DNA of 64,000 nucleotides from an uncultured Holophagales bacterium (GCA_963842525.1 CAWJGT010000003.1:1056001-1120000), one strand, 5' to 3'. Shown: positions 1-64,000, counted from the stretch's first letter. Program-made: numbers and translations. The notes: generated by a model from the sequence alone, not told the origin.

Positions 1-480
1 GAGGTGGAAACCGTGATCGTCCCCTTCGACCGCATCCTCGACGCGGTCCTCGCCAGCGAGGTGGAGGCCGGCGTGGTCATTCACGAGGGGCAGCTCACCT
101 ACGGCGACCTGGGTTTGCGCTCGGTCGAGGACCTCGGGGCGTGGTGGAAGGAGGAGACCGGCGGGCCGCTGCCGCTCGGCGGCAACGGCATCCGGCGGGA
201 CCTGGACCCCGAGCTCAAGCGGCGGCTCTGCCGGCTGCTGACCGAGAGCATCGAGTACGCCCTCGATCACCGGGAAGAGGCCCTGGATTACGCCATGCGT
301 TATGCCCGCGGGCTGGAGGACGATCCGGCGCGATCGGACCGCTTCGTGAGCATGTACGTCAACGAATGGACGCGCGGCTACGGCGAGGCGGGACGGGGCG
401 CTGTGCAGCTCCTGCTGGACCGCGGCTTCGAGGCGGGGATCCTGCCGCGCCGGGTCGAGGCGGAATTCGTCGAGCCTTGA
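1..480 (+). CDS. mqnD: 1,4-dihydroxy-6-naphthoate synthase (futalosine menaquinone pathway), 5'-truncated by window edge
   Basis: Motifs GVVIHEGQLTY, DLGAWWKEETGGPLPLGG and FVSMYVNEWT, typical of MqnD. Confidence 0.85.
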   Translation, partial: EVETVIVPFDRILDAVLASEVEAGVVIHEGQLTYGDLGLRSVEDLGAWWKEETGGPLPLGGNGIRRDLDPELKRRLCRLLTESIEYALDHREEALDYAMRYARGLEDDPARSDRFVSMYVNEWTRGYGEAGRGAVQLLLDRGFEAGILPRRVEAEFVEP

Positions 481-1133
481 AGCTGCGCCCGGCCGCCCTG
501 GTCTTCGATCTCGACGGGACCCTGATCGACTCCCGCCGCGACATCACGACCGCCATCAACCGCACGCGCACCGATTTTGGCTTGCCGCCGCTCGTCCTCG
601 AGCAGGTGGTGCGGATGGTGGGGGAGGGGGCGCGGGTCCTGATCGAGCGCGCCCTCGGCGACAAAATCCCACCCGAGCGCCTGGACGACGCCCTGGCGCG
701 GTACCTGGATCACTATCGCGAGGTCTGCCTCGACCAGACCCGGCCCTATCCCGGCATCGAGGAGATGCTCGCCGCCCTCGCCGCCGTCTATCCCCTGGCC
801 CTGCTCAGCAACAAGGGAGAGGAGCTGTCGCGCCTCGTCCTGCGCGGCCTGGGGCTCGACCGCTGGTTCCGCGAGGTCCTGGGAGGCGACAGCCTGCCCA
901 CCCGCAAGCCGGACCCTGCCGGCCTCCACCTCCTGGCCGAGCGGCTGGGAGTCCCTCTCGGAGAGCTGCTCCTGGTCGGCGACACCCGCATCGACGCCGA
1001 GACCGCCCGCGCCGCCGGCTGCGCATTTGCCCTGGTCGAATGGGGCTTCCCGCGTCCGCCGGGGATCGAGGAGCTGGAGGCGGATCTGAAGGTGGCGCAG
1101 GCGGTGGAGCTGGTGGAGGTCCTCACGCTCTAA
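477..1133 (+). CDS. gph: HAD-superfamily hydrolase (phosphoglycolate phosphatase-like)
   Basis: FDLDGTLIDS motif I, LSNK, KPDP and VGD motifs; TTG start overlaps the mqnD stop. Confidence 0.8.
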   Translation: MKLRPAALVFDLDGTLIDSRRDITTAINRTRTDFGLPPLVLEQVVRMVGEGARVLIERALGDKIPPERLDDALARYLDHYREVCLDQTRPYPGIEEMLAALAAVYPLALLSNKGEELSRLVLRGLGLDRWFREVLGGDSLPTRKPDPAGLHLLAERLGVPLGELLLVGDTRIDAETARAAGCAFALVEWGFPRPPGIEELEADLKVAQAVELVEVLTL

Positions 1134-1254
1134 CGAAATGTCCGGGTCACGCTTCCACCCGGACCCCTTGAATCAGAAGGATGCTATCTTATCCTGGATT
1201 CAGGAATCTGAGAGCCTTGTTGCAAGAAAGACCTTAGGGAGGAAGATCGCCGCC

Positions 1255-1845
1255 ATGCCCTCGATGGCCCACGAGATCCTCGTGGATCTCTTCAAGAATC
1301 GCCCGTCGCTCGCCGCCGAGATCCTGGTTGAGGTGCTGGGCATGTCGCTTCCGCCCTACACCGAAGCTCGCCTTGCCTCCACCGACTTGACCGAGATCCA
1401 GCCCGCCGTCCGCCGGCCCGAGCTCGGAGTGCTGTCTGCAATGGCGCATGGCGAGACCGAGCAGGGAGCAACGATTGCCGCCGCGGTGCTGCCCGTGATC
1501 CGGGGGCTCGACGACGACAGGGTCAGGTTGTACTACGATCTCGTGTACAATTCCTTGAATGAGGCGGCTCGCAGGGCATTGGAGGCGATGATGAAGGGCT
1601 ACGAATACCAGAGCGATTTCGCGAAAAAATACGTCGCACAAGGCCGCACAGAAGGCCGCGCCGAGGGCCGTACCGAAGAGGCGGCGCGCGCCCTGCTGAC
1701 CGTGCTTCGGGTCCGCGGCATTGCAGTGCCGGACGCCGTCCGCGAGCGTATCCTGGCCCAGAAGGATCCGGAGCGGCTGGAGCGCTGGCTTGAGAAGGCA
1801 GCCGTTGCTGCTTCGGTCACCGCGGTCATCGACGAACCGAACTGA
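1255..1845 (+). pseudogene. Rpn/PD-(D/E)XK-like multicopy family protein with apparent in-frame internal deletion
   Basis: N-terminal HEILVDLFKNRP and C-terminal EGRAEG...RLERWLEKA are typical; the central AD...EVQ nuclease-like core is absent (junction EIQPA|VRRPELG near 1407); RBS AGGGAGG. Confidence 0.6.
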
Positions 1846-1919
1846 GAGGGTGTTTCCAGGGACAAGGTCGCGGCCCTCTGCCTCGCAACGTGCCGTAACG
1901 GACTCGCGAAAACGGCTCC

Positions 1920-1980
1920 AACCACGTCCCCCCTCTCCCGGTCGGTGGGAGGCGATGGGAGAGGGGGACAGGGGGTGAGG
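1920..1980 (+). repeat. REP-like palindromic intergenic repeat (CCCCTCTCCC...GGGAGAGGGG...GGGGGTGAGG)
   Basis: Near-exact inverted copy at 2507-2563 and direct copy at 2651-2713. Confidence 0.85.
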
Positions 1981-1993
1981 TATCCTCTCCCCC

Positions 1994-2506
1994 ATGGCGA
2001 AGCCGAACGGCAAGGACAAGGCCAGCAAGGCCAAGGACAAGGGCCCGCACCACCGGGAGCTGGCGAGCAACCGCCGGGCGCGGCACGACTACGAGATCCT
2101 GGAGACGTTCGAGGCCGGCATCCAGCTCACCGGGACCGAGGTCAAGGCCGCCCGCATGGGCAAGGTCCAGCTCAAGGACAGCTTCGTCGAGGTCCGCAAC
2201 AACGAGGCCTGGCTGGTCAACGCCCACATCAGCCCCTACAGCCACGGCAACCGCGAGAACCACCCGCCGGAGCGCGACCGCCGGCTCCTGCTCAAGAAGC
2301 GGCAGATCGACCGCCTTTTCGGCCGCTCCCAGCTCAAGGGGCAGACCGTGGTCCCCCTGTCGGTCTACCTGCAGGGGAACTGGATCAAGGTCGAGGTCGC
2401 CCTGGCGCAGGGCAAGAAGCAATACGACAAGCGCGAGGCCATCCGCGGGCGCGAGCTGGACCGCGAGGCTGCCGCGGCGATCAAAACCGGCTCCGGGCGC
2501 GCCTGA
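1994..2506 (+). CDS. smpB: SsrA-binding protein
   Basis: NRRARHDY, EAGIQLTGTEVK, HISPY and GKKQYDKR motifs. Confidence 0.97.
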   Translation: MAKPNGKDKASKAKDKGPHHRELASNRRARHDYEILETFEAGIQLTGTEVKAARMGKVQLKDSFVEVRNNEAWLVNAHISPYSHGNRENHPPERDRRLLLKKRQIDRLFGRSQLKGQTVVPLSVYLQGNWIKVEVALAQGKKQYDKREAIRGRELDREAAAAIKTGSGRA

Positions 2507-2713
2507 CCTCACCCCCTGTCCCCCTCTCCCGTCGCCCCCCACCGACCGGGAGAGGGGGGACGTCGCTGAGGCATGAAAGGCGAGGTCGAGGCTTCCTTGT
2601 ATGTAAGGGGAATCCCTGAAGAGGCTCGGCAAGCTACCCCCTCAGAGCACCAACCACGTCCCCCCTCTCCCGGTGGAAGGGGGGGCGATGGGAGAGGGGG
2701 ACAGGGGGTGAGG
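2507..2713. repeat. Inverted pair of REP-like repeats (2507-2563 and 2651-2713) between convergent genes
   Basis: The two arms are reverse complements around a ~90 bp spacer. Confidence 0.85.
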
Positions 2714-3190
2714 CTACTCCTCCGCCCCTACCCGCCGCCGCCGGCCGCCGGTGTCCTGGATCTTCTCGAGCGCCGTCTGACCCCCGTAACGGGCCACGAT
2801 CCGGTCGTCGTAGTCGTCCGCCATCGTGGCGACCGAGGTGATTGTCCGCAGCAGGTCCCGCGGCTCCAGGCTGCGGCCGAAGAGCGAATGGGCGAAGAAG
2901 ATGTCGTTGCCGACCAGGGAGAACGACCCGCACGGGGTCTGGTGGTTCAGCTCCAGCAGGCCGAGCAGCAGCTCCTCTTCCACCTCGACGTCCTGGACGC
3001 AGTAGGACATCACCGTCACCATCGCCTCGTCGGACCCGGAGGGGTCTACGGAGATTTCAAGCACCGTGGTGCCGTATCGGACATAGAAGTGGTTGTTCTC
3101 GGGATCGTGGTACGGCTCGTCCTCGAAAAGGTCGCTCAAGTACTCCCGCACCTTGAAGAACGTCTCTTCCTGCACCTGATGCTCGAACAT
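2714..3190 (-). CDS. YbjN/CesT-like (T3SS chaperone fold) protein
   Basis: Acidic 158 aa protein with LLELNHQTPCGSF and ADDYDDRI patterns. Confidence 0.7.
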   Translation of the reverse strand: MFEHQVQEETFFKVREYLSDLFEDEPYHDPENNHFYVRYGTTVLEISVDPSGSDEAMVTVMSYCVQDVEVEEELLLGLLELNHQTPCGSFSLVGNDIFFAHSLFGRSLEPRDLLRTITSVATMADDYDDRIVARYGGQTALEKIQDTGGRRRRVGAEE

Positions 3191-3397
3191 GGTCGCTCTC
3201 CTCCGGCGCGTACTCTACCAGCATGTGAAGCCATGCCCGCCCGTTGACACCCTCCTCGCTTGGGAATACTTTTGAGGCGAGCTGCCACGGACGACCGACC
3301 CCCCTTCGACACCCTGCTTTTTTTCACCGGTCTCCGAAACCAGCGGCCCAAAATTTCACAGCAGTCGCACAACAGGTACATCGAGAGGAGGAAACGG

Positions 3398-4704
3398 ATG
3401 CGTAGGCGAGGTGGTTTTCTTGGCAAGGCCCTGGGTGTCGCTGTTCTCGGGGTCGTGGTCGCGGTCCCCCTGTCCGCGGCCGGGTTCAGCATCTTTGAGC
3501 AGGGCACCAAGGCCATGGGCATGGCCGGAGCGTTCACGGCGCAGGCTGACGATCCGTCGGCGCTCTTCCACAACGTCGGCGGCATCGCGTTCCAGAACCA
3601 CCGGGCGTTCTCCGTCGGCGTCACGTGGATCCACGGTCTGGAGGCCGAGCTCGAGGGGGACAACCCCTTCCCCGGCGTGGGTTATACCGCCGAGCAGGAG
3701 AAGCTCTCCGAGTTCCCCCCCACGCCTATTTCGTGCATCCGATCGGCGCGACCTTGAGATTCGGCCTCGGCCTCATGACCCCCTTCGGCCTGACCACCGA
3801 GTGGGAGGACCCGAACGAGTTCGCCGGCCGGTTCCTGAGCACCAAGGCGGCTCTCCAGGCGGTCGACATCCAGCCGACCCTGGGCTGGCAGGCCACCCCG
3901 AGCTTCGGTATCGGCTTCGGCGCCATTGCCCGGATCACCACGGTCGAGCTCAACCGCAACGTTCCACGCCTCAACCCTTTCACCCAACAGGTGGCGGACA
4001 TCGGCAGCCTGGCGCTCGAAGCGGATCCCAGCGAGGGCTTCGGCTGGACGATCGGCCTCCTGCACAAGTACAACAACAGCTTTTCCTGGGGCCTCTCCTA
4101 CCGCAGCAAGATCAAGGTCGAGTACGAAGGCGACGCCCGGCTCACCCAGATCCTGACCGGCAACGCGCAGTTCAACGCCGCGGTCCGTGCCGCCGCTCCC
4201 TTCGACGTCGACCTGCCGGTCGAGACCGAGATCGAGTTCCCCGACGAGGCGAGCCTCGGCCTGGCCTTCGCCCTTGGCCCCAACCTGCTGCTCGAGACCG
4301 ACGTCAACTGGACCGGGTGGAGCAGCTTCGACCAGGTGCCGATCGACTTCATCGGCGGCGCCACCAACTCGCTGCCCGACCAGAGCCTGACGGAGGCGTG
4401 GGACGACGTGTTCAACTATCGCGCCGGCCTGCGCTGGACGGTGGCGAGCGGCAACCAGTGGCGCTTCGGCTACGTCTATGACGAGACCCCGCAGCCGGAG
4501 GAGGGGATCTCGCCCCTGCTGCCCGACGCCAACCGCAACGGCGTCACTCTCGGCTATGGCATGCGGCGCCTCGACCTCGCCGTGATGTACCTCGTCTTCG
4601 ACGAGCGGTCGCGCCACAAGAACTTCCCTGGCGAGGACGCGACCACGTTCTTCGGCACCTATAACACCCGGGCCATCCTTGTCGGTGCGACCCTGAACTT
4701 TTGA
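3398..4704 (+). CDS. FadL/OmpP1-family outer-membrane transporter (1-bp frameshift in C7 run at 3715-3721)
   Basis: Signal peptide, AGFSIFEQGTKAMGMAGA, ADDPSALFHN, PFGL motif, C-terminal Phe; RBS GAGGAGG. Confidence 0.85.
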
Positions 4705-4726
4705 GCCCTTAGGGAGGTAAACGACG

Positions 4727-6122
4727 ATGCATCGTCCGAAGATCCTTGCGGTGGCGCTGGCCCTGGCGCTCCTCCTGCCGATCGCCGCTTTTGCCCAGCC
4801 GGATACCGGCACGGCCGACTTCACCCGCTACGTGGCGCTCGGCGACAGCCTGACCGCCGGCTTCATGAGCGGCGGCCTGTCGGCCAACGGTCAGACCAAC
4901 AGCTACCCGGTCCTCATCCACCGGCAGGCCACCGGCGGCGGTTCCGGCTTCGTCCAGCCGATCATCACTAATCCCGGTCTCCCGGCCGAGCTCGAGCTCA
5001 GGAGCCTGGCGCCCCTGACCCTCGCTCCCAAGAGCGGCACGGGCACGCTGCAAAATCCGCAGACCAACCCGCTGCGGCCGTTCAGCAATCTGGGGGTGCC
5101 CGGCGCCAAGGTCCGCGACACGCTGGTCACCTTCTCCGGCGGCCTCCACGACGCCATCCTGCAGCAGTTCCTGCCGCCCCTCCAGGGCCGGACGGCCCTG
5201 CAGCAGGCGGTGCTGCAGAACCCCACCTTCGTGACCCTGTGGATCGGCAACAACGACGTCCTGGCGGCGGCCACCTCCGGCCGCGTCATCGAGGGCGTGA
5301 CCCTGACCCCGGTGGCCCAGTTCGAGGTCGACTACCGCGCGATCGCCAACGCGATCGCCGCCACCGGCGCCAGGATGGCCATCGCCAACATCCCGGACGT
5401 CACCACCATCCCGTTCGTCAACACGCTGTCGCGGTTCGTGGTCAACCCGGCGACGAACCAGCCGGTGCTGATCGGCGGCCAGCCGGTGCCGCTGCTCGGG
5501 CCCGATGGCCCGGTCGGCCCGAACGACCGCGTGCTGCTGAGCGCCACGGCCGAGCTGGCGGCGGGCCGGGGCATCCCGGCTCCTCTCGGCCCGGGCGTAC
5601 CGCTCACCGACGCCGCGGTGCTGAATGCAGCCGAGCTCGCCGCGATCTCGGCCCGTGTGCAGGCCTACAACAACGTCATCCGCGCCGTGGCCACGGAGAG
5701 GAACGCAGCGTTCGTCGACTCGAACGCCCTCCTCACCGAGGCGGCGGCCGGGCACGTCGGGGTCGGCGGTGTGGCCCTGACCTCGGCGTTCCTGACCGGC
5801 GGCATCTTCTCCTATGACGGCGTCCACCCGACCCGGATCGGCTACGCCCTGCTCGCCAACGAGTTCATCGAGGCGATCAACGACCAGTTCGAACGCCGAG
5901 ATCCCGCCGGTGAACCTGTTCCCGTTCGTCTTCGGAACGTCCACCACCACCGGCGCCAGCACAGCCGGTGTGACCGGCGTGACCGGAGCGGCGGGCGAGA
6001 TGACCTCGTCGGGCGTCCCGGCGATCCTCACCAAGGAGGCGATGGACAACCTCTTCTGGGCGTTGCGCATCGACCCGAACGCCAAGAAGCCGCCCGTCCG
6101 CCGCCCGCGCGGCCGCCGGTAG
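4727..6122 (+). CDS. SGNH/GDSL lipolytic protein, secreted (frameshift near 5890)
   Basis: YVALGDSLTAG, NLGVPGA, WIGNNDVL and DGVHP blocks; C-terminus continues in ORF 5814..6122. Confidence 0.85.
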
Positions 6123-6217
6123 ACCGCGGCCCGACCGCAGTGGAGCCGCAACCAAGGGGTGGAGGGCGACCAGGCGCGTTCCACCCGGTATTGAGCACAT
6201 GCCGTAGGAGGGACCTC

Positions 6218-6634
6218 ATGAACCAGGACCTCGAGCATCTCCGGCTGCTGTCCATCTTCCACTACATCCTGGCCGGGCTGATTTTCCTCTTCGCCTGCCT
6301 GCCGCTGATCCACCTCTTCCTCGGCATCGCCCTGATCACAGACTGGGAGGGCTTCCAAGACGACCAGCCGCCGCCGCCCTTCGTCGGCTGGATCGTGACC
6401 TGCATCGCCGGCTTCCTCATCCTCGCCGGCTGGACTCTCGCCGCCTGCCTTGCCGTGGCCGGCCGCTATCTGATGCAGCACACCCACTACACCTTCTGCC
6501 TGGTGATTGCCGCCATCGCCTGCACCATCATGCCCTTCGGCACCGTCCTGGGCGTCTTCACCATCATCGTCCTGATGCGGCCTTCGGTGCGGGAGATGTT
6601 CGAGGGGGCACCTCGCCCGGTCCCGGCGGTGTGA
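6218..6634 (+). CDS. Small integral membrane protein
   Basis: RBS AGGAGG; MNQDLEHLRLLSIFHY start; 3-4 hydrophobic helices; PFGTVLGVFTIIVL. Confidence 0.75.
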   Translation: MNQDLEHLRLLSIFHYILAGLIFLFACLPLIHLFLGIALITDWEGFQDDQPPPPFVGWIVTCIAGFLILAGWTLAACLAVAGRYLMQHTHYTFCLVIAAIACTIMPFGTVLGVFTIIVLMRPSVREMFEGAPRPVPAV

Positions 6635-6663
6635 CGGCTAGAATGGGCTTGGAGGTGATCGAG

Positions 6664-6879
6664 ATGGAACGGGACTTCAGCGTAGTCATCGAGCGGGATA
6701 GCGAAGGCTACTACGTCGCCTCGGTCCCGAGCCTGCGAGGCTGTCACACGCAGGCTCGGTCCCTCGACGAGCTCATGGAGCGCGTCAAGGAGGCGATCGA
6801 GCTTTGCCTGGAAGTCGAAGACCTCGCGTCAGTGCCTCTCGACTTCATCGGCGTACAGCGGGTCACGGTGGGGGGATGA
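6664..6879 (+). CDS. hicB: HicB-family antitoxin
   Basis: VVIERDSEGYYVASVPSLRGCHTQA...EAIELCLE. Confidence 0.9.
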   Translation: MERDFSVVIERDSEGYYVASVPSLRGCHTQARSLDELMERVKEAIELCLEVEDLASVPLDFIGVQRVTVGG

Positions 6880-7100
6880 GAAAGCTCCCTGCCCTGACGG
6901 GCAAGGATCTGGTGGCAACTCTCGGGAGAGGCGGATTCGAGGTGATTCGCATCAAGGGCAGCCACCATTTTCTGCGTCATCCCGATGGCCGAGCGACGGT
7001 CGTGCCTGTGCATGCAGGTGAGACGATCGGGCCCGGTCTGCTCGCCCAGATCCTACGGGATTGCGATCTCTCGCGCGAGGAGTTTGCCGCGCTCCTGTGA
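6876..7100 (+). CDS. hicA: HicA-family mRNA interferase toxin
   Basis: GFEVIRIKGSHHFLRHPDGR and VPVH motifs; ATGA overlap with hicB. Confidence 0.9.
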   Translation: MRKLPALTGKDLVATLGRGGFEVIRIKGSHHFLRHPDGRATVVPVHAGETIGPGLLAQILRDCDLSREEFAALL

Positions 7101-7248
7101 ATCCCGAATTGGAAACTGAAACTGCGTTGGATTTTCTGTTTAGGTGATGCGAAGCGGCCCTATTCGGAGGTCACCAAAGTCTGCTATATTGATGAGTAGA
7201 GCAGTACAGTGTGCAGCCGGTGGCCCATGATGGGCCTGTAACTTTGGT

Positions 7249-7689
7249 GTGGAGGAAGCTTATGCGTACCAAATGGCTCGGACCGTCCGTCGCAGCTCTC
7301 GCCGCTTTCAGCATCCTAGTCGGGATTACATTGTTCGTAGTCCTGACCCTCCGAGCCCTCTAGCCCTCACCCACCCCGGCGGCTCGCTTGGCCGCCGGGC
7401 CCTCCGCCGTTGGCAGAACTACTCGACCCCCTCTGATCCGCTACATCGCCGCTGCTCCACGCCCGAGGACCGCGCCCTCCTGATCGACCTCGCTCAGCAT
7501 CCCGAGAAGCGCGAGCCCCCTCTCTCCTGGGGGCTCCAGTTCATCGTGCGCGGCGATGTCATGCTCGAAGACGGATCCGTGGTCACACTCGACGAACTGG
7601 CCGACGAGGCGGGCCTGCCGCGGCTTCCGTACCTGGAAGATATGCCCGACGAGCTCGACGTCGACTGGGAGGCGGAGTCGGAGGGCTGA
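7249..7689 (+). CDS. Hypothetical protein
   Basis: 146 aa ORF with plausible codon usage in the 3' half; start uncertain (7249 or 7273). Confidence 0.4.
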
Positions 7690-7703
7690 TCGCCTGTCGG
7701 AAG

Positions 7704-8201
7704 GCTGGTCCAGCGTGGGCTCCGCTTAGCCAGCGTGAGCTTACGCTGGCGCATTGTCTCGGGACGCTGGCCCAGCGTGGGCTCCGCCAAGACAGCGTCA
7801 GCTCGCACTGGCGCATTGTCTCGGGACGCTGGCCCAGCGTGGGTTCCGCAGAGCCAGCGTGAGCTTACGCTGGCACAGCGTCTCGGGACACTGGCTCAGC
7901 GTGGGCTCCGCCAAGCCAGCGTCGGCTCACGCTGGCGCATTGTCTCGGGACACTGGCTCAGTGTGGACTCCGCAGAGCCAGCGTCAGCTCACGCTGGCGC
8001 ATCGTCTCGGGACACTGGCCCAGCGTGGGCTCCGCCAAGCCAGCGTCAGCTCACGCTGGCGCATTGTCTCGGGACGCTGGCTCGGCGTGGGCTCCGCAGA
8101 GCCAGTGTCGGCTTACGCTGACGCAGCGTCTGGAGACACTGGCTCAGCGTGGGCTCCGCCAAGCCAGCGTGGGCTCCGCAGAGCCAGCGTCGGCTCGCTG
8201 G
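7704..8201. repeat. 62-bp tandem repeat array (~8 units) with an internal 22-bp near-palindrome
   Basis: Unit starts at 7704, 7766, 7828, 7890, 7952, 8014, 8076, 8138; core GCCAGCGT(G/C)AGCT(C/T)ACGCTGGC. Confidence 0.95.
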
Positions 8202-8461
8202 CGGCCCCACTTTCCAGACCCTCTGAGGGGATTCCTCGTACCTGCGCGTTTCACGAAGCGTGCGGTCACATCGAAGATGATTGTCTTTGCTTGTCACGTC
8301 TTGTACGCTTGACGCACTCTTCATCTAAATGGGCCTAAGAAATCGGCAGTGAAAAGACTCTTCTCCCATCCGTTTCGTTCCGGCGTTGCCACTCGTCGCG
8401 GGTTGCCGCGCGAGTTTTTTCTTTGTTCGTGCCTAGGAGGGCTTAGACCTGGAGGAATGAC

Positions 8462-9718
8462 ATGTTGATTGGGAAATGGAGCGCAGGTACGTTCGGTTTC
8501 GGGCCGCCGGGACTGGTGGCCGGAGCGGCGGCTCTCCTGCTCGTCTGCGCCGGCGCGGCCCTGGCCCAGGACCCGCAGGACCCCTTCTCCACGCCCGACG
8601 CGGTCTCCGGCACCGACACCTCGAACACACGAGGAGCCCAGGGCCAGCCGCAACCCCGGCCGGACCGGCAGACCCGGCAGGCCATCCGGGATTCCACGGA
8701 GACGCGCTATCGCGAGATCCTCTCTGCCTGGGCCTCGGGCAACACGGAGCAGGCCGCGGCCGACCTGATCGCGCTGGAGACGTCGGTCGTCTCCGACCAG
8801 GATGCGGACTCCCGCAAGCGCCTGCTCAAGGCCGAGCAGTCCGTCATCCACGAGGTGGGCGCCAGCGATCTGGAGACCCTGGTCCCCATCGCCATGCTCC
8901 ACCATGAGGTCTATGAACGCTACCTCGCGATGGGTGCCAAGGGGCGGTCGCTGGTCCTCGGCCACTCCCGCAACATGGCGCGCGACCTGGCGCTGCTCTA
9001 TCACGAGCAGTCGGGCACCGAGGGGGCCGCTCTGGTCTCCAGCCGTGTCCTGACCAGCCTCGGCGGCCTGCTGCAGAAGCATGCCCAGCAGCTCCCGGCC
9101 GCGGAGCTGTTCTTCAAGGCGCTCGAGATGGACCCGCGCAACACCGCGGCCTACATCGGGATCGCCACGATCTACGAGAAGAATTCGCAGTTCGAGAGCG
9201 CGGTCAATTCGCTGCGCAAGCTCCTCGAGGTCGATCCCGGCCATGGGGAGGCCAGCCTGCGCCTGGCGGTCAATCTGCAGCGGCTCGGCAAGACCGGTGA
9301 GGCCCGCAAGGCGCTCGAGGAGCTGACGCAGGCCCAGTTGGCGACCTGGGTCACGCCGCTCGCCTATCAGGAGCTGGCGCGGCTCTTCACGGAGCAGAAT
9401 TCTCCGGCCGCGACCGAGTCGACCCTGCGGGCCGCCATCGAGCGGTTCCCCGAGGACGCCCGGTTCTACCTTCAGCTCGCCGCGGTGCTCGACCGCAAAG
9501 GGGAGATCCGGCGCGCCCAGGAGGTGATGGAGAAGGTCGGGAGCCTGCCGCCGGCGACCGAGAAGTCCGGCCGCTTCCTCTACAACACAGTCCGCGACGA
9601 GACGTTCGTCGAGGCGCGCAAGTTCCTCGACGACAACGCCCGCTCGCGCCGGTCCCTGCTCGCCCAGGCGCTCGGCGTGCCGACGCGCGGGTCTCTGGCC
9701 CTGGGGGTGGGACAGTGA
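8462..9718 (+). CDS. Secreted tetratricopeptide-repeat protein
   Basis: Signal peptide (ALAQ) and TPR patterns such as ALEMDPRNTAAYIGIA. Confidence 0.8.
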   Translation: MLIGKWSAGTFGFGPPGLVAGAAALLLVCAGAALAQDPQDPFSTPDAVSGTDTSNTRGAQGQPQPRPDRQTRQAIRDSTETRYREILSAWASGNTEQAAADLIALETSVVSDQDADSRKRLLKAEQSVIHEVGASDLETLVPIAMLHHEVYERYLAMGAKGRSLVLGHSRNMARDLALLYHEQSGTEGAALVSSRVLTSLGGLLQKHAQQLPAAELFFKALEMDPRNTAAYIGIATIYEKNSQFESAVNSLRKLLEVDPGHGEASLRLAVNLQRLGKTGEARKALEELTQAQLATWVTPLAYQELARLFTEQNSPAATESTLRAAIERFPEDARFYLQLAAVLDRKGEIRRAQEVMEKVGSLPPATEKSGRFLYNTVRDETFVEARKFLDDNARSRRSLLAQALGVPTRGSLALGVGQ

Positions 9719-10911
9719 GGCGCCTGCGGTGGAGTGGGAGGGGAGCAGTGCTGGCGCTGGCCTTGGTGCTCTGCGCGTTGAGCGCCGCGGCACCGGCCGA
9801 GGCGGGCGTCCAGGCCCGGATCGACAGCCCGCTGCCCGATCAGGCGATCTTCGGGCGGACGCAGGTCAAGGTATCCATCGTCGCCGGAGACCCGGTCGCC
9901 AAGATCGAGGTCTTCGTCAACGGCAAGCTGGTCGGCACGATGACCCAGCCGCCGTACGAGCTGACGTTCGATGCCGGCGGAGAGAACATCAAGCGCGAGT
10001 TCAAGGTGGTGGTCCATTCCACCCTGGGCGAGTCGGTGTCGGGCTCGGTCTTCACCCAGCCGGTGCAGATCGACGACGAGATGGAGCTGCGCCTGCAGCA
10101 GCTCTTCGTGACGGTGTCGCGCGGCAGCGAACGCGCGCTCGACCTCGACGAAGGGGACTTCCGGATCCTCGACAACGGCAAGGCACAGAAGATCGTCACC
10201 TTCGGCAAGGGCGAGCTGCCGCTGACCGCGGTCCTGCTCATGGACACCAGCGAGAGCATGAAAGGCGAGCGCCTGGAGGCGGCCCGCCGCGGGGTCGACG
10301 CCTTTCTCAAAGGCATGAAGCCGCTCGACGAGGCCATGCTGGTGCTGTTCTCCGACCGGCTGCTGCGGTCCACGCCGTTCGAGCAGGAACAGAAGGACCA
10401 GCTCGGCCGCGTCGTCACCGAGACCGAGGCCGCCGGGGGCACCGCGGTCAACGACTTCCTCTACATGTCGCTCAAGATGCTGGAGCCGCGGCTCGGCCGG
10501 CGGGTGGTGATCCTCCTTTCGGACGGCTCGGACGTGCACAGCGTGCTGCCGATGTCCGACGTGCTCTGGAAGGCGCGCACCAGCCAGGCGATGATCTATT
10601 GGATCCAGCTCGAAGGCGGCGCGAAGCACAAGTCGTACGCCTCGGCCTGGCGCGACGCCAAGGCCAACGACGAGGAGTATGCGGGCCTGGAGAAGGCGGT
10701 GCTGGAGAGCGGCGGGCGCATCCTGCCCATCGAAACGCCTGCCGGGATCGAAGGGGCCTTCCGCAACGTCCTCAAGGAGCTGCGCGAGCAGTACGTGATC
10801 GGCTACTACCCGATCGACGTCCGCAAGGACGGCCGCTGGCACGAGGTCAAGGTCGACGTCGGGCGCTTCGGCGTCCAGGTCCGCACCCGCGACGGGTATC
10901 TGGATTTCTGA
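9715..10911 (+). CDS. Ig-like + VWA (VWFA-related, acidobacterial type) protein
   Basis: MIDAS DTSESM, GGTAVND, ILLSDGSD, ELREQYVIGYYP and VRTRDGY. Confidence 0.85.
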   Translation: MRRLRWSGRGAVLALALVLCALSAAAPAEAGVQARIDSPLPDQAIFGRTQVKVSIVAGDPVAKIEVFVNGKLVGTMTQPPYELTFDAGGENIKREFKVVVHSTLGESVSGSVFTQPVQIDDEMELRLQQLFVTVSRGSERALDLDEGDFRILDNGKAQKIVTFGKGELPLTAVLLMDTSESMKGERLEAARRGVDAFLKGMKPLDEAMLVLFSDRLLRSTPFEQEQKDQLGRVVTETEAAGGTAVNDFLYMSLKMLEPRLGRRVVILLSDGSDVHSVLPMSDVLWKARTSQAMIYWIQLEGGAKHKSYASAWRDAKANDEEYAGLEKAVLESGGRILPIETPAGIEGAFRNVLKELREQYVIGYYPIDVRKDGRWHEVKVDVGRFGVQVRTRDGYLDF

Positions 10912-10923
10912 TCCCAGGAATAC

Positions 10924-10951
10924 GCAGGAGACGCCCTCCGGGGCGTCTCCG
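10924..10951. repeat. Short palindrome GGAGACGCCC-TCC-GGGGCGTCTCC (REP-like or terminator)
   Basis: Strong stem between convergent units. Confidence 0.55.
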
Positions 10952-10965
10952 TTCTCCATCCCCTC

Positions 10966-11420
10966 TCACCGGTCGCACTGCAAGAGATCCAGGCGCCCCC
11001 GGATCCTCTTCACGCCTTCGGCAAAAATCTCCTCGGGCACTGCGTAGGTGAGCCGGAAATAGCCCCGCATGCCGCAGTCGGTGCCGTTGACCACCGACAC
11101 CCCGAGGGGAAGCCCGGCCATTTCCAGCGACGAGGTTCGGATGGGCCTTCAGGACTTCCACCAGGTCCGCCAACTCGTCGCGGCTGTAGACGGCGCCCGT
11201 GGGGTTGTTCGGGTTCGTGAAGATCAACAGGCGGCTGCGCGACGTGATGGCCTCGTGGAGGAGCTTCGGCGTGAGCTTGAAGTTGTTCCCGGGAAAGGTG
11301 GGGATGTCCCTGGGCACCGCCCCGTTGAGCCGTACGATGGACGGGAACTGGAACCAGTACGGGGTCGGCAGGAGCACTTCCTCGCCGGGCGCGGCCAGCC
11401 TCGGTTTCTCATCGACCTTC
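10966..11420 (-). pseudogene. Class I/II PLP aminotransferase relic with internal deletion
   Basis: PGEEVLLPTPYW and NPNNPTGAVYS in one frame are joined near 11130 to a C-terminal GVSVVNG...YFRLTYA segment in another frame; the N-terminus and PLP-lysine region are missing. Confidence 0.8.
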
Positions 11421-11492
11421 CTCCTTTCCCCTACGCCCACAGGGGTTTTCGGTTGGACGAAACAGGCTTTCCGGCGATCGAAAGCCTTACAG

Positions 11493-13709
11493 TCAGGCAG
11501 GGTAGCTCAGCAGGAAAGCACGGTCAAGCCGCGGCGCCAGCACCAGCCCGGCCTCCTCGAGCACGGCGATTTCCGCGCCGGTGAAAGACGTGAGGCGCTT
11601 GTACAACGCGGCGAGCTCGCGTTCGACGACGGCGGGGTCGGCGCTCTCCAGCGAGCGGAGGAGGGACAACGCCGCCTCTTCGGCAGGGGAGGGCTCGAAG
11701 GGCTGCGGTTTTTCCCATCTTGCGGAGGCGACGGCCAGATACTTTCTGTGGAAGGCTTCGGGCGACGGCCGGTGGAAGTGGAGGATGGAGGGCCCGGCCA
11801 CGAGCTCCTCTCCCTGGGAGGCTTCCAGGTGCCACCCGTGCACCCCTGCGGCGGCCAAGCCGTGCGCCACGGCCACCGCCGACTTGCCGTTGTGGTATCC
11901 GATGAACCAGGGCCGCGGATCGGTCTGGCCCATCCGGAGGGCGGCGACGAGGGCCTGCCAGCCGGACGGTCCATGCCGGGTCACGGCGAGGCGGGGATTG
12001 ACCTTGAAGCGGGGTGGCGCGCCGGGCTGCCAGGGCAGGAGCAGCTCGTGGTTGATGTAGCGGACGAGGGAGAGGCCGGCCGCCGAAGCGGCGGCGAAGT
12101 GGTCGAGGAGAGTGGCGCCACCCCGGGCGTCGCCTTCGAGCCAGAACCATTCGTCGGCGTCGAGATGGAGGAGCCAGGTGAGAGGCGCACCGCCCAGCTC
12201 TCCGGTCCTGGCGGCTGCGAGCGCCGCGCTGGCGTTCAAGGCTTGGCGCGAGGCGTGGGCGAAGGAAGCTGCGCCGGCCTCGGCCCATTCAAGGAGCTGG
12301 TCGCGCTCCGGGAACGGCGGAAGCTCGGGCCAGCGCGCGGCTTGGGCCTCGGCGCCGGACCACAGGGTCAGCCGCTCCTCGGAATAACGGGCCCGCAACC
12401 GCGTCGCGTCGGCCGCCTCGGCCGGCTCGTCCAGGTGATCGAAGACGAGCACGGCATGGTCGAAGCCCAGGCCGAAGTGGTGCTCACACCACGCGTCCAG
12501 CCCTGCGCCGCCGCGGTAGACAGTAGTCACGAGGCCGACCCGCGGGCGGGCTGCGCTCTTGCGCCGAGCCATGATTTTTCCGTCCGAGCCGCTCAGCTCG
12601 TGGACTAGGAGGACGTCAGGAGGGAGGGGCGGATTGGGGATCGCCTGAAGCGCATCCGTCACCGTCAGCGCGGGGATCGAGGTGTCCTCGCGAGGCCGGC
12701 CATCCTGGAGCCACAGCACCAGAGACCAGCGGGGTGGGCCCGGCTGCAAAGGCTTCACCTGGTGGGGCACGGCTCGGGCGTCGAAGAGGACTGCCGAGCC
12801 GCCCCGCGGCGGCAGCACAATGTCCGGCGGGTTCGTGATGCGGACGCCCGGCGGCCAGAGAGCAATCTCGCCGCCCACGCACTCGCTGCCGGGAGGATTG
12901 AGGTAGAGGATGAAGGCGAAGGCCCGCCCGTTGTCCACGGGACCGCCCGGGTTGTCGAGGTGAGGCCGGTAGCCTACGGACGGCGCCGGATAGCGGGCCA
13001 ACATGGCCGTGGCAGGCGCCTGGAGGACGCGGTCCGGGATCGATTCCGCAAGGTGCGTGGCAAACCGGCCGAGCAGCCATTGGAGAAGGACGGCCAGCCG
13101 CGCCGCCGCCGCGAGGAGAGCCGGCTCGAGGCCCGAGAGGTAGGCGACCTCGTCCGACCGTTGCGGCGCCCGCTGGCCGTCCGCGCCGATGCCTCCATAC
13201 TCCAGCCCCAGCCGCCCTCCGGCATGGGCCTCCTCGATCTCCTGGGCGATCTCGACCAGGGCCTCTGGGGCGACGAGCTGTGGGTAGACGTGCCAGGGGG
13301 ACGAGGCTTCGGCCGCGGAAGGCTTCAGAGTTTCGTCGAGCCCAGCCCACAGCTCCTCGGCAGGCGTTGGAGGCGGGAGCGGCGACCACCACAGAGGCTG
13401 GTCCGGATGCCAGGCGCCCGCCTCACGAAGCTCCGTTTCGAGCCGCGCGAGACGCTGCCTCAGCTCGACGGGTGTGCTCCAGGCCAAGGCGCCGATCTCG
13501 GCCATCCGCTGCGCTAAGCCGAGCAGGGCCGCCGGGCTTGGAGCGGTTGCCACGCCTGCTGGCCCCTGCCGGACCAGGAGAGCCAGCTCATAGGCGAAGG
13601 CGAGGTGCAGATCGTCCGGGCCGGCCTGCCGGAGCATTTCGTCCGGAGCGTCCGGCGCGGCCATGGAGCGCTCCAGGAAGGGGAGGAGGTGGGATGGATT
13701 CTGCGGCAT
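11493..13709 (-). CDS. Fusion of EGLN/PHD-like 2OG-Fe(II) oxygenase and GT-A glycosyltransferase (GT2/GT92-like)
   Basis: MLARYP, YRPHLDNP, GRAFAFILYLN, PHQV and RWSLVLW; then LDAWCEHH..LGFD, WLLHLDADE, GKSAV and ILHF. Confidence 0.8.
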   Translation of the reverse strand: MPQNPSHLLPFLERSMAAPDAPDEMLRQAGPDDLHLAFAYELALLVRQGPAGVATAPSPAALLGLAQRMAEIGALAWSTPVELRQRLARLETELREAGAWHPDQPLWWSPLPPPTPAEELWAGLDETLKPSAAEASSPWHVYPQLVAPEALVEIAQEIEEAHAGGRLGLEYGGIGADGQRAPQRSDEVAYLSGLEPALLAAAARLAVLLQWLLGRFATHLAESIPDRVLQAPATAMLARYPAPSVGYRPHLDNPGGPVDNGRAFAFILYLNPPGSECVGGEIALWPPGVRITNPPDIVLPPRGGSAVLFDARAVPHQVKPLQPGPPRWSLVLWLQDGRPREDTSIPALTVTDALQAIPNPPLPPDVLLVHELSGSDGKIMARRKSAARPRVGLVTTVYRGGAGLDAWCEHHFGLGFDHAVLVFDHLDEPAEAADATRLRARYSEERLTLWSGAEAQAARWPELPPFPERDQLLEWAEAGAASFAHASRQALNASAALAAARTGELGGAPLTWLLHLDADEWFWLEGDARGGATLLDHFAAASAAGLSLVRYINHELLLPWQPGAPPRFKVNPRLAVTRHGPSGWQALVAALRMGQTDPRPWFIGYHNGKSAVAVAHGLAAAGVHGWHLEASQGEELVAGPSILHFHRPSPEAFHRKYLAVASARWEKPQPFEPSPAEEAALSLLRSLESADPAVVERELAALYKRLTSFTGAEIAVLEEAGLVLAPRLDRAFLLSYPA

Positions 13710-13862
13710 CTCTCTTCCTAACGACAGGCGGCGATGGGGGCGGATTGTAGCCGAAGCACGGGTGAGGGGCGCCCGCGAGATCGCGAGTCTTCCTGAGAAC
13801 GTTCGCCGCCACCCGGGAAAAAATCGTCACCAACCGCGACGCCCTGTGATACGCTCTCCTTG

Positions 13863-14318
13863 ATGCACAAGCAGGCTGACATCGCTGTCTACAGCCGGGA
13901 CCGGAGCCTTCAGCTCGTCATCGAGGTGAGGAATGGCTACGGCGACAGCCCGGAATGGGCCCGCGAGGTGCGGCAGATGCTTCTGTCGAACGAAGCGGTT
14001 CCGTCGAGCCCCTATTTCCTCATGGCCCTGACAAACCAGCTCTATCTCTGGACGCCCACGACGCGAAACGACTACGGCGCTCTCCCCGAGCACGCGATCG
14101 ACACCTTGGCGGCTCTGGCAGCCTACATCGGCTGGCTCGAACGACCTCTTGAAACCCTGGGCAAAGAGGCGTTCGAGTCCGTGATCGCCTCCTGGATCCA
14201 GGATCTCATGTATGCCGATCCGAGCCGGCGGGCCGATCCAAGCTTGAGCTGGTTTTTCGATTCCGGCCTGTACTCTGCGATCCAGCGCGGCGGATTGGAG
14301 GTCGAGCTCGTGGTATGA
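13863..14318 (+). CDS. Hypothetical protein with restriction-endonuclease-like D...EVR motif
   Basis: ADIAVYSRDRSLQLVIEVRN; translationally coupled to the downstream PIN gene. Confidence 0.6.
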   Translation: MHKQADIAVYSRDRSLQLVIEVRNGYGDSPEWAREVRQMLLSNEAVPSSPYFLMALTNQLYLWTPTTRNDYGALPEHAIDTLAALAAYIGWLERPLETLGKEAFESVIASWIQDLMYADPSRRADPSLSWFFDSGLYSAIQRGGLEVELVV

Positions 14319-14920
14319 GGGTCTATGTCGAGACGAATTTCGTCCTCGAGATGGCTCTCCTTCGCTCCGACTCCAATTCGTGCGGAGGACTGGTCCGGTT
14401 GGCCGAGAGCCGCAGAATCGCGCTGGTGTTCCCCGCCTTCAGCATCGGAGAGAGCTACGAGGCGCTGAGTCGCAGGACCGGACAGAGGCGCCAATTGGGG
14501 CGGATGCTCAGATCCGAAGTCTTGGAGCTGTCTCGATCTCAACCCTATTCGTCTGCACCCCAGGAATTTGCGGCGCCTCTGGCTTGGTTGCACCGCTGCG
14601 GCAACGAAGAGAGAGTCCGGCTGGAGGATACCCTGGCCAGCTTCCTCGAGGTCGTGCAGGTCATCCCGATCGGGCCCCACACGGTCCGAGCCGCAGCCAT
14701 GTTCCAAATGAGTCGTAAGCTGTCCTCCCAGGATTCCATGGTCTATGCGTCGGTCCTGGATCACCTTGCGAACAGCCCGGAGGAGGAGGGCCATTGCTTC
14801 GTCACCCAGGACTCCAAAGGCTTCTTCAACCCCATGGTCCAGTCGGATCTGGCTTCTCTGGGTTGCAGACTCTTCACGCGCTTCCGCGATACTCTGGGCT
14901 ACGCTCACAGCCGTCTCTGA
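14315..14920 (+). CDS. PIN-domain protein
   Basis: VYVETNFVLE, QDSMVYASV and FVTQDSKGF acidic PIN motifs. Confidence 0.75.
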   Translation: MRVYVETNFVLEMALLRSDSNSCGGLVRLAESRRIALVFPAFSIGESYEALSRRTGQRRQLGRMLRSEVLELSRSQPYSSAPQEFAAPLAWLHRCGNEERVRLEDTLASFLEVVQVIPIGPHTVRAAAMFQMSRKLSSQDSMVYASVLDHLANSPEEEGHCFVTQDSKGFFNPMVQSDLASLGCRLFTRFRDTLGYAHSRL

Positions 14921-14959
14921 CCGCGTGCCGTCTACCCTCTGCTAGGATTCCCGGTCCTT

Positions 14960-17830
<2,871 letters not shown>

Positions 17831-17845
17831 GAGAGGTCAGGGAGG

Positions 17846-18058
17846 ATGACGATGAGAGTTGAGTACTTCGAGGACACCGACACGCTTCAGATCACTTTCA
17901 ACGAAGGAAAGGTGGCCGATAGCCGCGACCTCGACGAGAACACCCTCATCGAGGTCGATGCGGAAGGTCAGTTGGTGACGATCACCATCGGGCACGCCCA
18001 GGAGCGCACCGACCTGGAAAGCTTCCTCTTCCAGAAGCACCGCAGCGTCGCTGCTTGA
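17846..18058 (+). CDS. DUF2283-like small protein (antitoxin-type, no adjacent toxin)
   Basis: VEYFEDTDTLQI...DAEGQLVTITI pattern; RBS GGGAGG. Confidence 0.7.
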   Translation: MTMRVEYFEDTDTLQITFNEGKVADSRDLDENTLIEVDAEGQLVTITIGHAQERTDLESFLFQKHRSVAA

Positions 18059-18253
18059 TGGTATCAAGGAGCTCGGCCCGACTCACGCCACAAGCTCCGC
18101 AACGCGACCTTGAGAGCCGCGATCCTCGGCATGCCAGATGACCGCCGCTGCCAAGCGCATCCTGGCGCCTCAGGGCAGCCCATTGCCAGCTCATTGCCTT
18201 CGAGATATAATTCAAAACATACAAGCGCGATATTCGCCAGACCGGGAGGAAAG

Positions 18254-19834
18254 ATGCGCGGACTCAGACCGTCGCGGTGGCCTGTTCTATGGCTGTTTGC
18301 GGTGCTCTTCGTTGCCGGCTCGGCTCATGCCGAGGATCTCTTCCGCATTGAGGGAGGACCGCTCAGCCGGGGCAGCTTCCATGACCACGACGCCATCGTC
18401 GAGGCGCGTGCCATTCAAATCGACGGATCGCAGCTTGCGGCGGGGCAGGAGACGGTCCGCTTCGAGCTGTTCAAGGGGACCCGCTACGAGGTGGTGTTGA
18501 GCGGCCTCGAACGCCGCGGGCCGTTCGACGTCACCTGGCGCGGCTGGCTGGGCCCGGCGGGCGGAGACCGCGTGGTGCTCACCTTCCAGGATTCCCATGT
18601 CGCGGGAATGGTGTTCTCTCCCGAAGGCGTCTTCGAGATCGCTCCGCTGGCCGGCGGCGGGCACCGGCTTGCCAGGATCGACCAGTCCAGGTTCCCGCCG
18701 TGCGGGGGCGACCCCACGCCGCCAGGTGACCAGTCGCTCTCCAGCGACGCAGCCCCTGCCGCAGCCCTGGACTCCGCAGATCAGATCGACGTGCTGATCG
18801 CCTACACCCCGCAGGCACGCACCGGGGCCGGCGGCACTGCTGCCATCCGGACGACCGCCCAGAACGCTATGGACATGGCGAACACCGCGTTCATCGACAG
18901 CGGCATGGTGGCGCGCTTCGTGCTCGTCTCGACGATGCTGGCAAACCGGAACGACTCGGGCAACATCTCGGCGGATCTGAGCTGGCTCACGACGGACCCC
19001 GCGATCGCGGCGGCCCGCGATGTGGTTCGCGCCGACATGGTCAGTCTGCTCGTGGAGAACGGCGCAGGGGCTTGCGGGGTCGGCTGGGTCATGAGAAACC
19101 CTGGCGCCTCGTTCGCAAGCAACGCCTTTCAGGTGACGGCACGGTCCTGCGCCGTGGGCAACCTCAGCTATGCCCATGAGCACGGCCACAATATGGGCAT
19201 GGAGCACAACCCGGAGAATGGCGTTTCACCGAGCAGTGCCGCCTCCTACCCCTGGTCATTCGGCCACTATGTCAATGGCGTGTTCCGTACGGTGATGTCC
19301 TACGTGGACCCGTGCCCCAGTGGCTGCACCCGCGTCGCCCGCTTTTCCAACCCCAACCTCACCTTTGCCGGATTCCCGACCGGGATCGCCGATCAGCGGG
19401 ATAACCACCGCACCGGTGACCTCACGGCTCCGATCGTCGCCAATTTCAGGCAGCGCACGCTGGGTGGCTTCTTCACGCTCACGCCTTGCCGATTGCTGGA
19501 TACCCGGCAGGTGGGGCAGGGGCCGGCGTTGATCTCAGGCGTTCCACGGACACTCACCACGGTTGGGCAATGTGGCATTCCGGCGACGGCCGCGGCTCTG
19601 GCCGTCAACGTGACGGTGACGGGGCCGGCGGGCACCGGCTCCCTGGCGTTCCAGCCCGGGAACCCCTCGCCGGCCACAACGACCACGATCAACTTCGCGA
19701 CCGGTCAGACGCGTGCCAACAACACCGTCCTGGCCTTGGGAGCCCCAGGCACCGGGACCTTCACGATCCAACCCACTGTGCAGGGCGGCGGCACGGTGCA
19801 CGTGATCGTGGACGTGTTCGGATACTTCGACTGA
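18254..19834 (+). CDS. Secreted M12/reprolysin-like zinc metallopeptidase with C-terminal beta domain
   Basis: Signal peptide, HEHGHNMGMEH zinc motif, TVMSY Met-turn and TLTPCRLLDTR...DVFGYF tail. Confidence 0.88.
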   Translation: MRGLRPSRWPVLWLFAVLFVAGSAHAEDLFRIEGGPLSRGSFHDHDAIVEARAIQIDGSQLAAGQETVRFELFKGTRYEVVLSGLERRGPFDVTWRGWLGPAGGDRVVLTFQDSHVAGMVFSPEGVFEIAPLAGGGHRLARIDQSRFPPCGGDPTPPGDQSLSSDAAPAAALDSADQIDVLIAYTPQARTGAGGTAAIRTTAQNAMDMANTAFIDSGMVARFVLVSTMLANRNDSGNISADLSWLTTDPAIAAARDVVRADMVSLLVENGAGACGVGWVMRNPGASFASNAFQVTARSCAVGNLSYAHEHGHNMGMEHNPENGVSPSSAASYPWSFGHYVNGVFRTVMSYVDPCPSGCTRVARFSNPNLTFAGFPTGIADQRDNHRTGDLTAPIVANFRQRTLGGFFTLTPCRLLDTRQVGQGPALISGVPRTLTTVGQCGIPATAAALAVNVTVTGPAGTGSLAFQPGNPSPATTTTINFATGQTRANNTVLALGAPGTGTFTIQPTVQGGGTVHVIVDVFGYFD

Positions 19835-19908
19835 GGGCTGGCTTGCTCGGCGGCTCGCGGGCATCCCCGGGCCGCCGTGTGCTGGAACCTCCCGTAGGAT
19901 AGAGGGCC

Positions 19909-21384
19909 ATGGCCCGCCCCGATGCCAACCTCGCCGAGAAGCGGCGCATCCTCCAGCTCGAGACTCTGTACGACCTGGCGATCGCGTTCCACGCGCAACG
20001 GCCGGAACAGGAGCTGGTCGACGAGCTGCTGCTGCGGGTCTGCGCCGTGCTCGACCCGGCCGCGGCGGTGGCGGCCACCCGCGACGCCTATGGCGGGGTG
20101 CGGGCGATGGCGACGGTCGGCTGGCTCGAGGACCCTCCCACCGGCGAGGCCCTCCTCAATGCCCCGATCTGGCGCGAGCTGCTCGTCGAAGGGCACACCC
20201 TCTCGCGCTCGCGTGGCGAGCTCGGCGGCCGGCCCTACGAGCAGCTCCTCGCGGCGCCTCTCGCCTACCGCGGGGTCTTCCTCGGCTATATCGCCGTGCT
20301 CGACAAGGAGGTCCGCGGCGACGCCAATTCCGCCTTCACCCCGGACGACCGGCGGTTCCTCGACTCGGTCGCGGCACTGACCGGCGTGGCCCTGGACGCC
20401 GCCCGCCAGGTGGAGCGCCTGGAGACCCAGCGCGAGCGGCTGGAGGAGGAGAACAAGGCCCTGAAGGGACGCTTTGCCGGCGAGGTCGCGGGGCGCCGCA
20501 TCGTGGCCCACGATCCGGCCATGCGGCGGGTGCTCGACCTCGCCGAGCGGGTGGCGCCGCGCGGCGTCAACGTCCTGGTGCGGGGGGAGAGCGGCACCGG
20601 CAAGGAGCTGATCGCCAAGCTCCTCCACCACCTGTCCGGCCGCGAGGGGGCGCTCATCGCCGTCAATTGTGCGGCATTGCCTGAGTCGCTCCTCGAAAGC
20701 GAGCTCTTCGGCATCGAGGGCGGGGTCGCCACCGGCGTCCAGGCGCGGCCGGGCAAGTTCGAGCTGGCCGACCGCGGCACCCTCTTCCTGGACGAGATCG
20801 GCGACATGCAGACCTCCCTCCAGGTCAGGCTCCTGCGCACGCTCCAGGAGCGCGAGGTGACCCGCGTCGGCGGCCGGCGGCCGATCCCGGTCGACGTCCG
20901 GCTGGTGGCCGCGACCCACCAGGACCTCGAGACCCTGGTCGCCGAGGCGCGGTTTCGCGAGGATCTCTATTACCGCCTGAAGGGGGTGGAGATCGACCTG
21001 CCGCCGCTGCGCGAGCGCCGGCAGGACATCCCGCACCTGGTGCGCTTCTTCACCGAGGAGTTCTGCCGCCGGGAGGGGATCCCGGTGCCGCAGATCCGTT
21101 CCGAGGCCCTGGCGCTCCTCCTGGGCCACGATTTCCCGGGGAACGTCCGCGAGCTCCAGAACCTGGTGGAGGGAGCGGTCTCCCTCGCCGAGAAGGAGGT
21201 CGACGCCGGCCTGGTCCGCTCGCTCCTCGGCACTCCGTCCCAGACCTCGCCCGAGCCGCTCGATCTGGAGGCCATGGAGAGGCGCCACATCCAGCGCATC
21301 CTCAAGCTCACCGCCGGCAACAAGAGCGAGGCCGCCAAGATCCTCGGCGTCGACCGCAAGACTTTGCAGCGCAAGGGGTTCTAA
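19909..21384 (+). CDS. GAF-domain sigma-54 enhancer-binding protein (Fis HTH)
   Basis: GESGTGKE, ESELFG, GVATGV (GAFTGA variant), FLDEIG, FPGNVREL and C-terminal HTH. Confidence 0.92.
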   Translation: MARPDANLAEKRRILQLETLYDLAIAFHAQRPEQELVDELLLRVCAVLDPAAAVAATRDAYGGVRAMATVGWLEDPPTGEALLNAPIWRELLVEGHTLSRSRGELGGRPYEQLLAAPLAYRGVFLGYIAVLDKEVRGDANSAFTPDDRRFLDSVAALTGVALDAARQVERLETQRERLEEENKALKGRFAGEVAGRRIVAHDPAMRRVLDLAERVAPRGVNVLVRGESGTGKELIAKLLHHLSGREGALIAVNCAALPESLLESELFGIEGGVATGVQARPGKFELADRGTLFLDEIGDMQTSLQVRLLRTLQEREVTRVGGRRPIPVDVRLVAATHQDLETLVAEARFREDLYYRLKGVEIDLPPLRERRQDIPHLVRFFTEEFCRREGIPVPQIRSEALALLLGHDFPGNVRELQNLVEGAVSLAEKEVDAGLVRSLLGTPSQTSPEPLDLEAMERRHIQRILKLTAGNKSEAAKILGVDRKTLQRKGF

Positions 21385-21455
21385 GGAGTGAGGGTTGTCC
21401 TCACTCCTGTCCTTTCCGTCTGAAAAAGAAGGGCAGTTTTGAAAGGAGATTCGAG

Positions 21456-21662
21456 ATGAAGAGAAAGCTTGGACTCGGATTGTTCGCCCTGATCCTGGCC
21501 GTTCTGGCCTCACTTCCCGTAGCAGCTCTCCCGACGGCCTGCAGTTGCGACCTCTGCACGAACGCACAACCCAACGCCAGGTGCACCTACTACGGTCAGG
21601 TGTGGACCTGCGACGACTACGAGTACTATATCTGCTACCTGCAGGGCGCAAATCCGACGTGA
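21456..21662 (+). CDS. Small secreted Cys-rich peptide (6 Cys)
   Basis: RBS AAGGAG, signal peptide ending VAA, Cys/Tyr-rich mature part. Confidence 0.75.
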   Translation: MKRKLGLGLFALILAVLASLPVAALPTACSCDLCTNAQPNARCTYYGQVWTCDDYEYYICYLQGANPT

Positions 21663-21676
21663 CGTTCACAGCAGGC

Positions 21677-21717
21677 TGGAGATGGGGACGGGGCGAAACA
21701 CCGTCTCCCATCTTCCC
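21677..21717. terminator. Hairpin between convergent peptide genes
   Basis: GGAGATGGGGACGG...CCGTCTCCCATCTTCC inverted repeat. Confidence 0.6.
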
Positions 21718-21719
21718 CC

Positions 21720-21974
21720 TCAGCAGTTCGGGCAGCCGTTGACGAAGACGTAGTACGGGGTCTCCTCACCCCAGCAGTAGTAGCAGCTTTCGTATCCCAC
21801 GAGCACGGAGTGGGCCCCGTTGTTGTAGTAGTAGATCTCGACCCACTGCCCGTAGGTGCAGTTGCAGGACACGGGCTGCGCCTCCACCGTCCTCGCGGCG
21901 AGGACGGCCACCGCCAGCACGGCAGCCAGGGCCACCTGACGGAACATCCGACCGCTCTTCCTCAGTCCAGACAT
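21720..21974 (-). CDS. Small secreted Cys-rich peptide (6 Cys; DUF6289-like YY...VG...WG pattern)
   Basis: RBS AAGGAGG, signal peptide ending VEA, IYYYNNGAHSVLVGYESC..CWGEETPY. Confidence 0.75.
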   Translation of the reverse strand: MSGLRKSGRMFRQVALAAVLAVAVLAARTVEAQPVSCNCTYGQWVEIYYYNNGAHSVLVGYESCYYCWGEETPYYVFVNGCPNC

Positions 21975-22048
21975 GTGCTTTTCCTCCTTGGGGGTTCATC
22001 GATCCGCCCGGCATGTTGTAGCACGTGCGGAGAAGGTCCGAAATACTT

Positions 22049-22190
22049 GCGGCAATATGCCCCATACGGGACATTTCACCCCATGCCCCTCTGGAACCGA
22101 GGCGGATTGGGCGTTTCCCCAGAGTGTTCGGTACGAGATGGAGCCGGCTTGGGGCATTTTGTCGCGACACGGGGTGCGGCAGTCTGTCCC
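22049..22190. promoter_or_regulatory. Four imperfect palindromes GSGRCA-N3-TGYCSC (putative upstream activating sequences)
   Basis: Copies at 22049, 22068 (degenerate), 22151 and 22176. Confidence 0.55.
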
Positions 22191-22263
22191 CCTTTTTGGA
22201 GACGACGTCGTAAGTCTATACAGACGAGGGAGTTAGCGATATCCTCGCGGGCGGACCCGGAGC

Positions 22264-22278
22264 TGGCAACGGGCTTGC
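22264..22278 (+). promoter_or_regulatory. Putative sigma-54 -24/-12 promoter
   Basis: TGGCAACGGGCTTGC has exact GG-N10-GC spacing; lies upstream of the rsbW-like operon. Confidence 0.6.
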
Positions 22279-22504
22279 GATAAGGGAGGGCGAGGATGAG
22301 GAGAAAACCGATGCTAGACTCCGTTCGCAAGCACGTCGCCGTTCCCTACATTCCGGGGAGGGTATTGCTATCCGCCGCCACGATCGCCAGCTTTGGTTGG
22401 CTGCTGGCGCACGACATGATTCATCCTCTCGTGATCTACGCGCTGCAGCTCTTCCTGGTCTTCTGAGCGACCCGAACCACTGCGCGCGTGGACCGAAAGG
22501 ACCA

Positions 22505-22939
22505 ATGGCTGGTGATGCCGTGCTGAGGGAGGTCACACTGGCGCTCCCGATGGTGGCCGACATGGAGATCGAGGCCAGTAAGACTGCGACCGCGATCGCC
22601 GAGTCGATGAGGATGAGTCCGGATAGAATTGACGAGGTCCGGATGGCGGTGGTGGAGGCATGCATCAACGCGCTCGAGCACAGCCACTCCTCCGATCCGG
22701 AGGTTTTCGTGACTTTCGAGGTCCTGGGCGAGAAGGACCCGGAGAAGCTGCGCATCACGGTGCGGGACAACGGCGTCGGCTTCGCCATGGATGCCGTGGA
22801 GGAGCCGGCGATCGGTGCCAAGTCAAAGGCGCCGCGCAAGCGGGGATGGGGCTTGAAGATCATCCGTGGGCTCATGGACGAGGTGGAGATCCGCTCCGGC
22901 TCCGAAGGTACGACCGTGGTGATGAGCAAGTTGCGCTGA
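22505..22939 (+). CDS. RsbW-like anti-sigma factor / Ser kinase (HATPase)
   Basis: AVVEACINALEH, VRDNGVGF and RGWGLKIIRGLMDEV. Confidence 0.9.
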   Translation: MAGDAVLREVTLALPMVADMEIEASKTATAIAESMRMSPDRIDEVRMAVVEACINALEHSHSSDPEVFVTFEVLGEKDPEKLRITVRDNGVGFAMDAVEEPAIGAKSKAPRKRGWGLKIIRGLMDEVEIRSGSEGTTVVMSKLR

Positions 22940-22957
22940 AAGCGGGGGCGAGCTGAG

Positions 22958-23308
22958 ATGACCGAGAGCCTGAACGTGACCGTGGACCGCCGCGACGGCC
23001 TGGCGGTCATCTACACGGAGGGGTATATCAACAACCAGGGCGGGGAGGAGATCGCCCGGGCGGCCTACAAGCTCGTCGACGAGGGCTACAAGACGCTCCT
23101 GCTCAACCTCGGGGGCACCAAGATCGTCAACTCCATCGGCATCTCGATCCTCATCGAGATCATCGAGAAGATGCTGGAGATCGAGGGACGCCTGGGCTTC
23201 TGCTGCCTGACGCCGACCATCGAGAAGACCTTCCACATCATGGGCCTGGCGCAGTATGCGCCCATCTTCCCTGACGAAGACACCGCCGTCGCCCAGCTCC
23301 GGTCCTGA
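22958..23308 (+). CDS. STAS-domain anti-anti-sigma factor (RsbV-like)
   Basis: IVNSIGISIL with the conserved Ser; STAS length. Confidence 0.9.
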   Translation: MTESLNVTVDRRDGLAVIYTEGYINNQGGEEIARAAYKLVDEGYKTLLLNLGGTKIVNSIGISILIEIIEKMLEIEGRLGFCCLTPTIEKTFHIMGLAQYAPIFPDEDTAVAQLRS

Positions 23309-24923
23309 GGCCGGCGGCGGGCGCGGCGACCGCAGCGACCCCGAAGCGCCCTGGCGCGAGCTGCTGGAGCTCGCCCGCGACGAGTCGGGCGACCGGCTCC
23401 TGATCGAGCGGGCGCTCGACCTCTGGCGGCGGGAGCACCATGCCGAGGCCGCGGCCGTCTACCTGGAGAGGGACGGCGTGCTCGAGCAGGAGGCCGCGGC
23501 CGGCGCCCGTCTCCCCGCGCGGTTCGACGCGGCGGCCCTCGAGCGCGGCGAGCTGTCTCTGGGCAGCCTCGCGCTGTCCGGAGGCTGGCTGCTCTACGCT
23601 CCCGCGGACGCCGTCCCTCCGGACCTCGCCAGAGAGGGTCCCTTTTCCGTGCTCCTCGCGTCGGCCCTCAAGGGGTGCCGCCTCAAGCAGGTCCTGAAGG
23701 AGCAGCAGTTCCAGGTCAACTACCGGGTGGTGGAGCTGGAGGCCCTCTACGACGTCGGCCTCGCGGTGGCCGCCGCGGCGACGCTCGACCTGCAGCGGCT
23801 CTCGGAGGAGATCCTGCTCCACGCCGTCTCGCTGCTCGATGCCCGGCGCGGCGCGCTCTACATCCTGGAGGACGGGCGCTACCGCCTCGACCGGACCCTG
23901 GGCGGCGAGGCCGGCCTCTGGTTCGCGTCCGACGACCCCTCGCTGGCGGCGTTCCTCGCCGGCGGCTCCGCGCCCCCGGCCGACCTCCTCCCCGGTGCGC
24001 GGTTCCTGCTGGGCGTCTCGATCGAGCTCGAGAAGAACCGGCGCGGCATGCTGGTCGTGGGCGACAAGGAGAGCCGCCGCGGCGTCGGCCCCTTCCCGCC
24101 CGGCGATCTGCGGACCCTGGGCCTGTTCGCCAACCAGGCGGCCATCGCCCTGGAGAACGTGCGCCTCCACCTGCGCGCCCTCGAGCAGGAGCGCCTGGAG
24201 CGCGAGATGCACGTCGCGGCCGAGATCCAGCGCCAGATCCTGCCCAAGGGCGCGCCCCAGGTGCCCGGCTTCCAGCTTATCGGCTGGAACCGGCCGGCCC
24301 GCGAGGTGGGCGGCGACTACTACGACATGTTCCCGACCCGGGACGGCCGCATGGGCCTGCTGGTCGGAGACGTCTCGGGCAAGGGCATCCCGGCCGCCCT
24401 GATGGTCTCGATCCTGCACTCGGCCCTGCGGCTGCTGGTGGAGCAGATCGGCGCCGGCGCCGGGCTGCTGGCCCGCCTGAACCGGCACATCCAGGAGTCG
24501 AGCACCCCGAACAAGTTCATCACCATGCTCCTCGGCGAGCTCGACCCCGGGACCGGCCGCCTCCGCTACGTCAACGCCGGTCACAACCCCGGGCTGCTCC
24601 TGCGCCGCGACGGCCGGGTGGAGGAGCTGGGTGCGACCGGCGTGCCGCTCGGCCTCCTGACCGGCAGCCGTTATACGGAACGCGAGGTCACGGTCGAGCC
24701 CGGAGACCTCCTCTGCGTCTACAGCGACGGCATCACCGAGGCCGAGTCGGTCACGGACGACGAATTTGGCACCGAGCGCCTCATCGAGCTGCTGCGCGCC
24801 CACCACGACGACGCTCCCCTCGACGAGCTCCTGGAGTCGATCCAGAGTGCGGTCGGCGACTTCAGCCAGGGCCGGCCGCAGTACGACGACCAGACGCTGT
24901 TGCTGCTGCGGCGGCTGGGGTGA
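23256..24923 (+). CDS. GAF + SpoIIE/PP2C phosphatase (RsbU-like); start uncertain
   Basis: VGGDYYD, GDVSGKG, VNAGHNP, YSDGITEA and DDQT. Confidence 0.9.
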   Translation: MRPSSLTKTPPSPSSGPEAGGGRGDRSDPEAPWRELLELARDESGDRLLIERALDLWRREHHAEAAAVYLERDGVLEQEAAAGARLPARFDAAALERGELSLGSLALSGGWLLYAPADAVPPDLAREGPFSVLLASALKGCRLKQVLKEQQFQVNYRVVELEALYDVGLAVAAAATLDLQRLSEEILLHAVSLLDARRGALYILEDGRYRLDRTLGGEAGLWFASDDPSLAAFLAGGSAPPADLLPGARFLLGVSIELEKNRRGMLVVGDKESRRGVGPFPPGDLRTLGLFANQAAIALENVRLHLRALEQERLEREMHVAAEIQRQILPKGAPQVPGFQLIGWNRPAREVGGDYYDMFPTRDGRMGLLVGDVSGKGIPAALMVSILHSALRLLVEQIGAGAGLLARLNRHIQESSTPNKFITMLLGELDPGTGRLRYVNAGHNPGLLLRRDGRVEELGATGVPLGLLTGSRYTEREVTVEPGDLLCVYSDGITEAESVTDDEFGTERLIELLRAHHDDAPLDELLESIQSAVGDFSQGRPQYDDQTLLLLRRLG

Positions 24924-24987
24924 CTGCCAGGGAACTGCCCCTCCTGCCCAGCCTGGGGTTTCAACCCCAGGCATGTACAATCCCCGC

Positions 24988-26031
24988 ATGAACCGTCGGA
25001 CCCTGCTCCCTGCTTTCCTGCTGCTCTCCGTCTCCCTGGCCGCCGCGGCCCAGCCCCCCTTGGACGACGGCCGGGCCCATGTGGTCCTGCGCCGCGCCGA
25101 AGCGCCCGCGGCTCCAGATACTCCGAAGTGGTCTCTCGCCATCCATGGCGGCGCGGGGACGATCCCGAAGAGCCTGCCCGAGGCCGAGAAGCAGCAGTAC
25201 CTCGCCTCGCTCGAAAAGGCGCTCGCGATCGGCCGCGACGCGCTGGCCGGAGGCGGGACCAGCCTCGACGCGGTCGAGAAGGTCGTCCGTTTCCTGGAGG
25301 ACGATCCGCTCTTCAACGCCGCCAAGGGAGCGGTCTTCACCCACGACGGGACCAACGAGCTGGACGCCGCGATCATGGACGGCCGCGATCTCTCGGCCGG
25401 CGCGGTCGCGGGTTTGAAGACGGTCAAGAACCCCGTCTCGCTCGCCCGGCTGGTCATGGAGCGCTCCCCCCACGTCTTCCTGGTAGGGGAGGGGGCCGAG
25501 GCCTTCGCCGCCGAGATGAAGGTCGAGCGGGTCGACCCGAAGTACTTCTTCACCCAGCGCCGCTGGGACCAGTTGCAGGCAGCTCTCAAGAAGGAGAAGG
25601 AGGAGGCGGCCGCGGAGGAGAAGCCCAAGGGCACTGTGGGCGCGGTGGCCCTCGACCAGCACGGCAACCTCGCCGCCGCCACCTCGACCGGCGGCATGAC
25701 CAACAAGCGCTTCGGCCGTCTGGGGGACGTGCCGGTGATCGGCGCCGGCACCTATGCGAACAACAAGACCTGCGCCATCTCGGGCACCGGCTGGGGCGAG
25801 AAGTTCATCCGCAACACCGTGGCGCACGATATTTCGGCCTTGATGGAGTACGCCGGGCTGACCCTGCAGCAGGCCGCCGACCGGGTGATCCACCAGAAGC
25901 TCCAGCCGGACGACGGCGGCGTCATCGGCGTCGCCCGCGACGGCTCCATCGCGCTGGCCTTCAATTCGGCGGGGATGTACCGCGGCGCTGCGGATTCGAA
26001 CGGCCGGTTCGAGGTCAGGATCTGGGAATAG
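24988..26031 (+). CDS. iaaA: Isoaspartyl peptidase/L-asparaginase (Ntn hydrolase) with signal peptide
   Basis: AIHGGAG, GTVGAVA (catalytic Thr), ATSTGG and IGAGTYA. Confidence 0.92.
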   Translation: MNRRTLLPAFLLLSVSLAAAAQPPLDDGRAHVVLRRAEAPAAPDTPKWSLAIHGGAGTIPKSLPEAEKQQYLASLEKALAIGRDALAGGGTSLDAVEKVVRFLEDDPLFNAAKGAVFTHDGTNELDAAIMDGRDLSAGAVAGLKTVKNPVSLARLVMERSPHVFLVGEGAEAFAAEMKVERVDPKYFFTQRRWDQLQAALKKEKEEAAAEEKPKGTVGAVALDQHGNLAAATSTGGMTNKRFGRLGDVPVIGAGTYANNKTCAISGTGWGEKFIRNTVAHDISALMEYAGLTLQQAADRVIHQKLQPDDGGVIGVARDGSIALAFNSAGMYRGAADSNGRFEVRIWE

Positions 26032-27386
26032 GGGCCGGGCGCAGGCCGCGGACCTCCGCGAAGGCGAGCCCCGGCGAGGTGGTGGCGCCGAACAGCGGAT
26101 CGCCGGTGGGGATCGACACGGCTTCCCGGCCCACGCCCAGGAGCCGCGCGAGGAGGGCCTGGAGATCGTCCTCCCAGACGAGGTCGGGGAGCGCCGCGCC
26201 GAGCGCCCCGTCCGCGAGGCGCCGGACCCCGCGCGCCACGGCGCGGAAGCGCAGCGTGCCGGGGTCGAAGCCTTCGAGCGCGTCGAGGGCCCCGACCCAC
26301 AGGCCGCCGTCGGCCCGGCCGAGCAGCTCGGTATCTGGGATCCCCAGGTCGCCGGGCAGGACGAAGAGGTGGCTTGCCCGGGCCTCGTCCGGCGCCACCA
26401 GGTGCGGCGTGGCCGGCCGGTCGATCCGTGCGGCGAGCCGATCGTCCACGGCCGGGGTGAGCAGCACGCCGCGGTCCACCAGGTCCACGGGGCGCCGGGC
26501 CGAGCCGAGGAGGTCGAAGGAGAGGGGGACACCCCGCGGATCGGTGCCGTCGTCGCGCAGGCTGAAGGCCGGATGGAACACCGGCGCGCCAAGCTGGTCG
26601 CGCAGGGCGCCGTCGGCAAAGGAGGTGGAGGTGAGGGCCAGGCGGTTCAACAGCTCGATCAGCCGGCCGGACGGCCTCGGGAGAGAGGACGACGGGCACG
26701 GGCCCCTGCGGCGCCTCGGCAGGCTCGGTTGCTTCGTCAGGCGCCTGGTGGCTGCGTGCCCGCGCGAAGACGGCCGTCGCGTCGAGGCGGTCGAGCGAGC
26801 GCGCCACCGCTTCGGCTTGCCCGGCGCCGGGGGTCCGCGAGCAGATCACCGAGATCCAGGCCGACGTCAACACGGCGGTCCGCCGCAGGCCGCGGCTGTT
26901 GGCGACCACGAGAGACCCGTCCGCCCATCCGAGCTGCGCCTGCTCGCTCCGCTCGGCCAGGCGCTGGAGGATCTCCCGGGCCCGCGCGGCGGTCATGCGG
27001 GCAAGCTCCGGATCGGCGAGAGTCTCCCCCGAGGCTTGCGGCGGCAGCGGGTCGGAGGCCCCTGGCGGGAGGAGGGGAGGCGGCGACGGAGCGGTGAGGC
27101 GGGCCTGCGCCAGGGCCTCGCGGATCGCCCTGCCGAGGTCTGCGGGCTCCGCCGAGCCGGCGCGGTGGAGGCCGGTCCGGCCGGACTCCCGCACCCGGAC
27201 CAGCAGCGTCCGCTCCTGCAGGTCGAGGCTGTCCGGCCGGCCCCTGCCGTGGCTCTCCTGGGCCCGGCGGGCGTCCAGCCAGACGATGTCGGTCTCGTCT
27301 GCCGGCGAGTCGGCCAGGGCCCGCTCCAGGCGCGCGACCATCTCCTCGATCGAGGGGGATGAAGCAGAGGGGCGAGACGGCGGCAT
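26015..27386 (-). CDS. TldD/PmbA-family protein (frameshift near 26669)
   Basis: VANSRG, PVVLSPEA, LRDDGT...FDLLG and LVDRGVL patterns. Confidence 0.7.
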
Positions 27387-27474
27387 GACGCCGCAGTCTA
27401 GCAGCAGGAGAATGGCTTGGACTTTGCACCCCTAGGCATCGGGACCCGGGGGCTTATATATAGGATGATATGAA

Positions 27475-29155
27475 ATGAAGCCCAGGATTCCGACGTTTTC
27501 GCTGTTTGCGATGTTGATCCTCTCCGTGGTCCCACCCTCCTTTGCAGAGGACAGTGCCGACCTCATCCTGGAACACGGAGTCTTCTATCCGGTCCAGCCG
27601 CCGGGCCGGGTCGAGGGCAGCCTCGCGGTGCGGGGCGGGCGCATCGTCTATCTCGGGCCGGACGCCGGAGCCGCGCCGCTGCGCGGCCCGAAGACCCGGG
27701 TGGTGGACCTCGCCGGCCGTACCGTCACCCCGGGGCTGATCGACGCCCACTCCCACCTGCTCGGCCTGGGTGAGGCCCTGTCCCAGGTCAACCTGGTCGG
27801 CGCGGCCACCTTCGACGAGATCGTCCGCCGGGTGCGCGAGGCGGCCGGCCGGGCGCCCGCGGGCACCTGGGTCAACGGCCAGGGCTGGGACCAGAACCTC
27901 TGGCCGGACAAGCAGTTCCCCCACCACGCCGCCCTCTCGGCGGCAGTGCCCGATCATCCGGTCTGGCTCAGCCGGATCGACGGCCATGCGGCCCTGGTCA
28001 ACGCCCAGGCCATGAAGGCCCTGGGGATCGATGAGGCGGTCAAGGACCCCGTCGGGCGGCCGCTACCTGCGCGACGCCGCGGGGAAGCTCACGGGCGTGA
28101 TGATCGACAATGCCATGGGGGACGCCGCCGACCGGCTGCCCGACGTGTCCCAGGCCGAGCGGGAGAGATGGCTGCTCGACGCGGGCCGCCACTGCCTGGC
28201 GGTCGGCCTGACCACGGTCACCGACATGGGGATCGAGGAGGCGGACTACCAGGCCTATGCGGCCCTGCGCCGCTCGAACCGGCTGCCCCTGCGCGCGGCC
28301 CTCTTCCTGACCGACGACGAGGCGGTGCTTGTCCCCTGGTTCAAGCGCGGCCCGGAGATCGATCCCGAGGCGCGGCTCCAGGTCCGCGGCGTGAAGCTCT
28401 ACGCCGACGGCGCCCTGGGGAGCCGCGGCGCGGCGCTCCTCGAGCCCTATAGCGACGACGGCGGGAACTTCGGCCTCCTGACCTCCACTGGAACGCACAT
28501 GGAGGACGTCGCCAAGCGCGCGGCCCAGGCGGGCTTCCAGGTCGGCATCCACGCCATCGGCGACCGCGGCGCCCTGGTGGCGATCGACGCCATGGAGAAC
28601 GCCCTCGGCGGCGCCAGGCCCGAAGCGCGGTTCCGGCTGGAGCACACCCAGGTGGTCCGCGTCCAGGACCTGGAGCGGATGGCGCGGCTGGGCATCATCG
28701 CCTCCATGCAGCCCACGCACGCCACCTCGGACATGCCCTGGGCGGGAGACCGCGTGGGAGAGCGCCGGCTGGAGCGCGCCTACGCCTGGCGCAAGGTCCT
28801 CGACGACCGCGGACGGCTCGCCCTGGGGAGCGACTTCCCCGTGGAGTCGGCCGACCCGCGGCTCGGCCTCTATGCCGCCGTGACCCGGCAGGACCTCCAG
28901 GGACGTCCGGAGGGCGGCTGGCTCCCGGGCGAGCGGCTGACCCGCGAGGAGGCCCTCCGCGGCTTCACTCTCGACGCCGCCTGGTCGGTCTTCCTGGACA
29001 AGGAGGTCGGCTCCCTGGAAAAGGGCAAGCGGGCCGACTTGGTCGTCTTCGCGCGCGACATCATGGCCGTCCCCGCGGCGGAGATCCCCAAGGTGGAGGT
29101 CGACATGACCGTGGTGGACGGCGCTATCGTCTACGAGAGGGGAAGCCGACGGTGA
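27475..29155 (+). CDS. YtcJ-like amidohydrolase with signal peptide (frameshift in C run near 28047-28050)
   Basis: PGLIDAHSH, KLYADGALGSRGA, HAIGDR, RLEH, MQPTHA and GSDFPVE. Confidence 0.9.
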
Positions 29156-29874
29156 GAAGGATCCGCCCGCTGGCTGCGGGGCTCGCGTTGCTCCTGAGCG
29201 TTGCCGCTCCGGTCCTGGACCGGCCGGCCGCCGCGGAGGACTTGTACGCGCTCCAGCGGAAGACCATGGTGGCGGACATCCGCCAGCGCGGCATCACCCA
29301 GCAGGAGGTGCTGGCCGCCATGCAGCAGGTCCCTCGCCACCTCTTCGTCCCGGACTCGGTGCGCGAGCATGCGTACCAGGACCAGCCGCTGCAGCTCGGC
29401 AACGGGCGGTCGATCTACCAGCCCTATGTCGTGGCTCTCATGACCTCGTTGCTCAACCTCAAGAAAGGCGACAAGGTCCTGGAGGTGGGCACCGGCACCG
29501 GCTATCACGCGGCCGTCCTGTCGCGCATCGCGCGCGAGGTCTACTCCATGGAGATTGTCCCGCCGGTGGCGAGCCAGGCGAGGCAGCGGCTGTCTGCCCT
29601 GGGCTACCACAACGTCGAGGTCCGGGCCGGCAACGGCTACCTCGGAATGCCGGACAAGGCGCCTTTCGACGCCATCCTCCTCTCGGCCGCGCCGACCCAG
29701 ATCCCCAAGGCGTTGCTCGACCAGCTCCGGGTCGGCGGCAAGATGGTGGCGCCGGTGGGCGGCTTTTTCCAGGACCTGCAGGTGATCACCAAGACGGCGG
29801 ACGGCCTCGAGAAGCGCACCATGATCCCGGTCCGCCTGTCGCCGATGACCGGCAAGGAGCGCGATGCGCACTGA
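29152..29874 (+). CDS. pcm: Protein-L-isoaspartate O-methyltransferase, copy 1, with signal-like N-terminus
   Basis: VPRHLFVP, QPYVVALM, VLEVGTGTGY and APFDAI. Confidence 0.9.
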   Translation: MRRIRPLAAGLALLLSVAAPVLDRPAAAEDLYALQRKTMVADIRQRGITQQEVLAAMQQVPRHLFVPDSVREHAYQDQPLQLGNGRSIYQPYVVALMTSLLNLKKGDKVLEVGTGTGYHAAVLSRIAREVYSMEIVPPVASQARQRLSALGYHNVEVRAGNGYLGMPDKAPFDAILLSAAPTQIPKALLDQLRVGGKMVAPVGGFFQDLQVITKTADGLEKRTMIPVRLSPMTGKERDAH

Positions 29875-29878
29875 GGCC

Positions 29879-30006
29879 CCTCACCCCCGGCCCCTCTCCC
29901 ATCGCCCCCCCTTCCTCCGGGAGAGGGGAGAAAGGCATCTCTGGTTTTCTTTCCCCCTCTCCCGGTTGGTGGGGGGCGATGGGAGAGGGGGGCCAGGGGG
30001 GTGAGG
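29879..30006. repeat. Inverted pair of REP-like repeats filling the pcm-pcm spacer
   Basis: CCTCACCCCC..CCCCTCTCCC ... GGGAGAGGGG..GGGGGTGAGG. Confidence 0.85.
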
Positions 30007-30714
30007 CGTCTGCCGGCCCTGGCGGTGCTCGCCGTCGCCGCCTTCGCGTGCCTCGGAGCAAGCGGGGCCGACCCCTACATCGAAGCTCGCCGGCGGATGG
30101 TCGAGGAGCAGATCCGCCAGCGCGACATCTCGCAGCCCGGCGTGCTCGCCGCACTGACGCGGGTGGAGCGCCATCGCTTCGTCCCCGCATCCGAGCGCCC
30201 GTCCGCCTATGCCGACAGGCCTCTCCCGATCGGCCACAGGCAGACGATCTCGCAACCCTATATCGTGGCGCTCATGACCCAGCTCCTGGGCGTCGGGCCG
30301 GGCGACAAGGTGCTGGAGATCGGCACGGGCTCGGGCTATCAGGCGGCGGTGCTGGCGGAGATCGTCGGCCAGGTCTACACGATCGAGATCATCGAGCCGC
30401 TCGGCCTCCAGGCGGCGGGCACCCTGCAGCGCCTCGGCTACCGCAACGTCCAGGTGCGCATCGGCGACGGCTACAAGGGGTGGCCCGAGAAGGGCCCCTT
30501 CGACGGCATCCTGGTGACCGCCGCCCCGCCGCAGGTCCCCCGGCCCCTCCTCGACCAGGTCAAGGTCGGCGGCCGGATCGTGCTGCCGGTCGGCCAGGGC
30601 TGGCAGGATCTGCGTGTCATGACCAAGCTCGCCGACGGCAGCTTCGAGACGCGCAGCGTCGCCCCGGTCCGCTTCGTCCCCATGACCGGCCAGGCCCAGC
30701 AGGTGCCGCGTTGA
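30001..30714 (+). CDS. pcm: Protein-L-isoaspartate O-methyltransferase, copy 2, with signal-like N-terminus
   Basis: QTISQPYIVALM, VLEIGTGSGYQAA, GPFDGI and VRFVPMTG. Confidence 0.93.
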   Translation: MRRLPALAVLAVAAFACLGASGADPYIEARRRMVEEQIRQRDISQPGVLAALTRVERHRFVPASERPSAYADRPLPIGHRQTISQPYIVALMTQLLGVGPGDKVLEIGTGSGYQAAVLAEIVGQVYTIEIIEPLGLQAAGTLQRLGYRNVQVRIGDGYKGWPEKGPFDGILVTAAPPQVPRPLLDQVKVGGRIVLPVGQGWQDLRVMTKLADGSFETRSVAPVRFVPMTGQAQQVPR

Positions 30715-30833
30715 TCCCCAGCCTGTAACTTTTCTCGTCCTCCTGCGCCTTCAAGAGGGGGATGCGGCTCGGGCAAGGTATAGTGATCCGCGTATGGAAG
30801 CTGCGTCCACATCTTTCGAAGAGGAGGATCGAC

Positions 30834-31964
30834 ATGAACAGACTCGGCAGGTTGATGGGCGTAGGGCGGTCCGAGATGTCGCGGGCTGGGCGCCTCTTGA
30901 CGATCGTGATGTTGGCCGGAGCCGCCCTGGTGGCGTTGCCGGGCGCCGGGCAGGCCCAGCCGTTCGGGGCCTGGCTGATCTCCTCCCCGGGATACCCCAC
31001 CTCCAGCGGCTGGGTCGAGATTCCCCACAATGCAGCCCTCAACCCGACAGGCGCCTTCACCTTCGAGGCCTGGGTGGCGATCACCAACAACGTGGCGGGC
31101 GAGGACTGCCGGAGCATCGCGGGCAAGAACTACCTGCAGGCCTGGTGGCTGGGCCTCTGCAATGTCGGCGGCCAGCCGACCCTGCGGACCTACCTGAAGG
31201 GCGGGAGCTCCCTCAGGAACGGCGGCAGGATCACTCGCAACGAATGGACCCACATCGCGGTGGTCTTCAACGGCGCGCAACGCCTTCACTACATCAACGG
31301 CGAGCTCGCGGCGACGTTTGCCGAAGCCGGCCCGCTGACCACCAGCACCGACCCCATGCGCATCGGCAGCGACGAGTCGTGGGAGCGCTCGCCCACGGGC
31401 AGCATCGACGAGGTTCGCCTCTGGAACGTGGCGCGCACCCTGGCCCAGATCCGCGCCAGCATCAACAAGCGGATCAACACCGCCCAGCCCGGCCTGGTCG
31501 CCGTCTGGTCGTTGGATGGCAACGGCAACGACGTCATCGGCCCCCGCGACGGAGCAGCCCAGGGGACCGGGGTGTCGTTCTTGACCTCCCCCGTGGCGTT
31601 CTCCTGCGGCGCGAACACCGCGACCGCCCTCTGCCTCCAGGACCGCTACAGCATCAGGACCCAATGGCGGACCTCCCCGACTCCGGGGACCTCGGATGGC
31701 GACGGCCAGACGGTCCCCGTGGTCAACATCGGCTCCGGCCTCTTCTGGTTCTTCAGCTCGACCAACTGGGAGGTCATGGTCAAGGTGATCAACGGCTGTG
31801 GTCTCAACAACCGGTACTGGGTCTTCTCGGCCGCCACCACCAACGTCTTCTACCGGGTGGAGGTCACGGACGTCCGCTCCGGAACGAACAAGATCTACTT
31901 CAACTACCCCGGACCGCCGGCGCCGGCTGTGACCGACACCGACGCCTTCGCGACCTGCCCCTGA
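30834..31964 (+). CDS. Secreted LamG-domain protein with C-terminal ALCL...FWFFS...NWEVMVK domain
   Basis: FTFEAWV, WTHIAVV, YINGE and GSIDEVRLWNVAR; RBS GAGGAGG. Confidence 0.85.
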   Translation: MNRLGRLMGVGRSEMSRAGRLLTIVMLAGAALVALPGAGQAQPFGAWLISSPGYPTSSGWVEIPHNAALNPTGAFTFEAWVAITNNVAGEDCRSIAGKNYLQAWWLGLCNVGGQPTLRTYLKGGSSLRNGGRITRNEWTHIAVVFNGAQRLHYINGELAATFAEAGPLTTSTDPMRIGSDESWERSPTGSIDEVRLWNVARTLAQIRASINKRINTAQPGLVAVWSLDGNGNDVIGPRDGAAQGTGVSFLTSPVAFSCGANTATALCLQDRYSIRTQWRTSPTPGTSDGDGQTVPVVNIGSGLFWFFSSTNWEVMVKVINGCGLNNRYWVFSAATTNVFYRVEVTDVRSGTNKIYFNYPGPPAPAVTDTDAFATCP

Positions 31965-31986
31965 CGCCTGACGCCTGAATGAAATA

Positions 31987-33477
31987 ATGGGAGCCGTGCA
32001 CCGCGGCTCCCTCCTCCGCTGGCTCCCCTTCTGGGCCGCCTTCGCCGTGGCGCTGGCGGCCCGCTTGGCTCTCCTGGACGTCCGGCCGCTGCACCACGAC
32101 GAAGGGGTCAACGCCTCGTTCCTGATGGCGCTGATCCAGGGACGGCTGTACGAGTACAACCCGACGAGCTACCACGGCCCCTTCCTCTACTACGTCGGGT
32201 GGTGGCCCCTGCGGCTGCTCGGGACGAGCGAAGCCGCCCTGCGGCTCCCGGTCGCCGTCGTCTCCGCGCTGATGATCCCGCTGCTCCTGCCGCTGCGCCG
32301 GCGCCTGGGCGTGGCGGGAGTGACCGGGGCCGGCTGGCTGCTCGCGGTGTCGCCGTTCTTCGTCTACTACGGCCGGGACCTGATCCACGAGACCTGGCTG
32401 GCCTTCATGACCCTCGCCCTGGTGGTCGCCGCCGCGCGGTACCTGGAGTCGCGCCGGGAAGCGCACCTGCTCCTGGCCGCCGCCTGCCTGGGCCTCCTTT
32501 TCACCGTCAAGGAGACGGCCATGCTGACCTTGGCCGGGCTGCTGGCCGCGGTGGTGGCGGCCCGGGCGTGGACCTCCGGCCGCCCGCGGTGGGAGGAGGT
32601 CCGGGAGACTTTCGATCGCCGGCTCGTCGGCCTCGTGGTCCTCTGCGCCGCGATCCCCTACGTCCTCCTCTTCACCTCGTTCTTCACGCAACCGATGGGG
32701 TTGTTCGACTCCTTCTGGGCGCTCGCCCTCTGGACCGGCAAGGGGATCGAGGGGGCCGGCGGCCATGCCAAGCCGTGGTTCTACTTCCTGAAGTGGCTTG
32801 TGCGCCACGAGCCCGCGATGCTCGCCGGTGGACTGCTCGGGAGCGCGCTCGCCCTGCGCCGCCGTGACCCGTTCGGCGTCTTCTGTGCCTTCTGGTTCCT
32901 GGGCCAGCTCGTGCTCTACTCGGCCATCCCCTACAAGACCCCTTGGCTGGCGCTCAACATCCTTCTTCCCGCCGCGCTGACCGCGGGTTTCCTCGTCCGG
33001 GAGGTCTGGGCGCAGCCCTCACAGGCCGTCCGAGCCAGCTTCCTGGTCATCTTCCTCCTGGGACTGGGATGGAGCGGCTGGCGCGCGGCCGAGGTCACGT
33101 TCCGGCGCTACGACGATTCCCGTCTGGAGATCCCCTACGTCCAGACCCAACGGGGGGCGATGGGTATCGTGACCCTGGTGCAAGAGGTGGCGGGGCTCGC
33201 CCCGGCCGGCCGCGACCTCACCCTCCACGCCCTCCTCCCGTACCGCTGGCCCCTCCCCTGGTATCTCCGCGACCTCACGAAGGCCCGGTACTGGAGGAAC
33301 TTCCAGGACATCCCCCGCGACCTCGATTTCGACGCCGACATCCTTCTCGTCGATCCCAAGCAGGAAGCACGCCTGCGTCCCCGCCTGAGCGACACCTACC
33401 GCCGCCATGCCTTCCCCTTCCTCCCGGCCCAGCGGGTGGTGGTGTATGTGAACGAGCGGGTGGGGAAGGCTCGCTAG
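31987..33477 (+). CDS. GT-C/PMT-like membrane glycosyltransferase (TIGR03663/Agl23-like)
   Basis: RPLHHDEGVNA, YHGPFLYY, KE, YKTPW and WPLPWYLR; multiple TM helices. Confidence 0.8.
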   Translation: MGAVHRGSLLRWLPFWAAFAVALAARLALLDVRPLHHDEGVNASFLMALIQGRLYEYNPTSYHGPFLYYVGWWPLRLLGTSEAALRLPVAVVSALMIPLLLPLRRRLGVAGVTGAGWLLAVSPFFVYYGRDLIHETWLAFMTLALVVAAARYLESRREAHLLLAAACLGLLFTVKETAMLTLAGLLAAVVAARAWTSGRPRWEEVRETFDRRLVGLVVLCAAIPYVLLFTSFFTQPMGLFDSFWALALWTGKGIEGAGGHAKPWFYFLKWLVRHEPAMLAGGLLGSALALRRRDPFGVFCAFWFLGQLVLYSAIPYKTPWLALNILLPAALTAGFLVREVWAQPSQAVRASFLVIFLLGLGWSGWRAAEVTFRRYDDSRLEIPYVQTQRGAMGIVTLVQEVAGLAPAGRDLTLHALLPYRWPLPWYLRDLTKARYWRNFQDIPRDLDFDADILLVDPKQEARLRPRLSDTYRRHAFPFLPAQRVVVYVNERVGKAR

Positions 33478-33610
33478 GCGCCCTCCGGCTTGGGCAGCGT
33501 GTAGCGCGCCTCCTGGTGGGACCTACGCGATCTGCAACGAGTGCGGGCGGCGGTGGCTTCTGCGCACGATCGGGGGCTACCCGCAGGACGAGGAGACCAT
33601 CCGCGAGGAT

Positions 33611-34690
33611 GTGACCGGCAACGCGGAGGCCGACGAGCTCTTCGTCATGGACCCCACGACCGAGCTCTCTCTGGCCGCCCAACGCGAAGACCGCGAGGCG
33701 GTGCGCGCGATCCTCGACGCCGGTGCTCCGATCGAGCAGCGCTCCCACATCTGGGAGCTGCCCTCCACCCCGTCCCGCCTCCGTCCCCTCGTGGCCGAGG
33801 GAACCGCGCTGATGGCCGCCGTGTACTTCGCCCGGGAGGAATGCATTCAGCTCCTTCTCGATCGCGGCGCCGACCCCAATGCGAGGTCGCGCGACGGTTA
33901 CTGCCAGACGCCGCTCAACATCGCCGTTCGGCTCGGCTCCACCGGGGGCTACACGAGCTGGGCTCCCACCCTGGCCATCGATCTGCCGCCCCAGTTGGCG
34001 GTGAAGCCGCCGGAAGGCGCCGGTCTGCGCATCGTCGAGATGCTCCTCGGCAAAGGCGCCGACCCCCATGCCGACAATGCCCGGGCGCTCTACATCGCAA
34101 CGGGACGGAAGCACACCGGCCTCATCCGCCTCCTGCAGCGTGCGGCCCCTGCTCCCGCTGCCGGGCTCGCCGACGCCCTCCGGCAGGCCCTCAGCCACGG
34201 GGACCGGGAAACTGCGCGCGAGCTGTTGGCCCAGGGCGCCGACGTCAACTCCCCTGACGTTGTGGGACGGACGGCGCTCTTCGCGGCGGTGAACGACGTC
34301 TACGTCTTAGGCGACAAGGGGACGCCGTTCCGAGAACACACCGACCACCGAAAGGAGCTGGCGGAGCTCGTGCTGGCCCATGGTGCGGACGTCAACGCGA
34401 GCACCCGCGAGGGCCTGACGCCGCTCTTGCAGGCCGCCTGGGGAAAGGACGCGGCCGCCGTGCTCGAGCTGTTGATCGCCCACGGAGCCGACGTGAACGC
34501 CGTCAACAAGCACGGCGAGACCGCGCTCATCAAGGCGGCCTGGAGCGGATGCGTCGAGAACCTCGAGGTGCTGCTCGAGAACGGCGCGGACCCGGAGGTC
34601 CGAGACACCTGGGGACAGACGGCGCTCGACGTCGCGGAACGCTTCCCGCGCCGCGCGGCCGCCGCCTTCTTGCGCTCGCGAAAGACCTGA
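33611..34690 (+). CDS. Ankyrin-repeat protein
   Basis: Repeated GADVN...G.TAL/TPL motifs. Confidence 0.9.
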   Translation: MTGNAEADELFVMDPTTELSLAAQREDREAVRAILDAGAPIEQRSHIWELPSTPSRLRPLVAEGTALMAAVYFAREECIQLLLDRGADPNARSRDGYCQTPLNIAVRLGSTGGYTSWAPTLAIDLPPQLAVKPPEGAGLRIVEMLLGKGADPHADNARALYIATGRKHTGLIRLLQRAAPAPAAGLADALRQALSHGDRETARELLAQGADVNSPDVVGRTALFAAVNDVYVLGDKGTPFREHTDHRKELAELVLAHGADVNASTREGLTPLLQAAWGKDAAAVLELLIAHGADVNAVNKHGETALIKAAWSGCVENLEVLLENGADPEVRDTWGQTALDVAERFPRRAAAAFLRSRKT

Positions 34691-34807
34691 CACCTATTCC
34701 CGGCGGCGGGTGGGGGCTTCACCATCGGAGAAAGAGGGTTGCACCTATCCCGGGGCGGTTTCCTGAGGCGGGGATCGATGACAAAGGCCGCGGTCTTTAC
34801 AACTTGT

Positions 34808-35044
34808 CTACAACTTGTCGTACTCCTCGGGCTCGACGTCGGGTAGACTTGTGAGGGCGGCCTCGAACTTCTCGCGGCTGCCGCGCTTCGCGCGCTTCTC
34901 CAGATAATCAACGGTCATCAGGGCTGCGAGCTTCTCGGCCGCTGCGGTACTGATAAACTGATTGATCGAGATGCCTTCCTCGCTTGCCAATCTCCGGATC
35001 TGCTTGTGGAGAGAATCCGGTAGCCTGAGGCTAATGGTGCTCAT
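34808..35044 (-). CDS. Ribbon-helix-helix (HicB-like) antitoxin
   Basis: MSTISLRLPDSLH...EGISINQFI...AEKL. Confidence 0.85.
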   Translation of the reverse strand: MSTISLRLPDSLHKQIRRLASEEGISINQFISTAAAEKLAALMTVDYLEKRAKRGSREKFEAALTSLPDVEPEEYDKL

Positions 35045-35148
35045 GGTAACTCTCCTAAGACTTCAAGGAATTCCTTGGGTGTGCTGATTGTCAGATTGAA
35101 ACCCTCTACCCCTGCAAAGTCTCTCTTGTTGTACGAAATGATCGCGAT
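35041..35148 (-). pseudogene. 3' remnant of PIN-domain toxin
   Basis: IISYNKRDFAGVEGFNLTISTPKEFLEVLGELP*; stop overlaps the antitoxin ATG; 5' part missing. Confidence 0.75.
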
Positions 35149-35267
35149 TGAGTCTCAAGCAACCAGACATATTTTGCAAAGCTCATGAACCGCCACACCT
35201 TCGCATGTTGATCCTCTGGAGGCTTGAAGTCTTTCAAGATGCTTCCGTATATGGGTGGGTGTCTCAC
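35146..35267 (-). pseudogene. 5' remnant of a DUF2971-like gene joined to the PIN remnant
   Basis: FKPPEDQHAKVWRFMSFAKYVWLLETQS then breaks off. Confidence 0.5.
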
Positions 35268-35516
35268 AATTTGACTCCAAGAAGACTGCTGGCAGAGAGG
35301 CCTGCCCGTAACCGAATCTGCCCGTTGCACCCCTACTCGAGACTCACCTGGTCGGTGCACTACCTCATTGATGCGGGATTACTCTACGCCAGCATCGTAC
35401 CCGCGGCAACATACGGAAGAGCTGCGGTAGGTACTCCCGAGGAGAGCGCCGATCGTTTCGAGGGGCCGAGGGGCTTCTCCGCGACCGCAGCGGCTACGTG
35501 GGGAGTATGCGGGACT

Positions 35517-35857
35517 TTATCTGACGGCTTCAACCTTGGCTCGTAGGCGCCGGGTGAGGTCTTCGTTGAGGCGGGTCAGGGCTTCGAGCTTGGCCTGCAT
35601 TTGGGCTTCCAGGGCGGCTAGCTCGGCTTTGTGGCGGCGCTCTCGCTTCTCGGCGAGGGCCTGGAGGGCTTCTCTTTCGCGCTGGTAGGCCTCTTGGCGG
35701 AGGCGTGGCCCTCCTCCAGGATCCGCACGTCGAGCTGGAGCTGTTCCTGGCGCTTGTCCTGGCGGCGCTGGAGCCAGCGGCGGAGGACCTCCAGGAAGGC
35801 GGCGCTGCCGCCGAGGGCGGCCAGGCCGGTGATGACTCGGTCGACGAGCTCGCTCAT
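35517..35857 (-). CDS. Single-TM coiled-coil protein, phage lysis-cassette-like (frameshift near 35703)
   Basis: MSELVDRVITGLAALGGSAAFLEVLRRWL, then after the frameshift LRQEAYQRE...LEAQMQAKLEALTRLNEDL*. Confidence 0.5.
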
Positions 35858-36137
35858 GCGCGAGATGCGGGCAATCTTCAGACGATAGCCAGGGGTGAGG
35901 GAGAGATGGAGTTGCATCAGGGCTTCCTGCAGAGGAGATAGGCGTCCGCCTGGGAGGGGGCCTCGGAGGTGGAGGACGACGGTGTCGGATGCGCAGGTGC
36001 GGCGGTCCTGGAGGTCGATCACCGTGTCGGCGTCGGTGGTAGTGATCCAGAGGGGACCGAGGGCGGTGGTCTTGGGGGCGGGGCGGTGGGGGCGGCGAGC
36101 TCCCAGGCGGCGAGGAAGAGGCACCTATTCCCGCAGG

Positions 36138-37145
36138 TTACTCTTCAACCAGCATGTCGAGTTTCTGCAGCACCTCTCGTAGCGGTTCAGAGGTTCCACT
36201 CAATTTTGGAAATAGTACTCCAAGTGCGAGGGAAAAGCTGTCGATGGACCATTCCCCAAGGATCTCCTCAAACTGAGGCTGAAGCATGGGGTCTGGAATA
36301 TAGAGCATACCTTGCGGCCGATAACTTGGAAGCTCAATGCCAAACTCTCGAAGATTTACTCTGACTCTTTCCCATCGCTTCTCATACGAGTCGTCGCCGG
36401 TAGTTATCTCGCCCTTTGGATGGTGCAGAGGCGGCATGAGAATGAGCGTCTTGGACCAATATGCTTTCGCTATGGCCAGCAACTCTGCGGCGACTCCTTC
36501 GGTTTCCTCGGGGATGACCACGAGAGCGCTCGCTGCATACGCCACCTTCTCGAATACACCTCGCCAATTGTGATCTCCGCAGGGCAAGGGAAGCAAGTTT
36601 AGATCACAGATTTGATCGTCCGAAAAGGGTCTATCGCCGAGAAGCACTGGCATGCCATAAAGCCCCAGAGGCTCTATAATCTGTGCAAGCATCAGCTCGC
36701 CGCCAGCTGAGACCTGAAGCCCAGAAAGGCCTTCTTGTATATAAGTACTGCCTCGCGGCGAAAGAAGAAGATCTGTCTTCGAGAACGAACGTAACAACAG
36801 AATCGGTGGTCTTTTGTCAGTGCGAGCCATGAGCAAGATCAGGCGATCGTGTTTTTGCCTCAGGTGAGGCTCAATTGGTTCGCGGAGAAACTCTTGGGCT
36901 ACCTGGAAGATCCATAACGCGCTCAACCCTCCTTGAAATAGCAGGAAGGCTCGAAGGAACCAAGGCATCTCCCAGAAACAATTTGGATTCATGACGAAGA
37001 TGGAACCCATCGCTAGGGTAGCAATTAACGCGAAACAACCATAGTTTAAGGCGTTATGTCTTTCGTCACGCTCTTTACGTAAGTCGGCGCACTCCTTCTG
37101 TAACTGTCTTATCTCCTCTTCAATATTGGATATCTGTTGAGTCAT
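36138..37145 (-). CDS. Low-GC two-TM protein with cytoplasmic alpha/beta domain (PPILLLRSF family)
   Basis: 335 aa ORF with coiled coil, two TM helices, RPPILLLRSF and TEGVAAEL. Confidence 0.7.
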   Translation of the reverse strand: MTQQISNIEEEIRQLQKECADLRKERDERHNALNYGCFALIATLAMGSIFVMNPNCFWEMPWFLRAFLLFQGGLSALWIFQVAQEFLREPIEPHLRQKHDRLILLMARTDKRPPILLLRSFSKTDLLLSPRGSTYIQEGLSGLQVSAGGELMLAQIIEPLGLYGMPVLLGDRPFSDDQICDLNLLPLPCGDHNWRGVFEKVAYAASALVVIPEETEGVAAELLAIAKAYWSKTLILMPPLHHPKGEITTGDDSYEKRWERVRVNLREFGIELPSYRPQGMLYIPDPMLQPQFEEILGEWSIDSFSLALGVLFPKLSGTSEPLREVLQKLDMLVEE

Positions 37146-37340
37146 CGCTCCGCTCGTCTAAGAAGATATGGTGCAGACACTCCAATCTGCACTGCTGCCC
37201 TACCCCGCCGGGAGAGGGGGAACGCCCTCTCAGGTGAGGAGGGTGGCACCTTGTCCGGAGGAGTGGCCGAGGGGGCGAAGAGCCCACTGGCGGGTGGGGG
37301 GCTCCACCGTCGGTCTTCCCCTACGGCATGTACGTTTATT

Positions 37341-37529
37341 CTAGCTGGTGCGGTAGTTCACGGGAACTGCTCTTCTTATCGTCTTCTTATCGCGTACTTC
37401 CAGGAAGAATGAACTCGGCCCGACTTTGGCGCCGGCTTTCAGATCACCCTTTAGATGAAGAGCAATACGAATCAGACGATAGATGAGTGCGATCGCAACT
37501 ACACACACTAATGCTGTCAGGGCATCCAT
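37341..37529 (-). CDS. Small membrane protein
   Basis: RBS GAGGT; one hydrophobic helix; directly follows the 37541 gene. Confidence 0.5.
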   Translation of the reverse strand: MDALTALVCVVAIALIYRLIRIALHLKGDLKAGAKVGPSSFFLEVRDKKTIRRAVPVNYRTS

Positions 37530-37540
37530 ACAGGTTACCT

Positions 37541-37987
37541 CTAACCTTCTGTAGTTGCAGCTAACGCAGAAATAGTTTCGGCGAGTTTACGCGCAGTTTC
37601 AGTCTTCCTTTGGAGGTCCTCTGCGACGTTGTTTGCCTCCTTCACGAGGTGTTCGAGCAGATCCGGAATGTGGTCCAGCGCTTCGAGTCGCATCGAGCGC
37701 GGCGCGTCGTTGAAGAGCCACTCCTCGTAATTATCTACGTCGGCAAAGTCGTATCCTGAGCCTGTGGAAAGTGCCAAACCCCATTTGCCACCCATCTTGG
37801 CGTAACCGATACGGCGGTACGAGTAGTAGCCGTCCGAATCGGATTTCTCGGAACCGACATATGTGTACCACGCAACGACGCCGAGATTCAGCTTTTTAAG
37901 CGCGACATCAATGGGGCGGATTGTCTTGCCAAGTTCGTCGGAACACGAGTTGAGGCGTGCCGCAGAGTCGGCGAGGTCTTTGAACAA
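37541..37987 (-). CDS. Hypothetical protein (mobile-element-like); 5' end uncertain
   Basis: 148 aa ORF with IGYAKMGGKWGLAL and APRSMRLEA. Confidence 0.65.
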   Translation of the reverse strand: MFKDLADSAARLNSCSDELGKTIRPIDVALKKLNLGVVAWYTYVGSEKSDSDGYYSYRRIGYAKMGGKWGLALSTGSGYDFADVDNYEEWLFNDAPRSMRLEALDHIPDLLEHLVKEANNVAEDLQRKTETARKLAETISALAATTEG

Positions 37988-38327
37988 CGAAGGTGATAAT
38001 CCGCGTCACGCGGTGCCGACATTCCCAGGTTTCCACCAGGTGCTGGCCTATTACCAGCAGTCAGCTTGGTGACAATCGTACAGCAGTTAGGCGTGGATGT
38101 CAAGTGGATCGCCAAGCCTCTTCTGCACTCTTCGACTCCGACCGAGGCGTGACGAAAGGCCCCGCTGCTGGCGGCGCTTGCCACCCTGAGCCAGGCTCTG
38201 CCGGACTACGAAGATCGGCGCGACGTGCTCCGCAAGCTCGGAGCGCGGCTGGTGTGGTGATCCGGTCTACGAGACGAGACGTCGACGCTTCCAGTCGGAG
38301 GATTGAGCCCGGCGCGCCCGGAGGTCG

Positions 38328-38669
38328 TCAGGCCGCCTTCAGCATGAAGTTAACGTGCACGGCGTCATACGGGAAGACGATTCGACCGTCCTCGGTCTTT
38401 TGAAGGATTCCCGCGTTGAGCAGGGTATGGGCATCGCCGTGCACTGCCTTGACGTCCCGTCCTACCCGCCGGGCCGCTTCACGGAGCGTCACCGGCCCGG
38501 CGCCGGTCAGCACCGACAGCAGCTCCAACCGCTTTTGAGTCAGCACCTTGAATAAAAGTGCCGGCGTCTCGAAACTGAAGAATTCTCCCTGCGGCTGGCC
38601 CTCGAAGGCGCGGAGCAGGCGGCGGTTGGTCTCTTTCCGGGATGAGACCTCCAAAGTGACGATGCGCAT
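38328..38669 (-). CDS. HVO_A0114-like wHTH antitoxin/regulator (orphan)
   Basis: SFETPALLFKVLTQKRLELL...VGRDVKAVHGD...FPYDAVHV. Confidence 0.8.
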   Translation of the reverse strand: MRIVTLEVSSRKETNRRLLRAFEGQPQGEFFSFETPALLFKVLTQKRLELLSVLTGAGPVTLREAARRVGRDVKAVHGDAHTLLNAGILQKTEDGRIVFPYDAVHVNFMLKAA

Positions 38670-38797
38670 TTCAGGGTCTCCAGAAGAAAAAAGCGTGGGA
38701 GTCGATGCACCCCTTGCCGCCTGGTCGGAGACCATGGTAACTTATCTTGCATTGTCGGAACGACCGGCAGCCGGGATGAGGAGATCCTGTTCCTCTT

Positions 38798-39115
38798 GTG
38801 AAGATAGAGAACATCTTCGAAGCGATTCGCGCCGACCGGGTGCGGATCTCGGATCATGCGGACGAGGAAGCTCGGCAAGACCGGCTCTCGGTCGATGAGA
38901 TCCTCTTCAGTGTCGGGAAGGGCGAGATCATCGAAGAATATGATGATGACAAGCCGTATCCCAGTTGCCTTCTCTATGGAACGACGCCGGCGGGCGATCC
39001 TGTGCATACCTTCTGGGCGTACAATCAGGACAACGGATGGGTGGTGCTCGTGACGGTCTACCGGCCCGACCCCACCCGGTGGATCCAGTGGCGTACCAGA
39101 AGGCCCAAGACATGA
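38798..39115 (+). CDS. DUF4258 (RelE-like) toxin
   Basis: ISDHADEE, GEIIEEY..DKPYPSCL and VTVYRPDP..W. Confidence 0.85.
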   Translation: MKIENIFEAIRADRVRISDHADEEARQDRLSVDEILFSVGKGEIIEEYDDDKPYPSCLLYGTTPAGDPVHTFWAYNQDNGWVVLVTVYRPDPTRWIQWRTRRPKT

Positions 39116-39354
39116 TTCCTTTCAGCAACTGCCCGATCTGCGGCGGCGAAATGGTCGAGAAGACTGTCGAGAAGCTCCTCCGCGGAGGAGCCCACACCGC
39201 CATCCTCAACGTCCACGCCGAAGTCTGCCTTCGCTGTGGCGAGCATCTCTACTCCCGGGAGACGGTGAAGCGCTTCGAGGAGATCCGCTCGAAGCTGGAG
39301 CGTCAGGAAGTGGGGGAGTTCGAGCCTTTGGGACGATCTTTCAAGGTCGCCTGA
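39112..39354 (+). CDS. YgiT/MqsA-type zinc-finger antitoxin
   Basis: CPICGG...CLRCGE; ATGA overlap with the toxin. Confidence 0.85.
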   Translation: MIPFSNCPICGGEMVEKTVEKLLRGGAHTAILNVHAEVCLRCGEHLYSRETVKRFEEIRSKLERQEVGEFEPLGRSFKVA

Positions 39355-39548
39355 GGTCCAGGGGACTCATCTCCGTCCGCGAAGATCCCGGCGGATCGGC
39401 TGGCACCTCTCTAGCGTCCGGCAAGCCCCCTCTCCAGCCACCGAAGCCCGCCGAAACGTGACCCGGGCAAGAGGGAAAGCTCACGTCCTGCCCCCATCGT
39501 GGCATAATCTGCCTCGTATTGGTCCTTGAAGATTTTTTGAAGTAGTTT

Positions 39549-39605
39549 CCGACGGCTCACCTGGTATCCAGCGCTAGGTGGCCCGAGGACTGATGCCGGC
39601 GAGGA
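39549..39605 (+). ncRNA. Candidate structured RNA motif, copy 1
   Basis: CCGACGGCTCAC...GTGGCCCGAGGACTGATGCC recurs at 40381 with a compensatory stem change. Confidence 0.35.
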
Positions 39606-39851
39606 AGAGGCTGGCAGCTATCTCGGGGCGTGGCGGTAAAGCCTCAACTGCCCGCCTGGATGCGGGGGAGTGGCCCCCGACCGCGTGCGCCGTAGAGACG
39701 AAGGAGAGGATGTCTCCTGGGAGGATGCGCGCATGAGCCCAGACTAGATCTCTGGTATGATTGCGGCCATGGACGAAAAACGCGCGGTTTTCAGCGTCAA
39801 GGCTCCCGGTTCTCCGCGCTCCGTCGTGGCTCTTTGTTCGCCGGGGCCTTG

Positions 39852-39976
39852 ATGTTCAATTGGGACCCACGAAAGGCAGTTGCCAATGTCGCCAAACACG
39901 GAGTGTCTTTTGAGGAGGCCGCGCGCGGGAAGCAACACGGCAGGAGCGCAGAGACTATGAAGAAGGACGGTTTTGA
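39852..39976 (+). pseudogene. BrnT toxin with internal deletion
   Basis: FNWDPRKAVANVAKHGVSFEEAA joined out of frame to AREATRQERRDYEE*. Confidence 0.8.
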
Positions 39977-40181
39977 AAACCAGGTTGATGACGATGAGAT
40001 CCTACCGGAGTACGATTTTAGTCATGCTCGACCGAACAAGTATGCGAGCCGCTACCTTGCGGGCAGCAACGTCGTGGTTCTCGATCCGGACGTAGCTGCA
40101 GTGTTCCCGAGCGCAGGGGAGGTGAACGAGGCGCTACGCGCTCTTGCGGGCATCATCCGAAAGCACGGGCAACACCCGTGA
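39957..40181 (+). CDS. BrnA-like antitoxin
   Basis: ILPEYDFS...NKYA...LDPDVAAVF...VNEALR. Confidence 0.8.
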   Translation: MKKDGFENQVDDDEILPEYDFSHARPNKYASRYLAGSNVVVLDPDVAAVFPSAGEVNEALRALAGIIRKHGQHP

Positions 40182-40380
40182 GCGCGCGCTCATCGTGCAG
40201 GTGAAGCCGTAGGAGGCAATTGAAAGTGGGGGAGCTTGAGCCTTTGGGACGATCGAGATGCTCACTGACGCCCCTACCCTGCTAGAATCGATGGCCGGCG
40301 TGCGCAGGATTGATCTGGCGGGGCTAGAGGAGTCAGCCGATCCCTGCGCTCAGTCATTTGTTTTTTTCCTGAAGGATATG

Positions 40381-40437
40381 CCGACGGCTCACTGGCATCC
40401 GCCAAGTGGCCCGAGGACTGATGCCACCTGGCGAGGC
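40381..40437 (+). ncRNA. Candidate structured RNA motif, copy 2 (leader of the 60-aa ORF)
   Basis: Same motif as copy 1; ends at the RBS of ORF 40443. Confidence 0.35.
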
Positions 40438-40442
40438 GAATC

Positions 40443-40625
40443 ATGAAGAAAAAGATGCGTACGTTTGCAGCAGAGGTGAGCTACAAAGACTCCATCGGTA
40501 CGAGCTGCGAAGAGACGTTTCCTGTGACCGTGGACGACTACGATACGGCGAAAGATCTTGCCGTTCGCTATGCCGTCGAGGTGCTCAAGCTCCAGGACTT
40601 TGAGCTGCGGATCGTAGGCGCTTAA
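40443..40625 (+). CDS. Small hypothetical protein
   Basis: 60 aa, RBS GAGG, globular-looking sequence. Confidence 0.65.
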   Translation: MKKKMRTFAAEVSYKDSIGTSCEETFPVTVDDYDTAKDLAVRYAVEVLKLQDFELRIVGA

Positions 40626-40653
40626 TTCAGGCCGCGCTACGAAGGGGGCTCCG

Positions 40654-40687
40654 CTGGGAGCGCCGGCATCCTTGCCGGCCTCCTGGC
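40654..40687. repeat. REP-like GGGAGCGCCGGCATCCTTGCCGGC palindrome
   Basis: GCCGGCA-TCCT-TGCCGGC stem in an intergenic region. Confidence 0.5.
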
Positions 40688-40745
40688 TTTGCCATGGTTG
40701 GCCTGCCATAATCTCCGCAGCGCATCGTTGAATAGGAGAGGGTCT

Positions 40746-43736
40746 ATGGGGAGGCGGTCTCTGCGGGGGCTCGGGATTTTTGCCCTCCTGTCCTGGTTGG
40801 CTGGCATTGGAGCGATCCGGGCGGATGTGGTCCAGCCCCTGCCGTACGACCTTCTGTATGTACGGTCTCCCTATTTCGGCGCGGGGCCGGAGGCGCCCAA
40901 CAGCGTGTGGCCGGACACGGTCCGGCCTCTCACTCCTGATCCTGGCGCGCAGCTCGTTCTCCTCAAGCGGGACGGCACGCGGGAGGTTCTCTTTCCGTTC
41001 CAGCGCTACCGGTCCCGGATCGACACGCCGGCGGGGAAGCCGCTCTCGGCGGGCTCCGTCGCCGATCCCAATGTCTCCTTCGACGGCCGGTGGGTGCTCT
41101 TCACCTGGTATCACGACCTCACGAACGTCAATCCGCAGCGGGGGGACTGGCCCGGGCCGTACCTCTCGCTTGCGGGGGCCGACCTCTACAAGCTCGACCT
41201 GACGACTCGCGAGGTGGTCCGCCTCACGACCCAGGCGCTGACGCCGAACACCGGCAACGGCGCGCGCTTCACCCCGGGAGCGGCGGGGAGCAACTACCCG
41301 CGGATCGGGGTGTTCAACACCGGCGGCACCTGGGCGCCGGGCGGGCGGATCGTCTTCACGTCGAACCGCAACAATTTCTTGCCTCCCAAGGCCATGGGCG
41401 GCGGCCAGCGGGTGCTGCAGCTCTTTGCCATGGATGCCGACGGCGCGAATGTCGAGCAGATCGGCCATCTCAACCTGGCCATGGCGCTCCATCCCCAGGT
41501 GCTGCTCGACGGCCGCATCGCCTTCTCCAGTTGGGAGGAGCACGGCCTGCGCGATCCGCGCGAGTTCCCGCTCTGGGTGATCGGCCCGGACGGCCGCGAC
41601 TGGATGGGCCTCTCCGGATTTTCCGAGTCCTCGCTCGTCCATCACTTCATGACCCAGATGCCGGGCGGCGATCTCGTGGTGACCCGCTACTACAACTTCA
41701 ATAACAACGGCTTCGGCGACCTGGTCCGCTATCCGCTCGATCCGGCCGGACCGGACTTCGACAGCCCGGACGCCACGTTCAGCGACGGCACGGGCGGCAA
41801 GGTCCCGTTCCACCGCATCGGGCAGCTCCTCCTCACGCCGTTCACCACGCCCGACGACTTCCCGGCCCCCTGCCCGGGCTGGGAAGAGAACGCCTATGGC
41901 GCGTCCGGCACCGAGGGGCCCGCTCCCTGTGCCGGCACGGACCGGCGGGGGAAATTCACTCATCCGGCGGCGGCGCCGAGCGCTGTGGGGGACCCGGCGA
42001 AGGCCGACCTCCTGGCGGTCTATGCGCCCGGTCCGGCGAACCACAACGGCGCCTACGTCAATCTCGGGACGGCTTTCCCCCGGGTCCACGGCGAGATCGT
42101 CCTGCTGCCGGACGGCGCGCCGGTCCCGGTGCCGCCCGCGAGTCAGCCGGGCCGGCCGCCGGAGCTGGTTACGGTCCTCGCCGAGGACGGCTGGAACCTC
42201 CAGTGGCCGCGGCCGGTGGTGAGCTGGCGCCAGCTCTATGGAGTGAACGCCCCGGCGGCCTGGCCCGAGCTGTCCGACGCCCGCATCTGGGAGGAGCGGC
42301 TCACTCCGGGCGAGCCGTTCGGCCTGATCGGCAGCTCGTCGCTCCTGTGGCGCGACACGGCGCCGTCGCTGGGTCGCTATTGGGAGGACCGCGACCCCTT
42401 CAACACGGGCGACGAGGCGCCCTTCCGCTGGGTCCGGCAGGGAGGCGATGCCGGGGTCTATGACGATGACGACGTCTGGGCTGTGCGCATCCTGATGCAG
42501 GTGCCGGCCACCGACCGGAGCTATCCGAACAACGGCCGCAAGTTCCGGGTGACCGGCGGCGAGCGGATGCGGATCCTCGGCGAGGTCCCGGTGCGCAAGC
42601 CGGGGGCGGCGCGCCTCCTGCGGCCCGACGGCTCCTGGGAGGACGACACCAGCTTCCTCGCCCGCGTGCCCGCCGATACGTCGTTCACCTTCCAGACGCT
42701 CGACCGCCGCGGCATGGTGCTCAACATGGCCCAGACCTGGCACCAGGTCCGTCCCGGCGAGGCGCGCTACAACTGCGGCGGCTGCCATGCCCACAGCAAG
42801 GAGCCGCTCGGCTTCGAGGACACCGCGGCGGCGCGGCCGGACTACGTCATCCCCGACCTCGCCCGGAAGACGCCGCTCCTCACCCTGTCCGCAGCCGGCC
42901 AGCCGGGGGTGCGCACCGTCGCCTCCCACCAGGTCTCGATCGAATGGTTCCGCGACGTCGAGCCGATCCTCGAGAAGCGTTGCGCCTCCTGCCACGGCGG
43001 AGCGAGCCCGGCCGCCGGCCTGCCGCTCGCCCGCTCGGCCCCGCGGGTGGACCGGGACGGCGTCTCCTGGCCCGGCGCCTACTTCCGGCTGGTGCTCGAC
43101 ACCTTCGCCGAGCTTTCGACGGCGCCGCCGAACGGCCAGGAGCAGTGGTATCTGCCGCAGCTCACCCGCTATCTACGCGCCTTTCAGGCGCGGCAGAGCC
43201 TGTTGATGTGGAAGGTCTGGGGGGAGCGCCTCGACGGCCGGACCAATGAGGAGCGCGGCGACGACCTCGACCTCCTGCCGTCGTCCGCCCATCCCGCCGG
43301 AGCCGGCGTGCCGGGGATGACGCCCGAGGAGAAGCTGACCCTCGCCCGCTGGATCGACCTCGGCGCACCCATACACCTCGGTGCACCCTGGGGGTTCCTG
43401 GAGGACGACCTGCGGCCCACCCTGGTGCTGCGCCCCTTGGTCGCGCAGGCGCGGACGGCCGGCATCGACGCGCTGGAAATCGCGGCCTACGACGCCGAGA
43501 GCGGAGTCCTGCCCAAGAGCCTGACTGTCACCTGCAACCTCCGCCTGGGCTCCTTCGCGCCCGGCGCCAACCTGGCCGCGAACCGCGCGCTCGACCCCGA
43601 GGGCCAGGTCCTCCGCCTGGTCCTGCCGCGGCGGGTGAAACCCAAGGAACGGGCGGTCTTTATAGTGACGGTCCGAGATGCCGCCGGGCAGACGACGCGG
43701 ATCGTGCGGACGTTCGGGAAGCCCCCACCCCCCTGA
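40746..43736 (+). CDS. Large secreted HzsA-related beta-propeller protein with two c-type heme motifs
   Basis: Signal peptide, DPNVSFDG, IVFTSNR, SFLARVPADT.F.FQTLD..GM, CGGCH and CASCH. Confidence 0.8.
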   Translation: MGRRSLRGLGIFALLSWLAGIGAIRADVVQPLPYDLLYVRSPYFGAGPEAPNSVWPDTVRPLTPDPGAQLVLLKRDGTREVLFPFQRYRSRIDTPAGKPLSAGSVADPNVSFDGRWVLFTWYHDLTNVNPQRGDWPGPYLSLAGADLYKLDLTTREVVRLTTQALTPNTGNGARFTPGAAGSNYPRIGVFNTGGTWAPGGRIVFTSNRNNFLPPKAMGGGQRVLQLFAMDADGANVEQIGHLNLAMALHPQVLLDGRIAFSSWEEHGLRDPREFPLWVIGPDGRDWMGLSGFSESSLVHHFMTQMPGGDLVVTRYYNFNNNGFGDLVRYPLDPAGPDFDSPDATFSDGTGGKVPFHRIGQLLLTPFTTPDDFPAPCPGWEENAYGASGTEGPAPCAGTDRRGKFTHPAAAPSAVGDPAKADLLAVYAPGPANHNGAYVNLGTAFPRVHGEIVLLPDGAPVPVPPASQPGRPPELVTVLAEDGWNLQWPRPVVSWRQLYGVNAPAAWPELSDARIWEERLTPGEPFGLIGSSSLLWRDTAPSLGRYWEDRDPFNTGDEAPFRWVRQGGDAGVYDDDDVWAVRILMQVPATDRSYPNNGRKFRVTGGERMRILGEVPVRKPGAARLLRPDGSWEDDTSFLARVPADTSFTFQTLDRRGMVLNMAQTWHQVRPGEARYNCGGCHAHSKEPLGFEDTAAARPDYVIPDLARKTPLLTLSAAGQPGVRTVASHQVSIEWFRDVEPILEKRCASCHGGASPAAGLPLARSAPRVDRDGVSWPGAYFRLVLDTFAELSTAPPNGQEQWYLPQLTRYLRAFQARQSLLMWKVWGERLDGRTNEERGDDLDLLPSSAHPAGAGVPGMTPEEKLTLARWIDLGAPIHLGAPWGFLEDDLRPTLVLRPLVAQARTAGIDALEIAAYDAESGVLPKSLTVTCNLRLGSFAPGANLAANRALDPEGQVLRLVLPRRVKPKERAVFIVTVRDAAGQTTRIVRTFGKPPPP

Positions 43737-43741
43737 CCCCC

Positions 43742-43980
43742 TTCTTTTTGCCGCCGGCTGCGAGGCCTTCATCCCCCGCGACCAGCCGCGGGTACAGGAG
43801 GCGCCTGAGAGGCGCCTGCGGACACCCATCCGTCCGTTCCGTCATTTCGTCCGCGAGACGGTCGAAGGCTTCCGCTGGGTCTGGGAACGGACCGGGATGC
43901 GCGACTTCATGATCCTGGCGTCGCTGGTCAGCTTCCTGGGGATGCCGGTCGTCGTCCTCTTCCCGTTTGATGTCTCCTGA
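43742..43980 (+). pseudogene. MFS transporter remnant (central part)
   Basis: ETVEGFRWVWERTGMRDFMILASLVSFLGMPVVVLFP. Confidence 0.7.
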
Positions 43981-43986
43981 GCCTAA

Positions 43987-44015
43987 CCTAAACAAACGCC
44001 CTAAGCTCCGTGTCT
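43987..44015 (+). promoter_or_regulatory. Putative ECF-sigma promoter CCTAAAC-N15-CGTGTCT
   Basis: Same bipartite motif and spacing on the minus strand at 53590-53618. Confidence 0.65.
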
Positions 44016-44039
44016 CCCTCTCTAGGAGCGTGTGAGACC

Positions 44040-45407
44040 ATGGCAGAGGTTTCCTACGAGGACTTTTCCCTCTGGATCGAGCCGCGGCTGGAAGGCCAAG
44101 GCTATTGCGTGACGGCACGCTGTCGGGCTGGCGAAGGCTCGGCCTGTTTTGAGCTTCCCGCTGAGATGGGCTGCCTGTCAGGTGCACTGGCGGATCTTGC
44201 GGCACGGAGGAAGGCAAAGGGAGTGGGTTCCCTCTCCACGACGCGGCATCTTGAGGTCATCGATTCCCTGCCGCACCGCCCTCCTCTCAAAGCCCGGGAG
44301 GTGGGCGATCTCCTGTTTCGGGCGCTCTTCTCGGGGCAGGTTCGCCAGCTCTACGATCGGGTTTCCGGGATGTCCGGCGGACCGCGATGCGGCGTGCGAA
44401 TCAAGCTGTACTTTGATCCACGCCGCGCTGCCGAGCTCTGTAATCTTCCGTGGGAGCTCATCTACGCGGTGGATACCAAGGACTATCTCGGCCTCGATCG
44501 CCTCAGTCCTGTGGTGCGCTATCTGGAGCTGGCACGGCCCAATGCGGCGGTCCCCTTTGCTCCTCCTCTACGTGTCCTGCTCGCCGCTGCGAATCCGCCA
44601 GGGAGCGATCCCCTAAACCTCGAAGCGGAGGCCCGCCTGATCCGGCAGTCGCTGGCCAGCCCTTCGACCGAGATCACAGTGCTCCCTCGGGTCCACCTGG
44701 AAGAGTTGCGGGAAATGCTCGTCCGCGGCGCATTCCACGTCCTTCATTTCATGGGGCATGGCCTCTTCGATGAGCAGACGGGTGTTGGAAGCCTGCTCCT
44801 GGCATCAGCGGAGGGAGATGACGAGACTGTCGTCTCTGGCGAAGTTGTCGCCGAGCACCTGAAAGGTTGTCTGCCGCAGCTCGTGGTGGTCAACGCCTGC
44901 GACTCCGGCCGGGCGGCCTCCGACGGTGGGCACGACTTCTTCGCAGGGGTTGCTTCTTCCCTGGTGATGGCAGGCGTACCCGCGGTGGTGGCCATGCGCA
45001 CTCCGATTACGGACCGGGCCGCCATCGCTTTCAGCAAAGCACTCTACCGCGACCTTGCCGCCGGGGCTCCGGTCGACGCTGCCGTCGCCGAGGGGCGTCT
45101 CGCGATCTACCGCCTCGATTCATTCTCCTTCGAATGGGTTACCCCGGTGCTTTTCCTGCGGGTTCCCGACGGACGCCTCTTCGCAGCCTCCAAGGCGCGG
45201 GACGAAGCGCTACCCTCTCCGGGGCGCCGCTTCGAGATCGAGGACGAGCTCCGCATCGGGGCGGACAGCGACCTGCGTGGCAAAAATGTGGACATCGGGA
45301 TCCAACGCGGCCCCAGCCCGTCGGAACCTTCGCGGAGCTCCATCCAGATCGATGGACGCGTCACGGCCGACGGCAACCTGACCATCGTGAACCGCAAGTC
45401 CGGTTGA
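44040..45407 (+). CDS. CHAT-domain (caspase-clan) protease with short beta-rich C-terminal tail
   Basis: LPWELI, LHFMGHG (His), VVVNACDS (Cys), GVPAVVAM and W.TPVLF. Confidence 0.9.
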   Translation: MAEVSYEDFSLWIEPRLEGQGYCVTARCRAGEGSACFELPAEMGCLSGALADLAARRKAKGVGSLSTTRHLEVIDSLPHRPPLKAREVGDLLFRALFSGQVRQLYDRVSGMSGGPRCGVRIKLYFDPRRAAELCNLPWELIYAVDTKDYLGLDRLSPVVRYLELARPNAAVPFAPPLRVLLAAANPPGSDPLNLEAEARLIRQSLASPSTEITVLPRVHLEELREMLVRGAFHVLHFMGHGLFDEQTGVGSLLLASAEGDDETVVSGEVVAEHLKGCLPQLVVVNACDSGRAASDGGHDFFAGVASSLVMAGVPAVVAMRTPITDRAAIAFSKALYRDLAAGAPVDAAVAEGRLAIYRLDSFSFEWVTPVLFLRVPDGRLFAASKARDEALPSPGRRFEIEDELRIGADSDLRGKNVDIGIQRGPSPSEPSRSSIQIDGRVTADGNLTIVNRKSG

Positions 45408-45437
45408 GCCTGAAAGCCCGGGAAGGAAGAGCTGCGG

Positions 45438-46619
45438 ATGGCCAATCTGACGGAACAAGAAAAACTCGTCCGCCGTCTCCCCGAGCCGGCCCCGCACCCC
45501 GACCACTACCTCCTGGTCTTCAAGAAGTCAGGAAAAGAGTGGCGGCTGCGGATTTCTCTCGGCCCGGGAGAGCCGTACAAGAAACCGTTCCTCGACTCTC
45601 CCGAATGCCTCGTTGCCTACGTCGTCCCCAGCGATCCACATCTGCGATATCGTTTCGATCGCACCTACAAGACCCACGACCAGCTCCATACCTTCAAGCT
45701 CCAACTCATCCTGGAGTACCGCGTCTCCGATCCCGCCAGCCTCGTCCAGAAGCTTGAGCTGGATCCGTTGCAGCGTGTTGTCGAAGAGACCGACTCGTTC
45801 CTCCAGCAGAGAATCAAGTCCCTCGACTGGTCGGCCGTCGAGCTCGAGCGGATCGATCTCGAGCGGGTCCTTTTTCTCGACCATGTTGCGGATGGATACG
45901 GGACAGTCTCGGGTTTCGCGAAGCTCCATCGTTTCGCCGACCAGCGCGGACTGGGTATCCAGCGCATCGCTGTCATGCGCGAGCTTCCGGAGGATGAGAT
46001 CCAGGTCTCCGCCACCGCGCTGAGGAGCACTCGCGAGCAGCAAACCGCGGTGCTGGAGCACGGGACGCGGGCTCTCCAGCAGAGCCTCGACCTTGAGATC
46101 GAGGACCGGAAGAACGCTTTCGATCGCCGCAACGAGGTCGCTGGCGGAATCACGCAGAACATCGTCCGCGCCTTCGATCAGGCGACGGACAACATCCGCA
46201 GCCTCGATGACATCCAGCGAGCCGTGCCCAAGATGGCTGCCATCCAGGGTGCTATCACGGGTGTGGCCGCGGGTGCTCTCCCCGTCATCACGGCGGCCGG
46301 GGTCTTGCCCGGCATGCAGGCCGTCCCTCTCCTTTCCTCCTCTTCGGGAGGTCCTCTGACGGTGTTTCTTGAGGAGGTGGCGGGCGCTCTGGGAAGCCTG
46401 GCGTGCGATCCCCTGGAGCGCCAGGAGATCCTCTCGTTCGGCCTCCACATCATTGCGGAGGCCCTGCGGGGGAAGGACGCCAGAGCGGATGTTTTGAATA
46501 CCTATGTCGATGCCGTCGCCGGGAAGTTCTCCCATCTGCTCCCGGTGCTCAACCAGGACCAGGTGAAGCTCCTCCGCCGATTGCAGGATACAGAGACCTT
46601 GAAGAAGGAACTGGGCTGA
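45438..46619 (+). CDS. SPFH/band-7-like + coiled-coil protein without TM anchor
   Basis: FKLQLILEYRVSDPASLV, then GLGIQRIAV and a helical region. Confidence 0.55.
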   Translation: MANLTEQEKLVRRLPEPAPHPDHYLLVFKKSGKEWRLRISLGPGEPYKKPFLDSPECLVAYVVPSDPHLRYRFDRTYKTHDQLHTFKLQLILEYRVSDPASLVQKLELDPLQRVVEETDSFLQQRIKSLDWSAVELERIDLERVLFLDHVADGYGTVSGFAKLHRFADQRGLGIQRIAVMRELPEDEIQVSATALRSTREQQTAVLEHGTRALQQSLDLEIEDRKNAFDRRNEVAGGITQNIVRAFDQATDNIRSLDDIQRAVPKMAAIQGAITGVAAGALPVITAAGVLPGMQAVPLLSSSSGGPLTVFLEEVAGALGSLACDPLERQEILSFGLHIIAEALRGKDARADVLNTYVDAVAGKFSHLLPVLNQDQVKLLRRLQDTETLKKELG

Positions 46620-46626
46620 GGAGGCC

Positions 46627-49116
46627 ATGAAAACCGCAGAGAATCCGGCTCCCCCAGGGAACGGAGCCCCCGGGGTGACCCCGGTGCCCGGATCCGAGAG
46701 CACGCCTGTAGTGCCCAACCCTGCGCCCTCCACCACGTCGGGAAGCTCAAGACGAGCCTAAGAAGTCGGAGGACCAGGAGTTCCTCCAGAACCTTGGCAT
46801 CAGTGGCGCCGTCCGTGGCGAGAAGGTCACCATCGCCAACGAGGTCCACTATCATCAGCTCTCCGATGAGGGGCGGATTCAGAAACTCTCCCTGAAGCGG
46901 CACTTCGAGATCTGGAGCGAGGAGCGGCTCCGTGATGAGAAAGTCAGGCTCCATTTCAATCCCGACGAGGTGAACACGCTGGCTTTCAAGCTACTCGAAA
47001 GCCGAATCCTGATCCTTACCGGGGAGCCCGAGACTGGCAAAACGAGCTTGGCCCTCCTCATCGCCTCTGGCCTGTGGTCGGGATCACCAGGAGAGCCTCC
47101 CCGGGATGCCGCCCTCTGCCGTTATCTGCCCGGAACCTTGCGCGTCGATCTCGCCGAGCTTGCCGGCCGGGAGAAGGAGTTCCACCAGCGCATCTTGATC
47201 CTCAAGAATGCATTCGCGAGCAACAACGAAGACCTTCTGCGTTTCGTGACTCAACTCTCGGACTCCGAGCTCGCGACCCACGTCGGGCAACTGCGCGAGA
47301 GCCGATCTTTCCTTCTACTCACGGCCGATCAGTCCACTCTGCCGGGATCGCTGGAGAGACTCAGGAGCCTCGGGATTCTGGCGGATGCGCCGAAGCCGGC
47401 TCCCGAGGATCTGTCCGAGGGGCTCCGATGGCTCGTCCAGCGTTTGACCAGCGAGCAGAAGCTCCCCGCGGCCGATCCGGTCACGGAAAAGATGGATTGC
47501 CTGATCGCCGAGGAAGGAAAGCGCTTGACGCAAGCGCTCGGCTCGATGCCTCGCTTGGCGCGCTTCGTTCGGGAGTACCTCGTGGCGGTTGCCTCCGGAG
47601 CAATCTCTTTGGAGGACGCGCTGAAGCACACCACCGAGCTCGGCCCCTGGCTGCTTGAGGAACTCCCCAGCGAGCCCGAGGTCTGGTGCGCCACAGTGGC
47701 ACTCGCGCTCTGCGCGGCGGATCGGAGTTCGCGGGATATCCCCTGGTTCAAGTTCGATGTCCTGCAGCGCGCTCTTTTCCGTTTCCTCCGCCGCGAGCTG
47801 CAGCCGGATCTGCGTAGGCGCGAGATCCGCGACCTGTGCCGGAGTGAGCTGGTCCTGAAGCGTGCGCGAGCGGAGATTGTCACAATTCCCTTCCCCGACC
47901 CCGATGTGGTCCGCTTTCTTGACGACCGCTATCCGGACCGGCTGTGGCAGGCTCTCCTCGGTCCGGGCAAGGGTGTGGCGGCCGGCTTGGTCCCACTCCT
48001 CCGCAAGCTCGCGGCGGACGAAGATGCCTATCTGCGTCAGTGCGCGGCCCAGGCCCTGGGGAGGATCGGTCAGATCGACCCGTTCTACATCACCTATCCC
48101 TTGATTGAGGAATGGTCGCGGGAGACCGAGGAGAGCCGACGCAACGCCCTGGACCAGGGCACTCTTCTTGGAAACCTCTTCCAGGGGATCTGGAGCGCTC
48201 AGGAGGATATCCGCTACCAGCAGGGATGTTTCCAGATCCTTCGTTGGAGCGCGCGCAACGGAAGACCCAGGACCATCCAGAACGTCCTCTTCAGCCTGCA
48301 TCAGATCGCCACGCTCGACCGCGGTTGCTTCGCGCTCGCGATGGACATCTTGAAGGAGGTCGCCGAGAAGAGGCTGACGGTGCGGTGGAAGGCTCTACAT
48401 GGCGTCACGGAAAAATTCCGTACGAGGGAAGAGCTCGCTCGCCTGGTCGAGTATGTATTCGAGGCTCGCGGCGGGGTCGAGGACGTCTTGAAGAAGGCGG
48501 AGCAGGCCCTGCAGACGATCGCGATCACCGAGCCCGGGATCCTCGAGGCCCTCCGCTTCACCCTCGTGAGGCTGCTCCTCTGGCCGCGGTATCAGGGCGA
48601 GACCCTGCGACAGATCCTCGACTGGGTCCATACGAAGCCTGAGCATTTCGGACCGTTGGTGGCTTTCCTCTTCCTCGGCAGGGACGGGATCGGTTACTGG
48701 CTGGAACGGACGGCCTCACTCGGCCGGGGTCTGGAGAACGGTAGCGAGGAAGAGGGCAGCCTGCTGCTGGAGGCGATGTGCAGCGACAAGGATTTCGCAC
48801 AGATCCTCGGCGCTGTCGTGGAGGCGATCTATATCCACCACAGGTCTTTCCCTGGGCTGCTTCGTGAGGCCCTTGAACGGAGCTTCATGAGCCTACTCGC
48901 CAGTTGGGCGCGAGAGGCGCGATCGATCGAGCGGTTGCATGCCGCTGTGACGGCTCTCGTATCCCGCCTCTATGCATCGCACGACGAAGAAGCTGCAGTG
49001 CGCGGATGCTCCGCTTGGCCCAGGAGCCTGCACCCTCTCCGGAGCTCGCGGACCTGCGCGTCCTCGCCGTCGAAGCCATCACCGGCCGCCGCAGCTCGCG
49101 CGGGATGATGGTCTGA
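46627..49116 (+). CDS. STAND-like P-loop NTPase with HEAT/ARM-like C-terminus (indels near 46740 and 48990-48997)
   Basis: RBS GGAGG, ILILTGEPETGKT Walker A, degenerate Walker B (ILILKNAF), LRQCAAQALGRIG repeat; reading frame reconstructed across the indels. Confidence 0.7.
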
Positions 49117-49121
49117 TCAGG

Positions 49122-49151
49122 GCGGGCCGCCGGTTCCACCCGGCGACCCGC
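49122..49151. terminator. GC hairpin between the convergent operons
   Basis: GCGGGCCGCCGG...CCGGCGACCCGC. Confidence 0.5.
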
Positions 49152-49187
49152 GGATCTGTGTCAGGGAATCGAAAGGGGGGCTTCCTG

Positions 49188-49965
49188 CTACCGGTGCTCC
49201 AGGGCGATCTCCAGGACGATGGGACGGCCTGACGTGTTGACCCCGTAGGTCCCAACCTCTCCCACCGTCCTCGTCTCCGTCTCGATGACGAGATCCTTAC
49301 TGCCCTGAACGTGCTGGACATTCTGTACGAGGCTTTTCGTCTCCCCTTCATTGAGGCTCGGCCGCAGAGGGAAGCGGTCGAGCTCCTCGCGATTGCGGGC
49401 AAACAGGACGATCAGACGCTCTGTCCCAGGCTTGTCGTCGAAGCGGAACCAGGCTGAGTCCTGTGGCAGGACCTTGTCCTGATCGGCCGCCAGCCGTCCG
49501 TCCGTTAGCCCCTTCTCGGGGTCCGGAAAGAGAACCTGGGCGGTACCTGAGGAGCCCAACTGAATGAGTGCGATGTTGCCGTCCGAGTTGCTACGGAAGT
49601 GGAGCCGGATTCTCTCTCCGGAGTGGAACACGTGGCGCTCCGTCACCTGCTGGCCGGGCCCGCCAGAAGGTCCTTGCAACTCGATCCAGTAACTGAGCCC
49701 CAAGGCTGTCTGGGTGGCCCGGGTTTCTGGGGTCGGAGGCAGGCTCACGGTGCGACGGCCGTTCCTGTCGCGCCTGCCAAGGGGCCGGACCGGCTGAGGC
49801 CGAGCCGACGGCGGCGGCGCCTGGGTACCAGGCGAGACGCGCGTCGCCCCTGCCCCCACGGGATCATAGAACAATTCCTTGGCTCCCTGGACAGGCTCTT
49901 GGGCTGCGAGAGCTGCCCATCCAGGCTAGCCCGAGAAAAATGGCGCTGATCATCATGCGAATCAT
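49188..49965 (-). CDS. Secreted DUF4384-domain protein (frameshift near 49917)
   Basis: RBS GAGGAGG, signal peptide, GAKELFYD, FHSGERIRL, VLFP and FRFDDKPGTERL. Confidence 0.8.
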
Positions 49966-49982
49966 CGTTATTTCCTCCTCGC

Positions 49983-51324
49983 TCACCGGCGCGAGCCGGA
50001 TTTTTTCGGGGTTGTCGATTTCTTGGCTGTTGAGGTCTTCTTTCCACTCGCGATCTCCTGGATCCGCTGGATGATCTTTTTGTCGACCTTCGCTGCGGCC
50101 AACTCGATCAGCCCCTGAGGCGAGACGTTCGAACTGGTGACGGGGCGCCGCAGAGATCGCGTTCAGGATGATGTCGAAATCAAGGCCGGCCTGGCTCATG
50201 CTGATCACGGCGGCGTTGTCCATGGCTTCACCGCCCCCGCCGCCGGACTCCAGGGACTTGGCGTCTTCGACTGCCTTGGAGGCGAGGAGGGTCTCGTAGT
50301 TGTCCCGGAAGTCCTTGAGGCGTCGGTAGCTGACGAGGGCAGACTGCACCCGCTGGAGAGGAGGTGGGATTTGCCGGTCGGTTTTGAAGAGGTTGCCCAC
50401 AATGCTCTCGTATTCCTGGGAGAAATACTTCTCCCCCGGGTTTGCCTCAATGGCCTTGCCGTAATAGACGGAGGCCTGTTCCAGGTACTTGAGCGTCACT
50501 TCTGCCTCGTCGGCGGCGTAGCCGAGCGCTTCGTAAGCCGTTCCCAAGGCGTACTGCCGGTAGGAATCGTCGACCGGTTTCGGGCTTGGCGACCGCTTTT
50601 CCAGGGCTTCCAGATAGAGGTTCCACTGCCCGACCTCCGCAAGGTTTCCCAGCTCTTCCAGGCTCCCCTTGGGGACGAGCACGTGGATTGTCTCCCGGGT
50701 GGGCGTAATACGCTGTGCGATGCGGTCTACGGCTTGATTGATCGCGGAGCTTTCAAGGCTGAAGATCTCGGGAGCGTCGTTTCCTTCCCGGAAGTCCTTG
50801 CTGAAGGGGATCTGGATAGAATCCGCATCGAGGCTCGCCTTCTTCACCAAGTCGGTCACCTTGTAGGATGTGGCGAAGGAGTGCGACACGATCTTGTAGC
50901 GAACGTTCACCCGGTACGTCTCGTAAATGGGCTTCCCCTTCGAATCTTTGCCTACCTTGCGGCTTGCGAGCTCTTCACGGGTTTCCCATTTCTCACTTGC
51001 CTCGTTTTGGAGGATGCTCACCTCCACGAGCGTCTCGGGGCGGTTCGGCTCGGCGGCCAGGCGGCTGTCGCGGCTGATCAACTCGCTTTCGAGTTGGCTC
51101 TGCAGGCGCTGGGCCACGCTACTGTCGCCCGATTTTGCGCTGGTCGCCTTCACCTGGATCTTGGTCCGCATGAGGAAGACCGCCGGCGGGCTCACGCGTG
51201 TCACGGCGGCGGCCTTCTTGGTCATGAGCCCGAATCCTTCTTTTGCTCCCACGGGCAGCGCCGTGAAGAGCGCGGCTAGCATCAGGAAGGCACAGCGGGC
51301 CGGCCATGTTCGTTTCTGTTTCAT
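49983..51324 (-). CDS. Secreted alpha/beta + TPR-like protein with C-terminal MDNAAVISM...FDVSPQGLI domain (frameshift near 50130)
   Basis: Signal peptide, YALGTAYEA and YYGKAIEANP; corrected frame ends KKSGSRR*. Confidence 0.7.
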
Positions 51325-51339
51325 GATGTTCTCCTCTTT

Positions 51340-52533
51340 TCACGGTCCCCCGGGTTCCAACGACCCGGAGGCCGTGGCGAGCGGCGCCACGCCGATGCGC
51401 AGGTCGCCAGGACCATCGGCAGGCACCATCTGCGGGTTTTGGGGCTGTCCTTTCTCTCGGGAGACGGCTGCCGGTACCTCTCGCTTCAGGAGGTCGAAGA
51501 CCTCTTTGATCGTCGTCGGCTCGCCCTCTTTTTGGAGGGCCCGGATGAGAAAGTGAGTGAAATAACTGTTGTGCAGCGTATCGCTCTCGAAAGAACGCTC
51601 GGTAGCCCGGCTTGAAGTGACGACGTAGGTCCCCTCTCCAGAGAGGAAAAGCCGGGCCGTCTGCGGATCGATTCCGGCGGGCTCGAGGAAGAGGGCTTTC
51701 TCGCCCGGCCGTGGGGCTTGGCCGCTGAAGCAAGTATCGAGAAAGATGACCTTGCGGCGCGCCTTGAGGAAAGAGACTTGCCGTGAGAAACCCTCGTAAT
51801 CGAGAGCATCGAGCCACATGCTGTTGAGAGCGGTGTCATGGGTGACGATATAGCCGACTCCACCGAGACCGCGGCTGTCCTGACGAGGAGAACCGTGACT
51901 GCTTACATAAACGAAGACCAGATCGTCCTCCTGTGCCTTCAGGAAGATGTCCTGCAGCGCGTTCAGGATGTTGGCCCGCGTCGCTAGCTCGTTGGTTAGA
52001 AGTTTTACGTTCGCCGGATCGAAACGGCCGTAGCGAGGATCCGCGAGCACGATCGCGAGGTCCTGCGCATCCTTGGCGGCGAACTCGAGGGGAGTGATCT
52101 TGGCATCCTTGAACTGGCCGATGCCGACGATGAGCGCGTATTTCGAGCGTACGCGGCTCGGCAGGGGGACCGGTGCTGGCCGGGCGGCCGCTCCGTCTCC
52201 GGACGGGCAAGAGAGATCGGAAACGCTGTTAAAGAGGGCTCGGTCGCGATATATCCGCGCATCCTTGTCTTTGCCGAGCGCCTGCGCGCTGCAATAGGAA
52301 AGTTTCCAGGCCTCGCCGAGCGTCGAGCAGAGATTGCGGGCCGTGGTGAGCTTGCCGAGGAGCAACTCGTGGTCTGGATGGCCCGAGGCGTACAATTCCT
52401 GTACCTCGGTGACGATCGCTCGCGCCTGCGCGCAGGCCGGTGTCTCGGCTCTCGCGGCCGGTGAGATGGCCAGGAGAAGGGAGGAGACCAGAAGGCCTAT
52501 CGCGGGAGCAGCTCCGGTACGATTCCGGATCAC
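51340..52533 (-). CDS. Secreted caspase-family (peptidase C14) protein
   Basis: Signal peptide, KYALIVGI, YVSSHG (His), FLDTCFSG (Cys), SYFTHFL and QNPQ. Confidence 0.9.
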   Translation of the reverse strand: MIRNRTGAAPAIGLLVSSLLLAISPAARAETPACAQARAIVTEVQELYASGHPDHELLLGKLTTARNLCSTLGEAWKLSYCSAQALGKDKDARIYRDRALFNSVSDLSCPSGDGAAARPAPVPLPSRVRSKYALIVGIGQFKDAKITPLEFAAKDAQDLAIVLADPRYGRFDPANVKLLTNELATRANILNALQDIFLKAQEDDLVFVYVSSHGSPRQDSRGLGGVGYIVTHDTALNSMWLDALDYEGFSRQVSFLKARRKVIFLDTCFSGQAPRPGEKALFLEPAGIDPQTARLFLSGEGTYVVTSSRATERSFESDTLHNSYFTHFLIRALQKEGEPTTIKEVFDLLKREVPAAVSREKGQPQNPQMVPADGPGDLRIGVAPLATASGSLEPGGP

Positions 52534-53546
52534 GGCTGGGCTCCCCGCTCTCCGCTACCGCCGAGGAGGTCGGGGAACCGCGGATCGCGCCGGAGCTCTT
52601 CGAAGTCGGGCTCGCGGAGGAGACCGTCAATCACCTCCCGGCGTTCCTGGTTCGCGCGGGCCGGCAGGGTGCTCAGCGTCCTCTCGATGTGTTGAAAGGC
52701 CGCTTCGCGGTCGCCGCTCCGTGCCGCCAGGAGGCCGAGGTTGTAGTGGGCCAGCCAGTTCTCGGGATTGAGAGAGAGCGCCTTGTCGTAACAGGAACGG
52801 GCCTCGGCATCGCGTCTCAGGAGCCCGTACATGGCGCCCAGATTGGCCCAGGCCATGGCGTTCCCCGAATCGACCTCGGTCGCCCGTTGGAATGCTGAGA
52901 GGGCCTCCTCGTACTTGCCTGCCGCAGCGAAGGATCTGCCTTGGGAGACGCTGCGGTAGGACTCGTCGAGGCGGTCCGCGAGCTTTCCTTTAAATTTCTG
53001 AACTGCCTGGGGCGCCACCCGCTGGTCTTGGGTGAACCGGTCGAGCACGGCCTGCTCGTCGTGGGAGACCCTCCCGTCCTCATAGACGTTCCGCACGAGC
53101 AGCTCGAGGCGCTGCTGGATGTCCGGGGTCAGGGCCCGCGGCAGGTGGGCAATTAGGTTCCGCGAGGACGCCAGGACCCGCTGTCGCTGCTCATCCGTGA
53201 GCTGCATCTCAGCCTGGACGGACTGCGCGATCGTCTCGACATCCGAGGCTGTAGCCCCGCGCAAGGCGGCCTGGAAGCGCCCCGTCGCCCGCGAAAGGAG
53301 CTGAGCCTCCCGCTCGGCAGCACGGCGCTGGAGGTAGGAATGTGTGAGGTAGACGAGGCCGCTGGCCAGCACGACGATCACGGCAGCCGCGATGGCGACC
53401 GTTTTCCAGGCGACCTCTCGGACCGGAACCAGGGTGCGGTGGCATTCCTCACAGAACTCGGCGTGCCGGTCGACCTGTTTGCCGCGCATCGGGCAGGCGA
53501 CGTTTTCGCACCGCCGTCCAACCGTTACCAGGAAGAAGTGCAGCAT
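52530..53546 (-). CDS. Zinc-ribbon + single TM + extracytoplasmic TPR protein
   Basis: CENVAC...CEEC, TM VAIAAAVIVVLASGLVYL, TPRs AWANLG and AHYNLG. Confidence 0.8.
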   Translation of the reverse strand: MLHFFLVTVGRRCENVACPMRGKQVDRHAEFCEECHRTLVPVREVAWKTVAIAAAVIVVLASGLVYLTHSYLQRRAAEREAQLLSRATGRFQAALRGATASDVETIAQSVQAEMQLTDEQRQRVLASSRNLIAHLPRALTPDIQQRLELLVRNVYEDGRVSHDEQAVLDRFTQDQRVAPQAVQKFKGKLADRLDESYRSVSQGRSFAAAGKYEEALSAFQRATEVDSGNAMAWANLGAMYGLLRRDAEARSCYDKALSLNPENWLAHYNLGLLAARSGDREAAFQHIERTLSTLPARANQERREVIDGLLREPDFEELRRDPRFPDLLGGSGERGAQP

Positions 53547-53589
53547 GGGAAAGATCCTCTGCGGAGGCGTCGTCCGCGGTTTTCCGGTA

Positions 53590-53618
53590 AGACACGAAGG
53601 AATCAGAGAAGGTTTAGG
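53590..53618 (-). promoter_or_regulatory. Putative ECF-sigma promoter CCTAAAC-N15-CGTGTCT
   Basis: Mirror of the motif at 43987-44015. Confidence 0.65.
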
Positions 53619-53649
53619 TGAGGCCAAGCTCCATGGTGGGTGGCCTTCT

Positions 53650-53760
53650 TCCTTCGTCGCGACCATGATCCAGGCCTCGACGCCGACCGAGCTGCGCGGC
53701 CGGGTGATGGGCCTGCTCGGCACTCTGAGCGGCGGCCTGATGCCAATCGGTATGGCCCGG
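53650..53760 (+). pseudogene. MFS transporter remnant (C-terminal part), ending in a half REP-like repeat
   Basis: TMIQASTPTELRGRVMGLLGTLSGGLMPIGM. Confidence 0.75.
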
Positions 53761-53820
53761 GGACAGGGGGTGAGGTCCTTTCTCGCAACCCCCCGGCCCT
53801 CCTTCGCGTACAATTCCGGT

Positions 53821-54048
53821 ATGAATGCTGCTCGTCGCACCCTCGGCTGCTGGATCTTCTCGGCATTCCTCGAGCGGGGCTGCGATCCCACCACGGCGCG
53901 CATCCCGCGGCCGGTGCGCAGGGTCCGGTGGCTCACGCAGAGCGAGCTCGCGGAGCTCAACCCCTTCGCCGGCCGGCTCGTGCCGCAGACCAACTTGCGG
54001 CGGATGCCCGGACCCCGGAGGCGGTCCCGCTGGGCTGCCATCCTGTGA
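53821..54048 (+). CDS. Small hypothetical protein
   Basis: TACAAT box 6 nt before the ATG (leaderless-type). Confidence 0.35.
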   Translation: MNAARRTLGCWIFSAFLERGCDPTTARIPRPVRRVRWLTQSELAELNPFAGRLVPQTNLRRMPGPRRRSRWAAIL

Positions 54049-54135
54049 CATGGCGGTCCTTGACACCCCTTTGCCCGGGCCATACGCTCTAACCGGCTTC
54101 TCTTCCAACCCTTTGCAGGAGCGCGAGGTCGGACC

Positions 54136-54918
54136 ATGGGTCTCAAAGAAGTCCTGAGCAAGATGAAGATCGTGGAGATGGACGAGTCCCCGCCGTCGCT
54201 GCTCGACGTGCCCGCGCGCCCGTCCTCCGGCGCAGGTCCAATGTCCGGCTCCGGCGGATCGACCGACATCCGGGACCTCCTGGGAACGCTACCGCCGCCC
54301 AAGGAGATCGACGAGGAGGTGCTCGCCCAGGAGGCGGCGAAGGCCGGCCCGGCCGAAGAGGGCGGCGAGGTCGCCGCGATCCCGGACTTTCCCGCGGTCT
54401 ACCAGGCCGCCGGCCTCACCGATCCGCAGCACGGCTACACCGCCTACAAGGTGCTGGAGATCCTCAATTCGTCGGACTTCGCCAACCTCGACTCCAAGGC
54501 CAAGGCCGCGGCGCTCACCGGCTTCCTCAAGATGAACCCCGCGGGGCCCGTGCCGATCGTCGACGTAGTGCAGGACGCGGTGCGCCGCGACCAGGCGCTC
54601 GACAAGTTCGAGGAGCTCCTGCGCAAGAAGCTGCGCGCGCGCACCGAGCAGATCGAAGGGGACAACCGCCGGCTCCAGGCCGAGATCGACGAGCTCGCCC
54701 GCAGCAACCGCGAAAAGATGGATGCCAACCGCAAGGAGATCGCCGGCGAGGAGGAGCGCTTCGCCCGCTGGCAGGTCACCAAGCGGATCGAGGAGCGCAA
54801 GCTGTTCGACGCCGTGTCGCCGTTCGTCGAGGCCAATCCGATCTCGACGGGCGAGGCCAGAACCCCTGCGCCGGAGCCCCCGAAGCCGCAGGACGAGACC
54901 CAGGGGACTCAGGGCTAG
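54136..54918 (+). CDS. Hypothetical coiled-coil protein, first gene of the pspA operon
   Basis: 260 aa, strong codon bias, DAVRRDQALD motif, C-terminal coiled coil. Confidence 0.75.
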   Translation: MGLKEVLSKMKIVEMDESPPSLLDVPARPSSGAGPMSGSGGSTDIRDLLGTLPPPKEIDEEVLAQEAAKAGPAEEGGEVAAIPDFPAVYQAAGLTDPQHGYTAYKVLEILNSSDFANLDSKAKAAALTGFLKMNPAGPVPIVDVVQDAVRRDQALDKFEELLRKKLRARTEQIEGDNRRLQAEIDELARSNREKMDANRKEIAGEEERFARWQVTKRIEERKLFDAVSPFVEANPISTGEARTPAPEPPKPQDETQGTQG

Positions 54919-54936
54919 CCTGCCCAGGAGAGAGCC

Positions 54937-55693
54937 ATGTTCCAGCGGATCATCCGTGTCTTCAAATCGTGGATCGGCTATTTCATCTCCTTCGCCGAGG
55001 ACCCGGAAGTGATGCTCCAGGAGTCCATCGAGGAGATGCGCAACACCCTGCCGAGGCTCAACCAGATCCTGGTCACCACCCGCGCCACCGTGCTGCGGCT
55101 GGAGCAGGAGAAGGACGAGCTGCAGCACAAGGAGAAGCAGCTCATCAACTCGATCAAGGCCGCCCTCTCCGAAGGGAGCCCCGAGTCGCGGCGCATCGCC
55201 GAAGACGACGCCGCGACCCTCCAGCAGGTGCGCCAGGAGCTGACCGCCACCGACGAGCAGCTCATGGCGGGCCGCAACGCCTTCCAGAACGCCCAGCTCA
55301 CGGTCGAGGACATCAAGACCAAGCTGAAGGCCCGGATCGAGCAGAGCCGCAAGGCCATCCAGGAATCGCGCAAGGCGGCCGTCCTCAAGAGCGCCGCCAG
55401 CGCCCTGAGCGAAGCTCGACCAGTACGGTACCGCCGCCACCGCCGACAAGTACCTGGACGAGATCAAGCAGCGCGTCGTCGAGGCCAAGGCCTCCGTCGA
55501 AGTGGCCACCGGCGGCCTCGACGTCGACCGGATCAAGACCGAGCGCAAGGCGCGCCAGCTCCAGGCCCAGGGCATCCTCAACGAGTTCGAGGTGGAGATG
55601 GGGCTCAAGAAGCCCGACGCCGTCAAGGAAGCCGCCCCATTCCCGACCGGCGGCGCCACCGAGGCAGCGGCGCAGAAGGTGCCGGAGCATTGA
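54937..55693 (+). CDS. PspA/IM30 (bacterial ESCRT-III) family protein (frameshift near 55412)
   Basis: MFQRIIRVFKS amphipathic start, AEDPEVMLQESIEEM and long coiled coils. Confidence 0.85.
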
Positions 55694-55695
55694 GC

Positions 55696-55841
55696 CCTCA
55701 CCCCCCTGGCCCCCCTCTCCCATCCTCACTCCCTTCCCCCGGGAGAGGGGGGAAAGAGAGGTCCATATTCGGATCGCTGGATGGAAGCTCCCCTCTCCCG
55801 GGGGCCCGGGCGTGAGGATGGGAGAGGGGCCGGGGGTGAGG
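55696..55841. repeat. Inverted pair of REP-like repeats inside the pspA operon
   Basis: Same family as 1920-1980 and 29879-30006. Confidence 0.85.
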
Positions 55842-55883
55842 GGCCTCCGGGCGGCGCATCCTTTTCGAGAGAGCCACTGAGCC

Positions 55884-57642
55884 ATGACCGTCGCCCCCGT
55901 CTCCCCGGCCGTCTTCCTGGAATCGCTTCCGCCCTGGGGCGCGGAGCTCGTCCGCTCGGTGCGCTCCAAGCGGGCGAACACCTTCGTCATCCACGGCGTG
56001 CCGGCCGACCTGGTGCCGGTGCGCAATTCCGGGGGGCTCCGCTTCCTGTCGCTGGACGACTTCCTGTTCACCCAGCTCTTCACCGGCTGGCAATCGGTCG
56101 TCACCTACAACCGGGCCGAGGGGTTGGGCTTTGCCACAACAGCGGCGCGCTCGCATTTCCAGGAGCGGATGCGGTCTTACGACTCCGTCCATGGCACCAC
56201 CTGGGCCGACGCCCTGCCGCGCGACGCCCCCAACTGCTTCGGGCTGCTCGACTCCTACTTCCGGCACTGCACCGCCCAGTCGCCGGTCCGTCCGGTTGTC
56301 CTTCTCCTGCCCTTCGCGGAGACCATCGTCCCGGCCGGCGACGCGAGTTACCGCTCCGGCGAGGACCGCACCGTCCTGGTCTACCTGCGCAAGTGGTCGC
56401 AGGACCCGGTGCTCCTCGCCAAGAACATCGTCATCGTCCTGGTGACCGAGAGCCTGGCCGAGCTCGACCCCAAGCTCCTGCGCTCGCACGCCACGCAGGA
56501 GATCGAGATCGTCCGTCCCGACCAGCCCGAGCGGCTCGCCTACCTCGAAGCCGTGCGCGCCCCGGAGTGGTACGCCAGGATGTCCGAGCTGCCGCCGCCG
56601 CGCCTCGCCGAGCTGACCGCCGGCATGACGCGCGTCCAGCTCGGCCAGATCCTCGACGGCGCCGACGCCGACGGCAAGCCCCTGACGCGCCACCACGTCC
56701 GCGAGGTCAAGAAAGAGGTCATCGAGACCGAAGGGCTGGGCCTGCTGGAGTACGTCGAGCCGAAGTACGACCTCTCCATGGTGGCAGGCATGCCCGCGGT
56801 CAAGGACCGCCTGCGCCGCGCCGCCCGGGCCATCGCGCGGGGCAACCCGTCGGCGGTGCCCATGGGCTATCTCGTCTGCGGCCCGGTGGGGAGCGCCAAG
56901 ACCTTCCTGGTGGAGTGCTTCGCGCGGGAGATCGGCTTTCCCTGCGTCAAGCTCAAGAACTTCCGCTCCATGTGGGTGGGCTCGACCGAGTCGAACCTCG
57001 AGCGCATCTTGAAGATCCTCGCCTCGCTGACGCCGGTGGGCGTCGTGATCGACGAGGCCGACGCCGCGCTCGGCAACCGCGAGCAGCAAGGGGATTCGGG
57101 CACTCAGAACCGGGTTTTCGCCCAGATCGCCTCCTTCATGGGAGACACCAGGAATCGCGGCAAGATCCTCTGGTTCCTGATCACCGCGCGTCCCGACCTG
57201 CTGCCTATCGACCTCAAGCGCCAGGGCCGTGCCGAAGAGCACATCCCGCTTTTCTATCCGGAGACGGTGGGGGAGTACGACGAGATCTACCAGGTCATGC
57301 TCAAGAAGCTGGGGATCAAGACCACCGGTGGCCAAGCTCTCGGACGTCGCCACAGAAGACCAGTTCCTCGGCATGTCGGGCTCGGACTTGGAGGCCGTCC
57401 TGGTGCGCGCCACACTGGAAGCAGAAGCGGCCGAGTCGGCCGAGCTCCTCCCCGAGCACCTGAAGAAGGCCCTCGCCGACTTCATCCCCCCGGCCAACTC
57501 CCGCGAGCGCGAGATGCAGATCCTCTGCGCCGTCCAGGAGTCCACCAGCCGCGAGCTCCTCCCCGAGCGCTACCGCACCATGGACCGCGCCGCAGTCCAG
57601 GCCAGGATCTGGGAGATCAAGCGCGAGCTGCGGATGTTGTAG
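55884..57642 (+). CDS. Classical-clade AAA ATPase with inactive N-terminal module (frameshift near 57326)
   Basis: GPVGSAKT Walker A variant, SMWVGSTE pore loop, VVIDEAD and [18 protein letters not shown]. Confidence 0.88.
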
Positions 57643-57683
57643 CCGGATAGAATTCCTGCGTATTCTGATTTCCATCTGCCGCC

Positions 57684-58478
57684 ATGACGCCCCGGAAGCC
57701 ACTGATTCCTCCCCCGTCCGTCCGCCTCCCGACCCGGACGATGGCGCCGCACGTGCGGATGGCCGCCGCTCAGGCCAAACTGGCGGCTCCGCCCTCATCG
57801 CACGGCTCGACACCCCATGTGCAGGCCGCTGTTGCCCAGGCGAGGCTGCCGTCCCCGCCGGCGGCCACGGTTCATCCCCCTGCTCCTCAGGGACGAGTCG
57901 CCGCGGTGCCGAGCCCGCTGAAGGCGTCCGTGATCCTGAGGATGCAAGAAGAAACCAAGAGAGTGCAACCGACGCGCGTGACACGGATGGTCGCCTCCCA
58001 GGTGGACACGGCATTCTCAACCCTGGCCTCCGCTTGGAAAAAGCAGATCAAGGCCGGCTCCCACAACTCTTCGGTCGATCTGACGAGCAGCGGCAAACAC
58101 AGTTGCGCTGCGCGCCTGACATACCGGATCGGCTATGCGGCTCCCGACGCCATTGAAGGGACTTTTGATTCGGACGGCTGTCACGCGGAAATGAGTGCTT
58201 TGCAGAACTACGCGAAGCTGGGCAAACCAGGCATTTTCGAGCTCATGCAGATCGAGACGCAGCCCTGCCCTCGATGCGCGGTGGTGCTCAACCGGCTGGG
58301 CCTAGCCGCGGGAGTTTACTATAAGGACTCCGGCGGCTATAAAGATTATCCCACTTGGCGTTTTCCGGAAATCGGGGTGAACTGGGCGGTGGTTATGGGC
58401 GTAGCGGATGTCGCCAGCCACGAACAGGATCAAAAGGAGCTACTCGGCAAATTCGCTAGCTCAAAATGGTGGTCGTGA
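57684..58478 (+). CDS. Putative Zn-dependent nucleic-acid deaminase toxin with Pro/Ala-rich leader
   Basis: CHAEMSAL and QPCPRC motifs; repeated PHV...AQAK/AQAR leader. Confidence 0.7.
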   Translation: MTPRKPLIPPPSVRLPTRTMAPHVRMAAAQAKLAAPPSSHGSTPHVQAAVAQARLPSPPAATVHPPAPQGRVAAVPSPLKASVILRMQEETKRVQPTRVTRMVASQVDTAFSTLASAWKKQIKAGSHNSSVDLTSSGKHSCAARLTYRIGYAAPDAIEGTFDSDGCHAEMSALQNYAKLGKPGIFELMQIETQPCPRCAVVLNRLGLAAGVYYKDSGGYKDYPTWRFPEIGVNWAVVMGVADVASHEQDQKELLGKFASSKWWS

Positions 58479-58832
58479 GCGGCTCAACCAGCTGGAGCGC
58501 TCCGACTGGCCTCAGCTGGAGCGCTGGGCGCGATATGATGATCGCGATTCTCTTGCTGCGATTGACGGGTGTGATTCGCCAGGGCGATCCAACAGTCCAT
58601 TTTCTTTGGCCTTGGCTCTTCGCGGTCGGTATTCATCCGGTCGGCGCCTGCTTCGCTACGGGTGCCAGCCACGCCAGCCACGGAGCGCCAGCCGAAGATG
58701 CTGTGGGTGGGGAGACTCTCCCTGTTTGCCGGCCAGGTGTTTCCGGCACCAAGGGGGAAATTGTGGCAAAGAAGAACGATGCTGCTGTCTTTCCGCTCGG
58801 GCGCTGGTAGGATTTCTGGCGGAGAGATTCGC

Positions 58833-59027
58833 ATGACGAAGCGAGAGCTGTTGATCCGCCAGATCGAAGAGGCTCCCGAGCCTGTTCTCGACGAGATTCA
58901 GGAAGCTATGGATCTACTGAAGAGAGTGCCCCCAGGGGAGGGTCGGCAGACGGCTGTTGCGAGCGAGGCCGTGCTCGCAAGGGACTGGCTCCGGCCCGAG
59001 GAGGACGACGCTTGGCGCGACCTGTGA
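58833..59027 (+). CDS. DUF2281-like antitoxin
   Basis: ASEAVLARDWLRPEEDDAWRDL. Confidence 0.8.
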   Translation: MTKRELLIRQIEEAPEPVLDEIQEAMDLLKRVPPGEGRQTAVASEAVLARDWLRPEEDDAWRDL

Positions 59028-59344
59028 AGGGGGATGTGGTCGTCGTTCCGTTTCCATACTCAGATCTTCGCGAGACCAAGCGACGTCCTGCCTTGGTTGT
59101 CACTCCTCTCCAGGGAGATGACTTGATCCTCTGCCAGATCACCAGCCGCGCTGCTGAAGATCGGTATTCGGTGTCTTTGGAAGAGTCTGACTTCGCCGAA
59201 GGCAGCCTCAGACAGGTGAGCAACATCCGCCCCAACCGGATCTTCACCGCGGACCGGGCCCTTGTCCTCTATCGAATCGGCTCGATCCGCAGAGGCAAAC
59301 TCGATGAGGTCATCGAACGAGTCGTCGAGATCCTCCGGAGCTGA
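59012..59344 (+). CDS. PemK/MazF-family toxin
   Basis: KGDVVVVPFPYSDL..KRRPALVV and ILCQITS. Confidence 0.9.
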   Translation: MARPVKGDVVVVPFPYSDLRETKRRPALVVTPLQGDDLILCQITSRAAEDRYSVSLEESDFAEGSLRQVSNIRPNRIFTADRALVLYRIGSIRRGKLDEVIERVVEILRS

Positions 59345-59420
59345 GCCCAGATGCGCAAATAGCCCGCAGGGCCTGCGGGATCACGGCGATGTGACGGCTC
59401 CGGTCGGATAGAATGCCCGC

Positions 59421-60254
59421 GTGCTCCGCCGCATCCTTCGCCTCGTCCTTTTCATCGCCCTTCTCCTGACGGCCGTCGTCCTCGCCTTCTGGTTCTTCGG
59501 CCCGCAGCCCTCCAACGACCGCGACTGGACGCCGGACCAGGAGCGCCTTCCCTGGGCGGAATTCTCGGGGCGCCGGGTGGGGGTCCACAACGTCCGCTAC
59601 TTCCGCTATCGGTCGGTCGCCGACTACGACGTCGCCTGGGAGGACCGCTCCTACGACCTCGACCGCCTGCGGTCGGCCTGGTTCCTGGTCGAGCCCTTCG
59701 AACGCGATTGGGACGGGCCGGCTCATACCCTGATGAGCTTCGGGTTCGAGGGGGACGAATACCTCGCGATCTCGGCCGAGATCCGCAAGGAAAAAGGCGA
59801 GGAGTTCTCGCCCTTGAAGGGACTGCTCCGCCAGTACGAGATCATGTACGTGGTCGGCGACGAGCGGGACCTGATCCAGCTCCGGACGAATCACCGCCGC
59901 GATCCGGTCTACCTCTATCCGGTGCGGGCGTCGCGCGAGCGGATCGAGCAGATGTTCGTGGGCATGCTCCGCCGGGCCAATCGTCTGCGGGAGGAGCCCG
60001 AGCACTACAACACCCTGACGAACACCTGCACGACGAACATCGTCCGCCACGTCAACGAGCTCGTCCCGGGGCGGGTCCCCTGGAGCTACAAGGTCCTGCT
60101 CCCCGGCTATTCGGACGAGCTGGCCTACGGGCTGGGCCTGATCGACACCGACCTGCCGTTCTCCGCCGCGAAGCGCCGCTTCCGGATCGACGACGACGCC
60201 CTCCGCGCCGCAGGACGCGAGGACTTTTCGCGGCAGATCCGGCGAGGGCTCTAG
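59421..60254 (+). CDS. DUF4105-domain membrane-anchored protein
   Basis: PSNDRDW, AHTLMSFGF, ERDLI.LR and YNTLTNTCTT. Confidence 0.85.
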   Translation: MLRRILRLVLFIALLLTAVVLAFWFFGPQPSNDRDWTPDQERLPWAEFSGRRVGVHNVRYFRYRSVADYDVAWEDRSYDLDRLRSAWFLVEPFERDWDGPAHTLMSFGFEGDEYLAISAEIRKEKGEEFSPLKGLLRQYEIMYVVGDERDLIQLRTNHRRDPVYLYPVRASRERIEQMFVGMLRRANRLREEPEHYNTLTNTCTTNIVRHVNELVPGRVPWSYKVLLPGYSDELAYGLGLIDTDLPFSAAKRRFRIDDDALRAAGREDFSRQIRRGL

Positions 60255-60408
60255 CGCTCCAGGACATTGGCGAGCTCCTGTGCGGCAACGGCCCTTGATC
60301 GCGATGGAAGGACTCCCGCTCTGCATGGAAGGCTTCTTCCTTCCTGGAGTGCTCGATCTGCGCCGCGAGCCCGGCGATCCACCCTGCAACAGACTGGCTG
60401 CGGCTCAT
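60251..60408 (-). pseudogene. Truncated, frameshifted N-terminal fragment of a coiled-coil family protein
   Basis: MSRSQSVAGWIAGLAAQIEH..EEAFHAERESFHRDQ / AVAAQELANVLER*; RBS GGAGG. Confidence 0.45.
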
Positions 60409-60424
60409 CTTTCCTCCCCGAGAG

Positions 60425-61060
60425 TCGTCGCAATGTCACCCATGCATGCACCCGGAGCATCCCACAGTGTCGCAACGTGTGGCGACCGCGCCACTGCGGG
60501 GCTCACTCTGTCGCAAAGAACCTCACGCTGCGACAGTGTCCCTTTAGACGGAAAATCTGCCCACGGCGCTCCGCGAGCCGTACCGTGGCTTTGTCGCACT
60601 GTGAGCCCGCGAGCGCCCAGGTCGTGGAGAGGATGCGACACTCCCCTGAAGCGCCGCGACAATGCTGCCATGCAGCGTGACAGAGCACAGAGGAATTGCA
60701 ACAGTGCCTGCCGAGTTGCGACAAAGTAGGAGCGCTCCGCAGCAGATCTCAACGGCTTCGACACAGTGTTCGGACACCCTGCAGCAGATCCTCGAGAACT
60801 CTGCAACAAAGAGGCGACACGCCGGAACAAAAGCTCGAAGCTTCGTGACGGAGAGTCGACACAATGCAACAAAGCCTCCAGGCTCGCGCTCTGATGAGGA
60901 GACATTGCGCCGATGCACGCTCACACCGTTGCAGAGGAAGGAGCCCCTGCGACAGTGTGAGCGTACACTGCGACAGTGTCAGGTGACACTGCAACAATGC
61001 ATGAAAATCTGCGACGCATTGCCGAGTCAGCGCGACAAGGAGAGCAGCGCTGCGACAAGT
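60425..61060. repeat. Degenerate 7/21-bp-periodic repeat tract rich in GCGACA/TGTCGC/GCAACA
   Basis: For example TGCGACAGTGT at 60948 and 60969 and TGCAACAATGC at 60990. Confidence 0.65.
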
Positions 61061-61530
61061 GGGAGCGCAGGCGTACCGTCCCAAGTTGTCCCGTCTTGCG
61101 CCTCAATCGACAGCCGGGGGCGGCCGGCATCTTGATGCTTCTCGTCTTGGGCACCGAGGCCGAGCATCGCTCCGCCGCGTGTGCCGACACGAGCCTGATC
61201 ACGCCATATCGCGGCGTAGAACACGCCGGAGATCACCCGCCCAAGCGCACCGATCTTGCGGAGAGAAATGGGGATAGGTCTGCTCTTGCGTGCGGACGTT
61301 CGGAACCTTATCTGGTCGCCAGAGACGTCCAAGCGCGATCCGGTGTGCCTTATCGTCCTCCGCAGGTCGCGTTGACTCCTGCCGGAGCGAGGGGGTATGC
61401 TGCCTAAGTTGAGGAACGAGAAGGCGTTGAAGGAAAGGCGCGAAGAAAGGCGCTCCGTCTTCTACGGCGCGTAGAAGCCCTAGAGAGGATCGCTGAGTAA
61501 GGCGTTAGCTGGCGAGACTGAGCACGAATT

Positions 61531-62592
61531 ATGAAAGATCAGTACGATATCTTCATCAGCTACTCTCAGAAGGACGGCGAGATTGCTGCCAGTCTTGCGT
61601 CGCGATTGGATGACGCTGGACTTAGATGCTTCTTAGCTGACAAAAGCATACTTGCCGCCTCAGAGTGGGATACAGTCCTACGCAATGCCATACGCAACGC
61701 GGATCGCATCCTGGTGTTGTTAACCCCCAGGGCAAAGGACAGTCTGTGGGTAGCCGCTGAAATCGGTGCTGCTTGGGTTCTTGGAAAAGCCCTGATCCCA
61801 GCGCTCATGTTCGTTGAACCGCAAGATTTGCTTGAGCCTCTTCGGAAGTATCAGACCCGCACAGTTGAGACTCCTCAACAAATCGAGGTGCTCGTTCGAG
61901 AGATAAAGGAATCGTCAGTCAAGAAGTTTGGCCATGAATTGGAGGCTGCTTTCTCAAGCAGCCAGCATACGCTCCAAGACTCTGATGCCCAAGAGAGCTT
62001 TACTACACCGGACGGCTGGAACCAGTTGCTGAAGGTAGGGACCTGGGAATTTGATGCTGATACTGGTGAGTTTGTCGGAGAGGGAATGTATAGATACGTT
62101 CTGTCTCATCACACGTACGGGCATGGCCCTTTCACTCTTGACTGTCGTTTGACGTTCCTGAAGCTAATGCCGGAGAACTCGCTCGACGCCGTGAATGCCG
62201 GTATAGTTTTGGGATGGACAACTCCCAAGGTTGCGCGACAATATTTTCATTTGGCTTTTTCAGGAAAGCAGCTGTTCTTCGAGCGAATCGGATTTCGGGG
62301 ACAAAATGAGTATCTAGACTTTGAGCACCTGAGCCATGAGGTACCATTTTATCTCGAAACAAACCGACCTTACGACCTGTCCGTCCGGGTGCAGGCCAGC
62401 AAGCTTGAGATGTTTTGTGATGGCCGCAAGATTTTCGACACAGCCATCGAACCCAACTCGTTGGTTGGGAGAGTTGGCCTTAGGCCTTGGCGAAGTATGC
62501 TTAGTTGTCAGTGTTTCGAGGTGCGAACCGGAGGAACGACCATCGCGCCAGCTAACCCAGCTGCTCAACCGGACAGCTACGCTGCCGGTTAG
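61531..62592 (+). CDS. TIR-domain protein with C-terminal beta-sandwich (cassette 1)
   Basis: YDIFISYS and SLWVAAEIG with the catalytic Glu; GRVGLR in the C-terminal domain. Confidence 0.88.
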   Translation: MKDQYDIFISYSQKDGEIAASLASRLDDAGLRCFLADKSILAASEWDTVLRNAIRNADRILVLLTPRAKDSLWVAAEIGAAWVLGKALIPALMFVEPQDLLEPLRKYQTRTVETPQQIEVLVREIKESSVKKFGHELEAAFSSSQHTLQDSDAQESFTTPDGWNQLLKVGTWEFDADTGEFVGEGMYRYVLSHHTYGHGPFTLDCRLTFLKLMPENSLDAVNAGIVLGWTTPKVARQYFHLAFSGKQLFFERIGFRGQNEYLDFEHLSHEVPFYLETNRPYDLSVRVQASKLEMFCDGRKIFDTAIEPNSLVGRVGLRPWRSMLSCQCFEVRTGGTTIAPANPAAQPDSYAAG

Positions 62593-62610
62593 CAGCAACA
62601 GCTTTGGCCG
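62550..62610 (+). other. attC site 1
   Basis: AGCTAAC...CTGCTCAACCGG-ACAGCTACGCTG-CCGGTTAGCAG...; the crossover G of R' appears replaced by T. Confidence 0.75.
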
Positions 62611-62624
62611 TAAACTTGATTGAC

Positions 62625-63056
62625 ATGAAGCTGCTACAACAATCCCGATTGCTCTTTACGCTGGTGCTGTCTCTTGGAGGTGTGCTTCAGGGTTGCGCGG
62701 AGAGTCTTGAGAACATTCGTCCGACCTCCCCTGAGGCTCCCACTGTCCAGTTGAAGTGCGGAGTTATGCCCGATTCAGCTGTAACGCGGGATCAAGCTTT
62801 CTGCATTGCTAAGCTCACTGGCCTTCAGCGAGGGATCCGAAGGTGGGCATTTCGGGAGTATCCCGGTTATATCGATGTCTACAATACGATGTCGAGTGGC
62901 CCTCCGGCGCGAGGGTTAAATATCCGCATTGCGACCCCCGGAGGCCAAGTAATCAGCTTCGAACCATGGGAAGAGATTCAACTGGATGCCGCGGCGCGGC
63001 CAACCTGGCGGCTTGAGCGGACGGCCAAGGCCACTGCTCAGCCGCAGCAGCGTTAG
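62625..63056 (+). CDS. Putative lipoprotein (cassette 2)
   Basis: Lipobox LQGC after a hydrophobic stretch. Confidence 0.65.
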   Translation: MKLLQQSRLLFTLVLSLGGVLQGCAESLENIRPTSPEAPTVQLKCGVMPDSAVTRDQAFCIAKLTGLQRGIRRWAFREYPGYIDVYNTMSSGPPARGLNIRIATPGGQVISFEPWEEIQLDAAARPTWRLERTAKATAQPQQR

Positions 63057-63058
63057 GC
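62998..63058 (+). other. attC site 2
   Basis: GGCCAAC...GCGGCTTGAGCGG...CTGCTCAGCCGC...GTTAGGC. Confidence 0.8.
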
Positions 63059-63074
63059 GGCCGAAAGACCATTC

Positions 63075-63563
63075 GTGACTACCCCACTATTGACCAGATC
63101 CAGATCCAGACCGCTCATGCTCGGCGCCTTCTTCGCCGGTATCGGGCTAGCTGGCCTCGCGGTCGCCATGCTCAACTCCCAATGGCGCCTGCTCGGGATC
63201 GCAGTGGCCGTCATTTCCTTCTTTGCTGCTGCGTCTGTGTTCAGCAATGCCGCCCGAATCGCTCGTCAATTGCCAACTCTGGTCGGCAAGTCAGTTCGGA
63301 TTGAGGCTTGGGGCAAGCCTCTAGAGCCACACAACACATACAAAGTGCAGTCCGTGCGCGTCATCGGCGCTGGTCTTCACATCTACCTGTGCTCTTCAGC
63401 CGCTAAGTCGCCGCGCGACCTCAAGATCGCACAACCCAGCGGTGCCCGGTTGACCGACACCCAGCTCACAATCGACACTGCTACCTACATCAGTCTTGCG
63501 GGCACCAAACTTGGGCGCACTGACAATCTGCCGGCGCTGCGCGTGTCGTGGCCGGCCGCCTAA
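63075..63563 (+). CDS. Two-TM membrane protein (cassette 3)
   Basis: Two hydrophobic helices; the TAA stop lies inside R'' GCCTAAC. Confidence 0.7.
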   Translation: MTTPLLTRSRSRPLMLGAFFAGIGLAGLAVAMLNSQWRLLGIAVAVISFFAAASVFSNAARIARQLPTLVGKSVRIEAWGKPLEPHNTYKVQSVRVIGAGLHIYLCSSAAKSPRDLKIAQPSGARLTDTQLTIDTATYISLAGTKLGRTDNLPALRVSWPAA

Positions 63564-63630
63564 CGACCCCTCGTTGCAGCGGACGCTACCCGGGTGACCC
63601 AGCGAGCGCTCTCGCGTCTGGCGCCGAAAA
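63558..63630 (+). other. attC site 3, degenerate (no R' found)
   Basis: GCCTAAC...GTTGCAGCGGACGC start, no downstream GTTRRRY. Confidence 0.55.
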
Positions 63631-63768
63631 GCAGCCTGGGAAGCGCATCCTGGGACACCTCCGTCCTCGGCAAAGGACGGCTCCCCCTCGGCTGTGTGCG
63701 CCAGCCACAGGGTGGCGAAGGGCTGGCACGGATCGTGGAGTGCCGGTCGGCAAGGAGGTCTGTACGCG

Positions 63769-64000
63769 ATGCGCAAGTTGTTCCTGACCGCGATCCTCGC
63801 CGGTAGCACCCTGCTGTCTCCAGCCCTCACTCCCCCAGCCCAGGCCAGCCCCGAATGGTTCTCGATCGGCACCGCCTTCCGGGTCGGCGCAGCCCACATC
63901 TCCTTCGTCTTCGGGCGACCCTTCTACGGGTACCAACCCGCTTACTACTACCGCTATGACGAGCCGATCCACTACCGCGGTCATCGATGCAGCAGCCACT
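63769..64000 (+). CDS. Secreted Tyr-rich protein, truncated by window end
   Basis: RBS AAGGAGG; MRKLFLTAILAGSTLLSPALTPPAQA signal peptide. Confidence 0.7.
   Translation, partial: MRKLFLTAILAGSTLLSPALTPPAQASPEWFSIGTAFRVGAAHISFVFGRPFYGYQPAYYYRYDEPIHYRGHRCSSH

Follow-up and report, generated by a model that had tools for sequence, protein, structure and literature searches.

Three genes lying head to tail in a soil acidobacterium with a 9.95-Mb genome raise the question of whether a short motif common to a caspase-like protease and a putative sensor, encoded on either side of an SPFH-like gene, marks all three as parts of one signalling system. We give a probability of roughly 55% to the reading that the three genes form a conflict module, of cell-death or defence type, that is conserved in Acidobacteriota and combines a receptor-effector pair of the amyloid-signalling type (BASS/HET-s-like) with an SPFH platform. 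For the window, by which we mean the whole stretch of 64,000 nucleotides that was analysed, and for its homologues, we established which genes are present, how their products fold, which catalytic residues they have, how related the motifs are and whether they co-vary, and how far synteny is conserved.

Gene content and predicted folds

The locus consists of three collinear genes on the + strand with spacings of 7-30 nt, which encode in order a CHAT protease, a protein of SPFH/stomatin fold, and a sensor with a P-loop domain and ARM/HEAT repeats (Table 1). The CHAT and sensor genes lie 1.2 kb apart on one strand and, with the SPFH-like gene in between, are thus not adjacent. An initial annotation had described tightly linked CHAT, SPFH-like, and NTPase genes and an intact His/Cys dyad in the protease; the gene coordinates and short gaps agree with the first point, and the invariance of both catalytic columns with the second.

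Table 1. Features of the CHAT-SPFH-sensor locus, with positions counted from the first letter of the window.
Feature	Position	Strand	Basis
CHAT (caspase-like) protease gene	44040..45407	+	Pfam PF12770 E 2.4e-35; PADLOC SAVED_CHAT 1.6e-14
Predicted CHAT catalytic dyad, His250 + Cys297	44757..44900	+	Both columns invariant, 15/15 sequences
CHAT tail pseudo-repeat 1 (L414-Q432)	45249..45305	+	Profile-profile match to sensor head motif
CHAT tail pseudo-repeat 2 (I445-K463)	45342..45398	+	hhalign match to sensor head motif
SPFH-like protein gene, 393 aa	45438..46619	+	AF2 model, Foldseek fold match
Sensor gene 5' piece, other frame	46627..46761	+	ATG, GGAGG, 44 Pro-rich codons, TAA
Sensor main open frame, 798 codons	46712..49108	+	ORF, homologues, AF2, Foldseek
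Sensor single N-terminal motif (L28-E44 of 798-codon frame)	46793..46843	+	Homologue conservation; CHAT repeat match
Sensor Walker A, GEPETGKT	47021..47044	+	Alignment, 16 homologues
Sensor conserved C-terminal ~38 residues, other frame	49003..49116	+	Homologue profile match

The first gene may start at ATG 44040 (455 aa), the position with which homologue starts coincide, or at the in-frame GTG 44010 (465 aa), and residue numbers here follow the 465-aa form. The Pfam CHAT match spans residues 99-372, and PADLOC returned generic CHAT models alone (SAVED_CHAT and BovA). His250 (44757-44759) stands in HFMGHG and Cys297 (44898-44900) in NACDS, both invariant among the 15 aligned family members, and by these comparisons we take the product to be a CHAT (caspase-clan CD) protease with catalytic His and Cys. 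A Pro-containing linker of ~20 aa separates the CHAT domain from the first tail repeat, and 12 aa of Gly/Pro/Ser linker divide the two repeats. Elsewhere, CHAT subfamily members are fused directly to NACHT/AAA_16 NTPases, matching the choice between "all-in-one" and two-gene forms that the available text of Dyrka et al. (2020, 10.1101/2020.01.06.895854) describes for effectors of amyloid signalling.

In the middle protein, the SPFH core (residues ~58-182) follows a beta subdomain at the N-terminus and leads into a long coiled-coil helix (185-277); a linker that is disordered and variable (273-303) then connects to a helical bundle at the C-terminus (306-392). Its AF2 model, built on an alignment of 19 sequences, has a mean pLDDT of 78; the best Foldseek match in the PDB is stomatin (9oh9_B, E 5.5e-8), accompanied by HflK/C and prohibitin, and isolated SPFH domains compare with known structures at TM 0.65-0.71 and rmsd 3.0-3.5 Å. 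The model thus portrays an alpha/beta core of SPFH type with a long coiled-coil helix behind it, and the label "SPFH-like" that the protein had been given is borne out by fold. Pfam, NCBIfam, and PADLOC yielded no family match, and Pfam Band_7 (PF01145) did not match the window's protein at E <= 0.1; a family member (P0247) reached E 2.6e-4 and 21.5 bits, for a cut-off of 23.6. The sequence shows neither a hydrophobic segment nor an evident membrane anchor at the N-terminus, and a hydrophobic stretch at residues 262-300 is not kept in divergent homologues. Five of the ten atypical family members scanned carry the SPFH and coiled-coil module fused to another domain, namely CHAT (1), TIR_2 (3), or PP2C (1). 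The protein had been proposed as either substrate or scaffold, and these fusions favour a scaffold over a substrate. The SPFH-CHAT fusion protein (P0169) has no tail motif.

The 798-codon frame of the third gene joins an AAA+-like P-loop domain and an alpha-solenoid of ARM/HEAT type to a conserved N-terminal region; AF2 and Foldseek resolve the product into a disordered head with the motif (residues 1-55), the P-loop domain (~95-230), helical domains, and a solenoid that runs to ~755. Mean pLDDT is 76, with residues 1-55 below 50. Foldseek gave E values from 2e-4 to 3e-3 for matches to AAA+ modules (PCH-2/TRIP13, Rpt, ClpA, DnaA) and to armadillo/karyopherin repeats, with no STAND structure among the matches listed, and a PDB profile search gave HEAT and weak AAA+ matches and nothing else. 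The protein is accordingly modelled as tripartite, with an N-terminal signalling part, a central NTPase, and a C-terminal repeat sensor, as in the NLR/STAND design.

Pfam searches with the sensor found neither NACHT nor NB-ARC, nSTAND3 scored E 0.0038 and 17.4 bits, below its cut-off of 27.2, and the PADLOC match to mad8 (E 0.0014) is not convincing. Measured against the consensus GxxxxGK[ST] for Walker A and hhhhD[DE] for Walker B, the sensor keeps the first as GEPETGKT but departs from the second: its Walker B strand, ILILKNAF (residues 160-167), ends in K-N where an acidic residue would stand (ILILKN). Ten of 16 aligned homologues have Ser/Thr after the Walker A Lys, and two have an acidic residue in Walker B. 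This degeneracy across homologues makes ATP-driven switching of the NLR type doubtful. We rejected the sensor as a NACHT/NB-ARC NLR or curated STAND protein on the grounds of the missing domain match, the nSTAND3 score below cut-off, and the degenerate Walker B, and the earlier term "STAND-like NTPase" is only loosely right; we describe the sensor as a P-loop protein of AAA+/STAND class with a degenerate Walker B. Language-model neighbours of the sensor include nSTAND3-bearing clusters, a lead at most.

Intact sensor homologues open with Met and a Pro/Ser-rich disordered stretch. Seven of the ten non-self homologues (P0002, P0003, and P0006-P0010) have Met, disordered stretch, and motif; P0005 starts right at the motif, and P0004 and P0011 are N-terminally shorter.

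Conservation of gene order

Eleven other distinct loci extend far enough upstream to show the gene order, and every one of them has CHAT, SPFH-like, and sensor in this order on one strand; the SPFH-like gene is the immediate upstream neighbour of the sensor gene in 13 of 13 loci. Co-occurrence of the three genes elsewhere, which had been put forward as a check, is thus found wherever it is visible. The named hosts of these other loci are all Acidobacteriota. PADLOC matched no described anti-phage system with all components, the SPFH-like protein being without a match.

A motif common to the sensor head and the CHAT tail

The motif is ~17 residues long and rich in G, N, I, and V, with one copy on the sensor N-terminus and two on the CHAT C-terminus; the coordinates first reported for the second repeat (45342-45392) and the NTPase motif (46793-46840) are exact, and repeat 1 was placed at 45249-45299. 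The pattern proposed with them occurs twice in the six frames of the whole genome, both times at this locus, and, because it was built from those two sequences, its uniqueness shows specificity rather than significance. Pfam places no family over the CHAT tail or the sensor head.

A second CHAT gene in the same genome and the gene after it also have a motif in common (SW score 59 versus 19.6 +/- 3.5, reached in 0 of 1000 shuffles), here with no SPFH gene in between.

Similarity between low-complexity, beta-prone termini could arise by chance, the gene linkage then having another cause. The window alone would agree with this, as the local alignment score of sensor head (36 aa) against CHAT tail (58 aa) was reached by 33 of 500 shuffles and is not significant; the motifs are short, and single-locus comparison gave no similarity above shuffles at two of 11 loci (L006 and L015). 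Profile-profile comparison over nine related pairs argues against it, with hhalign P values of 1.5e-5 for the head and repeat 1 (reached in 0/100 column shuffles), 5.3e-4 for the head and repeat 2 (1/100), and 6.3e-4 for the two repeats, and with all three aligning in one register. The sensor motif is kept in position and pattern across homologues, and the motifs stand constantly at the extreme termini behind disordered linkers. When heads and tails of six divergent lineages were paired, the score of the cognate arrangement was reached by only 3-7 of 720 permutations, the range covering any of ten close relatives as representative of the window's lineage; "ENL.IANQ / ENL.LANQ" and "T.TA.F.N" are examples from two different lineages. 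The matrix of cognate and non-cognate scores is not cleanly diagonal, L005 and L010 cross-scoring. Given these results and the very strong motif pair of the second CHAT gene, we disfavour chance as very improbable, and the sequence profiles indicate that the relatedness of head and tail is real at the family level. It is also at the family level that the motifs proved conserved and paired in homologues and co-varying across genomes, as the initial annotation had asked.

Across 27 motif units (465 residues), N (5.6x), I (3.5x), G (2.2x), V (1.9x), and Q (1.5x) are enriched relative to the globular parts, P (0.08x) and L (0.39x) are depleted, and K (0.96x) is not. An Arg or Lys is conserved near the end of each unit, yet not invariant. 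Caspase-clan enzymes are often controlled by self-cleavage, and the conserved basic residue, together with the co-variation of both motifs with protease lineage, would fit a CHAT recognition or cleavage site at which the tail acts as an autoinhibitory pseudo-substrate and the sensor N-terminus as a substrate, both following protease specificity. We find this very unlikely, since the conserved Gly, Asn, and alternating Ile/Val extend over ~17 residues with no short P4-P1 site, the basic residues vary, and two tandem copies in the tail would be left unexplained.

The motifs could instead be docking peptides that, by stoichiometric beta-strand addition, bind CHAT tail to sensor head or both onto an SPFH-like oligomer, as a tether within one complex. 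A docking interface would account equally well for relatedness and co-variation, the SPFH gene always stands between the partners, the degenerate ATPase site of the sensor suits a static scaffold, and the SPFH modules fused to CHAT or TIR elsewhere make a shared docking platform plausible. Against this stand one receptor and two effector copies, G/N-rich with alternating hydrophobics, almost no Pro, and disordered flanks, which is the HRAM/BASS signature in the available text of Dyrka et al. (2020); the second CHAT pair, whose common motif needs no intervening SPFH gene; and the lack of a tail motif in P0169, which is what one would predict for a motif that connects to the sensor rather than docks on SPFH. 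On balance we judge docking somewhat unlikely.

Relation to known signalling systems

The accessible portion of Dyrka et al. (2020, bioRxiv 10.1101/2020.01.06.895854) names CHAT as a non-Bell effector carrying BASS, reports enrichment of Q, N, G, V, and I and depletion of K, P, and L in BASS, describes effector pseudo-repeats with one receptor copy for BASS1 and BASS6, and takes as pairs linked collinear genes within 5 kb. The BASS/HRAM hallmarks found here are a common motif in linked collinear genes, the composition (K excepted), and cognate co-variation. As far as that text goes, the likeness extends to a motif common to the effector C-terminus and the receptor N-terminus in closely linked collinear genes, to effector pseudo-repeats with a single receptor copy, to G/N/Q/V/I-rich and P/L-poor sequence, and to effector domains also fused "all-in-one" to an NTPase. 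Published BASS partners are encoded by adjacent genes, whereas a conserved SPFH-like gene stands between the partners here; the receptor here is not NACHT/NB-ARC and has degenerate ATPase motifs, and the host phylum is Acidobacteriota, whereas BASS in that study come mainly from Actinobacteria and Cyanobacteria.

In the Bab/Agp BASS11 antiphage system of E. coli, the sensor is not an NLR and is coupled to an effector of cell death by a common motif of ~20 aa (Ibarlosa et al. 2024, 10.1101/2024.11.07.622273, in its available text). The present locus likewise has a short motif common to a non-NLR sensor and an effector; unlike Bab/Agp, which has two genes, no SPFH component, and a function established by experiment, the module here is known from sequence. 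With NWD2/HET-s (HRAM) it has in common one receptor N-terminal motif, two effector C-terminal pseudo-repeats, and a flexible Gly/Pro-rich loop (as given in the available text of Dyrka et al. 2020), but the effector there is the pore-forming HeLo and the receptor a NACHT-WD NLR, and the likeness noted here is one of layout. The proposed logic of a receptor N-terminus matched to an effector C-terminus thus gains from the 1 + 2 copies, the beta-arch-like composition, the disordered Pro-rich flanks, the conservation, and the cognate co-variation. The arrangement had also been thought new. Amyloid-signalling motifs on CHAT next to NLR genes are already known (Dyrka et al. 2020; Ibarlosa et al. 2024), and what appears unpublished, judged by the available text of both, is the three-part form with SPFH.

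NTP-dependent conflict systems combine NTPases, caspase-like peptidases, TIR, and "superstructure-forming" domains such as HEAT repeats and Band7-like domains, with small adaptor modules providing the coupling (Kaur, Burroughs, Iyer, Aravind 2020, eLife, PMC7159879). According to the available part of that paper, our locus resembles them as a multi-gene mix of NTPase, caspase-like peptidase, HEAT repeats, and a Band7-like domain, and differs in that theirs centre on vWA-MoxR, iSTAND, and the like, with adaptor domains that are alpha-helical and effector-associated (Death-like); in the same part, the word "amyloid" is absent and the CHAT-SPFH-sensor arrangement was not found.

Proposed mechanism

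For the amyloid-signalling reading we infer a biological trigger, oligomerisation with amyloid templating, activation of the protease, and a role for the SPFH-like protein. A trigger would cause the sensor to oligomerise and bring its N-terminal motifs together, and the clustered motifs could then adopt a stacked beta (amyloid-like) fold. This stack may template the two-repeat CHAT tail, as NWD2 does for HET-s and as in bacterial BASS pairs, so that polymerised CHAT domains would be activated by proximity. The SPFH-like protein would serve as an oligomeric platform for CHAT assembly and might also be cut in its disordered linker (273-303).

Known SPFH proteins are also encoded beside, or work with, a protease, and stomatin is cleaved by its partner protease. 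HflK/C with FtsH, stomatin with its operon-partner protease, and prohibitin with the m-AAA protease likewise have an SPFH core and a long helix (9oh9, 7vhq, 8rrh, 9cz2); unlike them, the protein described here has no evident N-terminal membrane anchor, carries an extra beta subdomain at its N-terminus and a helical bundle at its C-terminus, and is partnered by a caspase-clan CHAT protease. A more specific version, which we put forward as speculative and unlikely, makes an SPFH/stomatin-like cage the integral platform of a caspase-activation machine: a pseudo-ATPase ARM-repeat sensor would nucleate the amyloid-like stack, and CHAT, polymerised on the SPFH oligomer, would cut the SPFH linker and free the C-terminal helical bundle as executioner or signal. 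If true, this would represent a prokaryotic supramolecular organising centre uniting SPFH scaffolds, prion-like templating, and caspase-clan proteolysis, which have not previously been linked, and the SPFH fusions to CHAT, TIR, and PP2C would point to SPFH-borne immune effectors as a broader family not yet described (377 representative clusters).

Frame changes in the sensor gene

The main sensor frame is open, and its earliest in-frame ATG, GTG, or TTG is GTG 46970. An ATG at 46627, 7 nt past the stop of the SPFH-like gene and with GGAGG 7 nt upstream, opens the Pro-rich ORF in the other frame, which stops at 46759-46761. With no early start in the main frame and this ATG in the other, a +1 frame change is needed within 46712-46759. 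A second change lies between 48991 and 49003, where a homologue profile matches the window at 48982-49104 in the C-terminal frame (E 2.0e-9). One indel near 46740 had been proposed; its position agrees with the +1 shift, but a single correction is insufficient to restore the gene. Both changes were read from the assembly, as public reads cover neither site.

If both changes are real, the sensor copy in this organism is inactive and, independently of mechanism, the module would be a recent pseudogene, with a sensor lacking motif and C-terminus and an uncoupled CHAT. We regard this as a possibility to reckon with, though short of even odds. Two frame changes fall inside one 2.5-kb gene while both upstream genes are intact, there is no other sensor start before 46970, and defence-type genes are frequently lost. 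On the other side, the 798-codon middle part is stop-free and 64% identical to intact homologues, so that any inactivation must be very recent; one extra and one missing base sum to zero, as in indel noise, with ATG 46627 to stop 49116 spanning 2490 nt, or 830 codons. Among other repeated CHAT copies, which this assembly has on small contigs, C12 is intact and C22 and C26 have broken frames, a hint of indel errors, and the long assembly of a relative (L011) likewise has broken frames in these genes.

A conserved operon of CHAT protease, SPFH-like and sensor genes

The three genes of the module are collinear on the + strand, and the CHAT protein encoded by the first matches PF12770 in Pfam (E 2.4e-35, residues 99-372), SAVED_CHAT (1.6e-14) and BovA (1.1e-7) in PADLOC and, far under the cut-offs in both cases, HetF and "caspase, EACC1-associated type" in NCBIfam. 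His250 (HFMGHG) and Cys297 (NACxS), numbered from the GTG start, are invariant in a 15-member family alignment. A linker of ~20 residues separates the CHAT domain from the two pseudo-repeats of its C-terminal tail, which are joined by a 12-residue Gly/Pro/Ser linker. The positions that the initial annotation gave for the second repeat and for the single motif of the sensor's N-terminal head proved exact.

Coordinates of the module, its neighbours and a second CHAT pair of the same genome (window positions unless a contig is named)
Feature	Position	Strand	Remarks
Upstream neighbour	40689-43736	+	1015 aa; hydrazine-synthase-alpha middle domain (E 3.5e-12), weak cytochrome c motif
CHAT protease gene	44010 (GTG) or 44040 (ATG, start used in homologues) to 45407	+	
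Tail pseudo-repeat 1	45249-45305	+	
Tail pseudo-repeat 2	45342-45398	+	
SPFH-like gene	45438-46619	+	30 nt downstream of CHAT gene
Sensor, 5' piece	46627-46761	+	ATG 46627 behind GGAGG, 7 nt past SPFH-like stop; 44 Pro-rich codons; stop 46759-46761
Sensor, head motif	46793-46843	+	
Sensor, C-terminus	49003-49116	+	Conserved last ~38 residues, in another frame than main ORF
DUF4384 protein	49188-49874	-	E 3.5e-11
Protein without assigned family	49864-51324	-	486 aa
Peptidase_C14 caspase-domain protein	51340-52533	-	E 2.2e-20; signal-peptide-like N-terminus
Second CHAT gene (locus L051)	G000:C9:903719-905065		C-terminal motif recurs in next gene
Partner of second CHAT	G000:C9:905083-907761		892 aa; motif behind disordered N-terminus

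Ten non-self homologues of the sensor were found among 5.8 billion proteins. Relatives occur in 3 of 60 close genomes, plus the window's own (G000), and a phylum sample held one true family member among 400 (genome G093). The phylum-wide search returned matches in 47 of 401 genomes, with only G000 and G093 containing family members; the other matches were rejected as short P-loop or HEAT matches with E of at least 2.6e-6. Named genome records added four loci, from Thermoanaerobaculia MAGs and Sulfidibacter corallicola, and metagenome contigs eight, the contigs being scanned with an alignment query in place of a single protein query that had given nothing. With duplicates dropped (L009 = L005, L013 = L012), 14 distinct loci remain besides the window. 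The order CHAT, SPFH-like, sensor on one strand was present at all 11 loci with enough upstream DNA, so that the three genes do co-occur elsewhere, as the initial annotation had proposed to check. The SPFH-like gene lies immediately upstream of the sensor gene in 13/13 loci, including L019, where tblastn had missed it; L017 begins within the sensor gene. Two variants were seen: in L006 (5954-7837) MotA/ExbB- and OmpA-family genes separate CHAT from SPFH, and L050 (G093:C7) has two SPFH-like copies, between them a kinase-like gene (E 3.6e-7) and a DUF4407 gene (E 9.8e-71).

Around the module, the upstream 1015-aa protein looks unrelated to it, and directly downstream a separate cluster lies on the opposite strand (49188-52533). 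A promoter and terminator scan of 43600-49500 yielded 0 promoter-like and three terminator-like sites, no more than in shuffles.

Relatedness and co-variation of head and tail motifs

Smith-Waterman comparison of whole heads with whole tails was driven by their Pro/Glu-rich linkers, and was replaced by local alignment restricted to the final 36 residues of the head region and the final 58 of the tail. In the window alone, the similarity that the initial annotation had described is not beyond chance, with 33 of 500 shuffles reaching the score; over 11 loci the corresponding counts were 0, 10, 14, 16, 18, 25, 33, 48, 67, 342 and 371 of 500. At the level of the family it is beyond chance: when alignments of nine related heads and tails were compared by hhalign, we obtained P 1.5e-5 for the head and repeat 1 (score reached by 0/100 column-shuffled controls), 5.3e-4 for the head and repeat 2 (1/100 controls) and 6.3e-4 for the two repeats, all three aligning over the same 17-18 columns. 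The claim of a shared motif thus stands for the family but not for the window's pair by itself, and we consider it very improbable that the head-tail similarity is due to chance, as the shuffle counts of single loci might by themselves permit.

The initial annotation had also proposed checking whether the motifs co-vary across genomes. When head-tail pairings were permuted among six divergent lineages, the cognate sum was reached by only 3-7 of 720 permutations, the range reflecting which of ten close relatives stands for the window's lineage, and we conclude that the motifs do co-vary. The cognate score matrix is imperfectly diagonal, in that L005 and L010 cross-score and L006 gives no signal.

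In the 27 motif units N (5.6x), I (3.5x), G (2.2x), V (1.9x) and Q (1.5x) are commoner than in the globular parts, and P (0.08x) and L (0.39x) rarer. The accessible text of Dyrka et al. 2020 (10.1101/2020.01.06.895854) describes for bacterial amyloid signalling sequences (BASS) an excess of Q, N, G, V and I and a deficit of K, P and L, which is the same bias save that K is not depleted here. The main rival to an amyloid signal is that the same motifs form a defined non-amyloid docking interface, possibly on an SPFH oligomer. Relatedness and co-variation would suit such an interface just as well, and the composition of the motifs speaks for the amyloid reading; we regard docking as rather unlikely. 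Complex prediction for CHAT tail 400-465 and sensor head 12-62, each given as an alignment, scored 0.01 against a mark of 0.32 in a run without controls, which counts neither for nor against an interaction.

Two frame changes in the sensor gene

The initial annotation had inferred one indel in the sensor gene, near 46740. A +1 frame change is indeed required within 46712-46759, because the frame of ATG 46627 ends at 46759-46761 and the long frame, open from 46712, has GTG 46970 as its first ATG, GTG or TTG. The count of one does not hold, as a second change is located between 48991 and 49003; a homologue profile matches window positions 48982-49104 in the C-terminal frame (E 2.0e-9). The stretch that starts with ATG 46627 and ends with the stop at 49116 measures 2490 nt, or 830 codons, and the closest full-length homologues have 827-831 aa. 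Seven of the ten homologues (P0002, P0003, P0006-P0010) are single ORFs in which Met and a disordered Pro/Ser/Glu-rich stretch precede the motif; P0005 begins at the motif, and P0004 and P0011 are shorter at the N-terminus. Programmed frameshifting was rejected as unlikely, since the intact homologues are single ORFs.

Public reads (three DNA runs from one study, no RNA) gave a 316-nt contig that agrees with the window throughout 46396-46711, plus a partial match of 33 nt, with no coverage at 46712-46759 or 48991-49003. The 798-codon middle part of the sensor is stop-free and 64% identical to intact relatives, the two changes add up to zero, and frame-broken CHAT copies stand on small contigs of the same assembly, all of which hints at indel errors. 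That two breaks in one gene mark a real pseudogene we hold somewhat doubtful. The copies in question are three near-identical versions of a CHAT-containing region on small contigs of G000: the copy on C12 is intact and those on C22 and C26 are frame-broken at about the same place, which may stem from indel noise or from different strains represented in the assembly. At L011, in a relative's chromosome-level MAG (OY970330.1, 7280528-7297829), the SPFH-like and sensor genes both appear frame-split (two HSPs), and the sensor's N-terminus is missing.

Folds of the sensor and the SPFH-like protein

In Pfam the sensor matches one HEAT repeat (E 1.3e-4) and, under threshold, nSTAND3 (E 0.0038), and a profile search of PDB sequences returned HEAT-type alphaRep proteins and, weakly, AAA+ proteins (Lon, RFC, RuvBL). 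Its AlphaFold2 model (mean pLDDT 76) is disordered over residues 1-55, and Foldseek matched the N-terminal part to the AAA+ modules of PCH-2/TRIP13, Rpt, ClpA, DnaA and katanin, and the C-terminal part to armadillo, karyopherin and beta-catenin solenoids (E 2e-4 to 3e-3 for both). The "STAND-like" label fits loosely: the design of signalling head, P-loop and repeats is NLR-like, and the protein is not of the NACHT or NB-ARC kind. The window's Walker A is canonical (GEPETGKT), and its Ser/Thr is retained in 10 of 16 aligned homologues; at the Walker B position just two of the 16 have an acidic residue and 11 have K/R, and the next residue is N (11), D (4) or H (1). Judged from these residues, the sensor is probably a poor ATP hydrolase or none.

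The SPFH-like protein has no match in Pfam, NCBIfam or PADLOC, and thus lacks sequence membership in Pfam Band_7. AlphaFold2 with 19 sequences (mean pLDDT 78) predicts a small N-terminal beta subdomain, an alpha/beta core at ~58-182, a single long helix at 185-277, a disordered stretch at 273-303 (pLDDT <50) and a helical bundle at 306-392. The label given by the initial annotation is correct by fold, because the top Foldseek matches in the PDB are human stomatin (9oh9_B, E 5.5e-8), HflK/C (7vhq, 9cz2, 9paw) and prohibitin (8rrh), and isolated SPFH domains superpose with TM 0.65-0.71 and rmsd 3.0-3.5 A. As a lead only, a language-model neighbour search also returned an "SPFH/Band 7" cluster from Acidobacteriota. 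The protein shows no evident membrane anchor; residues 262-300 were ruled out as a membrane segment, being polar in divergent homologues and disordered in the model.

A profile search of 1.84 billion representatives placed 377 clusters in this family at E <= 1e-3 and 246 at <= 1e-30; the family is without a Pfam model. Among ten members scanned for domains, picked for unusual length or partial match, the SPFH and coiled-coil part is fused in other organisms to CHAT (P0169), TIR_2 (P0025, P0224, P0238) or PP2C (P0290); of the rest, one had a sub-threshold Band_7 match and four had no match of any kind. The recurrence of one SPFH module in these fusions suggests a family of SPFH-borne immune effectors.

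Proposed mechanism and relation to known systems

In fungi it is established that a receptor can pass an amyloid-type signal to a cell-death effector, and SPFH proteins form cages that organise proteases at membranes. We favour, with a probability of roughly 0.55, reading the module as an amyloid-signalling-type receptor/effector pair. Beyond motif relatedness and co-variation, we infer every step: the sensor would oligomerise and so gather its single N-terminal motifs, the gathered motifs would stack into a beta fold that templates the two-repeat tail of CHAT, the polymerised protease domains would be activated by proximity, and the SPFH-like protein would act as an oligomeric platform. That SPFH is covalently fused to CHAT and to TIR elsewhere argues for physical association and a scaffold role of this protein; cleavage within its disordered linker is possible. 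The motifs could themselves be protease recognition sites, a reading that we find very improbable. Overall, the observation made by the initial annotation is upheld, with the second frame break added, and its interpretation of an NLR-like sensor activating the protease, with the SPFH-like protein as substrate or scaffold, in part only.

The core idea is already published, since the accessible text of Dyrka et al. 2020 (10.1101/2020.01.06.895854) defines BASS motifs in Bell/NLR gene pairs, with BASS1 and BASS6 having 2-3 pseudo-repeats on the effector and one on the NLR, and that of Ibarlosa et al. 2024 (10.1101/2024.11.07.622273) reports antiphage function of a BASS11 pair with a non-NLR sensor and lists CHAT among the domains associated with BASS11. 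Kaur et al. 2020 (PMC7159879) list, among the scaffolds of NTP-dependent conflict systems whose effectors are caspase-like, Band7-like and HEAT domains; neither amyloid nor the term nSTAND occurs in that paper. In the papers searched, we found no description of a CHAT-SPFH-sensor operon, and related pairs may stand in Table S2 or Fig. S5 of Dyrka et al. or in the extended data of Ibarlosa et al. Within the same scope, what appears new is the conserved SPFH-like third gene, a sensor family with a degenerate ATPase site, the Acidobacteriota host range and a broader family in which SPFH modules are joined to CHAT, TIR or PP2C.

One bacterial antiphage system has been shown to use amyloid-type signalling, and which effectors, receptors and host phyla take part is still being worked out. 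On comparative evidence, the locus would add four things to such signalling: a caspase-clan protease as effector in Acidobacteriota, a receptor outside the classical NLRs that probably works without ATP hydrolysis, the HET-s-type layout of two repeats plus one, and an SPFH-fold protein as conserved third partner. As the module has just three genes with short motifs and its hosts are harmless soil bacteria, experimental testing is straightforward with an intact homologue.

A second CHAT pair and other CHAT relatives

In the window's genome the SPFH-like gene and the sensor gene are each present once, whereas there are about ten CHAT paralogues, one of which forms a second pair. The motif match of this pair scores 59 by Smith-Waterman against 19.6 +/- 3.5 in shuffles (0/1000), and the hexapeptide common to its members is found at just these two places in the genome. 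The locus (L051:719-6950, G000:C9:903719-909950) shows the same principle in a form with two genes. Neither the 892-aa partner nor the 730-aa protein after it has a Pfam match or a P-loop, and no relationship of these proteins to the sensor or the SPFH-like protein is detectable (hhalign E 0.052 and 0.16). Among the 120 matches listed, almost all CHAT relatives of up to 470 aa end in a Pro-rich linker and one or two short beta-type motifs of several kinds, and in longer ones CHAT is joined to NACHT/AAA_16, TPR, PASTA, FGE-sulfatase or SAVED domains, the same "two-gene or all-in-one" pattern that is found in the accessible text of Dyrka et al. (10.1101/2020.01.06.895854).
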